Below, one piece after another: positions 1 to 64,000 of a stretch of 64,000 bases of DNA. Position 1 is the first letter of the stretch. Each line of letters begins with the position of its first letter. This DNA is from Gemmatimonadota bacterium. GTDB lineage: Bacteria; Gemmatimonadota; Gemmatimonadetes; Gemmatimonadales; JACORV01. A model generated the notes under the pieces. That model searched no databases. It was not told where the DNA came from and saw nothing but the letters and a program-made list of their open reading frames with translations. A program made the position numbers and the translations under genes. The stretch lies in NCBI GenBank assembly GCA_041476105.1, contig JBGOSS010000006.1, forward strand, positions 1,099 through 65,098, in the 5' to 3' direction.

Positions 1-1
1 C

Positions 2-2300
<2,299 letters not shown>

Positions 2301-2301
<1 letters not shown>

Positions 2302-2675
2302 TGCCGAGGATCCTGCTGGTCGAGGACAACGAGATGAACCGCGACATGCTTTCGCGCCGGCTGGTGCGCAAGGGCTTCGAGGTCGAGATGGCGGTGGACG
2401 GCCGCGTCGGCGTCGAGATGGGCCGCGCCGGCAAGTACGACCTCATCCTGATGGACATGAGCCTGCCCGAGGTGGACGGCTGGGAGGCCACGCGGCAGCT
2501 GCGCGCCGCGCCGGAGACGGCCACCGTGCCGATCATCGCGCTGACCGCGCACGCCATGGCGGGCGACCGCGACAAGGCGCTCGAGGCCGGCTGCAACGAC
2601 TACGACACCAAGCCGATCGAGCTGGACCGCTTGTTAGGCAAGATGGCGGCGCTGCTGCCGGTGGCGCCGAAGTGA
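2301..2675 (+). CDS. Single-domain response regulator (CheY-like receiver)
   Basis: MPRILLVEDNEMNRDML..., phospho-acceptor context DLILMDMSLPEVDG, conserved TKP lysine. The ATG at 2301 overlaps the kinase stop (TGATG). The track start at 2298 is a TTG one codon upstream. Confidence 0.9.
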
Positions 2676-4570
2676 GCCACTCCGCCCCCGGCAGCAACCC
2701 GGTCGCGGCGCTGCGCCACGACCTGCGCACCCCCGTCAACCACATCGTGGGCTACGCCGAGATGCTGCTCGAGGACCTCGAGGGCCCCGGGCACGAGGCG
2801 CAGCGCGACGCGCTGGAGCGGGCGCTGGCCGCCGCGCGCGACGCGCTCAAGGTCATCTCCCTGGTGCTGGCCCCGACCCGCGACGCGATCGAGCCCGGCG
2901 AGCTGACCGGGCTCTACACCCGGCTCGAGGACCCGCAGCGCCGCATTCACGAGGCGGTGCGCGCGATCCTCGCGGCCGCCGGCGAGCCGCCCACGCCCAA
3001 CTTCGTGGAGGACCTGCACCGCATCGAGGCCGCGGCCGCGCGGCTGGTGCCCAAGCAAGGGACCGGCGTGGCCACGGCCGCGCCGGGCAACGGGGTGGGG
3101 GGCACCGGCAAGGCGCGGGTGCTGGTGGTGGACGACGAGGAGGGCAACCGCGACCTCCTCGGCCGGCGGCTCCAGCGCGAGGGGTATGCCGTGGTGTCGG
3201 CGTCGGGCGGCCACGAGGCGCTCGCCGTCATGGCGCGCGAGGCTGTTGACGTGGTGCTGCTCGACGTGCTGATGCCCGACCTCGACGGGCTCGCCGTGCT
3301 GGAGCGTCTCAAGGCCGACCCCGCGACGCACGACGTGCCGGTCATCATGATCTCGGCGCTCGACGACCTGTCGGCGATCGCGCACTGCATCGAGGCGGGC
3401 GCGGTGGACTACCTCCCCAAGCCCTTCGAACCAGTGGTATTGCGGGCGCGGTTGTCGGCTTCGCTGGCACAGAAGCGGTATAGAGACCAGGAGCGCGAAG
3501 TGGCGCGGGCCCTGGGCGTGGTGAGCGACGCCGCGAGCGCGGTGGAGGCGGGCACCTACCGCGCCGGGCAGTTGGGCGAGGTGGCGCAGCGCGGCGACGC
3601 GGTGGGGCGGCTGGCCCGGGTGATGGATCGCATGGCGACCGAGGTGGGTGAGCGCGAGCGGCGGCTGCGCGGCCGGCTCGACCTGCTCAAGGGCGAGATC
3701 ACCGTGGCGCGCAAGACCGCCGAGCACGTGACGGAAGAATGGGACGACCGGCTGCGCACCGGCGAGACCTTCGCCGGGCGCTACACCATCGAGGCGGTGC
3801 TGGGCCGCGGCGGGATGGGGACGGTCTACAAGGCGCGCGACAGCGAGCTGGGCGAGATGGTGGCCATCAAGACTCTGCGTCCCGAGATGGTGAAGGACGC
3901 CGACTCGCGCGAGCGCTTCAAGGACGAGATCCGCCTGACGCGGCGCATCACCCACCGCAACGTCGTCCGGACCCACGATTTCGGCGAGTCGAACGGCCTC
4001 TGGTACCTGACGATGGAGTACGTCGAGGGGCTGACGGTGCGCGAGCTGCTCGACGTGCGCCGGCGGCTCGAGGTCGAGCCGGCGCTGGCGATCGGGATCC
4101 AGCTGGCCGAGTCGCTGGTGGTGGCGCACGGGATGGGCGTGATCCACCGCGACATCAAGCCGCAGAACATGCTGCTGGACGACGCGGGGGTGTTGAAGGT
4201 GATGGACTTCGGCGTGGCGCGGCTGGCCGAGAGCACGGCGAGCCACACCCAGGACGGGATGATCGTGGGGACGCCGATGTACATGTCGCCCGAGCAGCTC
4301 ACCGGCGAGACGGTGGATGCGCGCACCGATCTCTACTCGGTGGGGGTCGTGCTCTTCGAGATACTGACCGGCGAGCTGCCCCTCCACTCACCGACCGTGA
4401 TGGGGCTGTTCACCAAGGTGCTGGGCGAGCCGCCCAAGCGGCCGGGCGCGCTGGTCGAGGGCGTGCCGCCGGCGCTCGACGAGCTGATCGTGCAGCTGCT
4501 TGCCAAGCAGGCCGCCGACCGGGTGCCGAGCGCGGCGGTGCTGGTGGAGCGGCTCCAGGCGCTGGCGTAA
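2672..4570 (+). CDS. Hybrid signalling protein: HisKA-like H-box (no ATPase domain) + receiver + Ser/Thr protein kinase
   Basis: GTG start overlaps the regulator stop (GTGA). N-terminus AALRHDLRTPVNHIVGYAEML is an H-box with no N/G boxes after it. Receiver: VLVVDDEEGNRDLL...VVLLDVLMPDLDG...YLPKP. Kinase: GRGGMGTVYKA, VAIK, HRDIKPQNMLL, DFGVA, GTPMYMSPEQ. Confidence 0.9.
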   Translation: MSHSAPGSNPVAALRHDLRTPVNHIVGYAEMLLEDLEGPGHEAQRDALERALAAARDALKVISLVLAPTRDAIEPGELTGLYTRLEDPQRRIHEAVRAILAAAGEPPTPNFVEDLHRIEAAAARLVPKQGTGVATAAPGNGVGGTGKARVLVVDDEEGNRDLLGRRLQREGYAVVSASGGHEALAVMAREAVDVVLLDVLMPDLDGLAVLERLKADPATHDVPVIMISALDDLSAIAHCIEAGAVDYLPKPFEPVVLRARLSASLAQKRYRDQEREVARALGVVSDAASAVEAGTYRAGQLGEVAQRGDAVGRLARVMDRMATEVGERERRLRGRLDLLKGEITVARKTAEHVTEEWDDRLRTGETFAGRYTIEAVLGRGGMGTVYKARDSELGEMVAIKTLRPEMVKDADSRERFKDEIRLTRRITHRNVVRTHDFGESNGLWYLTMEYVEGLTVRELLDVRRRLEVEPALAIGIQLAESLVVAHGMGVIHRDIKPQNMLLDDAGVLKVMDFGVARLAESTASHTQDGMIVGTPMYMSPEQLTGETVDARTDLYSVGVVLFEILTGELPLHSPTVMGLFTKVLGEPPKRPGALVEGVPPALDELIVQLLAKQAADRVPSAAVLVERLQALA

Positions 4571-5205
4571 TGTTCGTCCCCACGCTCTACGCCGAAACCG
4601 ACCCGGCCGTCGTCGACCAGTTCATCCGCGACCACGGTTTCGCGACCCTGGTCACCGCCGCGGGCACCGAGCCCTTCGCGACCCACATCCCCCTCGAGTT
4701 GGTGCACACGAGCGACGGCCGGCGCGTGCTCGAAGGCCACGTCTCGCGCGCCAATCCGCACTGGCGCGAGCTTGAATCGGGCGCTCGCGCCCTCGCGATC
4801 TTCGCGGGGCCGCACACCTACGTCTCGTCCACCTGGTACGGGCAGGAGAACGTACCGACTTGGAACTACATGGTCGTGCACGCCTGGGGCACGGCGCGCA
4901 TGGTGACCAGCGAAACCGCGCAACGCGAAATGCTCCAGCGCCTGGCTCGCCACTACGAGCCGGAGGATGCCGCGCCCCCGCGCTTCGAGGTGGATGGGCT
5001 CTCGCCCGGATTCTACGCCAAGGAGGTCCGCGGCATCGTCGGCTTCACCATCGAGGTGGATCGCGTGCAGGCCTCGTTCAAGTTGAGCCAGAATCGCAAC
5101 CCGGCCGACCACGCCAACGTGATCCGCCGACTCCTCGAGCGCGGAGACGAAAACTCGGTTGCTATCGCGCGCGCCATGGCCGCGCCGCGCCCCGCGCCGC
5201 CTTGA
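4570..5205 (+). CDS. PaiB-family FMN-binding putative transcriptional regulator
   Basis: In-frame ATG at 4570 overlaps the upstream TAA (TAATG). MFVPTLYAETDPAVVDQFIRDHGFATLVT...HIPLEL...GHVSRANPHW...FKLSQNR matches the PaiB/FMN-binding split-barrel pattern. The longer track ORF 3739..5205 is an out-of-frame shadow of the kinase gene. Confidence 0.8.
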   Translation: MFVPTLYAETDPAVVDQFIRDHGFATLVTAAGTEPFATHIPLELVHTSDGRRVLEGHVSRANPHWRELESGARALAIFAGPHTYVSSTWYGQENVPTWNYMVVHAWGTARMVTSETAQREMLQRLARHYEPEDAAPPRFEVDGLSPGFYAKEVRGIVGFTIEVDRVQASFKLSQNRNPADHANVIRRLLERGDENSVAIARAMAAPRPAPP

Positions 5206-5215
5206 ACTCTCCCGT

Positions 5216-7432
5216 TCACGGCGACGACGGTCGGCACGATGCAGGCATGGGCCAGATCGCCTCGGCCATCTCGACTCGCTGGACCAGCACCACGCGCATC
5301 TCTTGACCGGTGGGCGACGGAGGCCCTACCGGCCGCCACCGCAGGCGCCACCGGTATCCGTGCCGTCCCCGTCCCGAGACCGCACGCAGCTCGAAAAAGG
5401 GGTCGTCGTCCCAGGTGACCAGCTGCCAACCGGAAACCGGGTCGCGACGCTCGATCCGGACGATCGCGCCGCTGGGGAACATCCGGCCTGGGTAGACGTC
5501 CAACCAATCAACGGTGAGTTCCCGCCCGGTGCACGCCCAGCTCAAAACCCGCCGCGCCACCTGGGCCGGCGCCGGCCCCTCGTTGGCCAGCGGCATGATC
5601 CGGCTCCGGCGACCCGGATTGATGGTGATCGGTTCGACCCGGTTCAGTGCCGGATCGTCCGATGCCGGGTTCAGGTGTGACGCCAACTCGCGCAACGCGT
5701 CCGCGACCACGCCGACCGTATGCGGACCGTAGAGGTCGGAGCCGCCCTCATACTCCTGCACCGTGTACTCGGCGGTCGTGGGCATATAGCTCACGTATCC
5801 GTTGGCGATGCTGACGACGGAGATGTGGGACACGCTGTCGCCCAGCGCCCCCAGGCCGGCGCGCATGGCCCGCCTGAGCTGCTCGCCGGCGACCATCGTG
5901 GCTTCGAACGGCGTCGTCCCCAGGACCGTCCCACCGATACGGACGACGCTGAGCTGGATGGCCGACGGCGCGCCACCAGCCGAGGAGACGGACCATTGGA
6001 GTGGCGGGAATAGCGGAGGCTTCTCGGCCTGACATCCCGCTTTGCGGCCGCGCGCCGCGTGTGGCCCTTCACCGAGGGGCCACAGGTGGAACGGCAACAG
6101 GACCGGTACGGGAAGCGACAGGAAGCGCCAGCCATTCAGGCGGCTCAGGCCGTCAGGCCCCGACCCGCCCGGCTCGCTCACCCCGATCTGTGAATGCTGG
6201 CATAGCGGGTACTCCGCCGTGGGACCGGTGAGCGGCAGGGTGCGAAAGGCGCGCGCCACGGTGGCGTTCGCGACAAGGCTGTCCGCCAGCGACATGAACA
6301 ATGCGACCGCCCGGTCGCCCATCCGGATCCCCGCCGCGTTGAGATAGCGCCGCGCCGGATCCCGGCACGCTTCCATGCGGGAGGGACGCGGATCCCTCCA
6401 CTCGGGAGCGGGGAGCGGAGCCATCGGTCCAGGCGCCCGGCCGCTGGGCACCAATCGCGTGAGGGGGCACCGGCTCTCCTCCGGCCAGTTTGCCGTAATG
6501 TCGCCGTGGTTGGCATTGACCAGCAGATGGCTGGCGGGCGACGCGGGAGCCCCCGCCGCGGCGTTCGAGGAGTCGATGAATCGCTCGAGGCGGCGCTCCA
6601 GGGGGCCGAAGATGTCCGCATCGTACAGCTCCTCGACGGTCGGATTGACCGTCGGGTGCAGCGAGTAGGAGCTGAGCGCGCCCGCCGGCCGGCAGTGAGC
6701 GCCCGATGCGTCGCAGCGGTCCACGCGCAGCATCAGCCACGTCGGGTCGACGGCGCGATACGCTCCGCGCAATGAGTCGGGCGGATTGAATTGGGGCAGT
6801 GAGTCGATGGGGTCTTGCTCAAAGGCGCGAGGGCTGCGGTTCCGGGCGTCCCCCCAGACCGCCATCGTTCCCCACGCGACCCTGGCGGGCGCGAGGCTGT
6901 CGAGCGCGGTGCGAAGCGCGCGCGTGAACCCGGAGTCCAGATAGTCCACGATCCGCGGGTCGTAGCTTTCCACGGAGGCCGCGTACCGGTTGTACATGTC
7001 GTCGTCGAGGAAGTTGGCGGGCCCGGTATGGGTATGCGTGGCGATCGCGATGATCCGATCAGCGCCCAGCCGGTCGGGCAGGAAGTGCTGGGCCACGCGG
7101 CGCTGAAGCTGCGAGGACACCATCCCGAGATCGGCGACGACGAAGGCAATCCGCTCGCCCCGCGCGTCCTCCAGCACCAGCGCTCGAGCGTAGAGACGTT
7201 GCCGGTGACCCATCGCCCGGCGGCCATCGGGTCCGTAGCCGGCCATCCCGATGCCGGGCGGTGGAGTGATGTCGGCGCGCCCGAAGCCCGCTCGGAGCAC
7301 ATGCTCCGGCGGCACCACGCTAGGCAGCGACTGGGGAGTGGGCAGTCGGATCGACTGCGGCTTGCAGCTCAGTGCCAGGGCCAGGGTCGCTCCGCCTAAC
7401 GCCCGAACCAGGTTGCGCGTGATGGGGTTCAT
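5216..7432 (-). CDS. Neutral/alkaline ceramidase-family lipoprotein
   Basis: Internal start MNPITRNLVRALGGATLALALSC gives a lipobox-like signal. The ATG overlaps the upstream stop (TGATG). RADITPPPGIGMAGYG, LYARALVLED, FVVADLGMVS and IATHTHTGPANF are typical of the neutral ceramidase N-terminal domain. Confidence 0.8.
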   Translation of the reverse strand: MNPITRNLVRALGGATLALALSCKPQSIRLPTPQSLPSVVPPEHVLRAGFGRADITPPPGIGMAGYGPDGRRAMGHRQRLYARALVLEDARGERIAFVVADLGMVSSQLQRRVAQHFLPDRLGADRIIAIATHTHTGPANFLDDDMYNRYAASVESYDPRIVDYLDSGFTRALRTALDSLAPARVAWGTMAVWGDARNRSPRAFEQDPIDSLPQFNPPDSLRGAYRAVDPTWLMLRVDRCDASGAHCRPAGALSSYSLHPTVNPTVEELYDADIFGPLERRLERFIDSSNAAAGAPASPASHLLVNANHGDITANWPEESRCPLTRLVPSGRAPGPMAPLPAPEWRDPRPSRMEACRDPARRYLNAAGIRMGDRAVALFMSLADSLVANATVARAFRTLPLTGPTAEYPLCQHSQIGVSEPGGSGPDGLSRLNGWRFLSLPVPVLLPFHLWPLGEGPHAARGRKAGCQAEKPPLFPPLQWSVSSAGGAPSAIQLSVVRIGGTVLGTTPFEATMVAGEQLRRAMRAGLGALGDSVSHISVVSIANGYVSYMPTTAEYTVQEYEGGSDLYGPHTVGVVADALRELASHLNPASDDPALNRVEPITINPGRRSRIMPLANEGPAPAQVARRVLSWACTGRELTVDWLDVYPGRMFPSGAIVRIERRDPVSGWQLVTWDDDPFFELRAVSGRGRHGYRWRLRWRPVGPPSPTGQEMRVVLVQRVEMAEAIWPMPASCRPSSP

Positions 7433-8227
7433 CAGAAAGAGGTGCTCATCCCGAGCGAAGCCCAGGACGTGTGCCCCCGCTCGGGCGTCCGCGGTAGCGT
7501 GCCTCCACGACGCGTCAGGCTGTCGCGGTTGAGTTGGTAGTGCCACGCGGCCCGAATGGCGACCGCACCGACCCGGAAGTTCGGGGCAAGGGCGATGTCC
7601 ACGTACGTGACGCCGTTCCGTGACGCGCTACCGTTCCCCTTGCTCCGCAGTGCCTGCGAGACGCTGATACCCGCCGTCACGATCACATCGAGATTCGCAT
7701 ACAGCGGAACCAGTGGCAGCGGCTGGAGCAGGCTGGTCTCCACGAACGTGCCACGGACCTTGTCGATGTCCTGCCAGAGCGTCACGACGGGCGTGAGGGG
7801 AAGCCTGACGAGCTGGGCTCGCACGTAGAGACTCGGTGGTGTTGTTGGCCGAGGTACGGAGAGCGGCGGTATCGCTTGAGGGATACAGGTAGCGGACCAC
7901 TCCGGCGCGCACGTCGACGTCGGTCAGGCGGTGCGAGCCTTCGAACCAGAGCGCCCCTTCGGCAAGCGCCCGCTTGCCCGGCCCCACATCCGATAGCTGA
8001 CCGGTTCGCGTCGTGACGAACTGGTAGGCGCCCCAGGCACCCACGGCCCAGGAAATGCCGGCGATGGGATGCGCCGCGGAGGCCGAGAGGAGCGCGGTGC
8101 CGCGCTCGGATCGCGTGAGCCCGCGCAGGACGTGCCGGCTCGCAACGTCGATGTTGACGTTGAACTGCGCCGACGCGGGAGAGGCAACCGCGGCGGCGAG
8201 GGCGGCGAGAACTATCGCGCGGTGCAT
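7432..8227 (-). pseudogene. TorF/Gcw_chp-like outer-membrane beta-barrel gene, apparently interrupted by a 1-nt frameshift near 7828-7834
   Basis: ORF 7628..8227 has a signal peptide (MHRAIVLAALAAAVASPASAQ) and SRHVLRGLTRSERG...AGISWAVGAWGAY. ORF 7432..7824 in another frame continues as (LY)VRAQLVRLPLTPV...LGMSTSF, with an alternating beta pattern and a C-terminal F. Frames join around ACCACCGAGTCTCTACGTG. This could also be a sequencing error. Confidence 0.5.
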
Positions 8228-8347
8228 GGATGATGGTATCCGCGGCTGGAGAAAGGCGTAACTGGGGGTAGCCCGAGCTTGCGGGGCAAGCCCCGGTGTG
8301 TAGGTCTAGGCTGATCCGGGTGGCGCGGCCAATCGAGGAGGTACGCA

Positions 8348-10120
8348 ATGAGTCGGAGGACGAGGGTACCTCGTGCGGTTGCGTTCTGCGTTCTTGCCGC
8401 TGCCATCCTCGGCTGCCGGCCAGCCGGGGTGGTATGGGACGAACTTCGCGGCGGGTCCACCCGCATCGGCCCGGTGCTGGAGGCGAGCGGAAAGCCACAG
8501 GCGATAGGGCATCCAGACCTTGGCGCGAGCCTGCGTCTCTCCCAGACCGTCATTCACTCGATTCTCGATGTCCGAATGGATCTCAGTGTGAGAAACGCCA
8601 CTCTTCCCACGATCGGCGCGCGAACTCTGAAGGGCTACGGCTTCAGCGGTCGAGTCAACCTGGTTGGCGGATATCCCCGGTGGCAGGAAGGCATCGTCGT
8701 AGGGTGGGACCGGCTGGGAGGCATGGCCGGGCACAGCTGGCACATTGGCGCCGGAACGGCGTTCTCACTGGCGCGCGGACAGCGCATGCAGGTGGAGCTC
8801 GAGGCCGAGAACCGTTACCCCACTAGTAAGAACCCATGGGGTTTTCGACTGTCGATCGCTTCGTTCTTCAGCCCGAAGGCGTTGTTTTCCCGGATTCATC
8901 CTGGTGCCATGAACGTCGTTCCTGACTCCGGGTACGACGCCAACGGCCTTCCCGTCAATCCGCGGTGGGCGCGATCGAGGCCGGATGCGGACGGCGAGTG
9001 TCGCTTCTGGTTCGCGCAGACGTCGATGACACCCGTCCTCATCTACCGGCCGGAGTGCACCAGTCATCCCGTCAGTCTCAACCAGCCACTCTTTCTTCAC
9101 CCCCCGCTCTTCGGTTTCACGTGCGGTGTCCGCGACGTGGAGCCGATCATCCGGGGTCATGTCAACTGGTTTCCGGTTACGATAAGAAACGACATACACT
9201 CGGCGGAATATGAGAGCGGCAAGACCAGGGACAATGATGTGAATCTTTACATCTATGCACCAGGCCTGGCATCCCGCGGCAACGGTAGTGGGCGGGATGC
9301 TGTCCAGCGGCAACTCATCGAGGCGGAGTTCCGGGCAACCGAGACGTTCCGGCACTTCAACACCCAGGACGGGGGGCCCCTGTGGGACGGTCTTATCGAT
9401 CTCGAGCGGGACGCGTCGGCGCTGGGTTCGCTCCTCGGCGGACGTCGCGCTGTGCTGACGGGGCTGCTGGGTCTCGACGGCGTGCATTTCTTCCAGACCG
9501 AGTTGCATCCCGTGTGGGCCCTGGCTGTGGACGTGACCAACTCCGCCGCGCGCTCCGTTCCGTTCGAGCCGGGGGAGGAGCAATGGCTCTGGTTCATTCG
9601 CAACACGGGCGATGAAGGTGAGTGCGCCGACGGCGTCCTCCCCTGGCATGCCGACAGCGCGGGCCACTACAGTCTGGAGATTCCATGGCCCGCCCACGCG
9701 GTCGACGTTGAGGTTTTGCCGAGCCCGAGTGGAGCCGTTGGCCTAGTCAGGAAGCTCGCTATCGAGATCGATTCGCCGGGCGTACGTCTCGTCGCCGATC
9801 TGCCCAACCCGCTCGACCGGGATTCCACCGCGGTGGTGTACGGCACGCTGAGACTGCGCTGGATCTTCCCCGTGACCGCGCTGGCCGCGCGGGATACGGC
9901 GGGCGTGCGCACCGTGGCGCCGCCCCGCAGGAGGCGCGGCGAGATCCGGGCAGATTCGATCCCTGAACAGCGATGGGCTACCCGATCCACGGCTGTGACG
10001 GCAGGGCCCCCCCTGCGGATACGGCGAGGGCCGGGCACCAGGGCAAGAGTGCTTGACGTGCCGACCCCACCGGTCTCGACCCAACAGCCGCCACAGCCCC
10101 AGGGCGTGCCGCAGCCCTGA
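8348..10120 (+). CDS. Hypothetical lipoprotein (590 aa), no recognised domain
   Basis: AGGAGG 7 nt upstream of the ATG. Signal and lipobox AFCVLAAAILGC. Longest ORF in the region. Codon usage has a visibly lower GC3 than the neighbours. Pro/Arg-rich C-terminus. Confidence 0.6.
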   Translation: MSRRTRVPRAVAFCVLAAAILGCRPAGVVWDELRGGSTRIGPVLEASGKPQAIGHPDLGASLRLSQTVIHSILDVRMDLSVRNATLPTIGARTLKGYGFSGRVNLVGGYPRWQEGIVVGWDRLGGMAGHSWHIGAGTAFSLARGQRMQVELEAENRYPTSKNPWGFRLSIASFFSPKALFSRIHPGAMNVVPDSGYDANGLPVNPRWARSRPDADGECRFWFAQTSMTPVLIYRPECTSHPVSLNQPLFLHPPLFGFTCGVRDVEPIIRGHVNWFPVTIRNDIHSAEYESGKTRDNDVNLYIYAPGLASRGNGSGRDAVQRQLIEAEFRATETFRHFNTQDGGPLWDGLIDLERDASALGSLLGGRRAVLTGLLGLDGVHFFQTELHPVWALAVDVTNSAARSVPFEPGEEQWLWFIRNTGDEGECADGVLPWHADSAGHYSLEIPWPAHAVDVEVLPSPSGAVGLVRKLAIEIDSPGVRLVADLPNPLDRDSTAVVYGTLRLRWIFPVTALAARDTAGVRTVAPPRRRRGEIRADSIPEQRWATRSTAVTAGPPLRIRRGPGTRARVLDVPTPPVSTQQPPQPQGVPQP

Positions 10121-10138
10121 TGGGCCAAGGGGGAAAGC

Positions 10139-10948
10139 GTGACCGACAGCCTGCACCGTCTACAGTGGGCCACGTCCCACAACTCGTACGACTCTGCCCA
10201 GCAGAAGGTCGCGGCCAATCTGCCATTCGACCCTGCCCGCTTCTACGACGCGGGATTCCGTGGCGTCGAGCTGGACATCGTGCAGCATGACGCGGCCCCG
10301 GAGTGGTGTGTGCGGCACGGTGGGTTCTTCAGCTTCGACTACAAACTACTTTCCTCGTACCTCGTGGATCTTCGTGACTGGTCCAGGCAGGCCGCCGGCC
10401 ACGACCCGGTCTTCATCCACCTCGACTGCAAGGATTTCACGGTTCGCGAAGGCTTTCCGGACCAGCTCGACGGCTACCTCCAGCGCTTTCTTGGTGACCA
10501 GCCCGTGTACCGGCCAGCCGACCTGATAAGGAGTGGAAGCGATCTCATGCAGAGCGCCATGGCCAGCGGCTGGCCGACTCCTGATTCGCTCGCGGGCAGA
10601 TTCATTGTCGTATTGACCGGTGAGCGAAGCCCCAAGGAGAACTACGCATCCACAAGTCCCGCTTCGCGGCTCTGCTTTGCGGACGTCGATCTGCACTTCG
10701 GCTTCGACACGGACCATGGCTCGCGCATCATCGCCAATTCCGACGCGGTTCTGCTCTCCGATCGCTCCGACTTCGGGAGTTGGTGCGCGGCAAGGCAGGC
10801 GGTGCTCTGGAGGGTGTATTTCGCTGAGACGGCGCCGGACTTCGACCGGCTGGCCAATCTTGGCGCGAACATGATCGCGGCGGCGACGACCTTCCCCCTA
10901 TCGAAGCGTGGATTCTGGCCCAATCCCAAGTCGCAGGGCACTGTCTAG
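10139..10948 (+). CDS. PLC-like phosphodiesterase (Ca-dependent PI-PLC X-domain-like), no signal peptide
   Basis: GTG start preceded by GGGGGA. N-terminus LQWATSHNSYDS and FRGVELDIVQHD resemble the catalytic His and the Glu/Asp Ca ligands of bacterial Ca-dependent PI-PLC (Streptomyces SaPLC1 type). Confidence 0.65.
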   Translation: MTDSLHRLQWATSHNSYDSAQQKVAANLPFDPARFYDAGFRGVELDIVQHDAAPEWCVRHGGFFSFDYKLLSSYLVDLRDWSRQAAGHDPVFIHLDCKDFTVREGFPDQLDGYLQRFLGDQPVYRPADLIRSGSDLMQSAMASGWPTPDSLAGRFIVVLTGERSPKENYASTSPASRLCFADVDLHFGFDTDHGSRIIANSDAVLLSDRSDFGSWCAARQAVLWRVYFAETAPDFDRLANLGANMIAAATTFPLSKRGFWPNPKSQGTV

Positions 10949-11060
10949 CCCAGAACTGCAACACGGCCGGGGCCTGCACCTTTTCGCTCCGCGACGCGCT
11001 GTTGCGATACTCGGCCCGCCGAGCGTAAGGTGTAGCATGGCACTGACCTGGGAGGGTCGG

Positions 11061-11384
11061 ATGCCAGTGACGGCAAAGTTGTCCCGGAAGTTCTACGAGA
11101 AGCTCGGCGACGAAGTCGCGGACGAGCTTGTGGAGTGGTTCAATAGCGTGGACTCGAGCCAGCGGGTGGCGTTCAAGGAGTTGTTCGAGGCGAATTTCGG
11201 GCGCCTCGAAACGCGCATCGACGACCTGGAGGCGAGATCCGGCGCGCGCCTTGTCGCGCTGGAGAGTCGCTTCGAGGCTCGGATGGACGCCAAGCTCGAG
11301 GCCCTCAAGGCCGAACTACTGAAGTGGATGTTCCTCTTCTGGGTCGGCACCATGGGTACCGTTCTCGCGATTCTCAAGCTCTGA
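11061..11384 (+). CDS. Coiled-coil, C-terminally anchored small membrane protein (DUF1640-like)
   Basis: GGAGGG 5 nt upstream of ATG 11061. Heptad-like RLETRIDDLEARSGARLVALESRFEARMDAKLEALKAELLK, followed by one hydrophobic helix WMFLFWVGTMGTVLAIL. Confidence 0.6.
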   Translation: MPVTAKLSRKFYEKLGDEVADELVEWFNSVDSSQRVAFKELFEANFGRLETRIDDLEARSGARLVALESRFEARMDAKLEALKAELLKWMFLFWVGTMGTVLAILKL

Positions 11385-11385
11385 G

Positions 11386-11532
11386 ATGCCAGACCGCCTC
11401 GCCATGGTCATCATCCCGCGGCCGCCCAGGAAGGTCCGTGAAGCCCTTGGCGAAGACGTGGTCGATCAGCTCATGGACTGGATCATTGCGGTCCACAACG
11501 GCGGCTACTCGGCGGCTCCACAGAACCGATAG
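11386..11532 (+). CDS. 48-codon ORF resembling the N-terminal part of the preceding gene (possible truncated paralogue)
   Basis: My own translation: MPDRLAMVIIPRPPRKVREALGEDVVDQLMDWIIAVHNGGYSAAPQNR*. The segment KVREALGEDVVDQLMDWI parallels KFYEKLGDEVADELVEWF of 11061..11384. It starts 2 nt after the upstream stop. It is below the ORF-track size cutoff. Confidence 0.3.
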   Translation: MPDRLAMVIIPRPPRKVREALGEDVVDQLMDWIIAVHNGGYSAAPQNR

Positions 11533-11544
11533 CAGGGCTGCGCG

Positions 11545-12660
11545 TTGAGAGTCAAGCGAATCACGGCCCTCCTGGTCCTCGCTGCCTGCAACGCCACCGA
11601 CCCCGGTACGCGTCTCACCTTCCAGGCCGTCTCGGCCGGCGCCCTGCATACTTGCGCCATCGCCGACAACGGCCGCCTCTATTGCTGGGGCCGCAACGCC
11701 TACGGACAGCTGGGCGACGGCTCCACCACCGACCGCCCCACGCCGGTGCCGGTCGACCCCTCGCTCCGCTTCGTGAAAGTCGCCGCCGGCTTCGCGCATA
11801 CCTGCGCCATCCGCGACAACGGCGGCGCGTACTGCTGGGGGGTCAACGGCCTCGGCGAGCTGGGCGACGGCACCAACACCCAGCGCAACACGCCCACCCC
11901 CGTCAGCGGCGGTCTCACCTTCGTCGAGATCAGCACCGGGGAAGGGATGAGCTGCGGCCTCACCGCCCGGGATTCGAGTCTCTACTGCTGGGGCACCGAT
12001 CTCATCGGCGTCAACGCTGCCCCCCGCGACTGGAAGCGCCCCGCGCGCTACGCCGCCGGCACGTACCTCGCCGTCTCGGTGGGCTACGAGATCGCCTGCG
12101 CCCTGGCCGTCGGCGGGCAGGCTACCTGCTGGGGCTACGGCGCCAAGGGCCAGCTCGGCGACGGCAATTTCCAGAGCAGCGACATTCCGGTGCCGGTCAC
12201 GTCGCCGATGCCGCTCCGCGGCATCAGCACCGGACACGACCATGCCTGCGGTGTGGATCTCCAAGGCGCCGTCTGGTGCTGGGGAGGGAACGACAATGGT
12301 CAGTTGGGCGTCACCCAGGGGCCGCCCCACGGCACTCCGGTGTCGGCCGCCGGCGGCCTCACCGTGGATAGCGTGACGGCACACAGCGCCGGGCATACCT
12401 GCGGCCTGATCGCCGGCGCCGCCCGGTGCTGGGGCTCGAATGCCTTCGGCCAGCTGGGCGACGGCGGCGCGACGTCGGGGCCCGTTGATCGCCCGCTGGC
12501 CGGCGGCCTGGTGCTCCGCCAGGTGAGCACCGGCTTCAGTCATTCCTGCGGACTCGACACCTCCGGCGCGCTCTGGTGCTGGGGCGACAACAGCGTGGGC
12601 CAGCTGGGCTCGCTGGACACGACCTCATCGAGGATTCCCCGGCTGGTGGCGAAGCCGTAG
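11545..12660 (+). CDS. RCC1-repeat (beta-propeller) lipoprotein
   Basis: TTG start and lipobox LLVLAAC. About seven repeats of the pattern HTCAI..G..YCWG.N..GQLGDG. Confidence 0.85.
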
Positions 12661-12713
12661 GACGCCGTTCGCGCGGCCGGACGCAGCACCGAGGGCGCGA
12701 TGCGCGGCCGCGG

Positions 12714-13241
12714 CTAGTGCCGACCCGCCGCCGGCGGCATCGGCGGCCGCAACATCGAATCGTTGTTCCAGGTGATCTCCGCGACGCGCCAGCCGGCATC
12801 GCTCCCATGATGCCAGTGGCTCAGGTACTTGCCGCCGAGCGTGATCGCCGAGGTCCGGCCCATCGCGGGCAGGGCGTAGCTCCACACTCCCCGATCCACC
12901 GCGATCGGGTCGCTGACGCTGATGTTCACGCTGGTGATCGACAGCGTGCCGCCCGGGATGCTCCCCGCGCGCATCCTCGCCGAGATGCTGTCCTTGCCGG
13001 TCGCGCCCGGCACGTCCGGCGGCATGACCACCCCGTCCGGCCTGAACAGGGTCGCGATCGAGTCGGGGTGATTCTGGTTGGTGTAGCGCACCCAGCTGGC
13101 GATGCCGGCCTGGATCGCGGTCCTTGCCGAGTCGGCTTGCGCCGCCATGCGGGTCTGTCGCTGTTCGGGTGTCTCCGCCGGCTTGCAGGCCGCCGCCGTG
13201 GCCGCCAGCACCATCATCCCGAGGGCTATTCCGGATCTCAT
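12714..13241 (-). CDS. SnoaL-like/DUF4440 (NTF2-fold) lipoprotein
   Basis: Start at MRSGIALGMMVLAATAAAC (lipobox), with GGAG 6 nt upstream. The alternative start is 13253. The body has an NTF2-like pattern (...IASWVRYTNQNHPDSIATLFRPDGVVMPP...GKYLSHWHH..GWRVAEITWN). Confidence 0.65.
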   Translation of the reverse strand: MRSGIALGMMVLAATAAACKPAETPEQRQTRMAAQADSARTAIQAGIASWVRYTNQNHPDSIATLFRPDGVVMPPDVPGATGKDSISARMRAGSIPGGTLSITSVNISVSDPIAVDRGVWSYALPAMGRTSAITLGGKYLSHWHHGSDAGWRVAEITWNNDSMLRPPMPPAAGRH

Positions 13242-13296
13242 CCTTCGCTCCATTGTTAGGGTTGCGGCGCCAAACATATCGCGCGTCCGGGTAGCC

Positions 13297-13401
13297 CGCG
13301 AGTAAAACTCGCGGCTCGGCAAGGCCGCCGCTGATAGCGGCGACGGGCAGATCCAGGCGGCTATCAGCCGCCAGTGCCGAGCAGCGGCTCTCAGCCGCTG
13401 A
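13297..13401. repeat. 105-nt intergenic four-hairpin element, copy 1 (copy 2 at 57791-57895)
   Basis: Four hairpins: CGCGAGT-AAA-ACTCGCG, CGCCGCT-GAT-AGCGGCG, GGCGGCT-ATC-AGCCGCC and AGCGGCT-CTC-AGCCGCT. Manual alignment to copy 2 gives 9 mismatches in 105 nt, none in a stem. Confidence 0.8.
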
Positions 13402-13433
13402 CGATTGTGGTCTCATGTGACCACATTCGGACT

Positions 13434-13730
13434 GTGAAAGCAGTCGGCATTCGCGAGCTGAAGGCTCGCCTCAGTGCGTTCTTGCGCGATGTCGAGCGCG
13501 GGGAAACCGTGCTGGTCACGGATCGCGGACGCGTCATCGCCGAGCTGCGCGCGCCGGGCGAGGTGCTCCTCCAGGAATCCGATCTCGACCGGCGGTTGCG
13601 CCAGCTTGCGGCACGCGTTCCCTTGACGGTGCGAGAGCCGCACCATCCCGACGCCTACAGGGCCACGCCCGTGCACGCGCCCGAAGGCACCTGGCGGGAG
13701 CTGCTTGACGAAGAACGCGGCGAGGCGTGA
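13434..13730 (+). CDS. Phd/YefM-family type II antitoxin
   Basis: GTG 13434, in frame within track ORF 13374..13730. VKAVGIRELKARLSAFLRDVERGETVLVTDRGRVIAELR is the canonical Phd/YefM N-terminal fold signature. Confidence 0.75.
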   Translation: MKAVGIRELKARLSAFLRDVERGETVLVTDRGRVIAELRAPGEVLLQESDLDRRLRQLAARVPLTVREPHHPDAYRATPVHAPEGTWRELLDEERGEA

Positions 13731-13768
13731 TCCTGTACGCCGAGAGCAGTGCGGTGCTCGCGTGGTGA
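13727..13768 (+). pseudogene. 13-codon stub of a PIN-domain (VapC-like) toxin gene
   Basis: GTG overlaps the antitoxin stop (GTGA). It translates to VILYAESSAVLAW*, which resembles the N-terminal strand plus first acidic residue of VapC/PIN toxins. The rest of the gene is missing, and the next gene starts at 13792. Confidence 0.4.
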
Positions 13769-13791
13769 TTCCCAGGGAGGACTGATCGGTC

Positions 13792-14469
13792 ATGCGCACA
13801 CTCTACTGGCTCCCCCGGATCTTCCTCGCCATCGGCGGGTTGATCCTGCTGCTGTCCTCCTGGCTCTATTCGCGTGAGCGCGCCTTCGTCACCCACGCGA
13901 CGCGCACCACCGGAACCGTCACCGAGCTGCACTACGAGACCAACACCAAGGGCGGCAGCGCGTACTACCCCGTCTTCTCCTTCGCGGACGCCCGCGGCCA
14001 GTCGGTCACGGTCCGCTCGCGCATCGGCTCGAACCCCGCATCGCGGCACGTCGGCGAAGCGGTGCCGATCCTCTACGACCCCGCCGATCCCCAGCACGCC
14101 AGCATCGAGAGCTATTTCAATCTCTATCTCGGCTCGTTCATCGTGTCGATCTTCGCGGTGGTCTTCGGCAGCATCGGCGGCATCTGGCTCTACCGCGACC
14201 GGCTCGCCGCCGACTTCGCCGAGGAGATGCGCCACTCCGGCGAGCGCATCCAGGCTCGCGTGGTCCAGATCGAGCGGCGCACCAACATCCGGGTCGGCAC
14301 GACGCATCCCTTCCGCATCATCGCCGAGGGAAGCGACGTCACCTTCAAGAGCGCGAACATCTGGTTCGACCCGACGCCGTACGTCGGCGAAACCGTGAAC
14401 GTCTTCGTGGACCGCAACAACCCCAAGCGGCACCTGGTGGACCTGGAGTTCCTGCCTAAGCCTTCATAG
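13792..14469 (+). CDS. DUF3592-like membrane protein
   Basis: N-terminal TM helix, then TGTVTELHYE...YYPVFSFADARGQSVTV...GEAVPILYDPADP, a second TM helix, and a second similar beta domain (ARVVQIERRTNIRV...GETVNVFVDRNNP). Confidence 0.75.
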   Translation: MRTLYWLPRIFLAIGGLILLLSSWLYSRERAFVTHATRTTGTVTELHYETNTKGGSAYYPVFSFADARGQSVTVRSRIGSNPASRHVGEAVPILYDPADPQHASIESYFNLYLGSFIVSIFAVVFGSIGGIWLYRDRLAADFAEEMRHSGERIQARVVQIERRTNIRVGTTHPFRIIAEGSDVTFKSANIWFDPTPYVGETVNVFVDRNNPKRHLVDLEFLPKPS

Positions 14470-15403
14470 CGCGATCCACCTCGGCCCGCCGCGGCATGGA
14501 GGCCGATGTCCCCGGCCTCGTCACCGAGACCCCTCCCGCGGCGCACCCGAACCGCGTCGCCTCGACCAGGTCCATCCCCTCGGCCAGGGCGATCGCCAGC
14601 GCGCCGTTGAATGCGTCTCCCGCGCCCGTGGTCTCCACCGCCGGCCCCGCGTCGTACGCGGGCACGTGCTCCGACAGGCGTCCGTTCCTCGCCAGAGCGC
14701 CCTGCGCGCCCAGCGTCACGATCACGTTCCGCGCGCCGCGCGCCAGCAGCACATCGGCGGCGCGCTCGGCATCGGCCGCCGATGCCACGGCGAAGCCGAC
14801 GAGGCGGGCGGCCTCACTCTCGTTCGGTGTGAGGTAGTCGCACAGCTCGTAGACGCCGGCGGCCAGCGCCAGGGCCGGGGCGGGATTGAGGATCGTCGTC
14901 ACGCCGGCGCGCCGCGCCAGCGCGAGCCCCCGCGCCACCACCGGCGGCGCCAGCTCGAGCTGGGTGACGAAGACCGCCGAGTCGCCGATACGACCGGCGG
15001 CACGCTCCACGTCCTCCACCGTCAGGTGCATCCCCGACCCGGGATCCACGACGATCGCGTTCTCGCCCGTGGCGGCGTGTACCACGACGGCCGCGGCGCC
15101 GGTGCCGTGGTCCGGCGACTCGCAGCAAAGGGCCGCATCGATCCCCTCCGCCTTCCAGGTGCGCCGCGCCAGGTCGCCGAAGGGGTCGCGTCCCAGCTTG
15201 CCGATGAAGCACACCCGACCGCCGAGCCGCGCGGCCGCGACCGCCTGGTTCGACCCCTTGCCGCCCGCCCCGATCCGGAACGCGTCGCCGAGGACGGTCT
15301 GTCCCCAGAGCGGCAGCACGTCGGCGCGGAAGGTGAGATCCGCGATGAAGCTGCCCATGAACGTCACCCATCGGCCGGAGCCGCCCTCCCGTCCGCGCGT
15401 CAC
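14456..15403 (-). CDS. rbsK: Ribokinase (PfkB family)
   Basis: GSFIADLTF, GAGGKGSNQAVAAARLG, and the C-terminal TTGAGDAFNGALA anion-hole/catalytic motif. Confidence 0.85.
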   Translation of the reverse strand: MTRGREGGSGRWVTFMGSFIADLTFRADVLPLWGQTVLGDAFRIGAGGKGSNQAVAAARLGGRVCFIGKLGRDPFGDLARRTWKAEGIDAALCCESPDHGTGAAAVVVHAATGENAIVVDPGSGMHLTVEDVERAAGRIGDSAVFVTQLELAPPVVARGLALARRAGVTTILNPAPALALAAGVYELCDYLTPNESEAARLVGFAVASAADAERAADVLLARGARNVIVTLGAQGALARNGRLSEHVPAYDAGPAVETTGAGDAFNGALAIALAEGMDLVEATRFGCAAGGVSVTRPGTSASMPRRAEVDRAMKA

Positions 15404-15504
15404 GCCACCAACCTACCGCGCCAGGGGCGGCCTCTCCACTACTATTCACTGAAGGTGCCAGGCGACACGAAGTCGACGCATCCCTTGAATGCAGGAGTCG
15501 CAGC

Positions 15505-16641
15505 ATGCTTCGCAGCAGACTGATGACGGCCCTGGCGGCCACCACGCTCGCGGCGTGCAGCGAGTACACCGGCCCCGCGCGCCAGGAGACGGGCTTCGAG
15601 GCGCCGGTCGCCTACGCGGTCGGCGGCACCAACCCGTCGGCCCTCGCCGTCGGCGACGTCAACGGCGACGGGCGCGCTGACATCATCACGCTCGACACCG
15701 TCCTCGGCGCTGCTCGCGTGGCGACCGGCAATGCCGGGGGCGGCTTCACGGCCATCGCCTCGATTACGCTGGGTGCCGGTGCGCGCGACCTGCGCGTCGC
15801 CGACGTCTCGCGCGATCTCATCGCCGACATCCTGGTCATCGCCCAGAGCGAGCTGCGGGTGTCGCGCGGCGGGGGCGGCGGTCCCGGCGCCGCCACGCCG
15901 ATCACGCTGCCCGGGCCGACCGCCGCGCTCACCATCGGCGACCTCGACGGCGACGCACAGGCCGACGTGAGCGTGCTGTACCAGGAGGCCAACAACAAGC
16001 TCGGCCTGGCGGCGTATGGGCCGCGGGCGAGCGACAGTACGCTGGCCTCGATCGTGAGCTATACCTCGACGTCGAGCGCGACCGCGACGCGCGCCTGCGT
16101 GGCCGACGTGACCGGCGAAGGCCAGCCTGACCTGGTGATCGCCACGACGAGCTTGGCGGAGCCGCTGGTAGTGTTTCGGAACACCGGCGGCCCGACCTTC
16201 GACCCGCTGGTGTCGGCGGGTTCGGGCACGCTCAGCGGCCACGCCGATGCGGTGCTTGCCTGCGTGGACCTCGATGGGGATGGCAACGTGGATGTGATAG
16301 TGCTCGAGCCCGGCACCCAGGCCCGGCTGAGCCTCTTTCTCGGCGTGCCGGGCGGCGTGGCGCTTGCCTTCAGCGACCTGGTCGGATCGGCGAGCGACAT
16401 GGTGGCGCTGGACGCAAACGGCGACAACATTCCGGACCTCGCCATCGCCCGGCCCGATTCGAACGGCGTCGAAGTCCTGCTCAACGACCGCACTGGCCTC
16501 CAGTCGGTCGGCGTCGCTCCGGCGGGCCTCTCGCCCCGGCACCTCGCCGTGGCCGACGTGGACAAGGATGGCGTGCCCGACCTGGTGGTCACGATCGCGG
16601 GCGGATCGGTGGCGGTGCTGAGGAATGGTCGCGGGCCCTGA
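15505..16641 (+). CDS. FG-GAP/VCBS-repeat lipoprotein
   Basis: Lipobox LAATTLAAC. Repeated motifs: VGDVNGDGRADI, IGDLDGDAQADV, CVDLDGDGNVDV, LDANGDNIPDL and VADVDKDGVPDLV. Confidence 0.8.
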   Translation: MLRSRLMTALAATTLAACSEYTGPARQETGFEAPVAYAVGGTNPSALAVGDVNGDGRADIITLDTVLGAARVATGNAGGGFTAIASITLGAGARDLRVADVSRDLIADILVIAQSELRVSRGGGGGPGAATPITLPGPTAALTIGDLDGDAQADVSVLYQEANNKLGLAAYGPRASDSTLASIVSYTSTSSATATRACVADVTGEGQPDLVIATTSLAEPLVVFRNTGGPTFDPLVSAGSGTLSGHADAVLACVDLDGDGNVDVIVLEPGTQARLSLFLGVPGGVALAFSDLVGSASDMVALDANGDNIPDLAIARPDSNGVEVLLNDRTGLQSVGVAPAGLSPRHLAVADVDKDGVPDLVVTIAGGSVAVLRNGRGP

Positions 16642-16710
16642 GTGCCAGGCGGGCACGGCGCGGGGGCCCCATTGCTGGCCGTCGGGGCCGTGGGACTCTA
16701 GCTTTGGCCC

Positions 16711-17157
16711 ATGACCGAACCTGGCCAGAGCGAGCCCATCTCGGGCGACGCCCACACCGCGGACACGCCCATCCCGCCGCGCCGGACCCGGTGGTGGCAC
16801 CACTGGAAGATGATCCTCGCCGCCGCCGTGGTGGCGCCCCTCCTGGCCTTCGCCCTCTTCACTTTCGTGGCACTGCACTGGAGCTACTCCGACGGCGAGC
16901 GGGCCGGCACACTCCAGAAATTCTCGCACAAGGGATGGCTCTGCAAAACCTGGGAAGGCGAGCTGATGCAGCCCACCGCCCCGGGCGTCGCGCCCACCGT
17001 CTGGACCTTCACGGTGCGCGACGACAGCGTGGCGCGGCTGGTCAACAGCGGCCTCGGCAAGCGCGTCGTTCTGGGCTACCACGAGCACCGGGGCGTGCCG
17101 ACGACGTGCTTCGGGGAGACCAGCTACTACGTGAGCGCCGTCCGGATCGAGCGCTGA
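16711..17157 (+). CDS. Hypothetical single-pass membrane protein
   Basis: One TM helix (ILAAAVVAPLLAFALFTFVAL), then a small domain YSDGERAGTLQKFSHKGWLCKTWEGEL. No family assigned. Confidence 0.6.
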   Translation: MTEPGQSEPISGDAHTADTPIPPRRTRWWHHWKMILAAAVVAPLLAFALFTFVALHWSYSDGERAGTLQKFSHKGWLCKTWEGELMQPTAPGVAPTVWTFTVRDDSVARLVNSGLGKRVVLGYHEHRGVPTTCFGETSYYVSAVRIER

Positions 17158-17247
17158 CGACGGCGGCGCGAGCGGTCTCGCGGGCGCGGCTCCGCGCGCG
17201 AGAGGGGCCAACTGGCGCGCGCGTCACACCGACGTAGCTTTCTAGCC

Positions 17248-19800
17248 TTGAGCGACACCCCGACTATTCTGGAACGACTGCAAGCCGCGCTCGGCGACCG
17301 CTACCAGGTCGAGCGTCAGATCGGCGCCGGCGGCATGGCCACGGTGTACCTGGCCCGGGACATCCGCCACGAGCGCGCGGTCGCGATCAAGGTCCTGCAC
17401 CCCGACCTCGCGGCCACGGTCGGCGCCGACCGGTTCGAGCGCGAGATCCGCACCGCCGCCAAGCTCCAGCACCCGCACATCCTCACGCTCTACGATTCGG
17501 GCGCCGCCGACGGACTCCTCTACTATGTCATGCCGTTCGTCCCGGGCGACTCGCTGCGCGACCGCCTGAACCGCGATCGCATGCTCCCGCTGGACGACGC
17601 GCTCGGCATCACCCTCGAAGTCCTGGACGCGCTGGGGTACGCGCACACCTTCGGCATCATCCACCGCGACATCAAGCCCGAGAATGTGCTGCTCGCCAAC
17701 GGCCACGCGCTGGTGGCCGACTTCGGGATCGCCCGGGCCGTGACGTCGGCCACCGAGCAGAAGCTGACCCAGACCGGCACCTCCGTCGGGACGCCGCTCT
17801 ACATGAGCCCCGAGCAGGCCTCGGGCGACGAGGTGGGGCCCAGCTCCGACCTCTACAGCGTCGCCTGCATGGCGTACGAGATGCTGACCGGCGCACCGCC
17901 GTTCACGGGCGCCAACGCCCGCGCCATCATGGCCCGTCACACCATGGACTCGGTGCCCAGCATCCGGATCGTGCGCGACACCGTTCCCGAGGAGGTCGAG
18001 GACGCGTTGATGTGGGCGCTGAACAAGGTGCCCGCCGACCGGCCCGCGACGGCGGCCCAGCTCGCGGAGGCGTTAGGCACGCCGCTGGGCGCGACCGCGA
18101 CGCGCCGCGCGCCGAGCCGCATGCGGCTGACCGCGTCGGCCGCGGGCCGGTCCACGCCCGGCACCCGACGGGTCAGCGGCGCGTTCGCCCCGCCGTGGTG
18201 GCGCCGCCCCCTGGTCATGGGGAGCGTCGCGTTGGCCGTCGTGGGCGCCTCGGCGGCCCTGCTCGTGGCCCGCCGCGCGGGGGCGCGCCGCGAGGCGCCG
18301 GGCGGTCTCGACCCGCGCAGCGTCGCGGTGCTCTACTTCGATGCCGCCGACTCGGGCCTCGCGGTGCTCGGCGACGGTCTCACCGAGGGCCTGATCGGCG
18401 CGCTCTCCAGCGTCGGGGCGCTGCACGTCGTCTCCGCGGGCGGCTCGGCGTCGGTGAAGGGCAGCGGGCTGCCGCTCGACAGCATCGCGCGCGCGCTCAA
18501 GGCGGGCACGCTGGTGCGGGGCGACGTCGAGCGCGACGGCGGCGAGGTGCGGGTGACGGTGCGCCTGGTGGATGGCACCGACGGCGCCGAGATCGACCGG
18601 GCGAGCTTCCACCGGCCGGCGGCCGAAGCCCTCGGCCTGCGCGATTCGCTGGTGGAGCAGGCGGCGCGCCTGGTGCGCAAGCGGCTCGGCGAGGAAATCC
18701 AGGTGCGCACGGCGCGCGCGGGCGCGGCCAATTCCGAGGCATGGGTGATGCTCCAGCGGGCGCAGCGGCTCACCCGCCAGGCCGATTCCCTCGCCGGGTC
18801 CGGCGACGCGGCCGGCGCCGATCGCGTCGCCACGCAGGCCGACTCCGTCGCCGCGCGGGCCGAAACCCTCGATCGCCGCTGGAGCGCCCCGGCCGTGGCC
18901 CGGGCGATGGTCGCGTACCGCCGCTCGCGCCGCTTTACCGGTGACCCGATCACGGCGCGCCCGGCCATCGACATCGGCGTCGGCCATGTGAACCGCGCCT
19001 TGGCGCTCGACCCGCAGAGCGCCGACGCCTTCGAGCTGCGCGGCAACCTGCGCTACTGGAAGTGGCTGCTCGGCCTGGAGCCCGACGAGACGCGGGCGAA
19101 GGCGCTGCTCGACAGCGCGCAGGCGGATCTCGAGAAGGCGGTGGACCTCAACCCGCAGCAGGCGGGCGCGTGGGCCTCGCTGTCGCACCTGTACAACCAG
19201 ACCAAGACGAACACCGACATCAACATCGCGGCACGGCGCGCCCTGGAGGCCGACGCCTTCCTGTCGAATGCCGACAAGATCCTCCAGCGCCTGTTCCTGT
19301 CGTCCTACGACCTCGGCAACGCGGTGGATGCCGGCCGGTGGTGCGCCGAGGGCGCGCAGCGCTTCCCCGGCAACTGGATCTTCATCGAGTGCCGCATGCT
19401 GGTGATGTCGACGCGCGCGGTCCCACCCGACGTCCCACGCGCCTGGCGGCTCGCTGATTCGCTGGTCGCGGCCACGCCGGACCAGGATCGGCCGTACCAG
19501 CGCCTGCATGCTCTCGCCTTGGTGGCGGCCGTCCTCGCGCGCGCCGAGCTGCGCGACAGCGCACGCGCCGTGCTGGCGCGCGCGCGCGCCACACCGGATG
19601 TCGACCCCAGCCGCGACATCGCACTGTTCTCGGGCTTCGTCCGTGTACTGCTCGGAGACAGCACGGAGGCGGTGAGCCAGCTCGGCGCGTACCTGGCCGC
19701 GAATCCCGGCCGGCGCAAGAACTTCGCCGATGATGCCGGCTGGTGGTTCCGGCCCATCCAGTCGAATCCCGGCTACCGGAGGCTGGTCGGAGCCCCCTGA
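17248..19800 (+). CDS. Ser/Thr protein kinase with TM segment and C-terminal TPR-like region
   Basis: TTG start. GAGGMATVYLA, VAIK, HRDIKPENVLL, DFGIA, GTPLYMSPEQ. TM helix around VMGSVALAVVGASAALLV. The C-terminal half is helical and repeat-rich. Confidence 0.9.
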   Translation: MSDTPTILERLQAALGDRYQVERQIGAGGMATVYLARDIRHERAVAIKVLHPDLAATVGADRFEREIRTAAKLQHPHILTLYDSGAADGLLYYVMPFVPGDSLRDRLNRDRMLPLDDALGITLEVLDALGYAHTFGIIHRDIKPENVLLANGHALVADFGIARAVTSATEQKLTQTGTSVGTPLYMSPEQASGDEVGPSSDLYSVACMAYEMLTGAPPFTGANARAIMARHTMDSVPSIRIVRDTVPEEVEDALMWALNKVPADRPATAAQLAEALGTPLGATATRRAPSRMRLTASAAGRSTPGTRRVSGAFAPPWWRRPLVMGSVALAVVGASAALLVARRAGARREAPGGLDPRSVAVLYFDAADSGLAVLGDGLTEGLIGALSSVGALHVVSAGGSASVKGSGLPLDSIARALKAGTLVRGDVERDGGEVRVTVRLVDGTDGAEIDRASFHRPAAEALGLRDSLVEQAARLVRKRLGEEIQVRTARAGAANSEAWVMLQRAQRLTRQADSLAGSGDAAGADRVATQADSVAARAETLDRRWSAPAVARAMVAYRRSRRFTGDPITARPAIDIGVGHVNRALALDPQSADAFELRGNLRYWKWLLGLEPDETRAKALLDSAQADLEKAVDLNPQQAGAWASLSHLYNQTKTNTDINIAARRALEADAFLSNADKILQRLFLSSYDLGNAVDAGRWCAEGAQRFPGNWIFIECRMLVMSTRAVPPDVPRAWRLADSLVAATPDQDRPYQRLHALALVAAVLARAELRDSARAVLARARATPDVDPSRDIALFSGFVRVLLGDSTEAVSQLGAYLAANPGRRKNFADDAGWWFRPIQSNPGYRRLVGAP

Positions 19801-19883
19801 GCGAAGGGCCCGTTCCTTGCGGTAACTCCGGGTTTGGTTCTGCCTCCGTTCCCGTCACCCCCCCAGTTGTGAGGAGAATCTTC

Positions 19884-21131
19884 ATGAAGTGGTCTCGACT
19901 CCTCGTCCCGGCGTGTGTCTTTCTTGCGGCATGTGGCGAGCAGGCGACGCGTTCGGTCGAGCCTCCCAGCTTCTCGCACGGTGGTGGCGGCGGCAGCACG
20001 CCGGCCGGCTGTGCCCAGCCCGACAGCGCCCGGAAGCTGATCGACGCCCTCTTCCGCAGCGATTCCCGCTCCTCGACCCGGTCCCGCTACGACCAGCTGG
20101 TCCAGAAGTCCAGCAACCAGAGCCCGGCGCAGCTCCAGAGCCAGGCGATCCAACTCGTCGACTTCATCCTCAAGAAGTACCACGCGGGCCACCTGATCGG
20201 CGGCACGTCGATCGCGACGCAGAACAAGGTCATCGCGCTGTTGAACGCGGTGCTCTGCGCCGTGGGTCTGCCGCAGAGCTTCGGCCCCGGCTCGCTCAGC
20301 GACGAACATGCGGCGGCGGTCATTTATCCTGCCACGCAGGACACGAACGTCGTGACCGGCACCAAGTTCGCGGGCGTCACGATTCCGCAGGGCTCGGTCA
20401 CCGTGCCGACGCTGGTGCAGATCGACCGCCTGCCGGGCACCGGGCCGCTGGCGACCCTGCTCGACCAGTATCCGCTCTTCTATGAGTACGACGCGACCCC
20501 GGCGCAGACCTTCACGCACGATGTGACGGTCGGTGTGTGCCTGGCGAACAACGCGACGCCGCCCGATCCCAGCCGCCTGCGCGTGGCGCACAACGTGGCC
20601 GCGGGCGGTATCGAGATCGCGCCGCTCGCGATCGTCGGGTTCCTCGACTGCACCAACGCGAACGTCGCCGCGGTGCCGGGCTCGGTGCTGCGCGACCTGG
20701 CCCGAGGCGGACGCCGCCTGTTGCGCGACGCCTTCGCGATGCTCGGCCCACAGCAACTGTACGCCTTCGCGGGCACGGGCATCGGCGGCACGGTGCGGAC
20801 GTTCAGCCCGTTCGGTCTCGTGGACCCGTTCGCCGTGATGACCATGTCGGCGCCGGCGGTGCAGTATGCCAATCCGCTGATCCCGCCCGCCGTGACGATC
20901 ACGACTCCGCTGGGCCGTCCGCTGCCGGACATTCCGGTGTTGTTCACGAAGGACCGCGGGATCCTGACGGGTGGCAACACCGTGACCAACGCCAGTGGGT
21001 TCGCTTCGGCGACGTTCTGGAGTCCCAACGATGCGAATCCGAGCATTGCGACCGCCACGGCAACGGCACCCACGGGTGTGACGATTGGCGGCAACCCGGC
21101 GCTCTTCTTCGGGTACCAGCCCAAGCCGTAA
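19884..21131 (+). CDS. Hypothetical lipoprotein with C-terminal Ig-like (Big-type) segment
   Basis: GAGGAG 7 nt upstream of the ATG. Lipobox VFLAAC. C-terminus VTITTPLGRPLPDIPVLFT...GNTVTNASGFASATFWS resembles a bacterial Ig-like fold. The track ORF start at 19743 lies upstream of the SD-supported ATG at 19884. Confidence 0.65.
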   Translation: MKWSRLLVPACVFLAACGEQATRSVEPPSFSHGGGGGSTPAGCAQPDSARKLIDALFRSDSRSSTRSRYDQLVQKSSNQSPAQLQSQAIQLVDFILKKYHAGHLIGGTSIATQNKVIALLNAVLCAVGLPQSFGPGSLSDEHAAAVIYPATQDTNVVTGTKFAGVTIPQGSVTVPTLVQIDRLPGTGPLATLLDQYPLFYEYDATPAQTFTHDVTVGVCLANNATPPDPSRLRVAHNVAAGGIEIAPLAIVGFLDCTNANVAAVPGSVLRDLARGGRRLLRDAFAMLGPQQLYAFAGTGIGGTVRTFSPFGLVDPFAVMTMSAPAVQYANPLIPPAVTITTPLGRPLPDIPVLFTKDRGILTGGNTVTNASGFASATFWSPNDANPSIATATATAPTGVTIGGNPALFFGYQPKP

Positions 21132-21159
21132 CGCGTCGCGGCTCCAGGGAAGTACAGGC

Positions 21160-21190
21160 AAGGGCCTCGCGAAAGCGGGGCCTTTCGCCT
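21160..21190 (+). terminator. Candidate intrinsic terminator after 19884..21131
   Basis: AAGGGCCUCGC-GAAA-GCGGGGCCUUU stem (11 bp with two G-U pairs) and a GNRA loop, running into UUUCGCCUU. Found 29 nt after the stop codon. Confidence 0.4.
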
Positions 21191-21270
21191 TACCGCTACT
21201 CGGCCGCGTGAGAAGAATCCACCGATCGGTGCGTCCTCCTGTACGCAGGCATCTCACCCCGGGAGGGTAC

Positions 21271-22545
21271 GTGCATTCCTCATCGCTGCTGCCGCTGATC
21301 GCGTGCTGCGTTCTGGTACCTGCCGCCCTGGCGGCGCAGAACGACGTTGCCGGATCGTCCGATCATCGCCTCTTCCCGCGCATCGCCGGCTACTACATCA
21401 CCGGCTATCGCGACACCGACCCCGTGCTCGAGGAGTTCCGCAACGGGCATGAGCTGGATCGCGACACCATCGAGGGTCGCGTCACCACTATCGCCTACGA
21501 CCTGCCGGGCGGCGCATCGCAGCAGCCGACGCCGCCGCTCGGTCTGATCCGTTACTACGAGGGCATCGTGCAGCGCCTCGGTGGCACGGTGCTCCACCGG
21601 GCGCCGGCCTTCGGTGAGCTGACGGCGCGGCTGGTGCAGAACGGCCGCGAGTTCTGGCTCCGGCTGCATGTCGAGAATACCAACGAGTACGTCGTGGTGA
21701 TCGGCGAACGTTCGGCGCCGGCGCAGGCGGCAGCCTTGGCGCTGGCCGGGAATCCCGGTGCCGCGGGATCGTGTCCGTGCGCCGGCCCGGGCGCCCCCCC
21801 GATCGGGGCCGCGTCGCCGCTGGTGCCCGCGGCGGCGCGCCGCTTCAGGGCGGCGGCGGCCCGCTTCGCGCTGGACACCGGCTGGGTTCCCGTGGTCCAG
21901 CCGGCGCGCGGCACCAGCAATGCCATCGTCGCGATCCGCGGCCTGCACGTCGAGGACGCGACCGCAGTGCGTTTCGGCGACACGCCGGGGCGGATCCTGG
22001 ATCGCATGGCCAGCGAGATCGACGTCGTCGTGCCGGTGCGTCCCGTCGGCCTGGTGCCGGTGGTCGTCAGCGGGCCGGCCGGCGCCCGGACGGCGCGTGA
22101 CTCATTCCAGGTCTATCAGGAGCCGATCAGCGATGGCTCGCGCGACCTGCGCGTCTACACCTGCACCGAGCCGCCACGCAGCGGCGCGCCGAGCGTGAGC
22201 AGCCTTGCGCCGACAGCGGTGCGTACCGGCGACACGCTGGTCATCAACGGGACGATGCTGGACGAGGTGGACTACGTGTCGTTCACGTACCGGGTGCCGG
22301 TGAACCAGATGTTCCCGCCGCGTGATCGCAACTGGGACGATGGCGGCGGTTTCTTGAGCCATCTCATGCCGCCCGAGGTGGAGAGGCGCGAGATCGCGGC
22401 GCTGCCCGTTACGCAGACCGCCACGCGCCTGACCGTGGTGGTGCCGGGTCGGGCACGCACCGGTCCCGTGGCACTGTTCGGTTACGGCAGCTGCATCATC
22501 AGCGATCAGGCCCTCGGCGTGCGGGTGGGGCCGGCGCCGCGTTAG
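21271..22545 (+). CDS. Secreted hypothetical protein with IPT/TIG-like domains
   Basis: GGGAGGG upstream of GTG 21271. Signal LLPLIACCVLVPAALAAQ. The C-terminal half has IPT/TIG-like segments (IVAIRGLHVEDATAVRFGDTPGRI...; SVSSLAPTAVRTGDTLVINGTML). Confidence 0.65.
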   Translation: MHSSSLLPLIACCVLVPAALAAQNDVAGSSDHRLFPRIAGYYITGYRDTDPVLEEFRNGHELDRDTIEGRVTTIAYDLPGGASQQPTPPLGLIRYYEGIVQRLGGTVLHRAPAFGELTARLVQNGREFWLRLHVENTNEYVVVIGERSAPAQAAALALAGNPGAAGSCPCAGPGAPPIGAASPLVPAAARRFRAAAARFALDTGWVPVVQPARGTSNAIVAIRGLHVEDATAVRFGDTPGRILDRMASEIDVVVPVRPVGLVPVVVSGPAGARTARDSFQVYQEPISDGSRDLRVYTCTEPPRSGAPSVSSLAPTAVRTGDTLVINGTMLDEVDYVSFTYRVPVNQMFPPRDRNWDDGGGFLSHLMPPEVERREIAALPVTQTATRLTVVVPGRARTGPVALFGYGSCIISDQALGVRVGPAPR

Positions 22546-22581
22546 GAGCGCGCCCCAGCGTCAGTTTGTGGAGGAGCGTGC

Positions 22582-23631
22582 CTAGGGCCGCCGGCGTGGC
22601 GGGGCCGACGACGTCGGCCTCGCCTCCCGAACGATGCGTGCCACGGTGGCGGAATCCGCGCTCAACAGCCCCACCTTCGGCAGTCTCCACAGCAGCGTCA
22701 CCCATCCGGAATCCTGCGCGAAGGCCCGCCGGAAGAGCGGGATCGCTTCGTCCACCCGCCCGCGATCGGCCAGGGTGTTGGCCCACCAGAAGACCAGCTC
22801 CCCGTTGACCGCCGTGTCGGGCAAGAGCGCGTCGGCTGCGCGGTACGCCCCCACGGCGGAATCGACCTGGTCCGCGGTGACGAAGTTGTCGCCGTCGGTG
22901 GCGTGGCGGTACGCGCGCGCCACGCGCAGCAGCCGCCGCAGCTCGACGAGCGGGGCGTGGCTGTCTTCCACGCGGAGATCGAAGATCCGGTCCCACGAGG
23001 GGAGCGAGCGGTCGCCGCTCACCACCACCAGCGCCGCCGACTGCATCCCCCGGATGTCGCCGCCCTCACGCTGCGCCGCATCGAGCGCCGCCAGAAGGCG
23101 GTCGGCCAGGTCGCCCCCGCTGCTCTCGAAGGCGCGCCCCATCGCGTCCCACACCGTATTCCGCGCCATCAGGTTGGCCTGGGCGGCGTACCACCGGCCC
23201 ACGCGGCTGCCAGCCTCAGGGACGTCGCGCTGCCCCGTGTACGAGGCCACGTGGCCGGTCGCGTCGATCATTCCGAGTTGCCGCACCGCGGAGTCGGGAT
23301 CCGCGGCGAGCAGCGCCCGCATCGCCATCGGTGCGCTCACGCCGGTGCGCATCAGGGCGAGAGCCCGCGGCCCGTACGCGGGATTGATGAACGACTGCGT
23401 GGCGACCGCGCCGATGCCCGGCTCCGCCCAGCTCACCACGCTTCCCACCGAGAACCAGTGCGACTGCACCGCGACGCCGATCTGGCCCGTTGCGGAGTCC
23501 ACCGCCACGATCGAGAAGGTGTGCATCGGGCGGACGGGATGAGCCTGCTGGGCGGCCGCCGAGATCGGCAGTGCGGCTGCGGTCGCCGTGGCAGCAAGGC
23601 GCGAGATGAACGCATGAACATAGTGAGACAT
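22582..23631 (-). CDS. DUF1028-family (Ntn-hydrolase-like) secreted protein with C-terminal helical repeat region
   Basis: Start MSHYVHAF... at 23631 (TGATG overlap with the doxX-like stop). Signal, then HTFSIVAVDSATGQIGVAVQSHWFSVG, the hallmark DUF1028 N-terminus. Confidence 0.8.
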   Translation of the reverse strand: MSHYVHAFISRLAATATAAALPISAAAQQAHPVRPMHTFSIVAVDSATGQIGVAVQSHWFSVGSVVSWAEPGIGAVATQSFINPAYGPRALALMRTGVSAPMAMRALLAADPDSAVRQLGMIDATGHVASYTGQRDVPEAGSRVGRWYAAQANLMARNTVWDAMGRAFESSGGDLADRLLAALDAAQREGGDIRGMQSAALVVVSGDRSLPSWDRIFDLRVEDSHAPLVELRRLLRVARAYRHATDGDNFVTADQVDSAVGAYRAADALLPDTAVNGELVFWWANTLADRGRVDEAIPLFRRAFAQDSGWVTLLWRLPKVGLLSADSATVARIVREARPTSSAPPRRRP

Positions 23632-24137
23632 CAGGAGCTCCTCGATGGCTTGGTCATCGCACGCACCAGCAGATTGGCGAATCCTCCCGCCACGCCCGCG
23701 GCCACACCAATCCACGCATAGCGCGTCGTCGTCAATGAGGTGAGTCCCAGCTGGTAGTCGAGCGACAAGGCCCCGGACCCGGCAAAGGCGAGAAGAAACG
23801 CCCCCGTCGCGTAGACCAGCGGCAGCTCGATGCCGTTGTTCGTCGCAAAGAAGCCATTCTTCGCGTGCACCGACCCCATCGCCACGATCATCACCAGGAT
23901 GATCAGTGCCGGGCCGACCGGTCCGAAGAGCCCGAGCGCGACCAGCCCGCCGCCGACCAGCTCGCCCAGGCCGGCCGCCATGGCGAAGAGCCGGCCGGTC
24001 GGGAAGCCGATTTGCACCAGGAACTCTCCGGTGTTCCGGAGGCCGTAACCCGAGAACCAGCCGAAGAGCTTCTGGGCCCCGTGCGCGGCGATGCCAAGGC
24101 CGAGCAGCAGGCGCGCGATCAGCAGTGCTTCGTCCAT
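23631..24137 (-). CDS. DoxX-family membrane protein
   Basis: LIARLLLGLGIAAHGAQKLFGWFSGYG...GELVGGGLVALGLF...VHAKNGFF. Four TM helices typical of DoxX. Confidence 0.85.
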   Translation of the reverse strand: MDEALLIARLLLGLGIAAHGAQKLFGWFSGYGLRNTGEFLVQIGFPTGRLFAMAAGLGELVGGGLVALGLFGPVGPALIILVMIVAMGSVHAKNGFFATNNGIELPLVYATGAFLLAFAGSGALSLDYQLGLTSLTTTRYAWIGVAAGVAGGFANLLVRAMTKPSRSS

Positions 24138-24197
24138 GAGGGTCTCTCCTTCAGAGTGCTCAGCTATGCGACCAATTCTGTCTCCGCGGCATCCTCA

Positions 24198-25613
24198 ATG
24201 GAAGCACCCCTAACCATCCAGGTGGTCTCGATGCTCGTGCTGCTGAGTCTGGCTACCGCCCTTGCCGCCCAGGAACCCGTCGTCCAGGGACCCATTGGCC
24301 AGCGGCTCGATTCCGCCATCCAGGCTGCCGAGGCCGGCGGCTTCCATGGCACCGTCCTGATCGCGCAGCGCGGCGCAACCGTCCTCCTCAAGGGTTACGG
24401 CTTCGCGAATCACGAGACCAACACCCACTTCTCCCCCTCCACCCTGGTCCAAATCGGATCGAACGTGAAGGACTTCACCAAGACCGCGATCTATCAACTC
24501 GCCGAGGGCGGCCGGCTGCGACTCACCGATTCACTCGGGCAATTCTTCCCCGACGTCGCGGCCGACAAGCGCGGCATCACGATCCAGCAGCTCCTCACTC
24601 ACCGGGCCGGCCTCCCTCTCGGCGCCGGCGGCGGCGATCAGCGCGCGCTCACCAAGGGCGACATGCTGCGCGACCTGAACACCCTCCAGCTCCTCTCGCC
24701 TCCCGGCACGCAGGAGCGCTACTCGAACCTCGGCTACGCACTCCTCGCCGCCATCATCGAGCGGGTCACCGGCCAGCCCTTCGAGCGCTATGTCGCCGAG
24801 CAGATTCTGCGCCCCGCGGGGCTGCACGACACCGGCTCCCACCTCGCCGGCTTTGACCGCGCGCGCATTGCCCACGGCTACGCCCCAGGCAACCGCGACA
24901 TCGGCGTCATTCTCGACCTGCCGCACGACGAGACCGGCCACCTCTATCAGCTGCGCGGCAATGGCGGATACCTCTCGACCGTCAGCGACATGCTCCGCTA
25001 CTACCACGCGCTCCCGACGCTGCTGCGCGACGAGGCCGACCGGCGCGCCGTCTTCCGCACCGACGGCCCGAACGTGCTCGCCGGATCGGACCTCACCAGC
25101 TTCTTTCTCTTCGCCAACTTTCCCGGCGCCGGCGCCGAGATCGTGATCGCCAGCAACCACGCTGACTACAACGGCGAGCGGTTGATGCGCGCGCTCACGC
25201 CGATCCTCGGCATCCGCCAGCCGGGCGGGGAAGGGCGCGAGGTCGTCGAGACCTCGCCGCGCCCTTCGCCGCGGAGCGGGCCGACGTCGAATCGCCTCCC
25301 CGACACCGGCCCCGGCCGCACCGTCGGCGCGTACCTCGAGGCCTTCAACACCGGCGACACCGCCGTCATGCGCCGCTTCTTCACCGACCACGGCGACACC
25401 GGCCCCGGCGCCCCGCCGGTCGCGACGCGCCTCGAGCGCTATCAGCAGATGTACGGCAACCTCGGCCGACTCACCGTGCGCGGCGTGACCGAGTCGCCCG
25501 ACGGCCTCATCGTTACCGCCGAATCGGGCACCGGCGAAACGGTGTCGCTGACCTTCCTGATTGACCCGAACGCACCCTATCAGCTGCGGGGGCTGCGCGT
25601 CGAAGTCGGTTGA
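24198..25613 (+). CDS. Serine hydrolase, beta-lactamase/PBP4-like family
   Basis: Signal VVSMLVLLSLATALAAQ. S-x-x-K motif (IGSNVKDFT) and Y-S-N motif (RYSNLGYALL). Start chosen at in-frame ATG 24198. Confidence 0.85.
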   Translation: MEAPLTIQVVSMLVLLSLATALAAQEPVVQGPIGQRLDSAIQAAEAGGFHGTVLIAQRGATVLLKGYGFANHETNTHFSPSTLVQIGSNVKDFTKTAIYQLAEGGRLRLTDSLGQFFPDVAADKRGITIQQLLTHRAGLPLGAGGGDQRALTKGDMLRDLNTLQLLSPPGTQERYSNLGYALLAAIIERVTGQPFERYVAEQILRPAGLHDTGSHLAGFDRARIAHGYAPGNRDIGVILDLPHDETGHLYQLRGNGGYLSTVSDMLRYYHALPTLLRDEADRRAVFRTDGPNVLAGSDLTSFFLFANFPGAGAEIVIASNHADYNGERLMRALTPILGIRQPGGEGREVVETSPRPSPRSGPTSNRLPDTGPGRTVGAYLEAFNTGDTAVMRRFFTDHGDTGPGAPPVATRLERYQQMYGNLGRLTVRGVTESPDGLIVTAESGTGETVSLTFLIDPNAPYQLRGLRVEVG

Positions 25614-25656
25614 GCCCGGTTTGACCCGCACGGCATCGCCGTGCACGTTTTGCCCG

Positions 25657-27549
25657 ATGGACAGGCCTTCGCTCGCCGACCGGCTCCGCTACCGGTTCGA
25701 CAACTTCATGTCCCGCGGCACCGTCGCCCTGATCGCCGGGCTCGGCGTGATCTCGGTGGCCATCATCACCGCGGCCGCCGCGCTGATCGCCCTGACCGGC
25801 GTGACCCCCGAAGGCGGCGGCCCCGTCGGCTTCGGCGAGGCCACCTGGGCCTCACTGATGCGCACCCTCGACGCCGGCACCATGGGCGGCGATACCGGCT
25901 GGGCCTTCCGCGTCATCATGCTGCTCGTCACCCTGGGCGGCATCTTCGTCATCAGCGCCCTGATCGGGGTGCTGAACACCGGCCTGGAGCACCGGCTCGA
26001 GGAGCTGCGCAAAGGCCGCTCGCGCGTCATCGAGACCAATCACACCGTGATCCTGGGCTGGTCGCAGCAGGTCTTTCCGATCATCGCCGAGCTGGTCGAA
26101 GCCAACGCCAACCAGCGCCGCTCCTGCGTCGTCATCCTGGGCGACCGGGACCGCGTCGAGATGGAAGCGGCAATCCGGGACAACGTCGGAAAGACGGGCC
26201 GCACCCGAATCGTCTGCCGCTCCGGGAGCCCGATCTCCCTGAACGACCTCGACATCGTCAGCCTGCACGCCGCGCGCTCCATCATCGTGCTTTCCCCCGA
26301 GGGCGGCGAGCCCGATAGTGGCGCGATCAAGACGATCCTGGCCATCACCAACAACCCGCGCCGCAAGCCGGAGCCGTACCACATCGTCGCGGAGATCGTG
26401 GAACCGAAGAACGTCGAGGCCGCGCGGATGGTGGGGAAGGGCGAGGTCGAGCTGGTGCTGACCGGCAGCCTGGTATCGCGGATCATCGCGCAGACCTGCC
26501 GGCAGAGCGGCCTCTCGGTCGTCTACACCGAGCTGCTCGACTTCGGCGGCGACGAGATCTACTTCAAGGAGGAGCCGGCCTTGACCGGCCGGACCTTCGG
26601 CGAGGCGCTGCTGGCCTACGAGGACTCGGCCGTCATCGGCCTGCGCACCGCCCAGGGGCCGCGGCTCAACCCTCCCATGGACACGCGGATCCAGCCGGGC
26701 GACCAGATCATCGCCGTGTCGGAGGACGACGACACCATCCGGCTCTCGGGGCTGGGCGAAGCCGGCATCAGCCGTTCCGTCCTTCAGCTGCGGCGGCCGA
26801 CCCAGGGTACCCCGGAGCGCACCCTGATCCTCGGCTGGAACTGGCGCGCGCCCGCCATCATCGGCGAGCTCGACCACTACGTGGCCCCCGGCTCGGCGAT
26901 GACCGTGGTGGCCGACGTGGCCGGCGTCGGCGACCTCATTGCCGGGTGCCGCGCCGACGTGCGCAACCAGGCCCTGGCCGCCCAGGCGGGCGACACCACC
27001 GACCGCCGCACCCTCGACAGCCTGAAGATCGAGACCTACAAGCACGTGATCGTGCTGGCCTACGACCATCTCGACGCCCAGCGGGCCGACGCGCGCACCC
27101 TGATCACCCTGCTCCACCTACGCGACATCGCCGACACCCACGGGCATCCCTTTTCCATCGTCAGCGAGATGCTCGACGTGCGCAACCGGGCCCTGGCCGA
27201 GGTGACCAAGGCCGACGACTTCATCGTGAGCGACAAGCTGGTGAGCCTGATCCTGGCGCAGATCTCGGAGAACAAGGAGCTCAACGCCGTCTTCACCGAC
27301 ATCTTCGACCCGGAAGGTTCGGAGATCTACCTCAAGCTGGCGTCGAACTACGTGAAGACCGGCGAGCCGGTCAACTTCTACACCGTGGTGGAAGCCGCGC
27401 GTCAAAAGGGGGAGGTGGCGCTGGGCTACCGGCTCAACGCGCACGCCGGCGACGCGGCCCAGGGCTACGGCGTGGCGGTGAATCCCGCCAAGTCCCGGGC
27501 GGTGACCTTCGCCGAGTGGGACCGGATCATCGTGCTGGCCGAGACCTAG
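25657..27549 (+). CDS. CASTOR/POLLUX-like putative ion channel with two RCK/TrkA-type domains
   Basis: N-terminus LRYRFDNFMSRGTVALI plus two or three TM/pore helices. Then two Rossmann-like RCK segments (HTVILGWSQQVFPII...; TLILGWNWRAPAII...). Confidence 0.8.
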   Translation: MDRPSLADRLRYRFDNFMSRGTVALIAGLGVISVAIITAAAALIALTGVTPEGGGPVGFGEATWASLMRTLDAGTMGGDTGWAFRVIMLLVTLGGIFVISALIGVLNTGLEHRLEELRKGRSRVIETNHTVILGWSQQVFPIIAELVEANANQRRSCVVILGDRDRVEMEAAIRDNVGKTGRTRIVCRSGSPISLNDLDIVSLHAARSIIVLSPEGGEPDSGAIKTILAITNNPRRKPEPYHIVAEIVEPKNVEAARMVGKGEVELVLTGSLVSRIIAQTCRQSGLSVVYTELLDFGGDEIYFKEEPALTGRTFGEALLAYEDSAVIGLRTAQGPRLNPPMDTRIQPGDQIIAVSEDDDTIRLSGLGEAGISRSVLQLRRPTQGTPERTLILGWNWRAPAIIGELDHYVAPGSAMTVVADVAGVGDLIAGCRADVRNQALAAQAGDTTDRRTLDSLKIETYKHVIVLAYDHLDAQRADARTLITLLHLRDIADTHGHPFSIVSEMLDVRNRALAEVTKADDFIVSDKLVSLILAQISENKELNAVFTDIFDPEGSEIYLKLASNYVKTGEPVNFYTVVEAARQKGEVALGYRLNAHAGDAAQGYGVAVNPAKSRAVTFAEWDRIIVLAET

Positions 27550-27656
27550 CGCCCGGTGCGGGATGGCGCCCCGCGGCGCTGTCTTGCGCTCCGATTCGCG
27601 ACCCGCCATATCATTAGGGAGGCTGTAGCGCTTCGCCACCAGGTAAGGGGATTCCC

Positions 27657-30600
27657 ATGAAACGGCACTATCTCGCCGCCGGTCTCGCACTGGCCCTCAT
27701 CGCCTGCCAGGGGGACGCCCCCACCGGCGCACCCGGCCCGCTGATGGACAACGCCGGCGCCGCCGGCGCCACCGCCGCTAACCCACGCTATATCATCCGG
27801 TTCCGCGACGGCCAGGTCGACGAATCCGCCCAGACCGACCGGCTGGTCCGGGAGCACGCCGGGCTGCTGGTTTACACCTACCACAACGCCATCAAGGGTT
27901 TCGCCGCCGAGTTCGCCGACCGCGACATCGCGGCCCTGGCGCGGGATCCGAGCGTGGTGGCGGTCGAGGCCGACCAGGTGATGCACATCATCGGGACCCA
28001 GCTCAATCCGCCCTCCTGGGGCCTCGACCGGGTCGACCAGCACCCGCTCCCGCTGAGCAACTCGTACACCTTCAACGCGACCGGCACCGGCGTCACGGTC
28101 TACATCATCGACACCGGCATCCGGTTCACGCACGTCGACTTCGGCGGACGGGCCTCTCCGGGCGTCGATGAGATCGTGCCCAGCACGGGCGCCGTCGACT
28201 GCAACGGCCACGGCACGCACGTGTCGGGGACCGTGGGCGGCAGCACCTATGGCATGGCCAAGAACGTCACGCTGGTCGCCGTCCGGGTCCTGGCGTGCAG
28301 CGGTTCGGGCCCGACGTCGGGCGTGATCGCCGGCATCGACTGGGTAACCGGGCAGAAGATCGCGCACCCCACGACGCCCATGGCGGCGAACATGAGCCTG
28401 GGCGGCGGGTTCTCGTTGGCGCTGAACGCCGCCGTCACCAACTCGGTCGCGGCCGGCGTGACCTACGCCGTCGCGGCGGGCAACAGCAACGCCGACGCCT
28501 GCCTCGAGTCACCCAGCTCGGCGCCGAACGCGATCACCGTCGCGGCGACCACCATCAGCGACGCGCGCGCCTCGTTCTCCAATTTCGGCAGCTGCGTCGA
28601 CATCTTCGCCCCTGGACAGGCCATCAAGTCGGACTGGTTCCTGAGCGACACGGCGACCAACACCATCAGCGGGACGTCGATGGCGTCGCCGCACGTGGCC
28701 GGGGCCGCCGCGCTGTACCTCGAGGTGAACCCTGCGGCGTCGCCGGCGAGTGTCGCCACGGCCCTGACGACGAACGCCACGGCGGGCGTCGTCACCAGCC
28801 CCGGGACGAACTCGCCCAATCTGCTCCTCTACACCCTCTTCATCGGCGGCGGCGGACCGCCGCCGCCGCCCCCGCCGGTGGCGAACTACACCTTCAGCTG
28901 CACCGGCCTGAGCTGCAGCTTCGACGGGAGCGGCTCGACCGCGCTGGCCAACGCCACCTACGGCTGGAGCTGGGGCGACGGAACGCCCAACGGCTCGGGC
29001 AAGACGGCCACGCACACCTACGCGGCGGCGGGTACCTACACCGTGACGTTGACGGTCACCGACGCGAACGGAACGGGCACCAGGACCCAGCAGGTGACCG
29101 TGACGGTGCCGGCGCCGGTCGCGAACTGGACCTTCACCTGCAACGGGCTGGCCTGCACCTTCGACGGGAGCACCTCGACCGCGCAGCCCAACGCGACCTA
29201 CGAGTGGCGCTGGGGTGACGAGTCGCGGCCGTTCGGCACGACCAAGGTGGCGCTCCACACCTACGCGGCGCCCGGTTCGTACTTTGTGACCCTGAGGGTC
29301 ACCGATGGCGGCGGGACGAGCACCAGGATCCAGCAGATCACCGTCACCAACGCGCCGCCGCCGCCGCCGGTGGCGAACTTCACCTTCAACTGCACGTTGC
29401 TGACCTGCAGCTTCGACGGGAGCACGTCGACCGCGCAGGCCAACGCCACCTACGGCTGGGCCTGGGGCGATGGGACCCCCAACGGATCGGGGAAGACGAC
29501 CACGCACAGCTTCGCCGTGGCGGGGACCTATAGCGTGACGCTCACGGTCACCGATGCGGGCGGCAGCAGCAACCAGGCCCAGAATGTCACGGTGTCCATC
29601 CCGGCGCCGGTGGCGAACTTCACCTTCAACTGCACGCTGCTGAGCTGCAGCTTCGACGGCAGCACGTCGACGGCGCAGCCCAACGCCACCTACGGCTGGG
29701 TCTGGGGCGACGGGACCCCCAACGGCTCGGGGAAGACCACCACCCACAGCTTCGCCGTGGCGGGGACCTACGGCGTGACGCTGACGGTCACCGATGCGGG
29801 CGGCAGCAGCAACCGGACCCAGAACGTCACGGTCACGATTCCGGCGCCGGTGGCAAACTTCACCTTCAGTTGCATCGGGCTGGCCTGCAGTTTCGACGGG
29901 AGCAGCTCGACCGCGCAGCCCAATGCCACGTACGGCTGGGATTTCGGCGATGGGTCGACCGGTTCGGGCAAGACCGCATCGCACACCTATGGCGCGAGTG
30001 GCACCTACACCGTGACGCTGACGGTGACCGACGCCGGCGGCAGCAGCAACAAGTCCCTGGCGGTCACGCCCTCGGTGGCGGCGCCGGTGGCGAACTTCAC
30101 CTTCAGCTGCACGCTGCTGAACTGCAACTTCGATGGGAGCAGCTCGACGGCGCAGTCCAACGCCACCTACAGCTGGGATTTCGGCGACGGGTCGAACGGC
30201 ACGGGCAAGACGGCGTCGCGCACCTACGCCGCATTCGGCTCCTACAACGTGACGCTGACGGTCACCGATGCGGGTGGCAGCAACAGCCGCACCCGGCTCG
30301 TGACGCTCACGCCGCCGGTGCCGGTGGCGAACTTCACCTTCACCTGCACCGCCTTGGCCTGCGGCTTCGACGGGAGCAGCTCGACGGCCCAGCCCAACGC
30401 CACCTACGCGTGGACCTGGGGGGATGGCACGCCCAATGGATCCGGCAAGACCGCGACCCACACCTACGCCGCGGCGGGCACCTTCAACGTGACGCTCACC
30501 GTCACCGATGCCGGTGGCAGCGGCAACCGGACCCAGGCGGTGACCGTCACCATTCCTCCGCCGGTGGCGAACTTCACCTACAGCTGCAACGGGCTGGTCT

Positions 30601-30797
30601 GCAATTACGACGGGAGCAGCTCGAGCGCGCAGCCTAACGCGACGTACGAGTATCGCTGGGGTGACGAGACGCGGCCGTTCGGCTCGACCAAGCTGGCGAC
30701 GCACACCTACGCGGCGCCGGGCACGTACTTCGTCAGCCTGATCGTGACCGATGCCGGCGGGACCAACCGCATCATCAAGCCGGTCACCGCTCCGTAA
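27657..30797 (+). CDS. Secreted subtilisin-family (S8) peptidase with I9 propeptide and eight tandem PKD domains
   Basis: Lipobox LALALIAC. I9-like propeptide YIIRFRDGQVD...YTYHNAIKGFAAEF. Catalytic triad VYIIDTGI / HGTHVSGT / SGTSMASPHVAG. Then 8 copies of about 80 aa: VANFTF.C..L.C.FDGS.STAQPNATY.W.WGDG...G......H.Y...G.Y.VTLTVTDAGG. Confidence 0.9.
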   Translation: MKRHYLAAGLALALIACQGDAPTGAPGPLMDNAGAAGATAANPRYIIRFRDGQVDESAQTDRLVREHAGLLVYTYHNAIKGFAAEFADRDIAALARDPSVVAVEADQVMHIIGTQLNPPSWGLDRVDQHPLPLSNSYTFNATGTGVTVYIIDTGIRFTHVDFGGRASPGVDEIVPSTGAVDCNGHGTHVSGTVGGSTYGMAKNVTLVAVRVLACSGSGPTSGVIAGIDWVTGQKIAHPTTPMAANMSLGGGFSLALNAAVTNSVAAGVTYAVAAGNSNADACLESPSSAPNAITVAATTISDARASFSNFGSCVDIFAPGQAIKSDWFLSDTATNTISGTSMASPHVAGAAALYLEVNPAASPASVATALTTNATAGVVTSPGTNSPNLLLYTLFIGGGGPPPPPPPVANYTFSCTGLSCSFDGSGSTALANATYGWSWGDGTPNGSGKTATHTYAAAGTYTVTLTVTDANGTGTRTQQVTVTVPAPVANWTFTCNGLACTFDGSTSTAQPNATYEWRWGDESRPFGTTKVALHTYAAPGSYFVTLRVTDGGGTSTRIQQITVTNAPPPPPVANFTFNCTLLTCSFDGSTSTAQANATYGWAWGDGTPNGSGKTTTHSFAVAGTYSVTLTVTDAGGSSNQAQNVTVSIPAPVANFTFNCTLLSCSFDGSTSTAQPNATYGWVWGDGTPNGSGKTTTHSFAVAGTYGVTLTVTDAGGSSNRTQNVTVTIPAPVANFTFSCIGLACSFDGSSSTAQPNATYGWDFGDGSTGSGKTASHTYGASGTYTVTLTVTDAGGSSNKSLAVTPSVAAPVANFTFSCTLLNCNFDGSSSTAQSNATYSWDFGDGSNGTGKTASRTYAAFGSYNVTLTVTDAGGSNSRTRLVTLTPPVPVANFTFTCTALACGFDGSSSTAQPNATYAWTWGDGTPNGSGKTATHTYAAAGTFNVTLTVTDAGGSGNRTQAVTVTIPPPVANFTYSCNGLVCNYDGSSSSAQPNATYEYRWGDETRPFGSTKLATHTYAAPGTYFVSLIVTDAGGTNRIIKPVTAP
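28878..30794 (+). repeat. In-frame tandem array of eight about 240-bp (237-252 bp) PKD-domain coding repeats
   Basis: Repeat starts (GTGGCGAAC or GTCGCGAAC) at 28878, 29118, 29370, 29610, 29850, 30087, 30324 and 30564. Repeats 3 and 4 differ at about 20 of 240 nt by manual alignment. Confidence 0.9.
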
Positions 30798-30892
30798 GGC
30801 GTGCTGCACGAGCCAGGCCCCACAGCGAGCGTTGTCGCTGTGGGGCCTGCGCTTGCCGTTCGCCGCCACAGGCGTTCGTTTTGACCCCTGCC

Positions 30893-33856
30893 ATGTCAGA
30901 CACCACGCGCTGCCCGAGCTGCGGTCACCCGCCCTCGGCGGCGGACGTCTTCTGCCCGCGCTGCGGTGCGTCGTTGCCCGGCTCACGCACCGCGCCGGAA
31001 GCCGCGCCGGGCCAGGGTCCGGAAGGCGACGCGCCCGATCCACTCGCCGAGCTGTTGCGGACGGCGCTTCAGCCCTCGTTCCTGCTGGTCCGACGCCTCG
31101 GCATCGGCGGCATGGGGAGCGTCTATCTGGCGCGCGAGCCTTCCCTCCGCCGCCTGGTGGCCGTGAAGGTGCTGGCGCCCGACCTGGCCGCCAACGCCGC
31201 CTATCGCACGCGGTTCGAACGCGAGGCGCAGGCGGTGGCCGGCTTCTCACACCCCAACGTGGTGGCGATTCACGGCGTGGGCGAGCTCGGTGACGGCACA
31301 CCGTATTTCGTGATGCAGTACGTGAGCGGCCGCAGCCTGGCCGCGCGGATCGATGCCGAGGGGCCGCTCGAGGTGGACGAGGCCCGGCGCATCACGGGTG
31401 AAGTGGCGTCGGCGCTCGCCGCGGCGCACGCGAAGGGCATCATCCACCGCGACATCAAGCCGGCCAACATTCTCTACGACGACGAATCGGGACGGGCACT
31501 GGTCTCGGACTTCGGCATCGCGGCGGTGATCAGCGGCGCGCCGGGAGTCGCCGACACCCGGCTCACCCAGACCGGCATGGCCATCGGGACGCCGCAGTAC
31601 ATGAGTCCCGAGCAGCTGCTGAGCGAGGCGCCGACCGATCGCACCGACGTCTATGCGCTGGGCCTGCTGGGCTACGAGATGGTGAGCGGCAGCGGTCCGT
31701 TCGCCGCGACTTCGCCGCAGGAGCTCATCGCCGCTCACCTGCGCGACACGCCCAAGGCGCTCTCGCGGGTCCGTCCGGACATGGACCCGGAATTCGAGCG
31801 ACTGGTCGCCGCGTGTCTCGACAAGGATCCGAAGCGCCGGCCCTCTGCGGCCGACGTGGCGCGGCGGCTGGCGCCCGGAGTGGGGGCGTTACTCGAGTGG
31901 CCCCCGCCGGGACTCGATGGGCTCCACGGCGGCCTGCGCCGTATCGGCATGCTGTTCTGGCTCGGCGGCGCCCTGCTGTCGGTGTGTCTGGTCGGTTTCG
32001 TGGCGCTCGGCCCACGCTTGGCCACGGACGTGTCGGCTGGAACGCTGTTCCTCATCATTTGCGCCGCAGGGGCGACGGTGGTGTCGGCAGGGGGCGCAGC
32101 GCGCCTGGCACGCACTGCTCGCGCCGCCTCGGCCGCGGTGCGTCGCGGCTACACCTGGCTGACGCTGGCCGAGACGATGGCCGACGCGCGGGGCGACACC
32201 GGCGCCCTGGTTGCCGGCGTGCGGGAGTACTCGTCCCTCGACGAGACGGCGCGCGGACACCTGCGGCGTGCGCGCATGATCCGCGAAGCGCTGGTGTTCG
32301 CCGGCGGCATCCTGCCGTTGCTGATCGTGCTTCCACTGTTGTGGCTCGCAGCGACGGGGGTGGCCGGCGCGCGGTCGGCGCCGTTCATCCTGCTCGCCCC
32401 CTCCGTGGCCGCATTGCTCGGGGCCGCGGTGCTCGAACGGCACGAAGGTCGTGCCGTGGCCGGCGCCCGGGCAGCGCTGGCGCGGCGGCGGCACCGCCGC
32501 GACGATACCGGACGGCTCATCGAGCCATGGTACGCCTCGTTCGACTCGGTGCGCGGCGAACAGGCGCTTGGGCGCGGCCGTCCCGGTCGCTCGCGCCTCG
32601 GCGGGGCCGGCGCGCTCGCGCTGGCCGCCATCGTGCTGGTCGGGCTGGTGGTGCTGCTGCCGCTGTGGTCGCTCGCGGCGCTGGGTCCTGGCCTGCTGAG
32701 CGCCATGCTACGGCCGGGGTCCGGCACCCCGTTGAAGGCGCGCATGGCCGAGTTCACGCGCCCGTACGTCCTGCCGCCGGATTCGTCCATCACGCCGCGC
32801 GCGGCGGGCGAGGCGTTGTACGTCCTCTCGATGGCAGGCCAAGCTCCGTCGTCCATGCCCTACGACCGCCCGCGCCCGCGACAACTGGACACGCTGCCTC
32901 ACCTGCAGGATGACCGGCTGTTCGGGCCGAGGCCAGCCTGGTCTGGACCGAACATGATGACCGTGCTGGACATTGCCGCACGCGGACTCACAGCGGAGCA
33001 ACGCCGCTACCTGGAGACGCTGGCGGCACATCCGATGTGGAGGGAGTTCACCACCGTCGCCCGGGCGCCGAAGATGGACTACCTCGGCGCTCGGTTCGTG
33101 GTGCCGTTCCCGGCCGGAACCAGGGTGGAGGCGCTGCCCCTCATCCTGCGCTTCGCGGCTACCAAGGAAGTGGCGTACGCCAACACGTCGCGCGCCGCAC
33201 TGGCCCTGGCCAACGGCCGCCCCGCAGATGCCGAGCGAATGCTTCGCGAGACCATTTCGTTCGGCTTCCGGATCGTCGATGATGCCACGACGACGTTCGA
33301 ACAGCTTGTCGGGGTGGTGATCGTGGGGATCGGTCGTGACGGGCTGCTCAAGCTCTACACCACCACGCACCGGCCCGAGGCCGCCCTCCTCCAAGCGCGC
33401 GTCGATTCGCTCCGGGCGATGGGGGAGGCCGGGTCGGATGATTCCGTCGCGGCCGGCCGGCGGGGCAGGACCGTCCGCGAGCGGATTCTAGCGACCGCGT
33501 CGGATCCCGGTGAACGCAAGGCGCTTCGGTTCGAAATGCTCTACGCCACCGTCGCCGTCACCTGCTCCAATGCCCGGGAATTGCTGTTCGGCCCCGCCGC
33601 CGACGTGGACAGCGCCTTCAGCCGGGTGCGCCGCGACGTGGCCCGGTTCGCCTCGGACTCGGCGTTCATCGACCTGATCGAGGCCCGGACGCGGCAAGGC
33701 CCGCCGCCCGGGATCGCTGTCGGGGCTGGTGTCCGGCTCGGCCTGGCGCGCTCCCTGGTCCTCGGCCTGGCTCACTCGTTAGGTGCGCTGGCGGGCAACC
33801 CCCGCATTGGCGGCTGCGCGGAGCTGGGCCTCATCCTCTCGGCGCCCTCGCCCTGA
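30893..33856 (+). CDS. Ser/Thr protein kinase with N-terminal zinc-ribbon and long polytopic/uncharacterised C-terminal region
   Basis: ATG 30893 (the track start 30881 is a TTG). CPSCGH...CPRCG zinc ribbon. GIGGMGSVYLA, VAVK, HRDIKPANILY, DFGIA, GTPQYMSPEQ. Then several hydrophobic helices and about 450 aa with no recognised motif. Confidence 0.85.
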   Translation: MSDTTRCPSCGHPPSAADVFCPRCGASLPGSRTAPEAAPGQGPEGDAPDPLAELLRTALQPSFLLVRRLGIGGMGSVYLAREPSLRRLVAVKVLAPDLAANAAYRTRFEREAQAVAGFSHPNVVAIHGVGELGDGTPYFVMQYVSGRSLAARIDAEGPLEVDEARRITGEVASALAAAHAKGIIHRDIKPANILYDDESGRALVSDFGIAAVISGAPGVADTRLTQTGMAIGTPQYMSPEQLLSEAPTDRTDVYALGLLGYEMVSGSGPFAATSPQELIAAHLRDTPKALSRVRPDMDPEFERLVAACLDKDPKRRPSAADVARRLAPGVGALLEWPPPGLDGLHGGLRRIGMLFWLGGALLSVCLVGFVALGPRLATDVSAGTLFLIICAAGATVVSAGGAARLARTARAASAAVRRGYTWLTLAETMADARGDTGALVAGVREYSSLDETARGHLRRARMIREALVFAGGILPLLIVLPLLWLAATGVAGARSAPFILLAPSVAALLGAAVLERHEGRAVAGARAALARRRHRRDDTGRLIEPWYASFDSVRGEQALGRGRPGRSRLGGAGALALAAIVLVGLVVLLPLWSLAALGPGLLSAMLRPGSGTPLKARMAEFTRPYVLPPDSSITPRAAGEALYVLSMAGQAPSSMPYDRPRPRQLDTLPHLQDDRLFGPRPAWSGPNMMTVLDIAARGLTAEQRRYLETLAAHPMWREFTTVARAPKMDYLGARFVVPFPAGTRVEALPLILRFAATKEVAYANTSRAALALANGRPADAERMLRETISFGFRIVDDATTTFEQLVGVVIVGIGRDGLLKLYTTTHRPEAALLQARVDSLRAMGEAGSDDSVAAGRRGRTVRERILATASDPGERKALRFEMLYATVAVTCSNARELLFGPAADVDSAFSRVRRDVARFASDSAFIDLIEARTRQGPPPGIAVGAGVRLGLARSLVLGLAHSLGALAGNPRIGGCAELGLILSAPSP

Positions 33857-33877
33857 TCCCGCGGGGCTCAACGGCTC

Positions 33878-33901
33878 GAGCCGCTGGGCCGGGAGCGGCT
33901 C
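33878..33901 (+). terminator. Hairpin 22 nt after the kinase stop (weak terminator candidate)
   Basis: GAGCCGCT-GGGCCGGG-AGCGGCTC perfect 8-bp stem using the same AGCGGCT/AGCCGCT core as the 105-nt element. No U-tract follows. Confidence 0.3.
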
Positions 33902-34022
33902 AGGCGGCTGTTGACCGGGAACCCGCTCTCTAGTACCGTGTGCCGACCCCAGCCCGGCCACCGACACGACCACACCGCAACTCGAAGATCCACCCCAGGG
34001 CCCCGGCACCAGCCGCAAGTCG

Positions 34023-35000
34023 ATGGAGCTGGTGCGCCGCCTCTACGAGCGGATGCGCTGGTTCACGCGGCTCTACCGCGCGTTGGCGGTGGTGGCCGTG
34101 CTCGCGGCGGCCGGGTTCGGGGTCCGCCTCTACTACCTCAATCGCCGCATCGAATCCATCCGCCGCCAGGCCGCCGACGTTTTCTACCAGATGAAAGCGC
34201 TCGAGCTCCAGGTGGCCCGCCTGAGCACCGACGCCCCCGAACGCCTGGAGTACCGCCAGCGGCGCGCCGGCCTAGAGTCGGTGTACGCGGAGTGGCTCAA
34301 CCAGCTCGACGAGACCAGCAGCGCCCACGCCGATGAGCGCGCGATCCGCGCCGCCGCCGCCCGCCTCGGCGAGGCCCCGGTGCTGGTCAGCGACGCCTTC
34401 ATCGCCGACGTCCGCGCGCGTATCGCGCAGTGGCGACGCACGCCCGACTTCGCCAACGCGGTGCGCGCGGCGGCGGAGAACCGGTATCCGGCGCGCATCG
34501 AGTCGACGCTGGTCGCCAACAGCCTGCCCCCGGACCTGGTGTGGCTCGCCTTCCAGGAGAGCCGCTTCCTTCCCAGGGCGGTGGGGCCGCCCACCCGCTT
34601 CGGCATCGCCAAGGGGATGTGGCAGCTGATGCCGGAAACCGCCCGGCAGTACGGGCTGCGCGTCGGTCCGCTGGTGGGCCAGCCGCGCTACGACCCGGCC
34701 GACCAGCGCCACGACGTGAACCGCGCCACGGCCGCCGCGGTGCGCTACGTCGGCGACCTCTACCTGCTCGATGCCCAGGGCTCCGGCCTGCTGGTGATGG
34801 CGAGCTACAACGCGGGCCAGACGCGGGTGTTGCGCCTGTTGCGTTCGCTCCCGGCGTCGCCGCGCGAGCGCAACTTCTGGCAGCTGCTGGAGCATCACCG
34901 CGACGAGATCCCCGACGAGACCTACGGCTACGTCGTCGGCATCGTGGCCGCGGCGGCGGTTGCCGCCGAACCGGAGGCCTTTGGCCTGGCCGCGCCGTAA
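34023..35000 (+). CDS. Membrane-anchored lytic transglycosylase (SLT domain)
   Basis: N-terminal TM helix (ALAVVAVLAAAGF), a coiled-coil region, then LVWLAFQESRFLPRAV...GIAKGMWQLMPETARQYGL (catalytic Glu-Ser and the GLMQ-like motif) and MASYNAG. Confidence 0.8.
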   Translation: MELVRRLYERMRWFTRLYRALAVVAVLAAAGFGVRLYYLNRRIESIRRQAADVFYQMKALELQVARLSTDAPERLEYRQRRAGLESVYAEWLNQLDETSSAHADERAIRAAAARLGEAPVLVSDAFIADVRARIAQWRRTPDFANAVRAAAENRYPARIESTLVANSLPPDLVWLAFQESRFLPRAVGPPTRFGIAKGMWQLMPETARQYGLRVGPLVGQPRYDPADQRHDVNRATAAAVRYVGDLYLLDAQGSGLLVMASYNAGQTRVLRLLRSLPASPRERNFWQLLEHHRDEIPDETYGYVVGIVAAAAVAAEPEAFGLAAP

Positions 35001-35045
35001 GGGCGCTGCTTGCCAACCGGCATCCTGCCGGACGACGTTACGCGC

Positions 35046-35720
35046 ATGGCCAAGGCCGCGCTCCGGCAGCTGACCCCGATCATTCTCGCGCTGATCGTCG
35101 CCGCTCCCGCCGGCGCGGCGGCGCAGGCGCGCTGGTCCGCCGCCCCCGGGCTCCACCTGGCCGGACCACTGGGCCGGATGCGCGGTTATTTCGGTGGCGG
35201 CGCCGGCTTCGGCATGGCGTTGCGGCGCGGCGAGGGGCGCGTTGCCCTGCGCACCGAGGCGAGCTGGACGCATTTCCGCGCGCGCACCGTCTCCCGGCCC
35301 TTGAACGGCGCCGGTCCGTCGATCGGCATCACCTCGACCGCGAACATCTTCCTGCTCCTGGCCGGGCCGGAGGCCGCCATCCGGGTCGGGCGCTTTCACC
35401 TCGCGCTTGGCGCGGAAGCCGGCGGGACGCACCTGCTCTCCACCGGGTCCACGATCCTCCCCGGTGATCCGGCGCAGGTCGACCGGTCGAACACCTACGC
35501 CACCCTGACCTGGTCGGCGGCGGCGCACGCCTCGGTGCGCACCCGCCTCGCGGCCCGGATGGACCTGGCGATCGACGTGGAAGCGGTGCAGGTGGGGCGG
35601 TCCGACTTTCTGCGCGAGTACAACCTGCCGATCGGTGTGATCTCGGGGATCTATCTCCACCCGACCCCCTACGCGCCGGCGCTCGCCACCGCCCGCCTCT
35701 CTCTCCTCTTCCCGCTGTAG
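35046..35720 (+). CDS. Hypothetical secreted protein, possible small outer-membrane beta-barrel
   Basis: ATG 35046. Signal LTPIILALIVAAPAGAAAQ. Alternating hydrophobic pattern throughout and C-terminus ARLSLLFPL. No family assigned. Confidence 0.5.
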   Translation: MAKAALRQLTPIILALIVAAPAGAAAQARWSAAPGLHLAGPLGRMRGYFGGGAGFGMALRRGEGRVALRTEASWTHFRARTVSRPLNGAGPSIGITSTANIFLLLAGPEAAIRVGRFHLALGAEAGGTHLLSTGSTILPGDPAQVDRSNTYATLTWSAAAHASVRTRLAARMDLAIDVEAVQVGRSDFLREYNLPIGVISGIYLHPTPYAPALATARLSLLFPL

Positions 35721-35730
35721 CCGCCGCACC

Positions 35731-37191
35731 GTGACTCCGGCCCCCGGCCTCTCCAAGTCGCGCTTCATGGCGGGCTGCAAGTGCTCCAAGTACCTCTGGC
35801 TCAAGGTCCACGAGCCCGACGCCGACGAGCTGGTGGTCAACGAGCGGGTCCGGGACCTCTTCGAGCAGGGGCACCAGGTCGGCGCGCTGGCCCGGCAGCG
35901 CTTTCCGGACGGCGTCCTGATCGACCTCGACTACGACGACCCTCGGCGAGGGGATCGCACCCGTGAACTCATGGCCGCCGGCACCATCGCCATCTTCGAA
36001 GCGTCGCTCGCCGCCGACGGCATCGCCGTCGCGATCGACGTTCTCCTGCGGGAGCCCCACGGCTTCACCCTCATCGAGGTGAAGTCGGGGAGCGATCCCA
36101 AGGAGAAGTACATCCTCGATGCCGCCTTTCAGACCTACATCGCCCGGCGGGCCGGCGTCCCCATCGAGCGCGTCGAGATCATGCATCTCAACGGCGACTA
36201 CCTGCACCCGGGGCCGCTCGACCTCCTGGTGCGCACCGACGTCACCGCCGACGTCGAGGCACTGCAACCCCTGATGCCCGCCCGGATCGCCGAGCAGCGC
36301 GCCGTCCTCGCCGGCTCGCAACCGGAGGTTCCCATCGGCCAGCACTGCCGGGAACCCGACGAGTGCCCATTCATGGGGCGCTGCTGGCCCGACCAGGCCG
36401 ACGGCGTGCTGCGCATCCACGGGCTCCTGTTCGAGAAGCGCTTCGCGCTCTTCCACGGCGGCGTGGCGTCCATCGCGGCGCTCCCGGCGGCCTACAAGCT
36501 CAACGAGGTGCAGCAGCGGCAGCGCCGCTCGATCGAGCGCGCGGGCCTGGTCGTCGAGCCTTCGCTGCGCGAGGCGCTCGCGCCCTACGGCGGCCGGCTC
36601 GGCTTCCTCGACTTCGAGTCGGTGTCGCGCGCGGTGCCCCGCTGGGAGGGCACCAAGCCCTGGCAGAACGTCGGCGTGCAGTTCAGCTACCACGAGCTCC
36701 AGCCCGACGGCACCTACCGGCACGACGAGTACCTCGCGCCGAGCGACTGCGATCCCCGCGAGGAGATCGCCGCCCGGCTGGTCGAGACGACCAGCACCGC
36801 GGACCAGGTGGTGATGTACACGCCGTTCGAGAAGACCCAGATCCGGCTCATGAAGACGTTCGTGCCCGCCCTCGCCGGCGAGCTGGATGCGCTCGAGGCC
36901 CGGCTCCTCGACTTGAAGCAGGTGGTGCACCGCAACGTCTACCACCCGGCCTTCGGGGGCAGCTTCAGCATCAAGGACGTGCTGCCGGCCCTCACCGGCA
37001 TCACCTACAAGGACACCGTCACCATCGCCGACGGCCAGGAAGCCTCGGTGAAGCTGGCCCGGTTGCTCTTCTACGCCTACGAGATGACGGAGGCCCAGCG
37101 GGCGGCCCTCAAGGCGGAGCTGCTCGCCTACTGCAAGCAGGACACCTGGGCGATGGTGAAGCTCCTCGAACGACTCCAGCAGATGACGTAG
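35731..37191 (+). CDS. DUF2779-like protein (Cas4/PD-(D/E)XK-type nuclease N-domain with Cys cluster + C-terminal exonuclease-like domain)
   Basis: GTG start. LSKSRFMAGCKCSKYLWL..., IFEAS...IDVL...LIEVKSG (D/E-x-K-like core), CREPDECPFMGRC Cys cluster. The C-terminal half has FLDFESVS...QFSYHE...YCKQDTWAMV. Confidence 0.75.
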   Translation: MTPAPGLSKSRFMAGCKCSKYLWLKVHEPDADELVVNERVRDLFEQGHQVGALARQRFPDGVLIDLDYDDPRRGDRTRELMAAGTIAIFEASLAADGIAVAIDVLLREPHGFTLIEVKSGSDPKEKYILDAAFQTYIARRAGVPIERVEIMHLNGDYLHPGPLDLLVRTDVTADVEALQPLMPARIAEQRAVLAGSQPEVPIGQHCREPDECPFMGRCWPDQADGVLRIHGLLFEKRFALFHGGVASIAALPAAYKLNEVQQRQRRSIERAGLVVEPSLREALAPYGGRLGFLDFESVSRAVPRWEGTKPWQNVGVQFSYHELQPDGTYRHDEYLAPSDCDPREEIAARLVETTSTADQVVMYTPFEKTQIRLMKTFVPALAGELDALEARLLDLKQVVHRNVYHPAFGGSFSIKDVLPALTGITYKDTVTIADGQEASVKLARLLFYAYEMTEAQRAALKAELLAYCKQDTWAMVKLLERLQQMT

Positions 37192-37198
37192 GCTTCGG

Positions 37199-37930
37199 TC
37201 AGGACCCGAGGCTCCGCAGGTCCTTCGCCCGGTTCCGGCTGACCGGGAGCCGCGCACCGTCGTCGAGCTCGGCGACCAACCGCCCCGTGGCCACCCGCCG
37301 GAACGCCGTGACGTGGTCGAGATTGACGATGTGGGTCCGGTGGATGCGCACGAAGCGCGCCGGATCCAGCCGCGCCTCGAGGCGGTTCAGCGAGAGGTGC
37401 AGCACGTGCTTCGAGCGGCCGGCGTGGGCCGCGACGTAGTCGCCGCGCGCCTCGAACCACGATACCCCCGACACCGCGACCGGGATGACGGCCCCGCCGG
37501 AGCGCACGAAGAGGCGGCTCATCGGTCCACTGCCCAGCGCTTCGCGCAGCCGGTCGAAGGCCGGCGCGCCGGCGGGCTCGCCGAGGGTGGACCGGACGCG
37601 TTCCAGCGCCGTCTGCAGGCGTCCCGGCCCGAAGGGCTTCAGCAGGTAGTCGAGTGCCCCGAGCTCGAAGGCCGTGACGGCGTGCTGGGCGTACGCGGTC
37701 GTGAAGACCACGATCGGCTGGTGCGTCGTGTGCTTCAGCACGTCGGTGCCGAGGATGCCTGGCATCTGGATGTCGAGAAACACCAGCTCGGGGCGCAACC
37801 GGTTGATGCCTTCCACCGCGGCGCGGCCGCTCGCCGCCTCGCCCACGCAGGTCACCCACGCGACCTCGGCGAGCATGTCGCGCAGTCCCTGCCGCGCCAC
37901 CGGCTCGTCGTCGGCGATCAGGACCGTCAC
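37199..37930 (-). CDS. LytR/AlgR-family response regulator (receiver + LytTR DNA-binding domain)
   Basis: MTVLIADDEPVARQGL..., VFLDIQMPG, YLLKP. The C-terminal LytTR domain has RIHRTHIVNLDHV. Confidence 0.9.
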   Translation of the reverse strand: MTVLIADDEPVARQGLRDMLAEVAWVTCVGEAASGRAAVEGINRLRPELVFLDIQMPGILGTDVLKHTTHQPIVVFTTAYAQHAVTAFELGALDYLLKPFGPGRLQTALERVRSTLGEPAGAPAFDRLREALGSGPMSRLFVRSGGAVIPVAVSGVSWFEARGDYVAAHAGRSKHVLHLSLNRLEARLDPARFVRIHRTHIVNLDHVTAFRRVATGRLVAELDDGARLPVSRNRAKDLRSLGS

Positions 37931-37944
37931 CCGCGCGCCGTCGC

Positions 37945-39033
37945 TCAGGACTCGCCTCCCTCCGCCGGCGAGCGCGGGATCACCAGCGTGGCGGTGAAGC
38001 CACCCTGCGCGCCGGTCTCGAGGTCGAGCCGGGCGCGCGCGCCGTACAGCACGGCCAGGCGCTCCCGCAGCCGCTGGAGGCCGGTGCCGCTTCCTCCGGC
38101 CATGGCCTCCGGGCTCGCCCCGGCGCCGGTGTCGTGCACCGACAGGATGAGCTGGTCGGCGGTCACGCGACCGGCAACGGTGATGGTGGTGGGCTCCTCA
38201 CGCGGGGCCGCGCCGTGGCGCACCGCGTTTTCGACCAGGGCCTGGAGCGCGAAGCAGGGCAGCGACGCGCCCGCGGCGTCCGGCGTGACCTCGACTTTGA
38301 CCTGCAGCCGGTCGCCGAACCGGATGCGCTCGATGTCGAGGTACCGCTCGACGAAGGCGCACTCCTCGGCCAGCGGCACGACGTCCCGGTCTTCTTCGAT
38401 GGTGGTGCGCAGCACCCCCGCGATCTGCTCGGCCGCCTCGGCCGCCTGGCGCGGCGCGCGCGGGATCAGCTGCACCACGGTGTGCAGGGCGTTGAAGAGG
38501 AAGTGCGGATTCAGCTGGGATCGCAGCGCGGCCAGCTGCGAGCGCGCCGCCATCGCTTCGGCACGCGCCGCGCGCTCCGTCGCCCGGCTTGCATACGACA
38601 CCCCGGCGACCATGATGTAGAACCAGACGCCGAGAACGAGGAAGGGGATGGCGCCGACGCCGGCAATGAACGGTCCGTGTCCATGGGCGACGTGCTCGAC
38701 CACCACGAGGAGGTGCATCCAGGCTGCGGCGTACGCCACGGCCGCAACCAGGTGCACGGCGACGAAGCCGGCGCGAAGCGGGTGGGGCCAGGCCAGGCGG
38801 TCGATCAGGCGCTGGACGAGAAGGCCCAGCAGCGCCGCGACCGCGATCGCCCGCAGCGCGCTGAAGGCGGCCTGGGCGAGCGTGGTGTTCGGGTGGGCGG
38901 TGACGATGAGGGTCCCGTACAGCGCCCACACCGGCAGCCACCCGATAATGAGCTGGAGCCAGACCCAGCGCCGCGGCATCCGGGGAAAGCTTCCGCCGGG
39001 GCGCGCCGGGGCAAGGGGCCTGGCCGGCTGCAT
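37945..39033 (-). CDS. LytS/YehU-type sensor histidine kinase
   Basis: Several N-terminal TM helices. His_kinase motif QLNPHFLFNALHTV. HATPase region ALVENAVRHG...DTGAG...GTGLQRLRERL. The ATG at 39033 overlaps the upstream stop (TGATG). Confidence 0.85.
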   Translation of the reverse strand: MQPARPLAPARPGGSFPRMPRRWVWLQLIIGWLPVWALYGTLIVTAHPNTTLAQAAFSALRAIAVAALLGLLVQRLIDRLAWPHPLRAGFVAVHLVAAVAYAAAWMHLLVVVEHVAHGHGPFIAGVGAIPFLVLGVWFYIMVAGVSYASRATERAARAEAMAARSQLAALRSQLNPHFLFNALHTVVQLIPRAPRQAAEAAEQIAGVLRTTIEEDRDVVPLAEECAFVERYLDIERIRFGDRLQVKVEVTPDAAGASLPCFALQALVENAVRHGAAPREEPTTITVAGRVTADQLILSVHDTGAGASPEAMAGGSGTGLQRLRERLAVLYGARARLDLETGAQGGFTATLVIPRSPAEGGES

Positions 39034-39629
39034 CAACGCGGCGCGGTGGCGGCGACGCGGCGCGCCTCGATCCGGAGCGTGGGCTCGGCCCAGGTGCGGC
39101 CCTCATCGTAGGATCGCTCCTGCTGCATCTTGAAGGTGGTCGGCGTGATGTCGGTGAGCCGGGTCCGCTGCATGTAGCCCTTGCCTTCCTGGTCCGTCCC
39201 CTGCGAGCTGACCGTCACCTGGTTGCCTTGCCATTCGGCCGTGGCCGTCGTGAAGCGCGACCGGAAGACGTCGAGCGTGGAGATGTTCCAGTGCCGCGCC
39301 GCCGGATCGTATACCCGTACCGCGTGCGTGAGGGCGCGGGTGTTGCCGTCGTGATCCACCACGCGCAGCTCGTCTTCGATCCCCCAGCCATCGAACCCGC
39401 GCCAGGCCTTCCACGTTCCTTCGAGCGTCGGCGACCCGTGGATGCGCGCCGCGAGGCCCGGGACCTGGGGCCGCACGACCAGCTCCCACTGCCCGATGAG
39501 GAAGTCGTACTGCGTCGCTTCGCGCGGCGCTACGGCCAACGTCGGTCCGCCGACGCCCCCGTGCTGGGCGAGAGCGGCCCGGGGGACCGCCAGGAGCGCG
39601 AGGAGCGCGAGAGTGTATCGAGTCGTCAT
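39033..39629 (-). CDS. Secreted hypothetical protein, first gene of the LytS/LytTR operon
   Basis: Signal MTTRYTLALLALLAVPRAALAQ. Beta-rich body (YDFLIGQWELVV...GTWKAWRGFDGWGIEDE...) resembles a lipocalin/DUF1579-like fold, but this is not confirmed. Confidence 0.6.
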   Translation of the reverse strand: MTTRYTLALLALLAVPRAALAQHGGVGGPTLAVAPREATQYDFLIGQWELVVRPQVPGLAARIHGSPTLEGTWKAWRGFDGWGIEDELRVVDHDGNTRALTHAVRVYDPAARHWNISTLDVFRSRFTTATAEWQGNQVTVSSQGTDQEGKGYMQRTRLTDITPTTFKMQQERSYDEGRTWAEPTLRIEARRVAATAPR

Positions 39630-39783
39630 GCTGCCTCCAGTGAGGGGGAACTGCTCTCACTGTCTACACGGTTTCGCCTCCCGGCACAGCGGAATCGGCC
39701 GGCTTTTCGCCCAGCGGTATCGCGGGACGGCTGAACGGCGCGCCGGCCCGTAGCGTGCGGGCCGCGCCGGCCTACGTTGCGTC

Positions 39784-40492
<709 letters not shown>

Positions 40493-40500
<8 letters not shown>

Positions 40501-42868
40501 TCCCAGGTGGCGCAAGGTGCTGCGCGACGTCTGGCTCCACAAACCGCGGACCATCCTCGTGGTGCTGGCCATCGCCATCGGCATCGTGGGGGCGGGATCG
40601 GTGCTCAACACCTGGGCGCTGCTGCGGGTCGTGGTAGACGAGGGCTACCGCGCGACCAACCCGGCCTCCGCCACGCTCTGGACCGACTCGATCGGGCCGG
40701 ACCTGCTGGCGCGCGTCCGCGCGCTACCCGCCATCGCCGACGCGCAGGTGCGGCGGACCGTGAGCGCGCGGGCGCTGGTCGAGGGCGGCTGGCGCCCGGC
40801 GATGCTGTTCGCCATGGAAGACTTCCGCGCCAACCGCATCGGCCTGGTGCGCGAACGGGCGGGCGCGTGGCCGCCGAAGGCCGGCGAGATCGTGCTCGAG
40901 CACTCCTCGCTCGACCTGGCGGGCGCGGGCGTGGGCGAAGCGCTCACCGTCCGCTACGGCGAGGCCGAGCCGCAGGCGCTCGCGGTCACCGGCATCGCGC
41001 AGGACCAGGGACTCGCGCCCGGCTGGATGGAGCATCTCATCTACGCCTTCGTCACGCCCGCGACGCTGGCGCGGCTGGGGGCGCCCGCGTCCCTCAACCA
41101 GCTCCAGATCGTGGTGCGTGACGCGTCGCTCGACCAGGACGCCGTCCGGCGGATCGCCTTCGCCGTGAAGGCGGAGATCGAGCGGGCCGGCCATCCGGTC
41201 CGGGACGTCGCGGTGCCGGTGCCGTTCCGGCACATCCACGCCGACCAGATGAACTCGCTGCTCTACACCCAGGCCGGGTTCGGCGTCCTGGCGCTGCTGT
41301 TGAGCGGGATCATGGTCGTCAACCTGGTCACCGCGATGCTCACGGGACAGGTGCGGGAGATCGGCGTCATGAAGTCGTTAGGCGCTCGGCGCGGCCAGCT
41401 CGCCGCGATGTACCTCGCCCTGGCGCTGGTGCTGGGCCTCGCGGCGTCGGCCCTCGCGCTCCCCGCGGCGGCGGCGATCGGGCGCGCCTACGCCGATTTC
41501 ACCGCGGGGATGCTCAACTTCGACACCGCGGGCTACCGCATTCCGCTCTGGGCGTACGCGGTGCAGCTGGCCGTGGGCGCGCTGCTCCCGGTCGCGGCGG
41601 CGCTGGGGCCGGTGGTCCGCGGCTGCCGGATCCCGGTGAGCGAGGCGCTGCGCGACTTCGGCATCGCCGAGCGGGGCAGTGGCAGCGGCGGGCGCCTGCT
41701 GGGCCGCGCCGGCGGCCTGACCCGGCCCATCCTCCTGTCGCTGCGCAACGCCTTCCGTCGCCGCCAGCGCATGGTGCTGACGCTCCTGACCCTGGCCACC
41801 GGCGGGGCCGTCTATCTCGGCGCCCTCAACCTGCGCGCCTCGATCCGCGCCGCGGTGGCGGGCATGTTCGGCGCGATGAAGTACGACCTCGCCATCCGCT
41901 TCGCGCGGCCCTATCCGGCCGACAGCATCGAGGCGGCGGTGGCGCGCGTGCCGGGCGTCGCCCTGGCCGAAGCGTGGAGCGGTGGCAGCGCCGCCGTCGT
42001 CAGGCCCGACGGGACCTTCGGCAACCGGTTCGTGGTGAGCGCGCCGCCGCCCGGCTCGCGGCTCCAGGCCCACCTCATCAGCGCGGGCCGCTGGCTGCGC
42101 GCCGGCGACGCCAACGCCCTGGTCGTGAACCCGAAGTTCCTGGAGGACGAGCCGAGTGCGCGGCTCGGCGGCGACGTGACGCTGACGATCGGTGGCCGGG
42201 CGTCGCGCTGGACCGTCGTGGGCGTGGCGGCGGGTGAGTCGCCGGTGACGATGTCGGTCTACGCCCCGCGCGAGGCGTGGACCGCGGCCCTCGGTGTCGC
42301 GGGCGTGGACCGCGCCCTGGTCGCGTCGGCGAGCCTGGGGAAGCCGGCCCAGGCCGACCTCCGGCGGCGCCTCGAGCAGGAGCTGGTGCGGGTGGGCTTC
42401 GATCTGGCGGGGAGCGGACTGGTGGCGGAGAGCCGCGCCGTCACCGAGGATCACCTGCTGATGGTCGCCGGATTCCTGATGATCATGTCCCAGCTGATGA
42501 TCGTGGTCGGCGGGCTGGGCCTCGCCTCCACGATGAGCCTCGCGGTGCTGGAGCGGACGCGGGAGATCGGCGTGCTCCGGGCCATCGGTGCGCGGCACGG
42601 CGCGATCCACACCATGGTGCAGGTCGAGGGCCTCGTCATCGGCATCGCCAGTTGGGCCATCGCGATTCCGCTCTCGGTGCCGATGAGCCTGGTGCTGGGA
42701 CGCGCCTTCGGGGAGATCATGATCCGGATGCCGCTGACCTTCGTGCCCGAGATCTCCGGCATCTTCCAGTGGCTGGCCGTGGTCCTCGTGGTGTCGGTGG
42801 TGGCGTGCGCGTGGCCGGCGTTCCGGGCCACGCGAGTCCCGACCGCGGCGGCGCTCGCGTACGAGTAG
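40493..42868 (+). CDS. ABC transporter permease with duplicated FtsX/MacB-type modules
   Basis: Overlaps the ATPase gene by 8 nt. N-terminus WRKVLRDVWLHKPRT. Two FtsX-like 4-helix modules (REIGVMKSLGARRGQL...; REIGVLRAIGARHGAI...) separated by a periplasmic domain. Confidence 0.85.
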
Positions 42869-42918
42869 CCGTCGCGGCGCTTGCGAGCCCCATGGCCGGC
42901 GGCCATGTTTGCCGGCCC

Positions 42919-43434
42919 ATGCCCGTTTCCCTCACTCACTCCCGGCTGATCCACGACGCCCTCAAGGCCTGCGGCGTTCGCATCGTGTCCGCGCTCCCCG
43001 AGACCTGGCTGGTCCACCTGATCCGGTTCGCCGAGGACGATCCCGAGATGACGCTGGTGCGGCTCGCCAAGGAGGAGGAGGGCGTCGGCATTTCGGCCGG
43101 CGCGCACCTGGCCGGCGTGAAGTCGGCGATGCTGATGCAGAACCACGGCTTTCTCGCATCGGTCAACGGCATCGTCTCCTGCGCCCAGCTCTACCGCATC
43201 CCCCTCCTCATGCTGATCAGCCACCGCGGCACCCACGGCGAACGCGATCCCTGGCAGACCGAGGGCGGGCTCGTCACCGTGCCGGTGCTCGACGCGCTCC
43301 GCATCCCGCACGAGGTGCTGACCGCGCCCGATCACGTGGCGCAGCGTATCGCCCAGGCGCAGACCCTCGCCTACTCGGCGAGCCGTCCCGTCGCGCTCCT
43401 CCTCGGCCGTTCCCTGATGTGGGAGGAGGCGTGA
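42919..43434 (+). CDS. TPP-dependent decarboxylase, alpha (N-terminal PYR) subunit, sulfopyruvate/phosphonopyruvate decarboxylase-like
   Basis: In-frame ATG 42919. LIHDALKACGVRIVSALPETW...LAKEEEGVGISAGAHLAG...MLMQNHGF matches the ComD-like split TPP enzyme pattern. An alternative start is ATG 42892. Confidence 0.75.
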   Translation: MPVSLTHSRLIHDALKACGVRIVSALPETWLVHLIRFAEDDPEMTLVRLAKEEEGVGISAGAHLAGVKSAMLMQNHGFLASVNGIVSCAQLYRIPLLMLISHRGTHGERDPWQTEGGLVTVPVLDALRIPHEVLTAPDHVAQRIAQAQTLAYSASRPVALLLGRSLMWEEA

Positions 43435-44009
43435 AGCGCCGCGACGCGCTCGCGGCGGTCTACCCGCAGCTCGCGGACCGCGTCGTCGTCACCATCATGG
43501 GCGCCGTCGCCGCGGAGCTCCAGTCCCTCGGCCACCGCCCCAACTTCTTCTACCTCCAGCACGCGATGGGGCTCGCCTCCTCGCTCGGGCTGGGCATCGC
43601 GCTCAGCCGCCCCGAGCTGCCGGTCGTGGTGTTCGACGGCGACGGCTCGCTGCTCATGAATTTGGGCGGGCTCACCACGCTGGCGCGCTACCGGCCCCGC
43701 AACCTCGTCCACGTCGTCTTCGACAACGAGAGCCTGCTCTCGGTGGGCGGTTTTCCCACCGCGACCTCCACGGGGAGCGACCTCGCGGCCATCGCCGCGG
43801 CCGCCGGCGTCCCGCGCACCGCGACGGTGCGCACGCTCCAGGAATTCACGAAGGCCTTTGGCGAGGCGCTCGCGGCGGGCGACCTCACGACCCTCGTCGC
43901 CAAGGTCGAGGCGGTGGGGCCATCGGCCTACGTCACCGACCTCTCGCTCCTCGAGAACCGGTACCAGTTCCAGCGCTACCTGCGCGAGCGGAAAGGCGGC
44001 ACCGCGTGA
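43431..44009 (+). CDS. TPP-dependent decarboxylase, beta (PP-binding) subunit
   Basis: GTG overlaps the alpha-subunit stop (GTGA). TPP-binding motif VVVFDGDGSLLMNLGGLTT...VVFDNES (GDG...N). Confidence 0.75.
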   Translation: MKRRDALAAVYPQLADRVVVTIMGAVAAELQSLGHRPNFFYLQHAMGLASSLGLGIALSRPELPVVVFDGDGSLLMNLGGLTTLARYRPRNLVHVVFDNESLLSVGGFPTATSTGSDLAAIAAAAGVPRTATVRTLQEFTKAFGEALAAGDLTTLVAKVEAVGPSAYVTDLSLLENRYQFQRYLRERKGGTA

Positions 44010-44785
44010 CCGCGATCCTCCAGCAGCTCGTCGACGAGCTCGAGGCGGGCCGCCTCCAGATCGTCGATCTCACCCAGCCCCTCGGCCCCGAGACGCCGGT
44101 GATCGGCCTCCCGCCGATCTTCGCCAGCTCGCCCGGCGTCACCATGGACGTCATCTCGCGCTACGACGACAAGGGCCCCGCCTGGTACTGGAACGTCCTG
44201 CATCTGGGCGAGCACACCGGCACCCACTTCGACGCCCCGGTCCACTGGATCACCGGCAAGGACCTCCCGCAGAACGCCTGCGATACGATCCCCGCGCGGC
44301 GCTTCGTGGGTCCCGCGTGCGTGCTCGATGTGGAGCAGGAGGTGGCGGCGAACCCCGACTTCCTGGTGACGCCGGCGCGCATCGAGGCCTGGGAGAAGGA
44401 GCACGGACGGATTCCGCGCGGCGCGTGGGTGCTGCTGAGGAGCGGCTGGAGCCGACGCAGGGACGCGGCGTCGTTTCTCAACGTGAAGGACGACGGCCCG
44501 CACAGCCCGGGCTTCGACAAGTCCGCCTCGGAACTGCTCGCCAGGAACCGCGACGTGCTCGGCGTCGGCGTCGAAACGGTGGGGACCGACGCGGGGCAGG
44601 CGGCACGCTTCGATCCGCCGTTCCCCAACCACACCATCATGCACGGGGCGGGGAAGTTCGGACTGGCCAGCCTCTGCAACCTCGACCGGCTGCCGGTCAC
44701 GGGCGCCATCGTGATCGCGGCGCCGCTCAAGATCGTGAAGGGGAGCGGCAGCCCGTTGCGGGTGCTGGCGATCGCTCCGGTCTAG
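44006..44785 (+). CDS. Cyclase-family protein (kynurenine formamidase-like metal hydrolase)
   Basis: GTGA overlap with the upstream gene. GEHTGTHFDAPVHW motif (HxGTHxDxPxH). Confidence 0.8.
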   Translation: MTAILQQLVDELEAGRLQIVDLTQPLGPETPVIGLPPIFASSPGVTMDVISRYDDKGPAWYWNVLHLGEHTGTHFDAPVHWITGKDLPQNACDTIPARRFVGPACVLDVEQEVAANPDFLVTPARIEAWEKEHGRIPRGAWVLLRSGWSRRRDAASFLNVKDDGPHSPGFDKSASELLARNRDVLGVGVETVGTDAGQAARFDPPFPNHTIMHGAGKFGLASLCNLDRLPVTGAIVIAAPLKIVKGSGSPLRVLAIAPV

Positions 44786-44797
44786 CGCGCCCCCGGC

Positions 44798-45733
44798 CTA
44801 GGGTAGCACCAGCGTTCCGAGCGCGGTCTCGGCGCCCGCCGTGACGGTGAGGTTGGGCACCAGCACCCGGCCGAGTCCGGAGCCCACCGGCGGATCCGCC
44901 GCCACGATGTACGTCTCGCCGGCGTGCGCGGGGAAGCCGGCCCAGAACCCGCTGCGCGTGGCGTAGGCGAAGCGGAACGCGCCGCTCGCGTCGCTCCTCG
45001 CCGTGCCGAAGGTGTACCAGGTGTTCTCGTTGTTCGCGGGATTGCCGAAGTAGAGCCGCAGCGACGCGTCCGCGACCGGCGTGCCGGTGCCGCTGTGGGC
45101 GCGCACGATGCCCGCGAGCGAGCCGGTGCGCGCCGCGTCGGCGGCGTGCAGCACCGGCGAGAAGATGAACCCGCTGTCGGTGCTCGTCGGATCGATCACC
45201 TGCGGCGGGACGAACGCCTGCCCCACGTCGTAGTCGATCACGACGACCGCGCCGGAGTCCGGCACCAGGATCTGCTCGTGGATCAGGGCGTTGAGCGTCG
45301 GGCGGCCGGCGCTCGACTGCCAGTGGATCCCCGGATTGGAGCCGCCGGTCAGCACCTGGCCGTTCTGGAGCGTGATGCTGGAGGAGTCGGTGTCGATCAC
45401 CATCCGCACCGCCGTGATCGCCCCGGAAGGGAGCGTCACCGCCCCCAGCTCGTCGGTGAGACCATTCTGAAGCGCGAGAATATTGATGCGGCGATTGGGT
45501 GTCGCGAGCGTGACGAAAGTGCCGCTGCCGGCGCTGGTATCGGGCGACAGCGACGCCGAGACGCTCACGATGAAGAGATCGACGCGGGCGACGCGATAGT
45601 AGGGAAACGGATCGTCGGTGAGGAGGGTGTGGGTCGCGTTGGCGGCCGGTCCGCCGGGCGTGGTGTCGAGACTGCACGCCGCGGCCGGCAGCGCCAGGGC
45701 GGCAAGCAGGACGGTCGGTCGCAGGGCACGCAC
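44798..45733 (-). CDS. DUF4382-like lipoprotein with C-terminal carboxypeptidase-regulatory-like domain
   Basis: GGAGGA 4 nt upstream of GTG 45733. Lipobox LLAALALPAAAC. INILALQNGLTDELGAVTLPSGAITAVRMVID matches the DUF4382 pattern. The C-terminus is beta-rich (GIVRAHSGTGTPVADASLRLY...). Confidence 0.65.
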   Translation of the reverse strand: MRALRPTVLLAALALPAAACSLDTTPGGPAANATHTLLTDDPFPYYRVARVDLFIVSVSASLSPDTSAGSGTFVTLATPNRRINILALQNGLTDELGAVTLPSGAITAVRMVIDTDSSSITLQNGQVLTGGSNPGIHWQSSAGRPTLNALIHEQILVPDSGAVVVIDYDVGQAFVPPQVIDPTSTDSGFIFSPVLHAADAARTGSLAGIVRAHSGTGTPVADASLRLYFGNPANNENTWYTFGTARSDASGAFRFAYATRSGFWAGFPAHAGETYIVAADPPVGSGLGRVLVPNLTVTAGAETALGTLVLP

Positions 45734-45891
45734 GGTATCCTCCAGGGTGAGTCGGGGTCCCGCACGGAACATACCCGGCACCGTCAAGCGAGCGTCAATA
45801 CGCGGCCCCATCGTACGTGACACGAGCGGTGGGTTCCATTCTGACCGGCTCGGCCGTCATCGTGGTTCGCGAGGTCGCGGCGCGCAGACCG

Positions 45892-48258
45892 CTAAAGCCG
45901 GAACAGCCAGCTCATCTTCGCGAAGAAGGTGTCGCCGGTCCGCGTGAGGTTCCGGAACCCGAACGCCCGGTCATCGTCCATGTTGCTCCCGTACCCGGCC
46001 AGGATCACGGTGCCGGGGATCGGCTGGTAGCTGAGCAGCACGTCGGCGTGAAAGGCGTCGGTGCGCTGGGGGCCGGCGCGCACGATGCCCGAGGGGCGCA
46101 CGATGAGGATCGGCGCGCCGGTGCGCGAGTCGTCGCGCAGCGAGTCGGTCTCGTCCTGCACGTACTGCCCCACCACCCGCACGAAGAACGGCCGCGACAC
46201 CTGGTATTCCAACTTGAGCCGCGGGATCCGGCCCACGTTCACCAGCGATCCGTCGGTGCGCCGGTTCACCTGCTGCCAGAAGTAGCTCAGCTCGGTGCGC
46301 AGCCGGTCGGTCGGCCGGTAGGTGATGCCCAGGCTCAGCAGCAGCAGGTTGCCGCTGGCCCACTCGGGAAAGTTCTCGTCGTGCCCCTGGAGGAAGAAGC
46401 CGTTGGCGCTGAAGTGCCTCCACTGCGGTGTGCCGAACTGGACGATGTACTCGGCGTTCGGAATGGTCGGCTGGCCGATGAAGGGAATGGTGTCGAGGCC
46501 GCCCGCGGCGGCCGGCACCTCGAGCCGGTAATCGGCGTAGAGCGCCGAATCGTAGCCGAACGACTCGATGAACAGCCCGAAGCCGACGTTCCAGCCGCCC
46601 CGCAGCGCCGCGTTGCCGTTGAAGTGGAGCTTCCGGTCCTGGATCCCGCCGCCGTGAAAGAAGCGCTGGTACTGCCAGATCCCGTCCACCACGATGTCGC
46701 CGGTGAACCGCTCGACCAGCGCGCCGCGCCGGCCGTAGGCGGTCCAGCTCGGATCCACGTAGGCGTGTACGACCCCGGCGCGTCCGATGAAGCCGCTGGC
46801 CGTGCGGAAGTCGTCGCCGACGCCGGCGAAGGAGCTGGAGAGGCCGAGCACCCGGCCCCGGATGTTGAGCTGGGTAAGAAAGAGAGGCGCCGTGGTGGTC
46901 GCGCCGCCCCGGTGGGTGCGGCTCCCCGCGAGCTGGAAGTTGACGTTGTAGATGCCGCCGAAGACGATCCGGCCGTCCACATCGGCGACGCGGTTGGAGT
47001 TGCCGCCGTCGATCTGGTCGGTGTACGCGATGCCGATCCGCGAGTGCGTTCCCACGTTGCGCTGCGCGCGGATGATGTTGAAGACGGGGTTGTCGCCGCC
47101 GCTGAGCGAGGCGAAGCGCTGATCCACCGCCGACAGCACACCGATGGTGGTGCCGAGGGCGTTGCCGGTGAGCTTCACCGCCGCGACCGGCTGCACGATG
47201 CGGCGGGTGTAGATCAGCCCGTTCGGCACCTGGAACAGCTCGCTGCCCTCGAGGAAGAACGGCCGCTTCTCCGGAAAGAAAAGCGCCTGCCGGGGATCGA
47301 AGGCGAGTTGCCCCGCGTCGGATTCGACCTGCGAGAAGTCGGGGTGGACGGTGCCGTTGAGCGCGAGGTTGGTGGAGATACCCCAGCGCACGTTCCCGCC
47401 GAGCTGGATGTTGCCGGAGTCGTAGCGGTAGCCGGTCGAGTCGGGCGCCCCGGCGACCTTCTTGGTCGCCTCGGGGTTCAGGTCCACCACCAGGCCGCGG
47501 TGCAGGCCGGTGAGGCCGACCAGCTCGCCCGACTGCCCGATGAACGTCGGGCTGGCGCGCAGCGCCGGCGCCCACGAGTCCTCGAAGCCGGAGTGCATGA
47601 CCTGGCGCACGACGTTGAGATTCCAGCTCTGCTCGCGGGCCCCGGGGAAGCGCAGGCTCTTGAAGGGGATGCGCACCTCGACCTCGTAACCCCACTCGGT
47701 CACGTGGCCGCGCGACTGGAAGACGTAGTCGGGGCTCAGGTCGGCCTGCTCGCGCCCGACGACGGCGCTCCCGATGAAGCCGCCGGCGCCGGTATTCTGC
47801 CCTTCGACCAGCGCCCCGTCGGCCTGCACGCCCATCGGATTCACCGCGAACATCATCGCCTGGCGGCCGTCGTGGAAGGTGCCGAGGAGGATCTGCACGT
47901 TGTCGTCGCCGAAAATGCGGTCGCGGTCGGCGAGTGTCGCGGTGGCGCTGCCGTGCCGCTCGAAGGCCCGGATGCCGAAGTAGATCGCGGTCGGGGAGTA
48001 CCAGACCATGACCTGGGTGCTGTCGGACGCCGCCAGGCCGTCGGTGGGGGCGTACTGAGAGAAGCCGGTGAGCAGGGCGGCCTGGCTCCAGACCTCCTCG
48101 CCCAGGTTGCCGTCCACCTGGACCTCGGCCTCGAGGCGCGGGATCCGCGCGCTGAGCTGGCGCTCGCGACCGGAATAGACCGAGGCGGGGTCGGCCGCGA
48201 AGGTCTGCGACAGGAGCTGGGCGAGCAGCGCGACGCCGGCGGGATTCATGCCCTGCAT
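45892..48258 (-). CDS. DUF5916/CBM9-like domain outer-membrane-type protein
   Basis: N-terminus VQVDGNLGEEVWSQAALLTGFSQYAPTDG...IYFGIRAFE (carbohydrate-binding family 9-like). Long beta-rich body and C-terminus FFAKMSWLFRL. The 869-aa ORF on the opposite strand is rejected. Confidence 0.7.
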   Translation of the reverse strand: MQGMNPAGVALLAQLLSQTFAADPASVYSGRERQLSARIPRLEAEVQVDGNLGEEVWSQAALLTGFSQYAPTDGLAASDSTQVMVWYSPTAIYFGIRAFERHGSATATLADRDRIFGDDNVQILLGTFHDGRQAMMFAVNPMGVQADGALVEGQNTGAGGFIGSAVVGREQADLSPDYVFQSRGHVTEWGYEVEVRIPFKSLRFPGAREQSWNLNVVRQVMHSGFEDSWAPALRASPTFIGQSGELVGLTGLHRGLVVDLNPEATKKVAGAPDSTGYRYDSGNIQLGGNVRWGISTNLALNGTVHPDFSQVESDAGQLAFDPRQALFFPEKRPFFLEGSELFQVPNGLIYTRRIVQPVAAVKLTGNALGTTIGVLSAVDQRFASLSGGDNPVFNIIRAQRNVGTHSRIGIAYTDQIDGGNSNRVADVDGRIVFGGIYNVNFQLAGSRTHRGGATTTAPLFLTQLNIRGRVLGLSSSFAGVGDDFRTASGFIGRAGVVHAYVDPSWTAYGRRGALVERFTGDIVVDGIWQYQRFFHGGGIQDRKLHFNGNAALRGGWNVGFGLFIESFGYDSALYADYRLEVPAAAGGLDTIPFIGQPTIPNAEYIVQFGTPQWRHFSANGFFLQGHDENFPEWASGNLLLLSLGITYRPTDRLRTELSYFWQQVNRRTDGSLVNVGRIPRLKLEYQVSRPFFVRVVGQYVQDETDSLRDDSRTGAPILIVRPSGIVRAGPQRTDAFHADVLLSYQPIPGTVILAGYGSNMDDDRAFGFRNLTRTGDTFFAKMSWLFRL

Positions 48259-48319
48259 GGTACCGAAATCGCCCCGAAATCGCGCTCGCAGGTTGAAACC
48301 GGCCGAGCGGCGGGTGCCC

Positions 48320-50062
48320 CTACCGCGAGAACAGCATCCGGTCCCGTTCGGCCTGCGTTCCCGCCTTATAGAAGTCGGCGAACCAGGCCGGCTTCCCGGT
48401 CATCGCCTCGGGCTTCCGGAGCGTGAGGATCCCCTCGGCCTTCTTGGCCTGGCTCTTCTTCTTGGCCTTGTCGGCGTCCCGCATCGTCGAGCGGAAGTGC
48501 AGGTGGTCGAAGACGCGCAGGGCCTCGATGGCGTAGCCGACCGCGATCTTGGGGTCCTCGATCATGATCAGGTGGTCGCCGTTCCCCTTCTCGCCGCTGG
48601 GCGCCAGGTTGGACGATCCGGTGAACACCTTCGCGCTGGGCAGGCTGAAGTCCGTCACCACGAACTTGTGGTGCACGTTGATGCCCCCGCCCCCGCTCCA
48701 CTCGCTCTTGAACGGCTCGGGCGCGTTCTTCGCGAGATAGGCGAAGTCCACCAGCCCGGTCGAACCGTCGGGCTTCTTGATCTCGAGGGTGCCGGCCTTG
48801 TCCACCACGCCATAGCTGAACACCGGCCGCTTCATGAGCCGGTCGAAGGCCTCCTTGGTGGGTCCCGACCGGATCTGGCTGAGGAACGCCACGGCATAGA
48901 AGACCGACGAGGTGGCCTGGTCGATCGCCCCGCGCACCGGGTTGAGTGAGAGGTCCGACGACTGGTGCGGGGAAAAGCAGAGCTGCACCGACGGGTGGTT
49001 GTCGGTCGCGGCCAGGTGCCACTTCGAGGCGATGGGATCCTTGGCGAAGGCCGCCGGGTCGGCGAAAGCGGCGTCGAAGACGCGGCCGAACTGGCCGGCG
49101 ACGTCGGCCGAATGGAACACCAGCACGTTGTTGGCCTGGATGTAGATCCCGCGGAAGCTGAAGTTCGTCGAGCCCGCCAGGACCTTGAACGGCTTTCCGT
49201 TGCGCTTCGCGATGAACACCTTGTTGTGCTGAAGGCCCTGGAAGTGGGTGCGCCGCGCATGAGCGGCACCCGCGGAGGCCTTGAGCACCTTGAAGGCCTT
49301 CGACTCGTCGCTTCCCGCGGCCAGGTGCCCCTGGGCCACGCCAGCCTTGCTGCCGCCCGAGTCATCGACGATCACCCGCAGCCGGTGACCCAGCGCCTTG
49401 AGCCGGGCCACGATATCCGGCTCGTTGAGGTCGTAGGCGAAGACGTCCAGCTCGATGGTGGGATCATCCACCGCTTCCTTGAGGAACGCGAAGAGCAGGT
49501 CGTAGGCCTCGAAGCCGAGCCAGTCGTAGACCTCGCCCGGGATCTTCTGGAACGTGAGTCCCGACTCCTTCGACGGAATGACGTTGGGGTTGTTCCCGAA
49601 TTTCTCCGCGTAGGCCTGCGACGAGGCGAAGCCTCTCGTGAACCCGACGTCGAGAAAGTCGTCGTAGGTCACCGGGTCGAGCGAGATCGGCAGCTCGATC
49701 GCCGTGCCTTTCGCGAGGCTGCCGTCGGGCCGCATGTGCATCTTGGTGCCGCGGTAGGTGTACACCCCGGCCTTCGGATCCCGGGGAAAGTGCACCCACC
49801 GGAACTTCTGGAAGGGCGCGCCCGTCGAGGGAAACTGCCGCGCCCCGGTCACCGCGGTGGTGGCGGCCTTCGGGTACGCGAAGGCGAGCCGGTTCAGCAA
49901 CGGGTCGAACTGCGGCGACCCCGGTGCCTTGCACTCGATGGCGAAGCCCACGAGGTCGGCCTCCGCCGCCACGACGTCGAAGCCGACGAGACACATGCGT
50001 TCGCCGCGCCACAGCTTCATCAAGAACCCGTTGGTGTCGTGCTGGCTCATGAAGTCCGACAT
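48320..50062 (-). CDS. Phospholipase D-superfamily protein with two HKD motifs, no signal peptide
   Basis: GGGAGGA upstream of the ATG. HKD-1 LQHNKVFIAKRNG...LAGSTNFS. HKD-2 VHHKFVVTD...FTGSSNLAPSGEKGNGDHL. About 110-aa N-terminal beta-rich domain. Lys-rich C-terminal tail (KAKKKSQAKKAEG). Confidence 0.8.
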   Translation of the reverse strand: MSDFMSQHDTNGFLMKLWRGERMCLVGFDVVAAEADLVGFAIECKAPGSPQFDPLLNRLAFAYPKAATTAVTGARQFPSTGAPFQKFRWVHFPRDPKAGVYTYRGTKMHMRPDGSLAKGTAIELPISLDPVTYDDFLDVGFTRGFASSQAYAEKFGNNPNVIPSKESGLTFQKIPGEVYDWLGFEAYDLLFAFLKEAVDDPTIELDVFAYDLNEPDIVARLKALGHRLRVIVDDSGGSKAGVAQGHLAAGSDESKAFKVLKASAGAAHARRTHFQGLQHNKVFIAKRNGKPFKVLAGSTNFSFRGIYIQANNVLVFHSADVAGQFGRVFDAAFADPAAFAKDPIASKWHLAATDNHPSVQLCFSPHQSSDLSLNPVRGAIDQATSSVFYAVAFLSQIRSGPTKEAFDRLMKRPVFSYGVVDKAGTLEIKKPDGSTGLVDFAYLAKNAPEPFKSEWSGGGGINVHHKFVVTDFSLPSAKVFTGSSNLAPSGEKGNGDHLIMIEDPKIAVGYAIEALRVFDHLHFRSTMRDADKAKKKSQAKKAEGILTLRKPEAMTGKPAWFADFYKAGTQAERDRMLFSR

Positions 50063-50128
50063 GTCGCGGTCCTCCCGGTTGACGGCGGCGCGAACCTGGC
50101 TCTGGCGCCACCGGGACTAACAGAACCG

Positions 50129-50143
50129 GCGCCCCTGGGGCGC
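50129..50143 (-). terminator. Hairpin between the MBL-fold gene and the PLD gene (weak terminator candidate)
   Basis: On the minus strand, GCGCCCC-A-GGGGCGC followed by CGGUUCUGUU. It lies 39 nt after the MBL-gene stop. Confidence 0.35.
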
Positions 50144-50181
50144 GTAACCCTGAAAGGATTTCGAGAGGGCGGCCGCGCGAG

Positions 50182-51159
50182 CTAGGGGCGCCCGTTGAGC
50201 GGGAGCTGGAGCGATGCGCCGGCCTCGAGGGTGCGGAACCGGTCGCCCGGCAGTCCCTGCGCGCGCAGCGCCTCCGCCAGCGCGATGACCGGATCGTCGA
50301 TGGCTTCGGGCGTGAGCTGGAAGGTGCCGAAGTGCATGCCCACGCTCTGCCGGGCTTCGAGATCGCGGTGCGCCTGCACCGCTTCGGCGGGATTCAGGTG
50401 GATGTCCTTCATGAACCAGCGGGGCTCGTAGGCGCCGATCGGCAACAGCGCGAGGTCGGGCGGACCGAGCCGCGCGCGCATCGCCTGGAAGTGCGGCCCG
50501 TACCCGGTGTCGCCGGCGAAGAGCACGCTGTGCCCGCGCGTGACGACATGAAAACCGCCCCACAGCGCGCGGTTGCGATCGAAGGGCCCGCGCCCGGAGA
50601 AGTGCTGCGCCGGCACCAGCGTGACGGCCAGCGCTCCCGCCGTGGTCGTCCCCCACCAGTCCAGTTCCGTGATGCGCCGGAAGCCGGCCTTCTGGAGGAT
50701 GGTCCGGTTGCCCAGGGGCGTGACCGCCAGGGGCTGCCCGAAGCGCCGGGCCAGCGCGCGCAGGGTCCGCGTATCACAGTGGTCGTAGTGATTGTGGCTG
50801 AGGAGGATGACGTCGATCCCGGGGAGATCGGCGATGGCGACGCCGGGCGCGCGCACCCGGCGCGGACCCGCGAACGGTATCGGGCTCGCCCGCGTCGACC
50901 AGACCGGATCGGTCAGGATGTTGCCGTCGGGAGTCTGAATCAGGAACGTCGCCTGGCCGATGAACGTCACCACGATCTCGCCCGCGGCGGGGACCGGCGG
51001 GCGGCGAGGCTCGACCGCGACGTGCCGAGGCCACGGCCGGCGCGGCTCGCGGAGCATCCGTGGGACGGCCCGGAAGGGAAGGCCGTTGGCGCCGGTCGGG
51101 TTGAAGTAGCGGCGGCCGTCGAAATGGTCGCGGGTGGGGGTCCCGGGGTCTGAAGGCAT
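50182..51159 (-). CDS. MBL-fold metallo-hydrolase, NAPE-PLD-like subgroup
   Basis: HFDGRRYFNP N-terminus, ILLSHNHYDHCD (HxHxDH metal motif), FAGDTGY, HFGTFQL. Confidence 0.8.
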   Translation of the reverse strand: MPSDPGTPTRDHFDGRRYFNPTGANGLPFRAVPRMLREPRRPWPRHVAVEPRRPPVPAAGEIVVTFIGQATFLIQTPDGNILTDPVWSTRASPIPFAGPRRVRAPGVAIADLPGIDVILLSHNHYDHCDTRTLRALARRFGQPLAVTPLGNRTILQKAGFRRITELDWWGTTTAGALAVTLVPAQHFSGRGPFDRNRALWGGFHVVTRGHSVLFAGDTGYGPHFQAMRARLGPPDLALLPIGAYEPRWFMKDIHLNPAEAVQAHRDLEARQSVGMHFGTFQLTPEAIDDPVIALAEALRAQGLPGDRFRTLEAGASLQLPLNGRP

Positions 51160-51258
51160 GACGGAAGATACGGCCCCGGACTCGAAATCTGTTCAGGCTT
51201 ACCGGCGCACGGCGCGCGCCCATCTTCTCCCGCCCCACGTTCCGCGGGAGCATCGATC

Positions 51259-52473
51259 ATGTCACGCCGCACGGCCGTACGCTTCGCCCTCTGCTCGCTG
51301 GCCGGCATCGGGCCGTTCCGGGCCGTCCTCGCGCAGGATGCCTACGTCTACTACGACCACCGGCCGGGAGCGGCGGGCCTCGACGGCCGTCTCAGCTACA
51401 TACGATCCGGCGGGGATCAGACGGACCGGCAGCTCGGCCGGCCGCCGGCATTGAGCGTGCCCAACGGGTCGCAGGTGTGCATCCAGGTCACCAGCCGCAA
51501 CGACGTGCTGTACACCTATGCGATCGGCGTCAAGAACGTGGCGGCGGACACGATTCCCGGCCTGGCCGCCCTCGTCAAGCAGCTTACCGACGCCCTGGCC
51601 ATCCCCCACCCACTGGCCGTCACCGACGGCTACCTCACCACCGTGGCCCACCTCTACGAGCGTCTCCTCGAGCTCCAGGTGGCGCAGCTCGGCTCCGACA
51701 GCATCGCCGACATCGCGGCGTCGGCAGCGGGGGTCGCCAGCCTCTTCGCCAACGCCACGGAAGCGAACAACGCGGCGAACACCGCCTTTGCCGATCTCGG
51801 CGGGGCGAACTCGTCGCCCCCGGCCCGCCTGCTGCGCCTCGTGCAGACGGATCTGTGGCAGCGCATCACGGCGATCAATGCGCGTTTCCAGCGCGCCCGC
51901 CAGACCGCCGACGATCCGCTCTGCACCAAGGTGGGATCGAGCCGCCTGCGGATCACCCTGAAGATCGCGCGCAGCACCGTGGATTCGGCCGGCCGCCCCC
52001 AGCGGCCCGTCGGCGACACCGTGGTGACCCTCGACGTGCATCCCCAGGACAACCGCCTGGTCATCGTGGAACCGGGCACCATCGTGAGCGTCTTCACCCA
52101 GGAGAAGAGCAGCTTCGGCGTGAGCGGCGGCGTCGTGACGCAGACCCGGGACCGCAGCCCCGGCCTGCACGCCGGCGTCCTCGCCATGTTCCGGGCCGGC
52201 TCGATCGACTGGCTCTATCTGACCTTGGGTGTCGGCACGGCGGAGAAGAGCGTCGCCGACGTGCTGCTCGGCGTGACGATGCGCGGCGGCGCGTCGCTGG
52301 TCGGCGGCCGCCTCAGTATCGGGGTGGGACTCGCGCTCTCGCGGGTGCCGGTCGGCCTGTCGCAGGGCACCGTGGGCGGCGCGCTTCCGGCGACCATCAA
52401 GAACGTCAACGACATCGTCAAACGCGACTTCCGCGCCGGGCTCGCCGTGTCGTTCGCCCTGAACGTTTCCTGA
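51259..52473 (+). CDS. Hypothetical secreted protein (404 aa), first gene of the 51259-55330 cassette
   Basis: Signal-like N-terminus FALCSLAGIGPFRAVLAQ. Central helical region and a Gly/Val-rich beta-like C-terminus. No recognised motif. The antisense 763-aa ORF is rejected. Confidence 0.6.
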   Translation: MSRRTAVRFALCSLAGIGPFRAVLAQDAYVYYDHRPGAAGLDGRLSYIRSGGDQTDRQLGRPPALSVPNGSQVCIQVTSRNDVLYTYAIGVKNVAADTIPGLAALVKQLTDALAIPHPLAVTDGYLTTVAHLYERLLELQVAQLGSDSIADIAASAAGVASLFANATEANNAANTAFADLGGANSSPPARLLRLVQTDLWQRITAINARFQRARQTADDPLCTKVGSSRLRITLKIARSTVDSAGRPQRPVGDTVVTLDVHPQDNRLVIVEPGTIVSVFTQEKSSFGVSGGVVTQTRDRSPGLHAGVLAMFRAGSIDWLYLTLGVGTAEKSVADVLLGVTMRGGASLVGGRLSIGVGLALSRVPVGLSQGTVGGALPATIKNVNDIVKRDFRAGLAVSFALNVS

Positions 52474-52527
52474 TCGGCGCCGTTCGGCGCCCCAGGTCCT
52501 GGCTGCACGCCTGACGAGGAGGATGCC

Positions 52528-53505
52528 ATGGAACTGTCTTCCGCGCGTGAGCTGAAGGCGAAGTTGCACGAGAGCGTGCTGAGGCCCCTGAAGGCCGCGC
52601 AGGGTCGCGCCTTCGGCATTGCGGCGCAGTCGCTGGCGCGCGGGGCATCGGCGCACCGGTCGATCGCACTGGGCATTTCCGCCCGAACCGGCTCCGGATT
52701 CCAGCTCGCCGTGCGGGTCCAGCGGGAGGAATTGCACGGTGGCGAGCAGGTCGAGGCGATCCGGAAGGCCACGAAGGGCGAAGTGGACGTGGTCTTCGTG
52801 GGCCAGCTCTCGAAGCGGGCACCGAACCGGATCCGGCCGCTCCAGATCGGCTGCTCGATCGGGCACGTCTTCGTGACGGCGGGGACGCTGGGTGGCTTCG
52901 CGAAGAGCCGGGACGGAACCGGGGGCAAGCTCGTGCTCTCCAACAATCACGTGCTGGCCAACGAGAACAACGCCAAGGCGGGCGACCTCGTGCTCCAGCC
53001 GGGCATTGCCGACGCGGGACAGAACCCGGCCGACGTAGTGGGGAACCTGGTCCGGTTCGTGCCGCTGGCGACCACCGGCCCGAATCTTGTGGACTGCGCC
53101 GTCGCCTCCGTCAACGACGGGATCGCGATCGATGAGCATGGGTTGCCCGGGATCGGCACCCTCCGGGGCCTCGGGGTTCCGCCCGACAAGGGCGTGCAGG
53201 TGTCCAAGGTGGGCAGAACGACCGACGTGACGCGGGGCGTGGTGACGGCCTTCGAGCTCGACAACGTGGTCGTCGGGTACGACATCGGCAACGTGAGCTT
53301 CGACGACCAGGTCGAGATCGAGGGAGCGGGCACGCTGCCGTTCAGCGGCGGCGGCGACAGCGGCTCGCTGATCGTGAACGGCGCATTCGAAGCGGTGGCG
53401 CTGCTCTTCGCCGGCGGCGAGCAGGGCGGCTCGAACGGGCGCGGCCTGACCTACGGGAACCCGATCCGCGCGGTGCTCGATGCGCTCCAGATCGACCTGC
53501 GCTGA
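52528..53505 (+). CDS. Trypsin/chymotrypsin-fold (S1) serine peptidase without signal peptide
   Basis: GAGGAGGA 4 nt upstream of the ATG. Triad contexts LVLSNNHVLAN (His), LVDCAVASV (Asp) and FSGGGDSGSLIV (Ser). About 100-aa N-terminal extra domain. Confidence 0.75.
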   Translation: MELSSARELKAKLHESVLRPLKAAQGRAFGIAAQSLARGASAHRSIALGISARTGSGFQLAVRVQREELHGGEQVEAIRKATKGEVDVVFVGQLSKRAPNRIRPLQIGCSIGHVFVTAGTLGGFAKSRDGTGGKLVLSNNHVLANENNAKAGDLVLQPGIADAGQNPADVVGNLVRFVPLATTGPNLVDCAVASVNDGIAIDEHGLPGIGTLRGLGVPPDKGVQVSKVGRTTDVTRGVVTAFELDNVVVGYDIGNVSFDDQVEIEGAGTLPFSGGGDSGSLIVNGAFEAVALLFAGGEQGGSNGRGLTYGNPIRAVLDALQIDLR

Positions 53506-53522
53506 CCAGCTATATTCCGCGG

Positions 53523-53762
53523 GTGGGCAACGCGGCTTCACTCGATCAGGCACGCGCCGCCAAGGCGGCGGCCAAGCGCCTGCTGGCCGGCGACATCAAC
53601 GTGGTGGGCATCGGGATCACGCGCATCGGTGAGGGATACGGCGTCAAGATCAACCTGACGTCGGAAGCAGCACCCGGCGCCGCCCCGCCCGCCGAGGTCG
53701 AGGGTGTGCCGGTCGAGGTGGAAGTGGTCGGCCCGCTCCGGCCGAGGGGATTGGCGAGCTAA
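53523..53762 (+). CDS. 79-aa protein resembling the N-terminal domain of the adjacent S1 peptidase
   Basis: GTG start 17 nt after the protease stop. VVGIGITRIGEGYGVKINL...GVPVEVEVVGPLRPR parallels SIALGISARTGSGFQLAVRV...GEVDVVFVGQLSKR of the protease. The similarity was judged by eye only. Confidence 0.45.
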   Translation: MGNAASLDQARAAKAAAKRLLAGDINVVGIGITRIGEGYGVKINLTSEAAPGAAPPAEVEGVPVEVEVVGPLRPRGLAS

Positions 53763-53776
53763 GTCCCGAGGGTCAC

Positions 53777-55330
53777 GTGCCCGAACTCAACGTCGTCGTC
53801 GATCTCTCCCATCACAACGCATCCGTCGATTTCGTCCGCGCGGGCAGCGCGGGCATCCTCGGCGTGATCCACAAGGCCACCCAGGGCACGCACTTTACCG
53901 ACGCCAGGTACACGGAACGGCGCCCCCTTGCGGCGGCGGCGGGGCTGATGTGGGGCGCCTATCACTTCGGCGTGGCGGGCGACGTCGAGCAGCAGGTGGA
54001 CCACTTCCTCGCGGTGGTGAAGCCGCAGCCCGGGGACCTGCTGGTCCTCGATTTCGAGGAGAATACCGCGGGCGACAGCATGACGCTGGCCGAGGCGGAG
54101 GCCTTCGTCACCCGGTTGCACGACAAGACCGGCCGCTGGCCTGGGCTGTACGGCGGGCAGCACCTGAAGCAGCTTCTGGGCGCGCAGCGGAGCACGCCCC
54201 TCGCCTCGTGCTGGCTCTGGCTGGCGCAGTATTCGGGCACGGTGCACCTGCCGGCCGCGTGGTCGCGCTGGACGATGTGGCAGTACACCGACGGCGCCGC
54301 GGGACCCGAGCCCCACATCGTCGACGGTATCGGGGCCTGCGATCGGGACCGGTTCAACGGCGACCTGGCCGCCCTGCGGGAGCTGTGGGGCCATGCGCCG
54401 ATCCCGGCGGCCGCCGCCTCGGCCGTGGTCGCCCGCCCAGCTTCCGTCGCCCCGAGGGATGCCGCCATGCCCGAGTCGATCGACGCGATACAGCCGAAGC
54501 GCCCCTCCTGGTGGCGCCGCTCCCTGATCGGAGAGGCGCGAGTCGCCCGCCTCAACAGTGACCTCAACCAGCTCAAGGACTCGCTGGTGTTGCGCCGCGA
54601 CCAGGTGCCCCAGGATCGGAAGGTTCACCTCGAGGGCGCGCTGGCGATGCTCGGGCACGCCCAACGCGCGATGGAGTACCGCGATCTCAACACCGGTTGG
54701 GCGCTCGTCCATGAAGCCGAGCGGGAGTCGACCTTCGCCGACAACGCGGAGGAGCTGCTCCACCAGGCCGACCGCCTGCGCGAGGAGGTCCGCGAGAAAC
54801 TCGGCGGGTGGCGCCAGCACGCGGCCCTTCGCGCGCTGGGTGACGCCGGCTCGGTGCCCACTGTGGAGGCGGTTCGCGAAGCGCTCAGGATCCGCAACGA
54901 GCATTCCCACAACCTCTACCACAAGTTCGACCTCGCCGCGGGCCAGGTCGCGCTCATCGGACTGCTGCTGCTGGGCGGCGTGCTGGCGATTCTCATCGCG
55001 TCGTGGCTCGGCGCCGCGCCGCTCGGCGTCTACACCCTGCGGCTGGGCTGGGCGGCGCTGCTTGGCGGCGTCGGCGGGCTGCTCAGTGCGGCGCGGGGTC
55101 TCGCCCAGGGAACCCAGCGCAAGATCCCCGAGCAGATCGCGGATTGGCCCGTCACACTCGTCCGGCCGGTCCTGGGCGCCACGGCGGGCGTGGGCGCCTG
55201 CCTGCTGGTGACGGCGGGGATGGTGTCGCTGGGGGCAGGCAACGAGCAGTTGGCGCCGCTGATCGCGGCGTTCACGGCGGGGTTCAGCGAACGCTACTTC
55301 CTGTCGATCCTGCCCTCGGGCGAGAAGTAG
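53777..55330 (+). CDS. GH25 muramidase domain (no signal peptide) fused to helical linker and C-terminal four-helix membrane module
   Basis: GAGGG 4 nt upstream of GTG 53777. GH25 signatures VVDLSHHN, GVIHKATQG, LVLDFEE (DxE), WLAQY, MWQYTD, DRDRFNG. Residues about 391-510 contain four hydrophobic segments. Confidence 0.8.
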   Translation: MPELNVVVDLSHHNASVDFVRAGSAGILGVIHKATQGTHFTDARYTERRPLAAAAGLMWGAYHFGVAGDVEQQVDHFLAVVKPQPGDLLVLDFEENTAGDSMTLAEAEAFVTRLHDKTGRWPGLYGGQHLKQLLGAQRSTPLASCWLWLAQYSGTVHLPAAWSRWTMWQYTDGAAGPEPHIVDGIGACDRDRFNGDLAALRELWGHAPIPAAAASAVVARPASVAPRDAAMPESIDAIQPKRPSWWRRSLIGEARVARLNSDLNQLKDSLVLRRDQVPQDRKVHLEGALAMLGHAQRAMEYRDLNTGWALVHEAERESTFADNAEELLHQADRLREEVREKLGGWRQHAALRALGDAGSVPTVEAVREALRIRNEHSHNLYHKFDLAAGQVALIGLLLLGGVLAILIASWLGAAPLGVYTLRLGWAALLGGVGGLLSAARGLAQGTQRKIPEQIADWPVTLVRPVLGATAGVGACLLVTAGMVSLGAGNEQLAPLIAAFTAGFSERYFLSILPSGEK

Positions 55331-55731
55331 CCCGGCAGCGATTGCAGGCGGGGCTGGACGTCTCGCAGCAGGGTGCGCGCATCGTCGAAGGCCAGGCGCT
55401 GGAGCGCCTGCTCGAACGGATACCAGGCGAGCGACCTTCCCGGCTCGGGAACGCCGGCATCCCGCGTCACCAGGACGAAATAGTGGACCTCGATGGTGTC
55501 GGCACCCAGCCGGAAGGACTGTGAGCCGGCGGGCCCCACGATCCGCCCACGCACGCCGGCCTCCTCGCTGGCCTCGCGGATCGCGGCGGCCTCGAGGCTT
55601 TCACCCGGCTCCACGTGCCCTTTCGGGAAGATCCACGTGGCCGGGCCGCCCTTCGCGGTGACGAGGAGCACTTCCGGTAGGGCCGCGGATACCCGGACGA
55701 TGATCGCCCCCGCCTCCAGTACCGTTGCCAC
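55294..55731 (-). CDS. NUDIX hydrolase
   Basis: Nudix box GHVEPGESLEAAAIREASEEAGV. Confidence 0.85.
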   Translation of the reverse strand: MATVLEAGAIIVRVSAALPEVLLVTAKGGPATWIFPKGHVEPGESLEAAAIREASEEAGVRGRIVGPAGSQSFRLGADTIEVHYFVLVTRDAGVPEPGRSLAWYPFEQALQRLAFDDARTLLRDVQPRLQSLPGYFSPEGRIDRK

Positions 55732-55747
55732 GATGAGGCTCGAGCGG

Positions 55748-55987
55748 CTACACCCGATCCATGTCGGACGGCGCTCCCGACGGCTTGCCCGACACCATCG
55801 CGGCCACCTTGTCCGCGAGACTCGGCGCGACCACGCGCAGCACCAGGTAGACCACGTATCCCACGGCCGCCAGCATCAGCACCGTGATGCCGAGACCGAT
55901 GATGGTCCCGAGCAGGCCGAACACGATCTTCAGTACCAGCCACGCGACAACCGCCAGCACGGCGAATCCGAGAATGCGGCGCATCAT
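55748..55987 (-). CDS. Small two-TM membrane protein
   Basis: ILGFAVLAVVAWLVLKIVFGLLGTIIGLGITVLMLAAVGYVVYLVL. Lies 16 nt upstream of the NUDIX gene on the same strand. Confidence 0.55.
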   Translation of the reverse strand: MMRRILGFAVLAVVAWLVLKIVFGLLGTIIGLGITVLMLAAVGYVVYLVLRVVAPSLADKVAAMVSGKPSGAPSDMDRV

Positions 55988-56066
55988 CCCCTCCAGGGCC
56001 CGGTGAACTCGTGACAGCGCGTACTTCTATATAGACTGTGGCGACGCCCGTCAAAGGACCCGGCCC

Positions 56067-56705
56067 ATGATCGATATCGTCCACCCCCGCATCCGGCGCT
56101 ACCTCCGCTCCCTCATCCCGCCCCGCGACGCCGTTCTGGCCGAGATGGAGACGCGCGCCGGCCGCCAGCGCATCCCCATCGTGGGGCCCATGGTCGGCCG
56201 GCTGTTCTTCCAGCTTGCCTGCATGGTGCGGGCGCGCCGGGTCATGGAGCTGGGGAGCGCGATCGGCTACTCGACCATCTGGTGGGCCCGCGCCGTGGGC
56301 GCCGGGGGACGGGTCTGGTATTCCGACGGCGATCCCACCAACGCCCGCGCGGCGCGCGGCTACTTGCGCCGCGCCGGGGTGCAGGGACGGGTCACCGTGA
56401 TGGTGGGTGACGCCGTCCAATCGATGGGGAAGGTCCGGGGCGGCTTCGACATCGTCTTCTGCGACATCGACAAGCACGGCTACCCCGAGGCCTTCCGGGC
56501 GGCCTGGCCGCGGATCCGCCGCGGCGGGCTCTTCGTCTGCGACAACACCTTGTGGAGCGGATACGTCACCGAACGCGCGTCCCGCGCCGACCGCGACACC
56601 GCCGCGATCCAGGAGCTGAATCGCACCACCTTCGCGGACGACGCGGCGGGATTCGCCGTGCTGCTGCCGCTCCGCGACGGTGTCACGGTGGTGCTCAAGC
56701 GCTGA
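56067..56705 (+). CDS. Class I SAM-dependent O-methyltransferase (caffeoyl-CoA OMT-like)
   Basis: RVMELGSAIGYS (motif I), FDIVFCDIDK, LRRGGLFVCDN. Typical PF01596-type layout. Confidence 0.85.
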   Translation: MIDIVHPRIRRYLRSLIPPRDAVLAEMETRAGRQRIPIVGPMVGRLFFQLACMVRARRVMELGSAIGYSTIWWARAVGAGGRVWYSDGDPTNARAARGYLRRAGVQGRVTVMVGDAVQSMGKVRGGFDIVFCDIDKHGYPEAFRAAWPRIRRGGLFVCDNTLWSGYVTERASRADRDTAAIQELNRTTFADDAAGFAVLLPLRDGVTVVLKR

Positions 56706-56709
56706 GCCG

Positions 56710-57765
56710 TCAGCGCTGCGCGCCCACCATCCCGAGCGGCTCGCCCTGGGTCATCGCCGGGGTCGCCACCACGTACAGCACCCGGCCGGCGAAGGGCGCC
56801 CGGACGTCGGTGCGTCCCTGGCCGAAGGCGTCGGTCACCCAGCCCCAGAGCTGGCCCTCGCGCACCACTTGGTTGCGCGCCACCGCGGCGTGCCAGGTGC
56901 CGCTTATCGGGCTGCGGAGCACCTCGGTGCGCCGAAGCCAGGCGGGGTGCGACAGCTGCACCGCGCCGGGCCACATGCGCAGGTAGCACAGCAGCCGGAA
57001 GGCGCCGGTCACGTTCCGGGTGACCATCGCCTCGTCCGGCACGCCGAGGTAGCCGTTCTCGGTGGTGATCGCCGGCTTGCCGCGGGTCATCGCGGTGTTC
57101 GAGGTATACGCGCTGGCGCGCGGGTCGCGGGTGCGCGTGGTGTCCACGACCACGAAGTCGTTCCCGAACGCCATCGCCATTTCGCGCGACACCGAATCGG
57201 CCCGGGCGTCGAGCCCCAGCGGCATCCAGTAGGCGTAGGGCCGCAACGATTCGTTGCCGTCCCCGGCGTGCATGTCCACGACGTAGTCCGCCCGCTCGAT
57301 CACTTCGCGCGTGATCGCGAAGGCGATCCGCTCCGACACGGTGCCGTCGGCCCGCCCGGGATAGACGCGATTGAGGTTCTTCCCGTCCACCGGGCTGTAG
57401 TAGATGGTCCTTCCGTAGAAGGAGGGCGGGTTGGCGACGTGCACCAGGATGACTGTGCCGCTGAGCCGCGCGGGGTCGAGCTGCGCGCGGACCCGCTGGA
57501 GTCCGAGCACCGATGTGATCTCGGAGCCGTGCGTCCCGGCGATCAGGGCCAGCGTCGGGCCGGCACGCGCGCCGCGCACCACGGTGATGGGTATGCGGGT
57601 CGCCGAATCCACGCCGGCCGGCACCTCGATGAACCCCGACGCGGCCTCGCCGGCGCGGGCCGTCACACCGCCCACGGTGAGCGGGCCCAGCCCCTGGGCG
57701 TGGGCGGGGACCGCGATGGCGATCCCCAGGACACAAGCCAGGGTCGTGCCGTACCCGATCTTCAC
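56710..57765 (-). CDS. Succinylglutamate desuccinylase/aspartoacylase-family (M14-like) secreted protein
   Basis: GGAGG 6 nt upstream of GTG 57765. Signal TLACVLGIAIAVPAHAQG. IAGTHGSE (His/Glu Zn ligands), NLNRVYPG, DMHAGD. The track N-terminus (to 57939) runs through the repeat element and is rejected. Confidence 0.8.
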   Translation of the reverse strand: MKIGYGTTLACVLGIAIAVPAHAQGLGPLTVGGVTARAGEAASGFIEVPAGVDSATRIPITVVRGARAGPTLALIAGTHGSEITSVLGLQRVRAQLDPARLSGTVILVHVANPPSFYGRTIYYSPVDGKNLNRVYPGRADGTVSERIAFAITREVIERADYVVDMHAGDGNESLRPYAYWMPLGLDARADSVSREMAMAFGNDFVVVDTTRTRDPRASAYTSNTAMTRGKPAITTENGYLGVPDEAMVTRNVTGAFRLLCYLRMWPGAVQLSHPAWLRRTEVLRSPISGTWHAAVARNQVVREGQLWGWVTDAFGQGRTDVRAPFAGRVLYVVATPAMTQGEPLGMVGAQR

Positions 57766-57790
57766 GGGATACCTCCAGAGTGTGCGCCCC

Positions 57791-57895
57791 CGCGAGTAAG
57801 ACTCGCGGCTCGGCAAAGCCGCCGCTGAGAGCGGCGACAAGCAGATCCAGGCGGCTCTCAGCCGCCATCGCCGAGCAGCGGCTGTCAGCCGCTGA
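57791..57895. repeat. 105-nt intergenic four-hairpin element, copy 2
   Basis: Same orientation as copy 1 and the same four stems. The loops differ (AAG, GAG, CTC, GTC). Confidence 0.8.
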
Positions 57896-57954
57896 GGCCG
57901 AGGCCGCCGAACAACCATTCTGTCCCAACAACCATCCAAAGACCAGAGCGCCCG

Positions 57955-58022
57955 CCCTGAAACGTTCAGGGGTCTGGACAGACCCGCTGGTGCGTGCCAG
58001 CTTCCCCTTAACCGTTCAGGGG
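57955..58022 (+). promoter_or_regulatory. Cluster of palindromes upstream of the padR-like gene (candidate operator sites)
   Basis: CCCTGAA-ACG-TTCAGGG (57955-57971), GGGTCTG-GA-CAGACCC (57970-57985) and CCCCTTAA-CCG-TTCAGGGG (58004-58022, one mismatch). The last one ends 6 nt before the GTG start. Confidence 0.35.
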
Positions 58023-58028
58023 TAACCG

Positions 58029-58358
58029 GTGGCCGAGAATCTCGAGCTGATGCAGGGCACGCTGGATCTCATCGTCCTCAAGGCCCTGGTCTGGGGTCCG
58101 CGCCACGGCTACGCCGTCGCGCGCTGGGTGGGGGAGACCACCGACGAGGACCTCCAGATCGAGGAGGGCGCGCTCTACACCGCCCTCCACCGCATGGAGA
58201 CGCGCGGGTGGCTGGAGGCCGAGTGGGGCCTCTCGGAGCACAACCGCAAGGCGAAGTTCTACCAGCTCACGCCGGTGGGCCGCCGCCAGCTGCGCGCCAG
58301 CACGGCGCGCTGGACCCGGTACGCGCAGGCCGTTTTCAAGGTCATCCAGACCGCCTGA
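58029..58358 (+). CDS. PadR-family transcriptional regulator
   Basis: [23 protein letters not shown]...[23 protein letters not shown]...[16 protein letters not shown], a canonical PadR winged helix. Confidence 0.9.
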
Positions 58359-58368
58359 GGGACGATCC

Positions 58369-61074
58369 ATGCCGCGATTCGAGGGATTGCGCCGGTTCTT
58401 CCGGCTCGACCGTGCCGCCGACGTCGAGCGGGCCGTCGGCGACGAGCTGGACTTCCACTTCGACTCCCGGGTGCGGGAGTTGGTGGAGCGGGGGATGTCG
58501 CCCGCCGAGGCGCGGCAGGAGGCCGAGCGCCGTTTCGGTGACCTGGAGCGCACCCGCGCGCGCCTGGAGGCCATCGATCGCGAGCGGGTCGGCGAGCGCA
58601 GCCGCGCCGAGTGGTGGGGCGGCTTTACCCAGGACTTGCGCTACGCGCTACGCGGCCTGCGTCTCAAGCCCGGCTTCACCCTGGGCGTGGTGCTCACCCT
58701 CGCCCTCGGCATCGGCGCCAACGCGACGATGTTCGGGATCGTGGACCGGCTGCTGCTGCGCGGCCCCGCGTACATGAACGACCCGGCGCGCGTGCACCGC
58801 GTCAATCTCATCCGGACGCTCCAGGGCGAGGAGCGGCCCGGCACCAACACCAGCTACCGGACCTATCTCGACCTGCTCGGATCGACCACGTCCTTCGACA
58901 ACCTCGCCGCGTTCTTTCTGCCAAAACTCCCCGTCGGCACCGGCGAGGAGGCGCGCGAGATGACGCTCGAGGTCGTCACCGGCAACTTCTGGCAGCTCTA
59001 CGATGCCCGGCCGGTCATCGGCCGCTTCTTCGGCCCCGACGAGGACCAGCTGCCGACCGGCACGCCCGTCGCGGTGCTGTCGTACGGCTACTGGCATTCA
59101 CGCTACGGCGCGCACAGCGACGTCCTGGGCCAGCGGATGCGCATCGGCACGCGGGACTTCACCATCATCGGCGTCGCCCCGCGGGGATTCAACGGGGCGG
59201 GGCTCGAGCAGCCGATCGCGTTCCTGCCACTCACCGCGGGCGCGGTCGAGATGGGCGGGCCGCCCGACCTGGGGACGACCTACAGCTGGCGCTGGCTCGA
59301 GATCTTCGCGCGACGTAAGCCGGGCGTCAGCGTCGCCGCCGCGACCGCGGATCTCACCCAGGCGTATCTCCGGAGCTACGCCTCGCAGGCGGAGCAACAG
59401 TCGGGCCTGACGCCGGCCGGCATCACCCACCCGCACGCCCTCGCCGCGCCGGTGCTGCGCGACCGCGGGCCCCGGCAGGGCGACGACTCGAAGGTCGCGA
59501 CGTGGCTGATCGGCGTCGCGGCGATCGTCCTCATCATCGCCTGCGCCAACGTGGGCAACCTGCTCCTGGCCCGCGCCTTCGGCCGGCGCCGCGAGATCGC
59601 GGTCCGGCTGGCGCTGGGGATCTCCCGCGGCCGGCTCCTGACGCAACTGCTCACCGAAAGCCTCCTCCTCGCCGCGGTCGGCGGCGCCCTGGGCGTCGTC
59701 GTGGCGCAGTGGGGCGGCAACGTGCTGCGGGCGATGCTGCTGCCCGACATGGAATGGACCGGCGCGCTCGCCGATCCCCGCGTCCTCCTGTTCGCGGCGC
59801 TGGCCACCCTGGTCGCCGGCCTGCTGACCGGCCTGGCGCCGGCGCTGCACGCCGGCCGCTCCGACGTCGCGGCCGCGCTCAAGACCGGGGTGCGCGAGGG
59901 CACCTATCACCGCTCGTTCACCCGCACCGCGCTGCTGGTCATCCAGGGCGCGCTGTCGGTCGTGCTGCTGGTCGGCGCGGGCCTGTTCGTCCGGAGCCTC
60001 CACAACGTCAAGACGATGCCGCTCGGCTACGACCGCACCCGCGTGCTCTACGTGAACCTGGACATGCGGGGCGAGTCGCTGAGCACCGCGGAGCAGGCGC
60101 TGCTGCGCGACCGGCTGCTGGAGCGGGCCCGCTCCACGCCGGGCGTCGAGCACGCCGCGCGCAACATGACGGTCCCGTTCTGGATGACGATGAACCAGCC
60201 GCTGTTCGTCGCCGGGATCGACTCGATGTCGCGCCTCGGCTCCTTCGATCTCCAGGCGGTGTCGCCCGGCTACTTCGAGACCATGGGGACGCGCATCCTG
60301 CGCGGGCGGCCGATCACCCCCGAGGACCGCGCCGGCGCGCACGTGATGGTGGTGAGCCAGTCCATGGCGCGGGTGACCTGGCCGGGAAAGGAGGCACTGG
60401 GCCAGTGCGTGAAGGTCGGCGCCGATACCATGCCGTGCAACACCGTGGTCGGGATCGCGGAGGACATCCACGCCGCGAGCCTCAAGGACGATCCCGGCCT
60501 GACCTACTACCTCGCCATGGCGCAGTGGCGGCCGCACCGCGGCGGGCTGTTCGTCCGCGCCCGGGGCGACGCGACGCAGCTGGTCGAGACGGTGCGCAGC
60601 CAGCTCCAGGGGCTGATGCCGGGGGCGTCGTACGTCACCGTCACGCCGCTCACCGAGGTCCTGGAGCCCGAGATGCGCTCCTTCGAGCTGGGCGCCATGA
60701 TGTTCACGATCTTCGGCGTGCTGGCGCTGGTCGTCGCGGCCATCGGGCTCTACAGCGTCGTGGCGTACAGCGTGGCCCAGCGCACCCACGAGCTCGGCGT
60801 GCGCGTCGCCCTGGGCGCGCAGACGCCCGACCTGATCGGGCTGGTGGTGGGAGAGGCGCTGCGCCTGGCCGCGATCGCGGCCGCGATCGGGACGGTGGGC
60901 GCGCTGGTGGCCGGCCGGTGGGTCGCGCCGCTGCTCTTCAATACCTCGCCGAAGGACCCATGGATCCTCGGCGGCGTGGCGTTGGGGCTGCTGGGGATCG
61001 CCGCGGCAGCCAGCCTGGCGCCGGCCCTGCGCGCCGCCCGGGTAGACCCCAACGTGGCCCTGCGGGCCGACTGA
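58369..61074 (+). CDS. Duplicated FtsX/MacB-type 'orphan' permease (ADOP-like), partner of PadR
   Basis: N-terminal cytoplasmic helix region, then a MacB periplasmic-domain pattern and two FtsX modules ([19 protein letters not shown]...; [19 protein letters not shown]...). No ATPase gene is adjacent. Confidence 0.85.
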
Positions 61075-61102
61075 GGCCGGACCCCTGAACTTTCTTCAGT
61101 AC

Positions 61103-61825
61103 TTGCCGTTAGGCGTATTGGAGGCATCTTCTCCCCCCGTGACCGCGACACCGACCAGCACGCTGCGGGGCGCCCGCCCCCGCCTGATTCTCGCCGACGA
61201 CCACCGCATGGTGGTCGAGGGTCTCAGCACGTCGCTGGCGCACCGACATGAGATCGCCGGCGTCGCCTACGGCGGCGACGAGCTGCTGGCCCTGCTGCGG
61301 TCCAGCCCCGCCGACTGCCTCCTGCTCGACATCGAGATGTCGGGGCACAACGGTCTCCAGCTCATCCCCGCGATCCGGCGTCTGCAGCCCAGGCTCGCCA
61401 TTCTCGTCGTCACCATGCTCGTCGACCGCGGCCTGGCCGCCGCCGCGCTGAACGCCGGCGCGAGCGGGTTCGTGCCGAAGGACGCCCCGGTGTGCGAGCT
61501 GGAGCTGGCCATCGCCGAGGTGATCGCGGGGCGCCAGTACGTTTCGGACCGCGTCCCCAAGACCAGCCACCGGGTCGGTATCGACGCCCGGCACCGTGGC
61601 CTCCACCGGCTCACGCCGCGGCAGCAGCAGATCGTGCTCCTCCTGGGCGAGGGGCGGTCGGGCTCGAACATCGCGCGCGCCCTGCACGTCGGGCCGAGCA
61701 CCATCACCTTCCACAAGCACAACATCATGCGGATCCTGGGCATCGACGACGAGCCGGACCTGGTCCGGTACGCCGTCCTGGTGCGAGCCGGGACCACGTC
61801 TCAGGTCGTCCACGCCCGCTCGTGA
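61103..61825 (+). CDS. NarL/LuxR-family response regulator
   Basis: Receiver LILADDHRMVVEGL...CLLLDIEMSGHNG...FVPKD. HTH_LuxR LTPRQQQIVLLLGEGRSGSNIARALHVGPSTITFHKHNIMRILG. The start is uncertain (TTG 61103 or GTG 61139). No kinase gene is adjacent. Confidence 0.85.
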   Translation: MPLGVLEASSPPVTATPTSTLRGARPRLILADDHRMVVEGLSTSLAHRHEIAGVAYGGDELLALLRSSPADCLLLDIEMSGHNGLQLIPAIRRLQPRLAILVVTMLVDRGLAAAALNAGASGFVPKDAPVCELELAIAEVIAGRQYVSDRVPKTSHRVGIDARHRGLHRLTPRQQQIVLLLGEGRSGSNIARALHVGPSTITFHKHNIMRILGIDDEPDLVRYAVLVRAGTTSQVVHARS

Positions 61826-61912
61826 CAGCCCCGCGGCCCTGACGGTGCGCTGTATCCCCATCGAAAATGATTCAGGGTTTCGCCCGCCGCGCTGAGGGAG
61901 TCTATTCGCCCG

Positions 61913-63241
61913 ATGATCGCGCCACCCCTTCTCTGGCTGGCCACCATCAGCACCGCCATCGCGCCGCAGGGAGGGGCGGCGGCGGCCCCATCCCCCGTGC
62001 ACCTCGCGGCCCCGCCGCCGGCCGAGACGCCTGTCACCACCACGTGGATCGTGAAGGGTCCGCCGAACCGGCTGGTGCTCACCCGCAATCGCGAGACCAC
62101 GCTATCGGTGAAGGTGACCGGCGATCGTGCCCTTCATCACCTGCGGCTCGCCTTTGCCGTGCTCCAGGATGCGGGCACCAGCGCGCTGCTCCGACCGCCC
62201 TGGATCAAGTTGTGCCAGGTCGGCGTGGCGGTCTGCCGTCCACCGGGCACGATCGAGCCCAGGGCCTGGCAGCAGGTCGCGCTGCGTATCGACGACGACT
62301 TCACGACTCCCGGGACCTACACCGGCACGGTGTTCCTCACCGCCGATGAGGGTTCCGATACGCCATCGTTCGACCTGACGGTCCTGTCTTCGACCAACGC
62401 CCTCAAGTGGATTGGCACGCTCCTCATTCTCGCGGGCGTACTCTTCTCCGTCGGCATGATCGTGGTGGTGCGCCAGCGCCTGATGCGGGCGGAGGCTCTG
62501 TTGCCCGCCATGGCGTTGCGGGACGTGCTTCTCCGGCTGCGGGATACCATCACCAGGGCCCGGGGGACCACCGGGGCGCCGGCGGCGATGAAGGACAGCC
62601 TCGCGCGGCTGGATGAGCAGGCCGGGATGCTCACCGCGGCCTCGCTGGAGGCGAAGGGCTTCATACCCCGGAAGGTGCTGAGTCCCACGCGCCCGGCGGC
62701 CGATACCACCGCCGAGTACCGGCAGTTTCTCGAGGCGGCGGGCGTCACCGTGAGCGTGCTGAGCGTGGTCGTGGGGCGCGGGCTCACCGCGGCCGTGTCC
62801 CGCTGGGAGGAAAGCGACCAGAATCACGACGCGGTCGGGCTCGCCCTGGTGCAGCTCGACACGGCCGGTGCGAAGTCGGAGACGGTGCAGGCCGCCAGGG
62901 ACGAGGTCACCCGGATCATCACCGCCATCGACACGCACCCGGTGGTCGCGCGGGCGCTGGTGGCCAGCGGCAAGGTCCGGCGCCCGCCGGCCGAGCCGTC
63001 GGCGCGCGAGCTGAGCGTACACCTCCAGCGTCTCAGCGGCTTCGTGTGGATCCTCTGGGCGCTGCTCTCTTGCGGCGCCGGATGGGGTGCCCTGATCGCC
63101 CGCAACGACGCCTTCGGCACCGCCGTGGACCTCGTCGCCTGCTTCTTCTGGGGAGTGGGGGTGCAGGCCGCGGGGCAGGGGCTCCAGCAGGTCACGCCGT
63201 CATCGGTGGCGACGACGCTCCACATCGCCATGCCCACGTGA
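61913..63241 (+). CDS. Hypothetical membrane protein (N-terminal signal/anchor, Ig-like ectodomain, TM, helical cytoplasmic region, two C-terminal TM helices)
   Basis: PLLWLATISTAIA. Beta-rich segment TTWIVKGPP...TYTGTVFLTADEGS...FDLTVL. TM helix WIGTLLILAGVLFSVGMIVVV. C-terminal FVWILWALLSCGAGWGALI and VDLVACFFWGVGVQAAG. No family recognised. The start codon context is weak. Confidence 0.55.
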   Translation: MIAPPLLWLATISTAIAPQGGAAAAPSPVHLAAPPPAETPVTTTWIVKGPPNRLVLTRNRETTLSVKVTGDRALHHLRLAFAVLQDAGTSALLRPPWIKLCQVGVAVCRPPGTIEPRAWQQVALRIDDDFTTPGTYTGTVFLTADEGSDTPSFDLTVLSSTNALKWIGTLLILAGVLFSVGMIVVVRQRLMRAEALLPAMALRDVLLRLRDTITRARGTTGAPAAMKDSLARLDEQAGMLTAASLEAKGFIPRKVLSPTRPAADTTAEYRQFLEAAGVTVSVLSVVVGRGLTAAVSRWEESDQNHDAVGLALVQLDTAGAKSETVQAARDEVTRIITAIDTHPVVARALVASGKVRRPPAEPSARELSVHLQRLSGFVWILWALLSCGAGWGALIARNDAFGTAVDLVACFFWGVGVQAAGQGLQQVTPSSVATTLHIAMPT

Positions 63242-63278
63242 TGCGGCACTATCGTCTCGTCGGACGGGAAGGTGCCCC

Positions 63279-64000
63279 ATGGCCGAGCTGATCGCCTGTT
63301 CGCCTCGCTTCCTCAAGTCGGACCTCTGGGTGGCGGCCGCGAAAACGGCGACCAGGATCAACCCGATGAACCACCCGCCGATCGAGCGGCTCGCCGCCGT
63401 CATGCCGGGGTTTGTCCCCCAGCCGCTGCACATCGCCGTGCTGACGACGAAGTACTGGCACAACGGCGGCGTGACGCTGACCGTCGGCTTCCTCGACAAC
63501 CCGCCCTCCGATCTGCGCGCCCGGATCATCGACCACATGAACGCCTGGAGCCTGACCGCCCGGGTCCAGTTCACCGAGACGAAGACCGACCCGCAGGTCC
63601 GCATCGCCCGCCTGGGCGGCGACGACGGCGGCTATTGGTCGTACCTCGGCACCGACGTGCTGCATATCGAGCCCGACCAGCCCACGATGAACCTCGAGGC
63701 GTTCACGATGCAGACGCCGGAATCGGAGTTTCACCGCGTGGTACGCCACGAGACCGGCCACACCATGGGCTTCCCGCACGAGCACATGCGCGGGGAGCTG
63801 GTGGCGCAGATCGATCCCGCGAAGGCGATCGCCTGGTTCGGCGCGACCCAGGGGTGGTCGGAGGACATGGTGCGCCGGCAGGTGCTCACGCCGCTCGATC
63901 AGGGGTCGCTGTGGGGGACGGAGCACGCCGACCCCGACTCCATCATGTGCTACCAGATTCCGGGCACGCTCACCAGGAGCGGCCAGCCGATCGCGGGCGG
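63279..64000 (+). CDS. Astacin-like (M12A-type HExxHxxGxxHE) zinc metallopeptidase, no signal peptide; 3' end outside the window
   Basis: My own translation from ATG 63279 (open to the window end, so absent from the ORF track): ...FHRVVRHETGHTMGFPHEHMR... is the astacin zinc signature. Downstream DSIMCYQ is a candidate Met-turn. Confidence 0.75.
   Translation, partial: MAELIACSPRFLKSDLWVAAAKTATRINPMNHPPIERLAAVMPGFVPQPLHIAVLTTKYWHNGGVTLTVGFLDNPPSDLRARIIDHMNAWSLTARVQFTETKTDPQVRIARLGGDDGGYWSYLGTDVLHIEPDQPTMNLEAFTMQTPESEFHRVVRHETGHTMGFPHEHMRGELVAQIDPAKAIAWFGATQGWSEDMVRRQVLTPLDQGSLWGTEHADPDSIMCYQIPGTLTRSGQPIAG

Follow-up and report, generated by a model that had tools for sequence, protein, structure and literature searches.

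M4Lys of Salmonella phage BSPM4 and ORF39 of Hafnia phage Enc34 carry a C-terminal membrane domain that is needed for holin-independent lysis (PMC7143992, PMC8943055). Both proteins are lytic or toxic only at full length, and both can dispense with a holin and with Sec (PMC7143992, PMC8943055). A second set of relevant systems comprises the SLATT, YLATT and S-4TM proteins, which are predicted pore-forming effectors of conflict systems, and the 2TM-NUDIX effectors (CBASS, UG23); in these, NUDIX or another enzyme that processes nucleotides accompanies a small transmembrane core (PMC9226505, PMC7159879).

We analysed a 64,000-nucleotide stretch of DNA (hereafter the window) that encodes a GH25 muramidase fused to a membrane module. 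Like the M4Lys/Enc34/Chivirus type, this protein has an N-terminal wall hydrolase without a signal and C-terminal membrane helices. The parts themselves differ. The catalytic domain of M4Lys and Enc34 is of the PHA02564 or virion-protein type, to which the GH25 domain is unrelated. M4Lys and Enc34 have one or two membrane helices and lack the 160-residue helical bundle, whereas the window protein has a four-helix module plus the bundle. Finally, M4Lys and Enc34 belong to phage lysis cassettes, while the tail of the window protein belongs to a cellular NUDIX-partnered family, lies in a chromosomal context and has no phage copy that we could find. The window protein may work as these endolysins do, though it stands outside their group. 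The original prediction had regarded the layout as uncharacterised for a GH25; homology searches indeed revealed no second GH25 fused to this tail, but an endolysin with a C-terminal membrane domain is a known layout (PMC7143992, PMC8943055).

The reading frame and its start are as follows.

53768..53772, plus strand: GAGGG Shine-Dalgarno-like motif, 4 nt 5' of the GTG start (direct sequence reading)
53777..55330, plus strand: whole chimeric ORF, 517 aa, with a GTG start and a TAG stop at 55328-55330

The GTG at 53777 is the earliest in-frame start codon 3' of the preceding stop. The 517 residues comprise a GH25 domain from residue 1, a disordered linker of 23-24 residues, a bundle of helices and, last, four hydrophobic helices. 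The GH25 half has a GC3 of 0.91 and the membrane half one of 0.90, which indicates that both are coding in the same frame. In a full-length AF2 model both domains have pLDDT >90 (pTM 0.59). Pfam, hydropathy and AF2 thus agree with the initial description of the ORF as a GH25 lysozyme with its own C-terminal membrane module.

The first unit is the muramidase, an endolysin-type enzyme with a single domain.

53777..54394, plus strand: GH25 muramidase domain, aa 1-206 (PF01183, PDB GH25 matches, pLDDT >90)
53801-53803, 54050-54052 and 54056-54058, plus strand: motif residues D9, D92 and E94, aligned to DxSH and LDxE

Pfam Glyco_hydro_25 (PF01183) spans aa 8-173 (E=8e-29; 101.6 bits, cut-off 27), and PHROG endolysin families match aa 7-212 of the ORF with E values down to 7e-33. 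D9 (VVDLSHH) and D92-F-E94 (LDFEE) align with DISH and with LDME or LDLE of the solved GH25 structures 6zmv and 5a6s. From work on Cellosyl we take D9 and D92/E94 to be the catalytic residues, and to judge by these motifs the domain is catalytically intact. The closest relatives are stand-alone proteins of 205-224 aa and GH25 + PG_binding_1 proteins. Over its full length the domain is 50-62% identical to GH25 proteins of 205-224 aa that have a single domain, no signal and a ...LWG end (among them P0004, P0007 and P0197-P0204), and this ...LWG end corresponds to aa 206 of the ORF. The N-terminus and the D and DxE motifs are shared with single-domain GH25 and GH25 + PG_binding_1 proteins ('lysozyme M1' of phage WO; Cellosyl-type fold), but these relatives end at ...LWG or carry a peptidoglycan-binding domain, and not one of them has a membrane module. 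The closest phage copies are Wolbachia phage WO lysozymes (46-48% identity). The gene contexts of five of the nearest GH25 relatives (P0007, P0015, P0199, P0200 and P0204) contain neither lysis cassettes nor a common neighbour, and the upstream proteins at these loci have no homology to the 404-aa protein of the window.

The N-terminus of the ORF, MPELNVVVDLSHHN, matches that of stand-alone GH25 relatives of 205-212 aa, and the protein thus has neither a signal peptide nor a SAR helix. Hydropathy likewise revealed no SAR- or Sec-type N-terminal signal and no weakly hydrophobic helix in aa 1-380, where the 19-residue Kyte-Doolittle (KD) maximum is 1.18. Both results bear out the original claim that the catalytic domain begins at residue 1 with neither kind of signal. 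Lipid II and GlcNAc-anhMurNAc do not contain the MurNAc-(beta-1,4)-GlcNAc bond that muramidases cut; a cytoplasmic role for the GH25 domain, such as muropeptide recycling, was set aside on substrate chemistry as established knowledge.

The second unit is the membrane module.

54467..54940, plus strand: helical bundle, cytoplasmic, aa 231-388, beginning at the start Met of stand-alone homologues
54941..55009, plus strand: first membrane helix (TM1), aa 389-411, strong (KD 2.7), continuous with the stalk in the AF2 model
55037..55093, plus strand: second membrane helix (TM2), aa 421-439, Gly-rich and marginal (KD 1.37), with a conserved LxGxLGGxLSA
55166..55234, plus strand: third membrane helix (TM3), aa 464-486 (KD 1.94)
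55250..55309, plus strand: fourth hydrophobic helix pair, aa 492-511 (mean KD 1.16), two short helices in the AF2 model
55280-55294, plus strand: GFSER motif, aa 502-506, near-invariant in a 70-sequence alignment

The AF2 model gives the bundle five helices and a stalk (pLDDT 92, pTM 0.84). Hydrophobic segments had been placed only at about residues 391-510, behind a charged helical region. Hydropathy confirms the first point, with none in aa 1-380, and the charged region corresponds to the five-helix bundle of the AF2 model (pLDDT >90). Conserved positions in the bundle are RL, GW, E..KL..WR and R(D/N)EH..N.Y.K, and a conserved KIPE...T..RP..GA motif occupies the K/R-rich cytoplasmic loop ahead of TM3. 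In the fourth segment, conservation across the 70 sequences is complete at G272 (module numbering) and reaches 90% or more at F273, S274 and E275.

Residues 231-517 define an independent family, with 1,176 clusters or representatives (50% identity) at E<=1e-3 and 715 at E<=1e-10. The family, at least 1,176 clusters, spans Gemmatimonadota, Bacteroidota, Actinomycetota, Chloroflexia, Verrucomicrobiia and an archaeon. A stand-alone member of 288 aa, P0002, aligns through its residues 2-288 with aa 231-517 at 62% identity (BLASTP). Homology also extends over the full length, at 27-62% identity, to NUDIX-fused members (P0054, P0062, P0126, P0183 and others) and to members adjacent to a NUDIX gene (P0002, P0043, P0147); these have the same conserved motifs and the same NUDIX gene type as the window. 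The window module has the full motif set (RL, GW, E..KL..WR, LGGxLSA, KIPE, RP..GA and GFSER). On this alignment evidence it is a full-length member of a large uncharacterised inner-membrane protein family. Its relatives carry NUDIX or nothing N-terminally, in contrast to the window protein, the only one with GH25. A profile of the 70-sequence alignment, run against a word-indexed database, returned 13 matches and no new architecture.

The module had no real match in Pfam, NCBIfam or PHROG (PHROGs, 0), nothing in the PDB by fold or by profile, and no match at E<1 in a BFVD fold search. No copies were found in phages (50,697 INPHARED records), IMG/VR or plasmids. Similarity to holins was confined to one of the 70 members, with a weak Pfam match to Phage_holin_3_6 (E=0.008). 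Holins are small phage membrane proteins encoded beside an endolysin, whereas the module has 287 aa, including a 160-aa soluble bundle, and the window is not a prophage. By sequence comparison the module is not a holin homologue. The original prediction had cast the tail as the holin part of a combined lysis device, a role that its membership of an independent NUDIX-linked family, the lack of phage or holin matches and the absence of GH25 at 36 other module loci do not support.

Any likeness to the SLATT, YLATT and S-4TM domains stays below threshold. YLATT (Pfam) matched 4 of the 70 members under the gathering score (best E=4.7e-4). A further sub-gathering match, in L018, covers model positions 7-99 of 107 (E=0.047). 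These weak, recurrent matches fall on the three C-terminal helices, and none reaches the Pfam threshold. SLATT_fungal matched two of the 70 members, again under the gathering score (E=0.15), and S-4TM is absent from the families that the 70 members matched. The SLATT, YLATT and S-4TM domains also lack the large cytoplasmic helical bundle of the window module. We found no mention of YLATT in the effector sense in the literature searched.

NUDIX is the sole recurrent fusion partner of the module (39 long members, among the best 150 of the family). Of 20 long members tested with Pfam, 14 carry a NUDIX domain along with the module, and a NUDIX box is present in 19 further long members. The window itself contains such a partner, as a separate gene.

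55294..55731, minus strand: NUDIX hydrolase gene, 145 aa, convergent with the ORF and overlapping its 3' end by 37 nt

Its product matches Pfam NUDIX at E=4e-18. It is 57% identical to the NUDIX of L008, which likewise converges on and overlaps a module gene, and 44% identical to the NUDIX upstream of P0002. NUDIX genes adjoin module genes in L001/L002, L008/L009 and L010. At 31 genome loci of the broader family, an ad hoc HMM detected no NUDIX within 5 kb. Close relatives of the window module either are NUDIX-fused or occur unfused with a NUDIX gene next to them, and the pairing is not universal in the superfamily. No signal generator or sensor (cyclase, SMODS, TIR, reverse transcriptase or STAND) was found at the loci examined, where NUDIX is the only recurrent partner.

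Several observations bear on topology. Across 70 family members, K+R counts are 3.0 in the N-flank, 0.7 in loop 1, 3.6 in loop 2, 0.4 in loop 3 and 2.2 in the C-tail. NUDIX precedes the module in most fused members but follows it in P0126 and P0183. This charge pattern, together with a cytoplasmic NUDIX at either end of the relatives, places the GH25 domain in the cytoplasm. The protein very probably inserts N-in/C-in, and the original proposal of an N-in topology with a cytoplasmic GH25 very probably holds. The fourth segment lies under the 1.3 hydropathy threshold and bears the conserved charged motif GFSER; a geometry of three membrane helices plus a re-entrant segment is possible and would leave N-in unchanged.

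The same evidence bears on whether the protein might be an exported housekeeping autolysin, with GH25 in the periplasm and the C-terminal helices as an anchor. It is established knowledge that some bacterial wall hydrolases are tethered to the inner membrane and that GH25 has no known cytoplasmic substrate. The protein, however, has neither a signal peptide nor an N-terminal hydrophobic helix, the positive-inside pattern puts its N-flank inside, and its homologues have a cytoplasmic enzyme, NUDIX, at the equivalent position. Nor does any known route export an N-terminal domain of ~390 residues ahead of C-terminal helices, an argument also made by the authors of the Enc34 study (PMC8943055). 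Export of the GH25 domain, which would have overturned the original topology, is thus unlikely given the missing export signal and the charge pattern; the tail did not correspond to a known housekeeping autolysin anchor, and we regard the autolysin explanation as highly improbable.

Between the two units lie a linker and an apparent relic of a translation start.

54395..54466, plus strand: Ala/Pro-rich linker, aa 207-230 (HAPIPAAAASAVVARPASVAPRDAA), between the GH25 end and the module Met
54454..54459, plus strand: internal GAGGGA Shine-Dalgarno-like motif, 7 nt 5' of ATG 54467 (M231), read from the sequence

The linker fills exactly the interval between the point where stand-alone GH25 relatives end and the Met with which P0002, a stand-alone module, begins. 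AF2 pLDDT falls below 50 over aa 208-230, and the linker lacks codon-position GC periodicity (GC2 0.79, against 0.47-0.48 in the flanks). In L001 and L008, too, the start codon of the module has a GAGG(G) motif 6-8 nt ahead of it. The linker probably combines the last stretch of what was once a separate GH25 gene with the 5' leader that preceded the module, and the junction looks like a read-through. A junction-centred search (aa 170-300) returned only single-domain GH25 proteins and no independent fragment across the junction, a weak test that missed even P0001, the protein itself.

P0001 is an identical protein from an NCBI assembly (118,883-nt contig) and the sole full-length match to the ORF. 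Two independent metagenome contigs, L003 and L004, are 99.3-99.4% identical to the window and reproduce the genes upstream of the ORF, but extend only to ORF codon 57 and codon 20, respectively. Both end before the junction, and nt 54395-54466 are documented in one assembly only. An error of assembly, sequencing or annotation could therefore have joined a ~206-aa GH25 gene to a 287-aa module gene (ATG 54467) in a metagenome-assembled contig, through a base error that lost a stop or shifted the frame. The presence of the junction in a single contig accords with this, as do the non-coding-like composition of the linker, its end exactly at the start Met of the homologues and the retained GAGG motif. 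At ~70% GC, moreover, stop codons are rare in all frames, so that one base error would yield a long fused ORF. Against an error, both halves share one frame and a uniform GC3, the junction has no stop codon in any frame that might mark a lost terminator, and the flanks agree without indels in the two independent assemblies, which suggests good consensus quality. An artefact is, on balance, improbable.

The surroundings reveal little that would tie the ORF to a larger system. A trypsin-like protease (52528-53505) and a 79-aa protein form a conserved two-gene cassette at 34 of 41 loci, but none of the 41 loci has GH25, the 404-aa protein, the module or NUDIX alongside it. A wider holin or defence operon comprising the GH25-membrane ORF and its upstream genes was rejected on this ground. 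Genes downstream of the ORF are unrelated housekeeping genes, and the neighbourhood is ordinary chromosomal DNA, neither defence island nor prophage. No GH25 lies within 328 kb at the 36 other module loci. The link between GH25 and the module is a one-off, in one soil bacterial lineage.

We favour, as the rather probable reading, a chimera confined to one lineage, in which two complete units that fold independently were joined by read-through fusion. The GH25 gene would have been read through, recently, into the module gene, and the translated old gene end and 5' leader would have become the 24-residue Ala/Pro linker. Because the GAGG and ATG (M231) of the module persist inside the ORF, a separate module product may still be made. 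N-in/C-in insertion leaves the muramidase flexibly tethered on the cytoplasmic membrane face, without access to peptidoglycan, and the enzyme would stay latent, cutting the wall only once the membrane barrier is breached. It is quite possible, if short of an even chance, that the fusion is young and functionally neutral or incidental. We consider it doubtful, though conceivable, that the membrane module itself makes the breach, for example as a ligand-controlled pore restrained by NUDIX, in a one-polypeptide lysis effector like M4Lys.

An updated form of the original prediction would make the protein a self-contained lysis effector. The module would open pores or make lesions only under certain conditions, with a nucleotide that NUDIX destroys as the possible gate, and the muramidase would add full lysis, in programmed death, abortive infection or content release. 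An intact cytoplasmic GH25 tethered to a membrane module is consistent with such a device, as are the partner NUDIX gene kept in the window, the Gly/Ala-rich membrane helices with an invariant polar GFSER and the weak but recurrent YLATT matches on the three C-terminal helices. Precedents exist for holin-independent endolysins with a C-terminal membrane domain (PMC7143992, PMC8943055) and for CBASS-type systems that combine NUDIX and transmembrane effectors (PMC9226505). The fusion, however, occurs only once, and the association does not recur at the 36 module loci or the 41 cassette loci. No significant similarity links the module to holins, SLATT, S-4TM or any phage protein, PADLOC detected no system (its sole match, LeoBC, has E=0.05) and the surroundings are ordinary chromosome. 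These points make the effector unlikely.

If the favoured chimera is real and active, it would represent a cellular, non-phage muramidase that owes its independence of holins to a membrane module of its own. With parts unrelated to those of M4Lys and Enc34, it would serve as a compact cassette for lysis and help to test how endolysins in the cytoplasm get across the membrane. If the fusion is an accident or artefact, it is a cautionary case: a striking architecture found a single time is no ground for reading a mechanism into it. The module family, with a confidently predicted fold, no solved relative and a close evolutionary tie to NUDIX hydrolases, offers follow-up work a cleaner target than the one-off fusion does.

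The family invites comparison with TRPM2-type chanzymes. These are ion channels with an attached NUDT9-homology NUDIX domain, which binds or hydrolyses the nucleotide controlling the membrane part. TRPM2 resembles the module family in having NUDIX fused to a multi-pass membrane protein; it is eukaryotic and its membrane fold is unrelated, so the likeness is an analogy only. The helical-bundle and 4TM family might constitute a new class of prokaryotic ligand-controlled pore, with NUDIX setting the level of a nucleotide ligand and the window protein adding a muramidase. We think this decidedly unlikely, but a pore of this kind would be the bacterial equivalent of NUDIX-coupled channels and SLATT/YLATT-type suicide effectors, and the window protein would be a natural experiment in which one polypeptide opens the membrane as well as cutting the wall. 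Among the NUDIX partners, sub-threshold NCBIfam matches liken the N-terminal or adjacent type to the MutT1 N-domain and the C-terminal type to RppH.

The product of the open reading frame (ORF) under study joins an N-terminal GH25 domain (residues 1-206) to a C-terminal membrane module (residues 231-517). The ORF and its neighbors in the window are arranged as follows:

48320-50062, minus strand: PLD-like (HKD) protein, 580 aa, similar to the DISARM component DrmC (PADLOC, E=2.8e-8)
51259-52473, plus strand: 404-aa protein, first gene of a same-strand cluster
52528-53762, plus strand: cassette of adjacent genes for a trypsin-like protease (325 aa) and a 79-aa protein
53777-55330, plus strand: chimeric ORF, 517 residues; GTG is the first possible start, with GAGGG four bases 5' of it
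55294-55731, minus strand: NUDIX hydrolase gene, convergent with the ORF and overlapping its 3' end by 37 nt (55294-55330); the related locus L008 has this convergent, overlapping arrangement too
55748-55987, minus strand: 79-aa protein containing a pair of hydrophobic helices plus a polar tail; its gene shares the NUDIX gene's strand and lies immediately upstream of it

The ORF product is a bona fide GH25 protein. Residues 8-173 match Glyco_hydro_25 (Pfam) far over threshold (E=8e-29), PHROG endolysin families cover residues 7-212, and alignment to solved GH25 muramidases shows conservation of an N-terminal aspartate (D9, in VVDLSHH) and of the D92-x-E94 pair (in LDFEE). In stand-alone GH25 relatives (P0200, for example: MPILNSIVDLSHHNG) the N-terminus matches that of the ORF product, MPELNVVVDLSHHN; the protein therefore lacks nothing at that end and has neither a signal peptide nor a SAR helix. 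A hydropathy scan in 19-residue windows found none above 1.18 in residues 1-380. The Pfam match, N-terminus comparison, and hydropathy thus confirm the original prediction of a GH25 domain that begins at residue 1 and lacks both kinds of export element.

The ORF product consists of two complete proteins in tandem. Its GH25 half shares 50-62% identity with signal-less single-domain GH25 proteins (205-224 aa), which terminate a few residues past an LWG motif corresponding to residue 206. Proteins combining GH25 with PG_binding_1 (~287 aa) are similarly close, and the nearest phage copies are Wolbachia phage WO lysozymes (46-48% identity). Residues 231-517 align to residues 2-288 of P0002 with no gap and 62% identity; P0002 is a stand-alone module homolog of 288 residues, and its start methionine therefore corresponds to M231.

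Between the halves lies a 24-residue linker, HAPIPAAAASAVVARPASVAPRDAA. In the predicted structure, residues 208-230 have pLDDT <50 and are modeled as disordered, while both flanking domains exceed 90. The pTM of the full-length model (0.59) indicates that the two domains have no fixed mutual orientation. The codon-position GC pattern of the flanks is absent from the linker (GC2 0.79 vs 0.47-0.48). A GAGGGA motif lies 7 nt 5' of the internal ATG at 54467, and loci L001 and L008, which carry module relatives, have a GAGG(G) motif 6-8 nt 5' of the module start codon. We infer that read-through fused the two genes and turned the former translation-initiation region of the module gene into the linker; independent translation of the module from M231 may persist.

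The junction is documented by one assembly. The sole full-length match is an identical protein in an NCBI assembly (P0001), all remaining matches covering one half each, and the only other sequences of the lineage, two metagenome contigs (L003 and L004, 99.3-99.4% identical), end at ORF codons 57 and 20. GC3 is nearly equal in the first and second ORF halves (0.91 and 0.90), indicating that both are coding in the same frame. We regard an assembly artefact as improbable.

GH25 plus module is not a recurrent device, and the fusion is a singleton. No GH25 gene was found near the module in 36 other module loci (328 kb covered) or near the upstream protease cassette in the 41 loci that carry it, and the nearest GH25 relatives occupy unrelated chromosomal contexts. 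The window is ordinary chromosome: it encodes kinases, two-component systems, a subtilase, an SLT transglycosylase, and PadR with an ABC permease, has a uniform GC of ~0.70, and shows no prophage or defence island signs.

All of the hydrophobic segments named in the original prediction are present in the module. TM1 (residues 389-411) is strongly hydrophobic, TM2 (421-439) is Gly-rich and marginal, TM3 (464-486) is clear, and the fourth helix (492-511) is less hydrophobic and bears a conserved GFSER motif. An AlphaFold2 model built on a 70-sequence alignment is confident (pLDDT 92, pTM 0.84) and predicts a bundle of five helices followed by a long stalk helix that continues into TM1, and after it TM2, TM3, and two short C-terminal helices. 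Conserved motifs include RL, GW, E..KL..WR, R(D/N)EH..N.Y.K, LxGxLGGxLSA, KIPE, and T..RP..GA; GFSER is near-invariant.

A module profile search of 1.84 billion representatives (clusters at 50% identity) recovered 1176 cluster representatives at E<=1e-3, of which 715 reach E<=1e-10. In species-representative genomes, relatives turned up by pattern search in Gemmatimonadaceae, Bacteroidota, Saprospiraceae, Actinomycetota, Chloroflexia, Verrucomicrobiia, Xanthobacteraceae, and one archaeon. The window protein matched no NCBIfam model and had no real match in PADLOC. For the module, no family member exceeded threshold in Pfam, no PHROG family was matched, solved structures gave no match by sequence profile or by fold, viral predicted structures gave none, and 50,697 phage records, 72,556 plasmids, and IMG/VR yielded no copy.

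Members of a wider superfamily (L015-L041, from Actinomycetota, Chloroflexia, an archaeon, and others) share the last three helices and AF[LV]AGFSER[WY]; their N-terminal regions differ and are longer, and no NUDIX lies within 5 kb of them. A weak YLATT match (model positions 7-99 of 107) comes from one of them, L018. Membership in SLATT, YLATT, or S-4TM is at best doubtful.

NUDIX is the recurrent partner of the module. Among the best 150 module members, 39 have at least 380 residues; 20 of these were scanned with Pfam, and 14 contain a NUDIX domain (12 N-terminal, 2 C-terminal). In the other six Pfam assigns no domain with confidence, one showing a weak TPR_16 match below threshold, and a NUDIX-box motif occurs in each of the remaining 19 long members. 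Contigs were examined for four stand-alone close relatives, and in three of them a NUDIX gene is the immediate neighbor, either upstream and co-directional (L001/L002 and L010) or convergent with a 49-nt tail-to-tail overlap (L008/L009; L008 5810-5858). The fourth, P0045, has none among the neighbors with a Pfam lookup (all but one). The window and L008 NUDIX proteins are 57% identical and their modules 47%; persistence of the convergent overlap at only 47-57% protein identity implies a conserved antisense overlap of both 3' ends.

By NCBIfam, the N-terminal and adjacent NUDIX domains (P0054 and others) come closest to the MutT1 N-domain without reaching cut-off, whereas the C-terminal domains of P0126 and P0183 are RppH-like, with P0126 reaching the NF001938 cut-off. 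Two distinct NUDIX lineages have thus been recruited. The link is not universal in the superfamily: an ad hoc HMM and motif search found no NUDIX within 5 kb at 31 genome loci.

Three agreeing lines strongly support a predicted N-in/C-in topology. First, no export signal precedes the 390-residue N-terminal region. Second, mean K+R counts across 70 family members (N-flank 3.0, loop 1 0.7, loop 2 3.6, loop 3 0.4, C-tail 2.2) alternate in an in-out-in-out-in pattern. Finally, NUDIX hydrolases act on cytoplasmic nucleotides, and their fusion N-terminally in most long members and C-terminally in P0126 and P0183 points to a cytoplasmic location for both termini. The GH25 domain is thus almost certainly cytoplasmic, as originally inferred, and an exported, anchored autolysin is very hard to credit.

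A cytoplasmic muramidase of this kind would be tethered to the inner face of the membrane, where it would have no substrate, and so would be latent unless the membrane is breached. The module itself might provide that breach, making the protein an integrated lysis effector. We consider this rather unlikely. Precedent comes from the phage endolysins M4Lys and Enc34 ORF39, of which only the full-length proteins are lytic or toxic; M4Lys lysis needs neither holin nor Sec and is abolished by TMD removal (PMC7143992, PMC8943055). The Gly/Ala-rich TM2 and TM3, the invariant polar motif in the fourth helix, weak, repeated YLATT matches over the last three helices, and the theme, seen in CBASS and UG23 systems, of pairing NUDIX with transmembrane effectors (PMC9226505) also speak for such a role. 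However, the module family has no comparative link to wall hydrolases, no holin or phage relationship, and no defence-system signature. The holin-endolysin proposal therefore stands for the cytoplasmic enzyme but not for a holin-like tail, which has neither that relationship nor a recurrent GH25 pairing.

What is established or strongly supported is a singleton of two intact units, with intact GH25 catalytic motifs, a flexible linker, and a NUDIX-partnered module. The chimera could well be real but young and functionally incidental, a reading we hold at somewhat short of even; other readings take up the remainder.

C-terminal-TMD endolysins of Chivirus-type phages are the closest functional analogs, but the catalytic and membrane domains of the window protein are unrelated to theirs and its gene is not in a phage, placing it outside that group. 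Nor does it qualify as a holin, SAR endolysin, or Sec-exported lysin. The GH25-module architecture is new but is a singleton that apparently arose by read-through fusion, and endolysins with a C-terminal membrane domain were already a known concept. The more durable result is the uncharacterized NUDIX-partnered membrane family, whose theme resembles that of 2TM-NUDIX effectors and, by analogy only, TRPM2-type NUDIX channels.

Several observations concern neighboring genes. The holin-sized 79-aa protein at 55748-55987 has no Pfam or PHROG match. The 404-aa protein has a signal-sequence-like N-terminus (MSRRTAVRFALCSLAGIGPFRAVLAQ, including SRR), matches no family, and its conservation is limited to contig L003 (99% identical). 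Each of the closest signal-less GH25 relatives lies directly 3' of a different protein with no confident family, of 506 aa (L005/L006 4401-5921), 405 aa (L083 3732-4949), or 336 aa (L084 1489-2499); these proteins show no homology to one another or to the 404-aa protein. GC in the PLD-like gene is slightly lower (0.64-0.67) than around it (~0.70). The trypsin-like protease matches phrog_20754 (E=5e-38) and, weakly, Nal1_C. Unrelated housekeeping genes surround the protease cassette, and a homolog of its 79-aa protein lies directly 3' of the protease relative in 34 of 41 metagenome loci (L042-L082).
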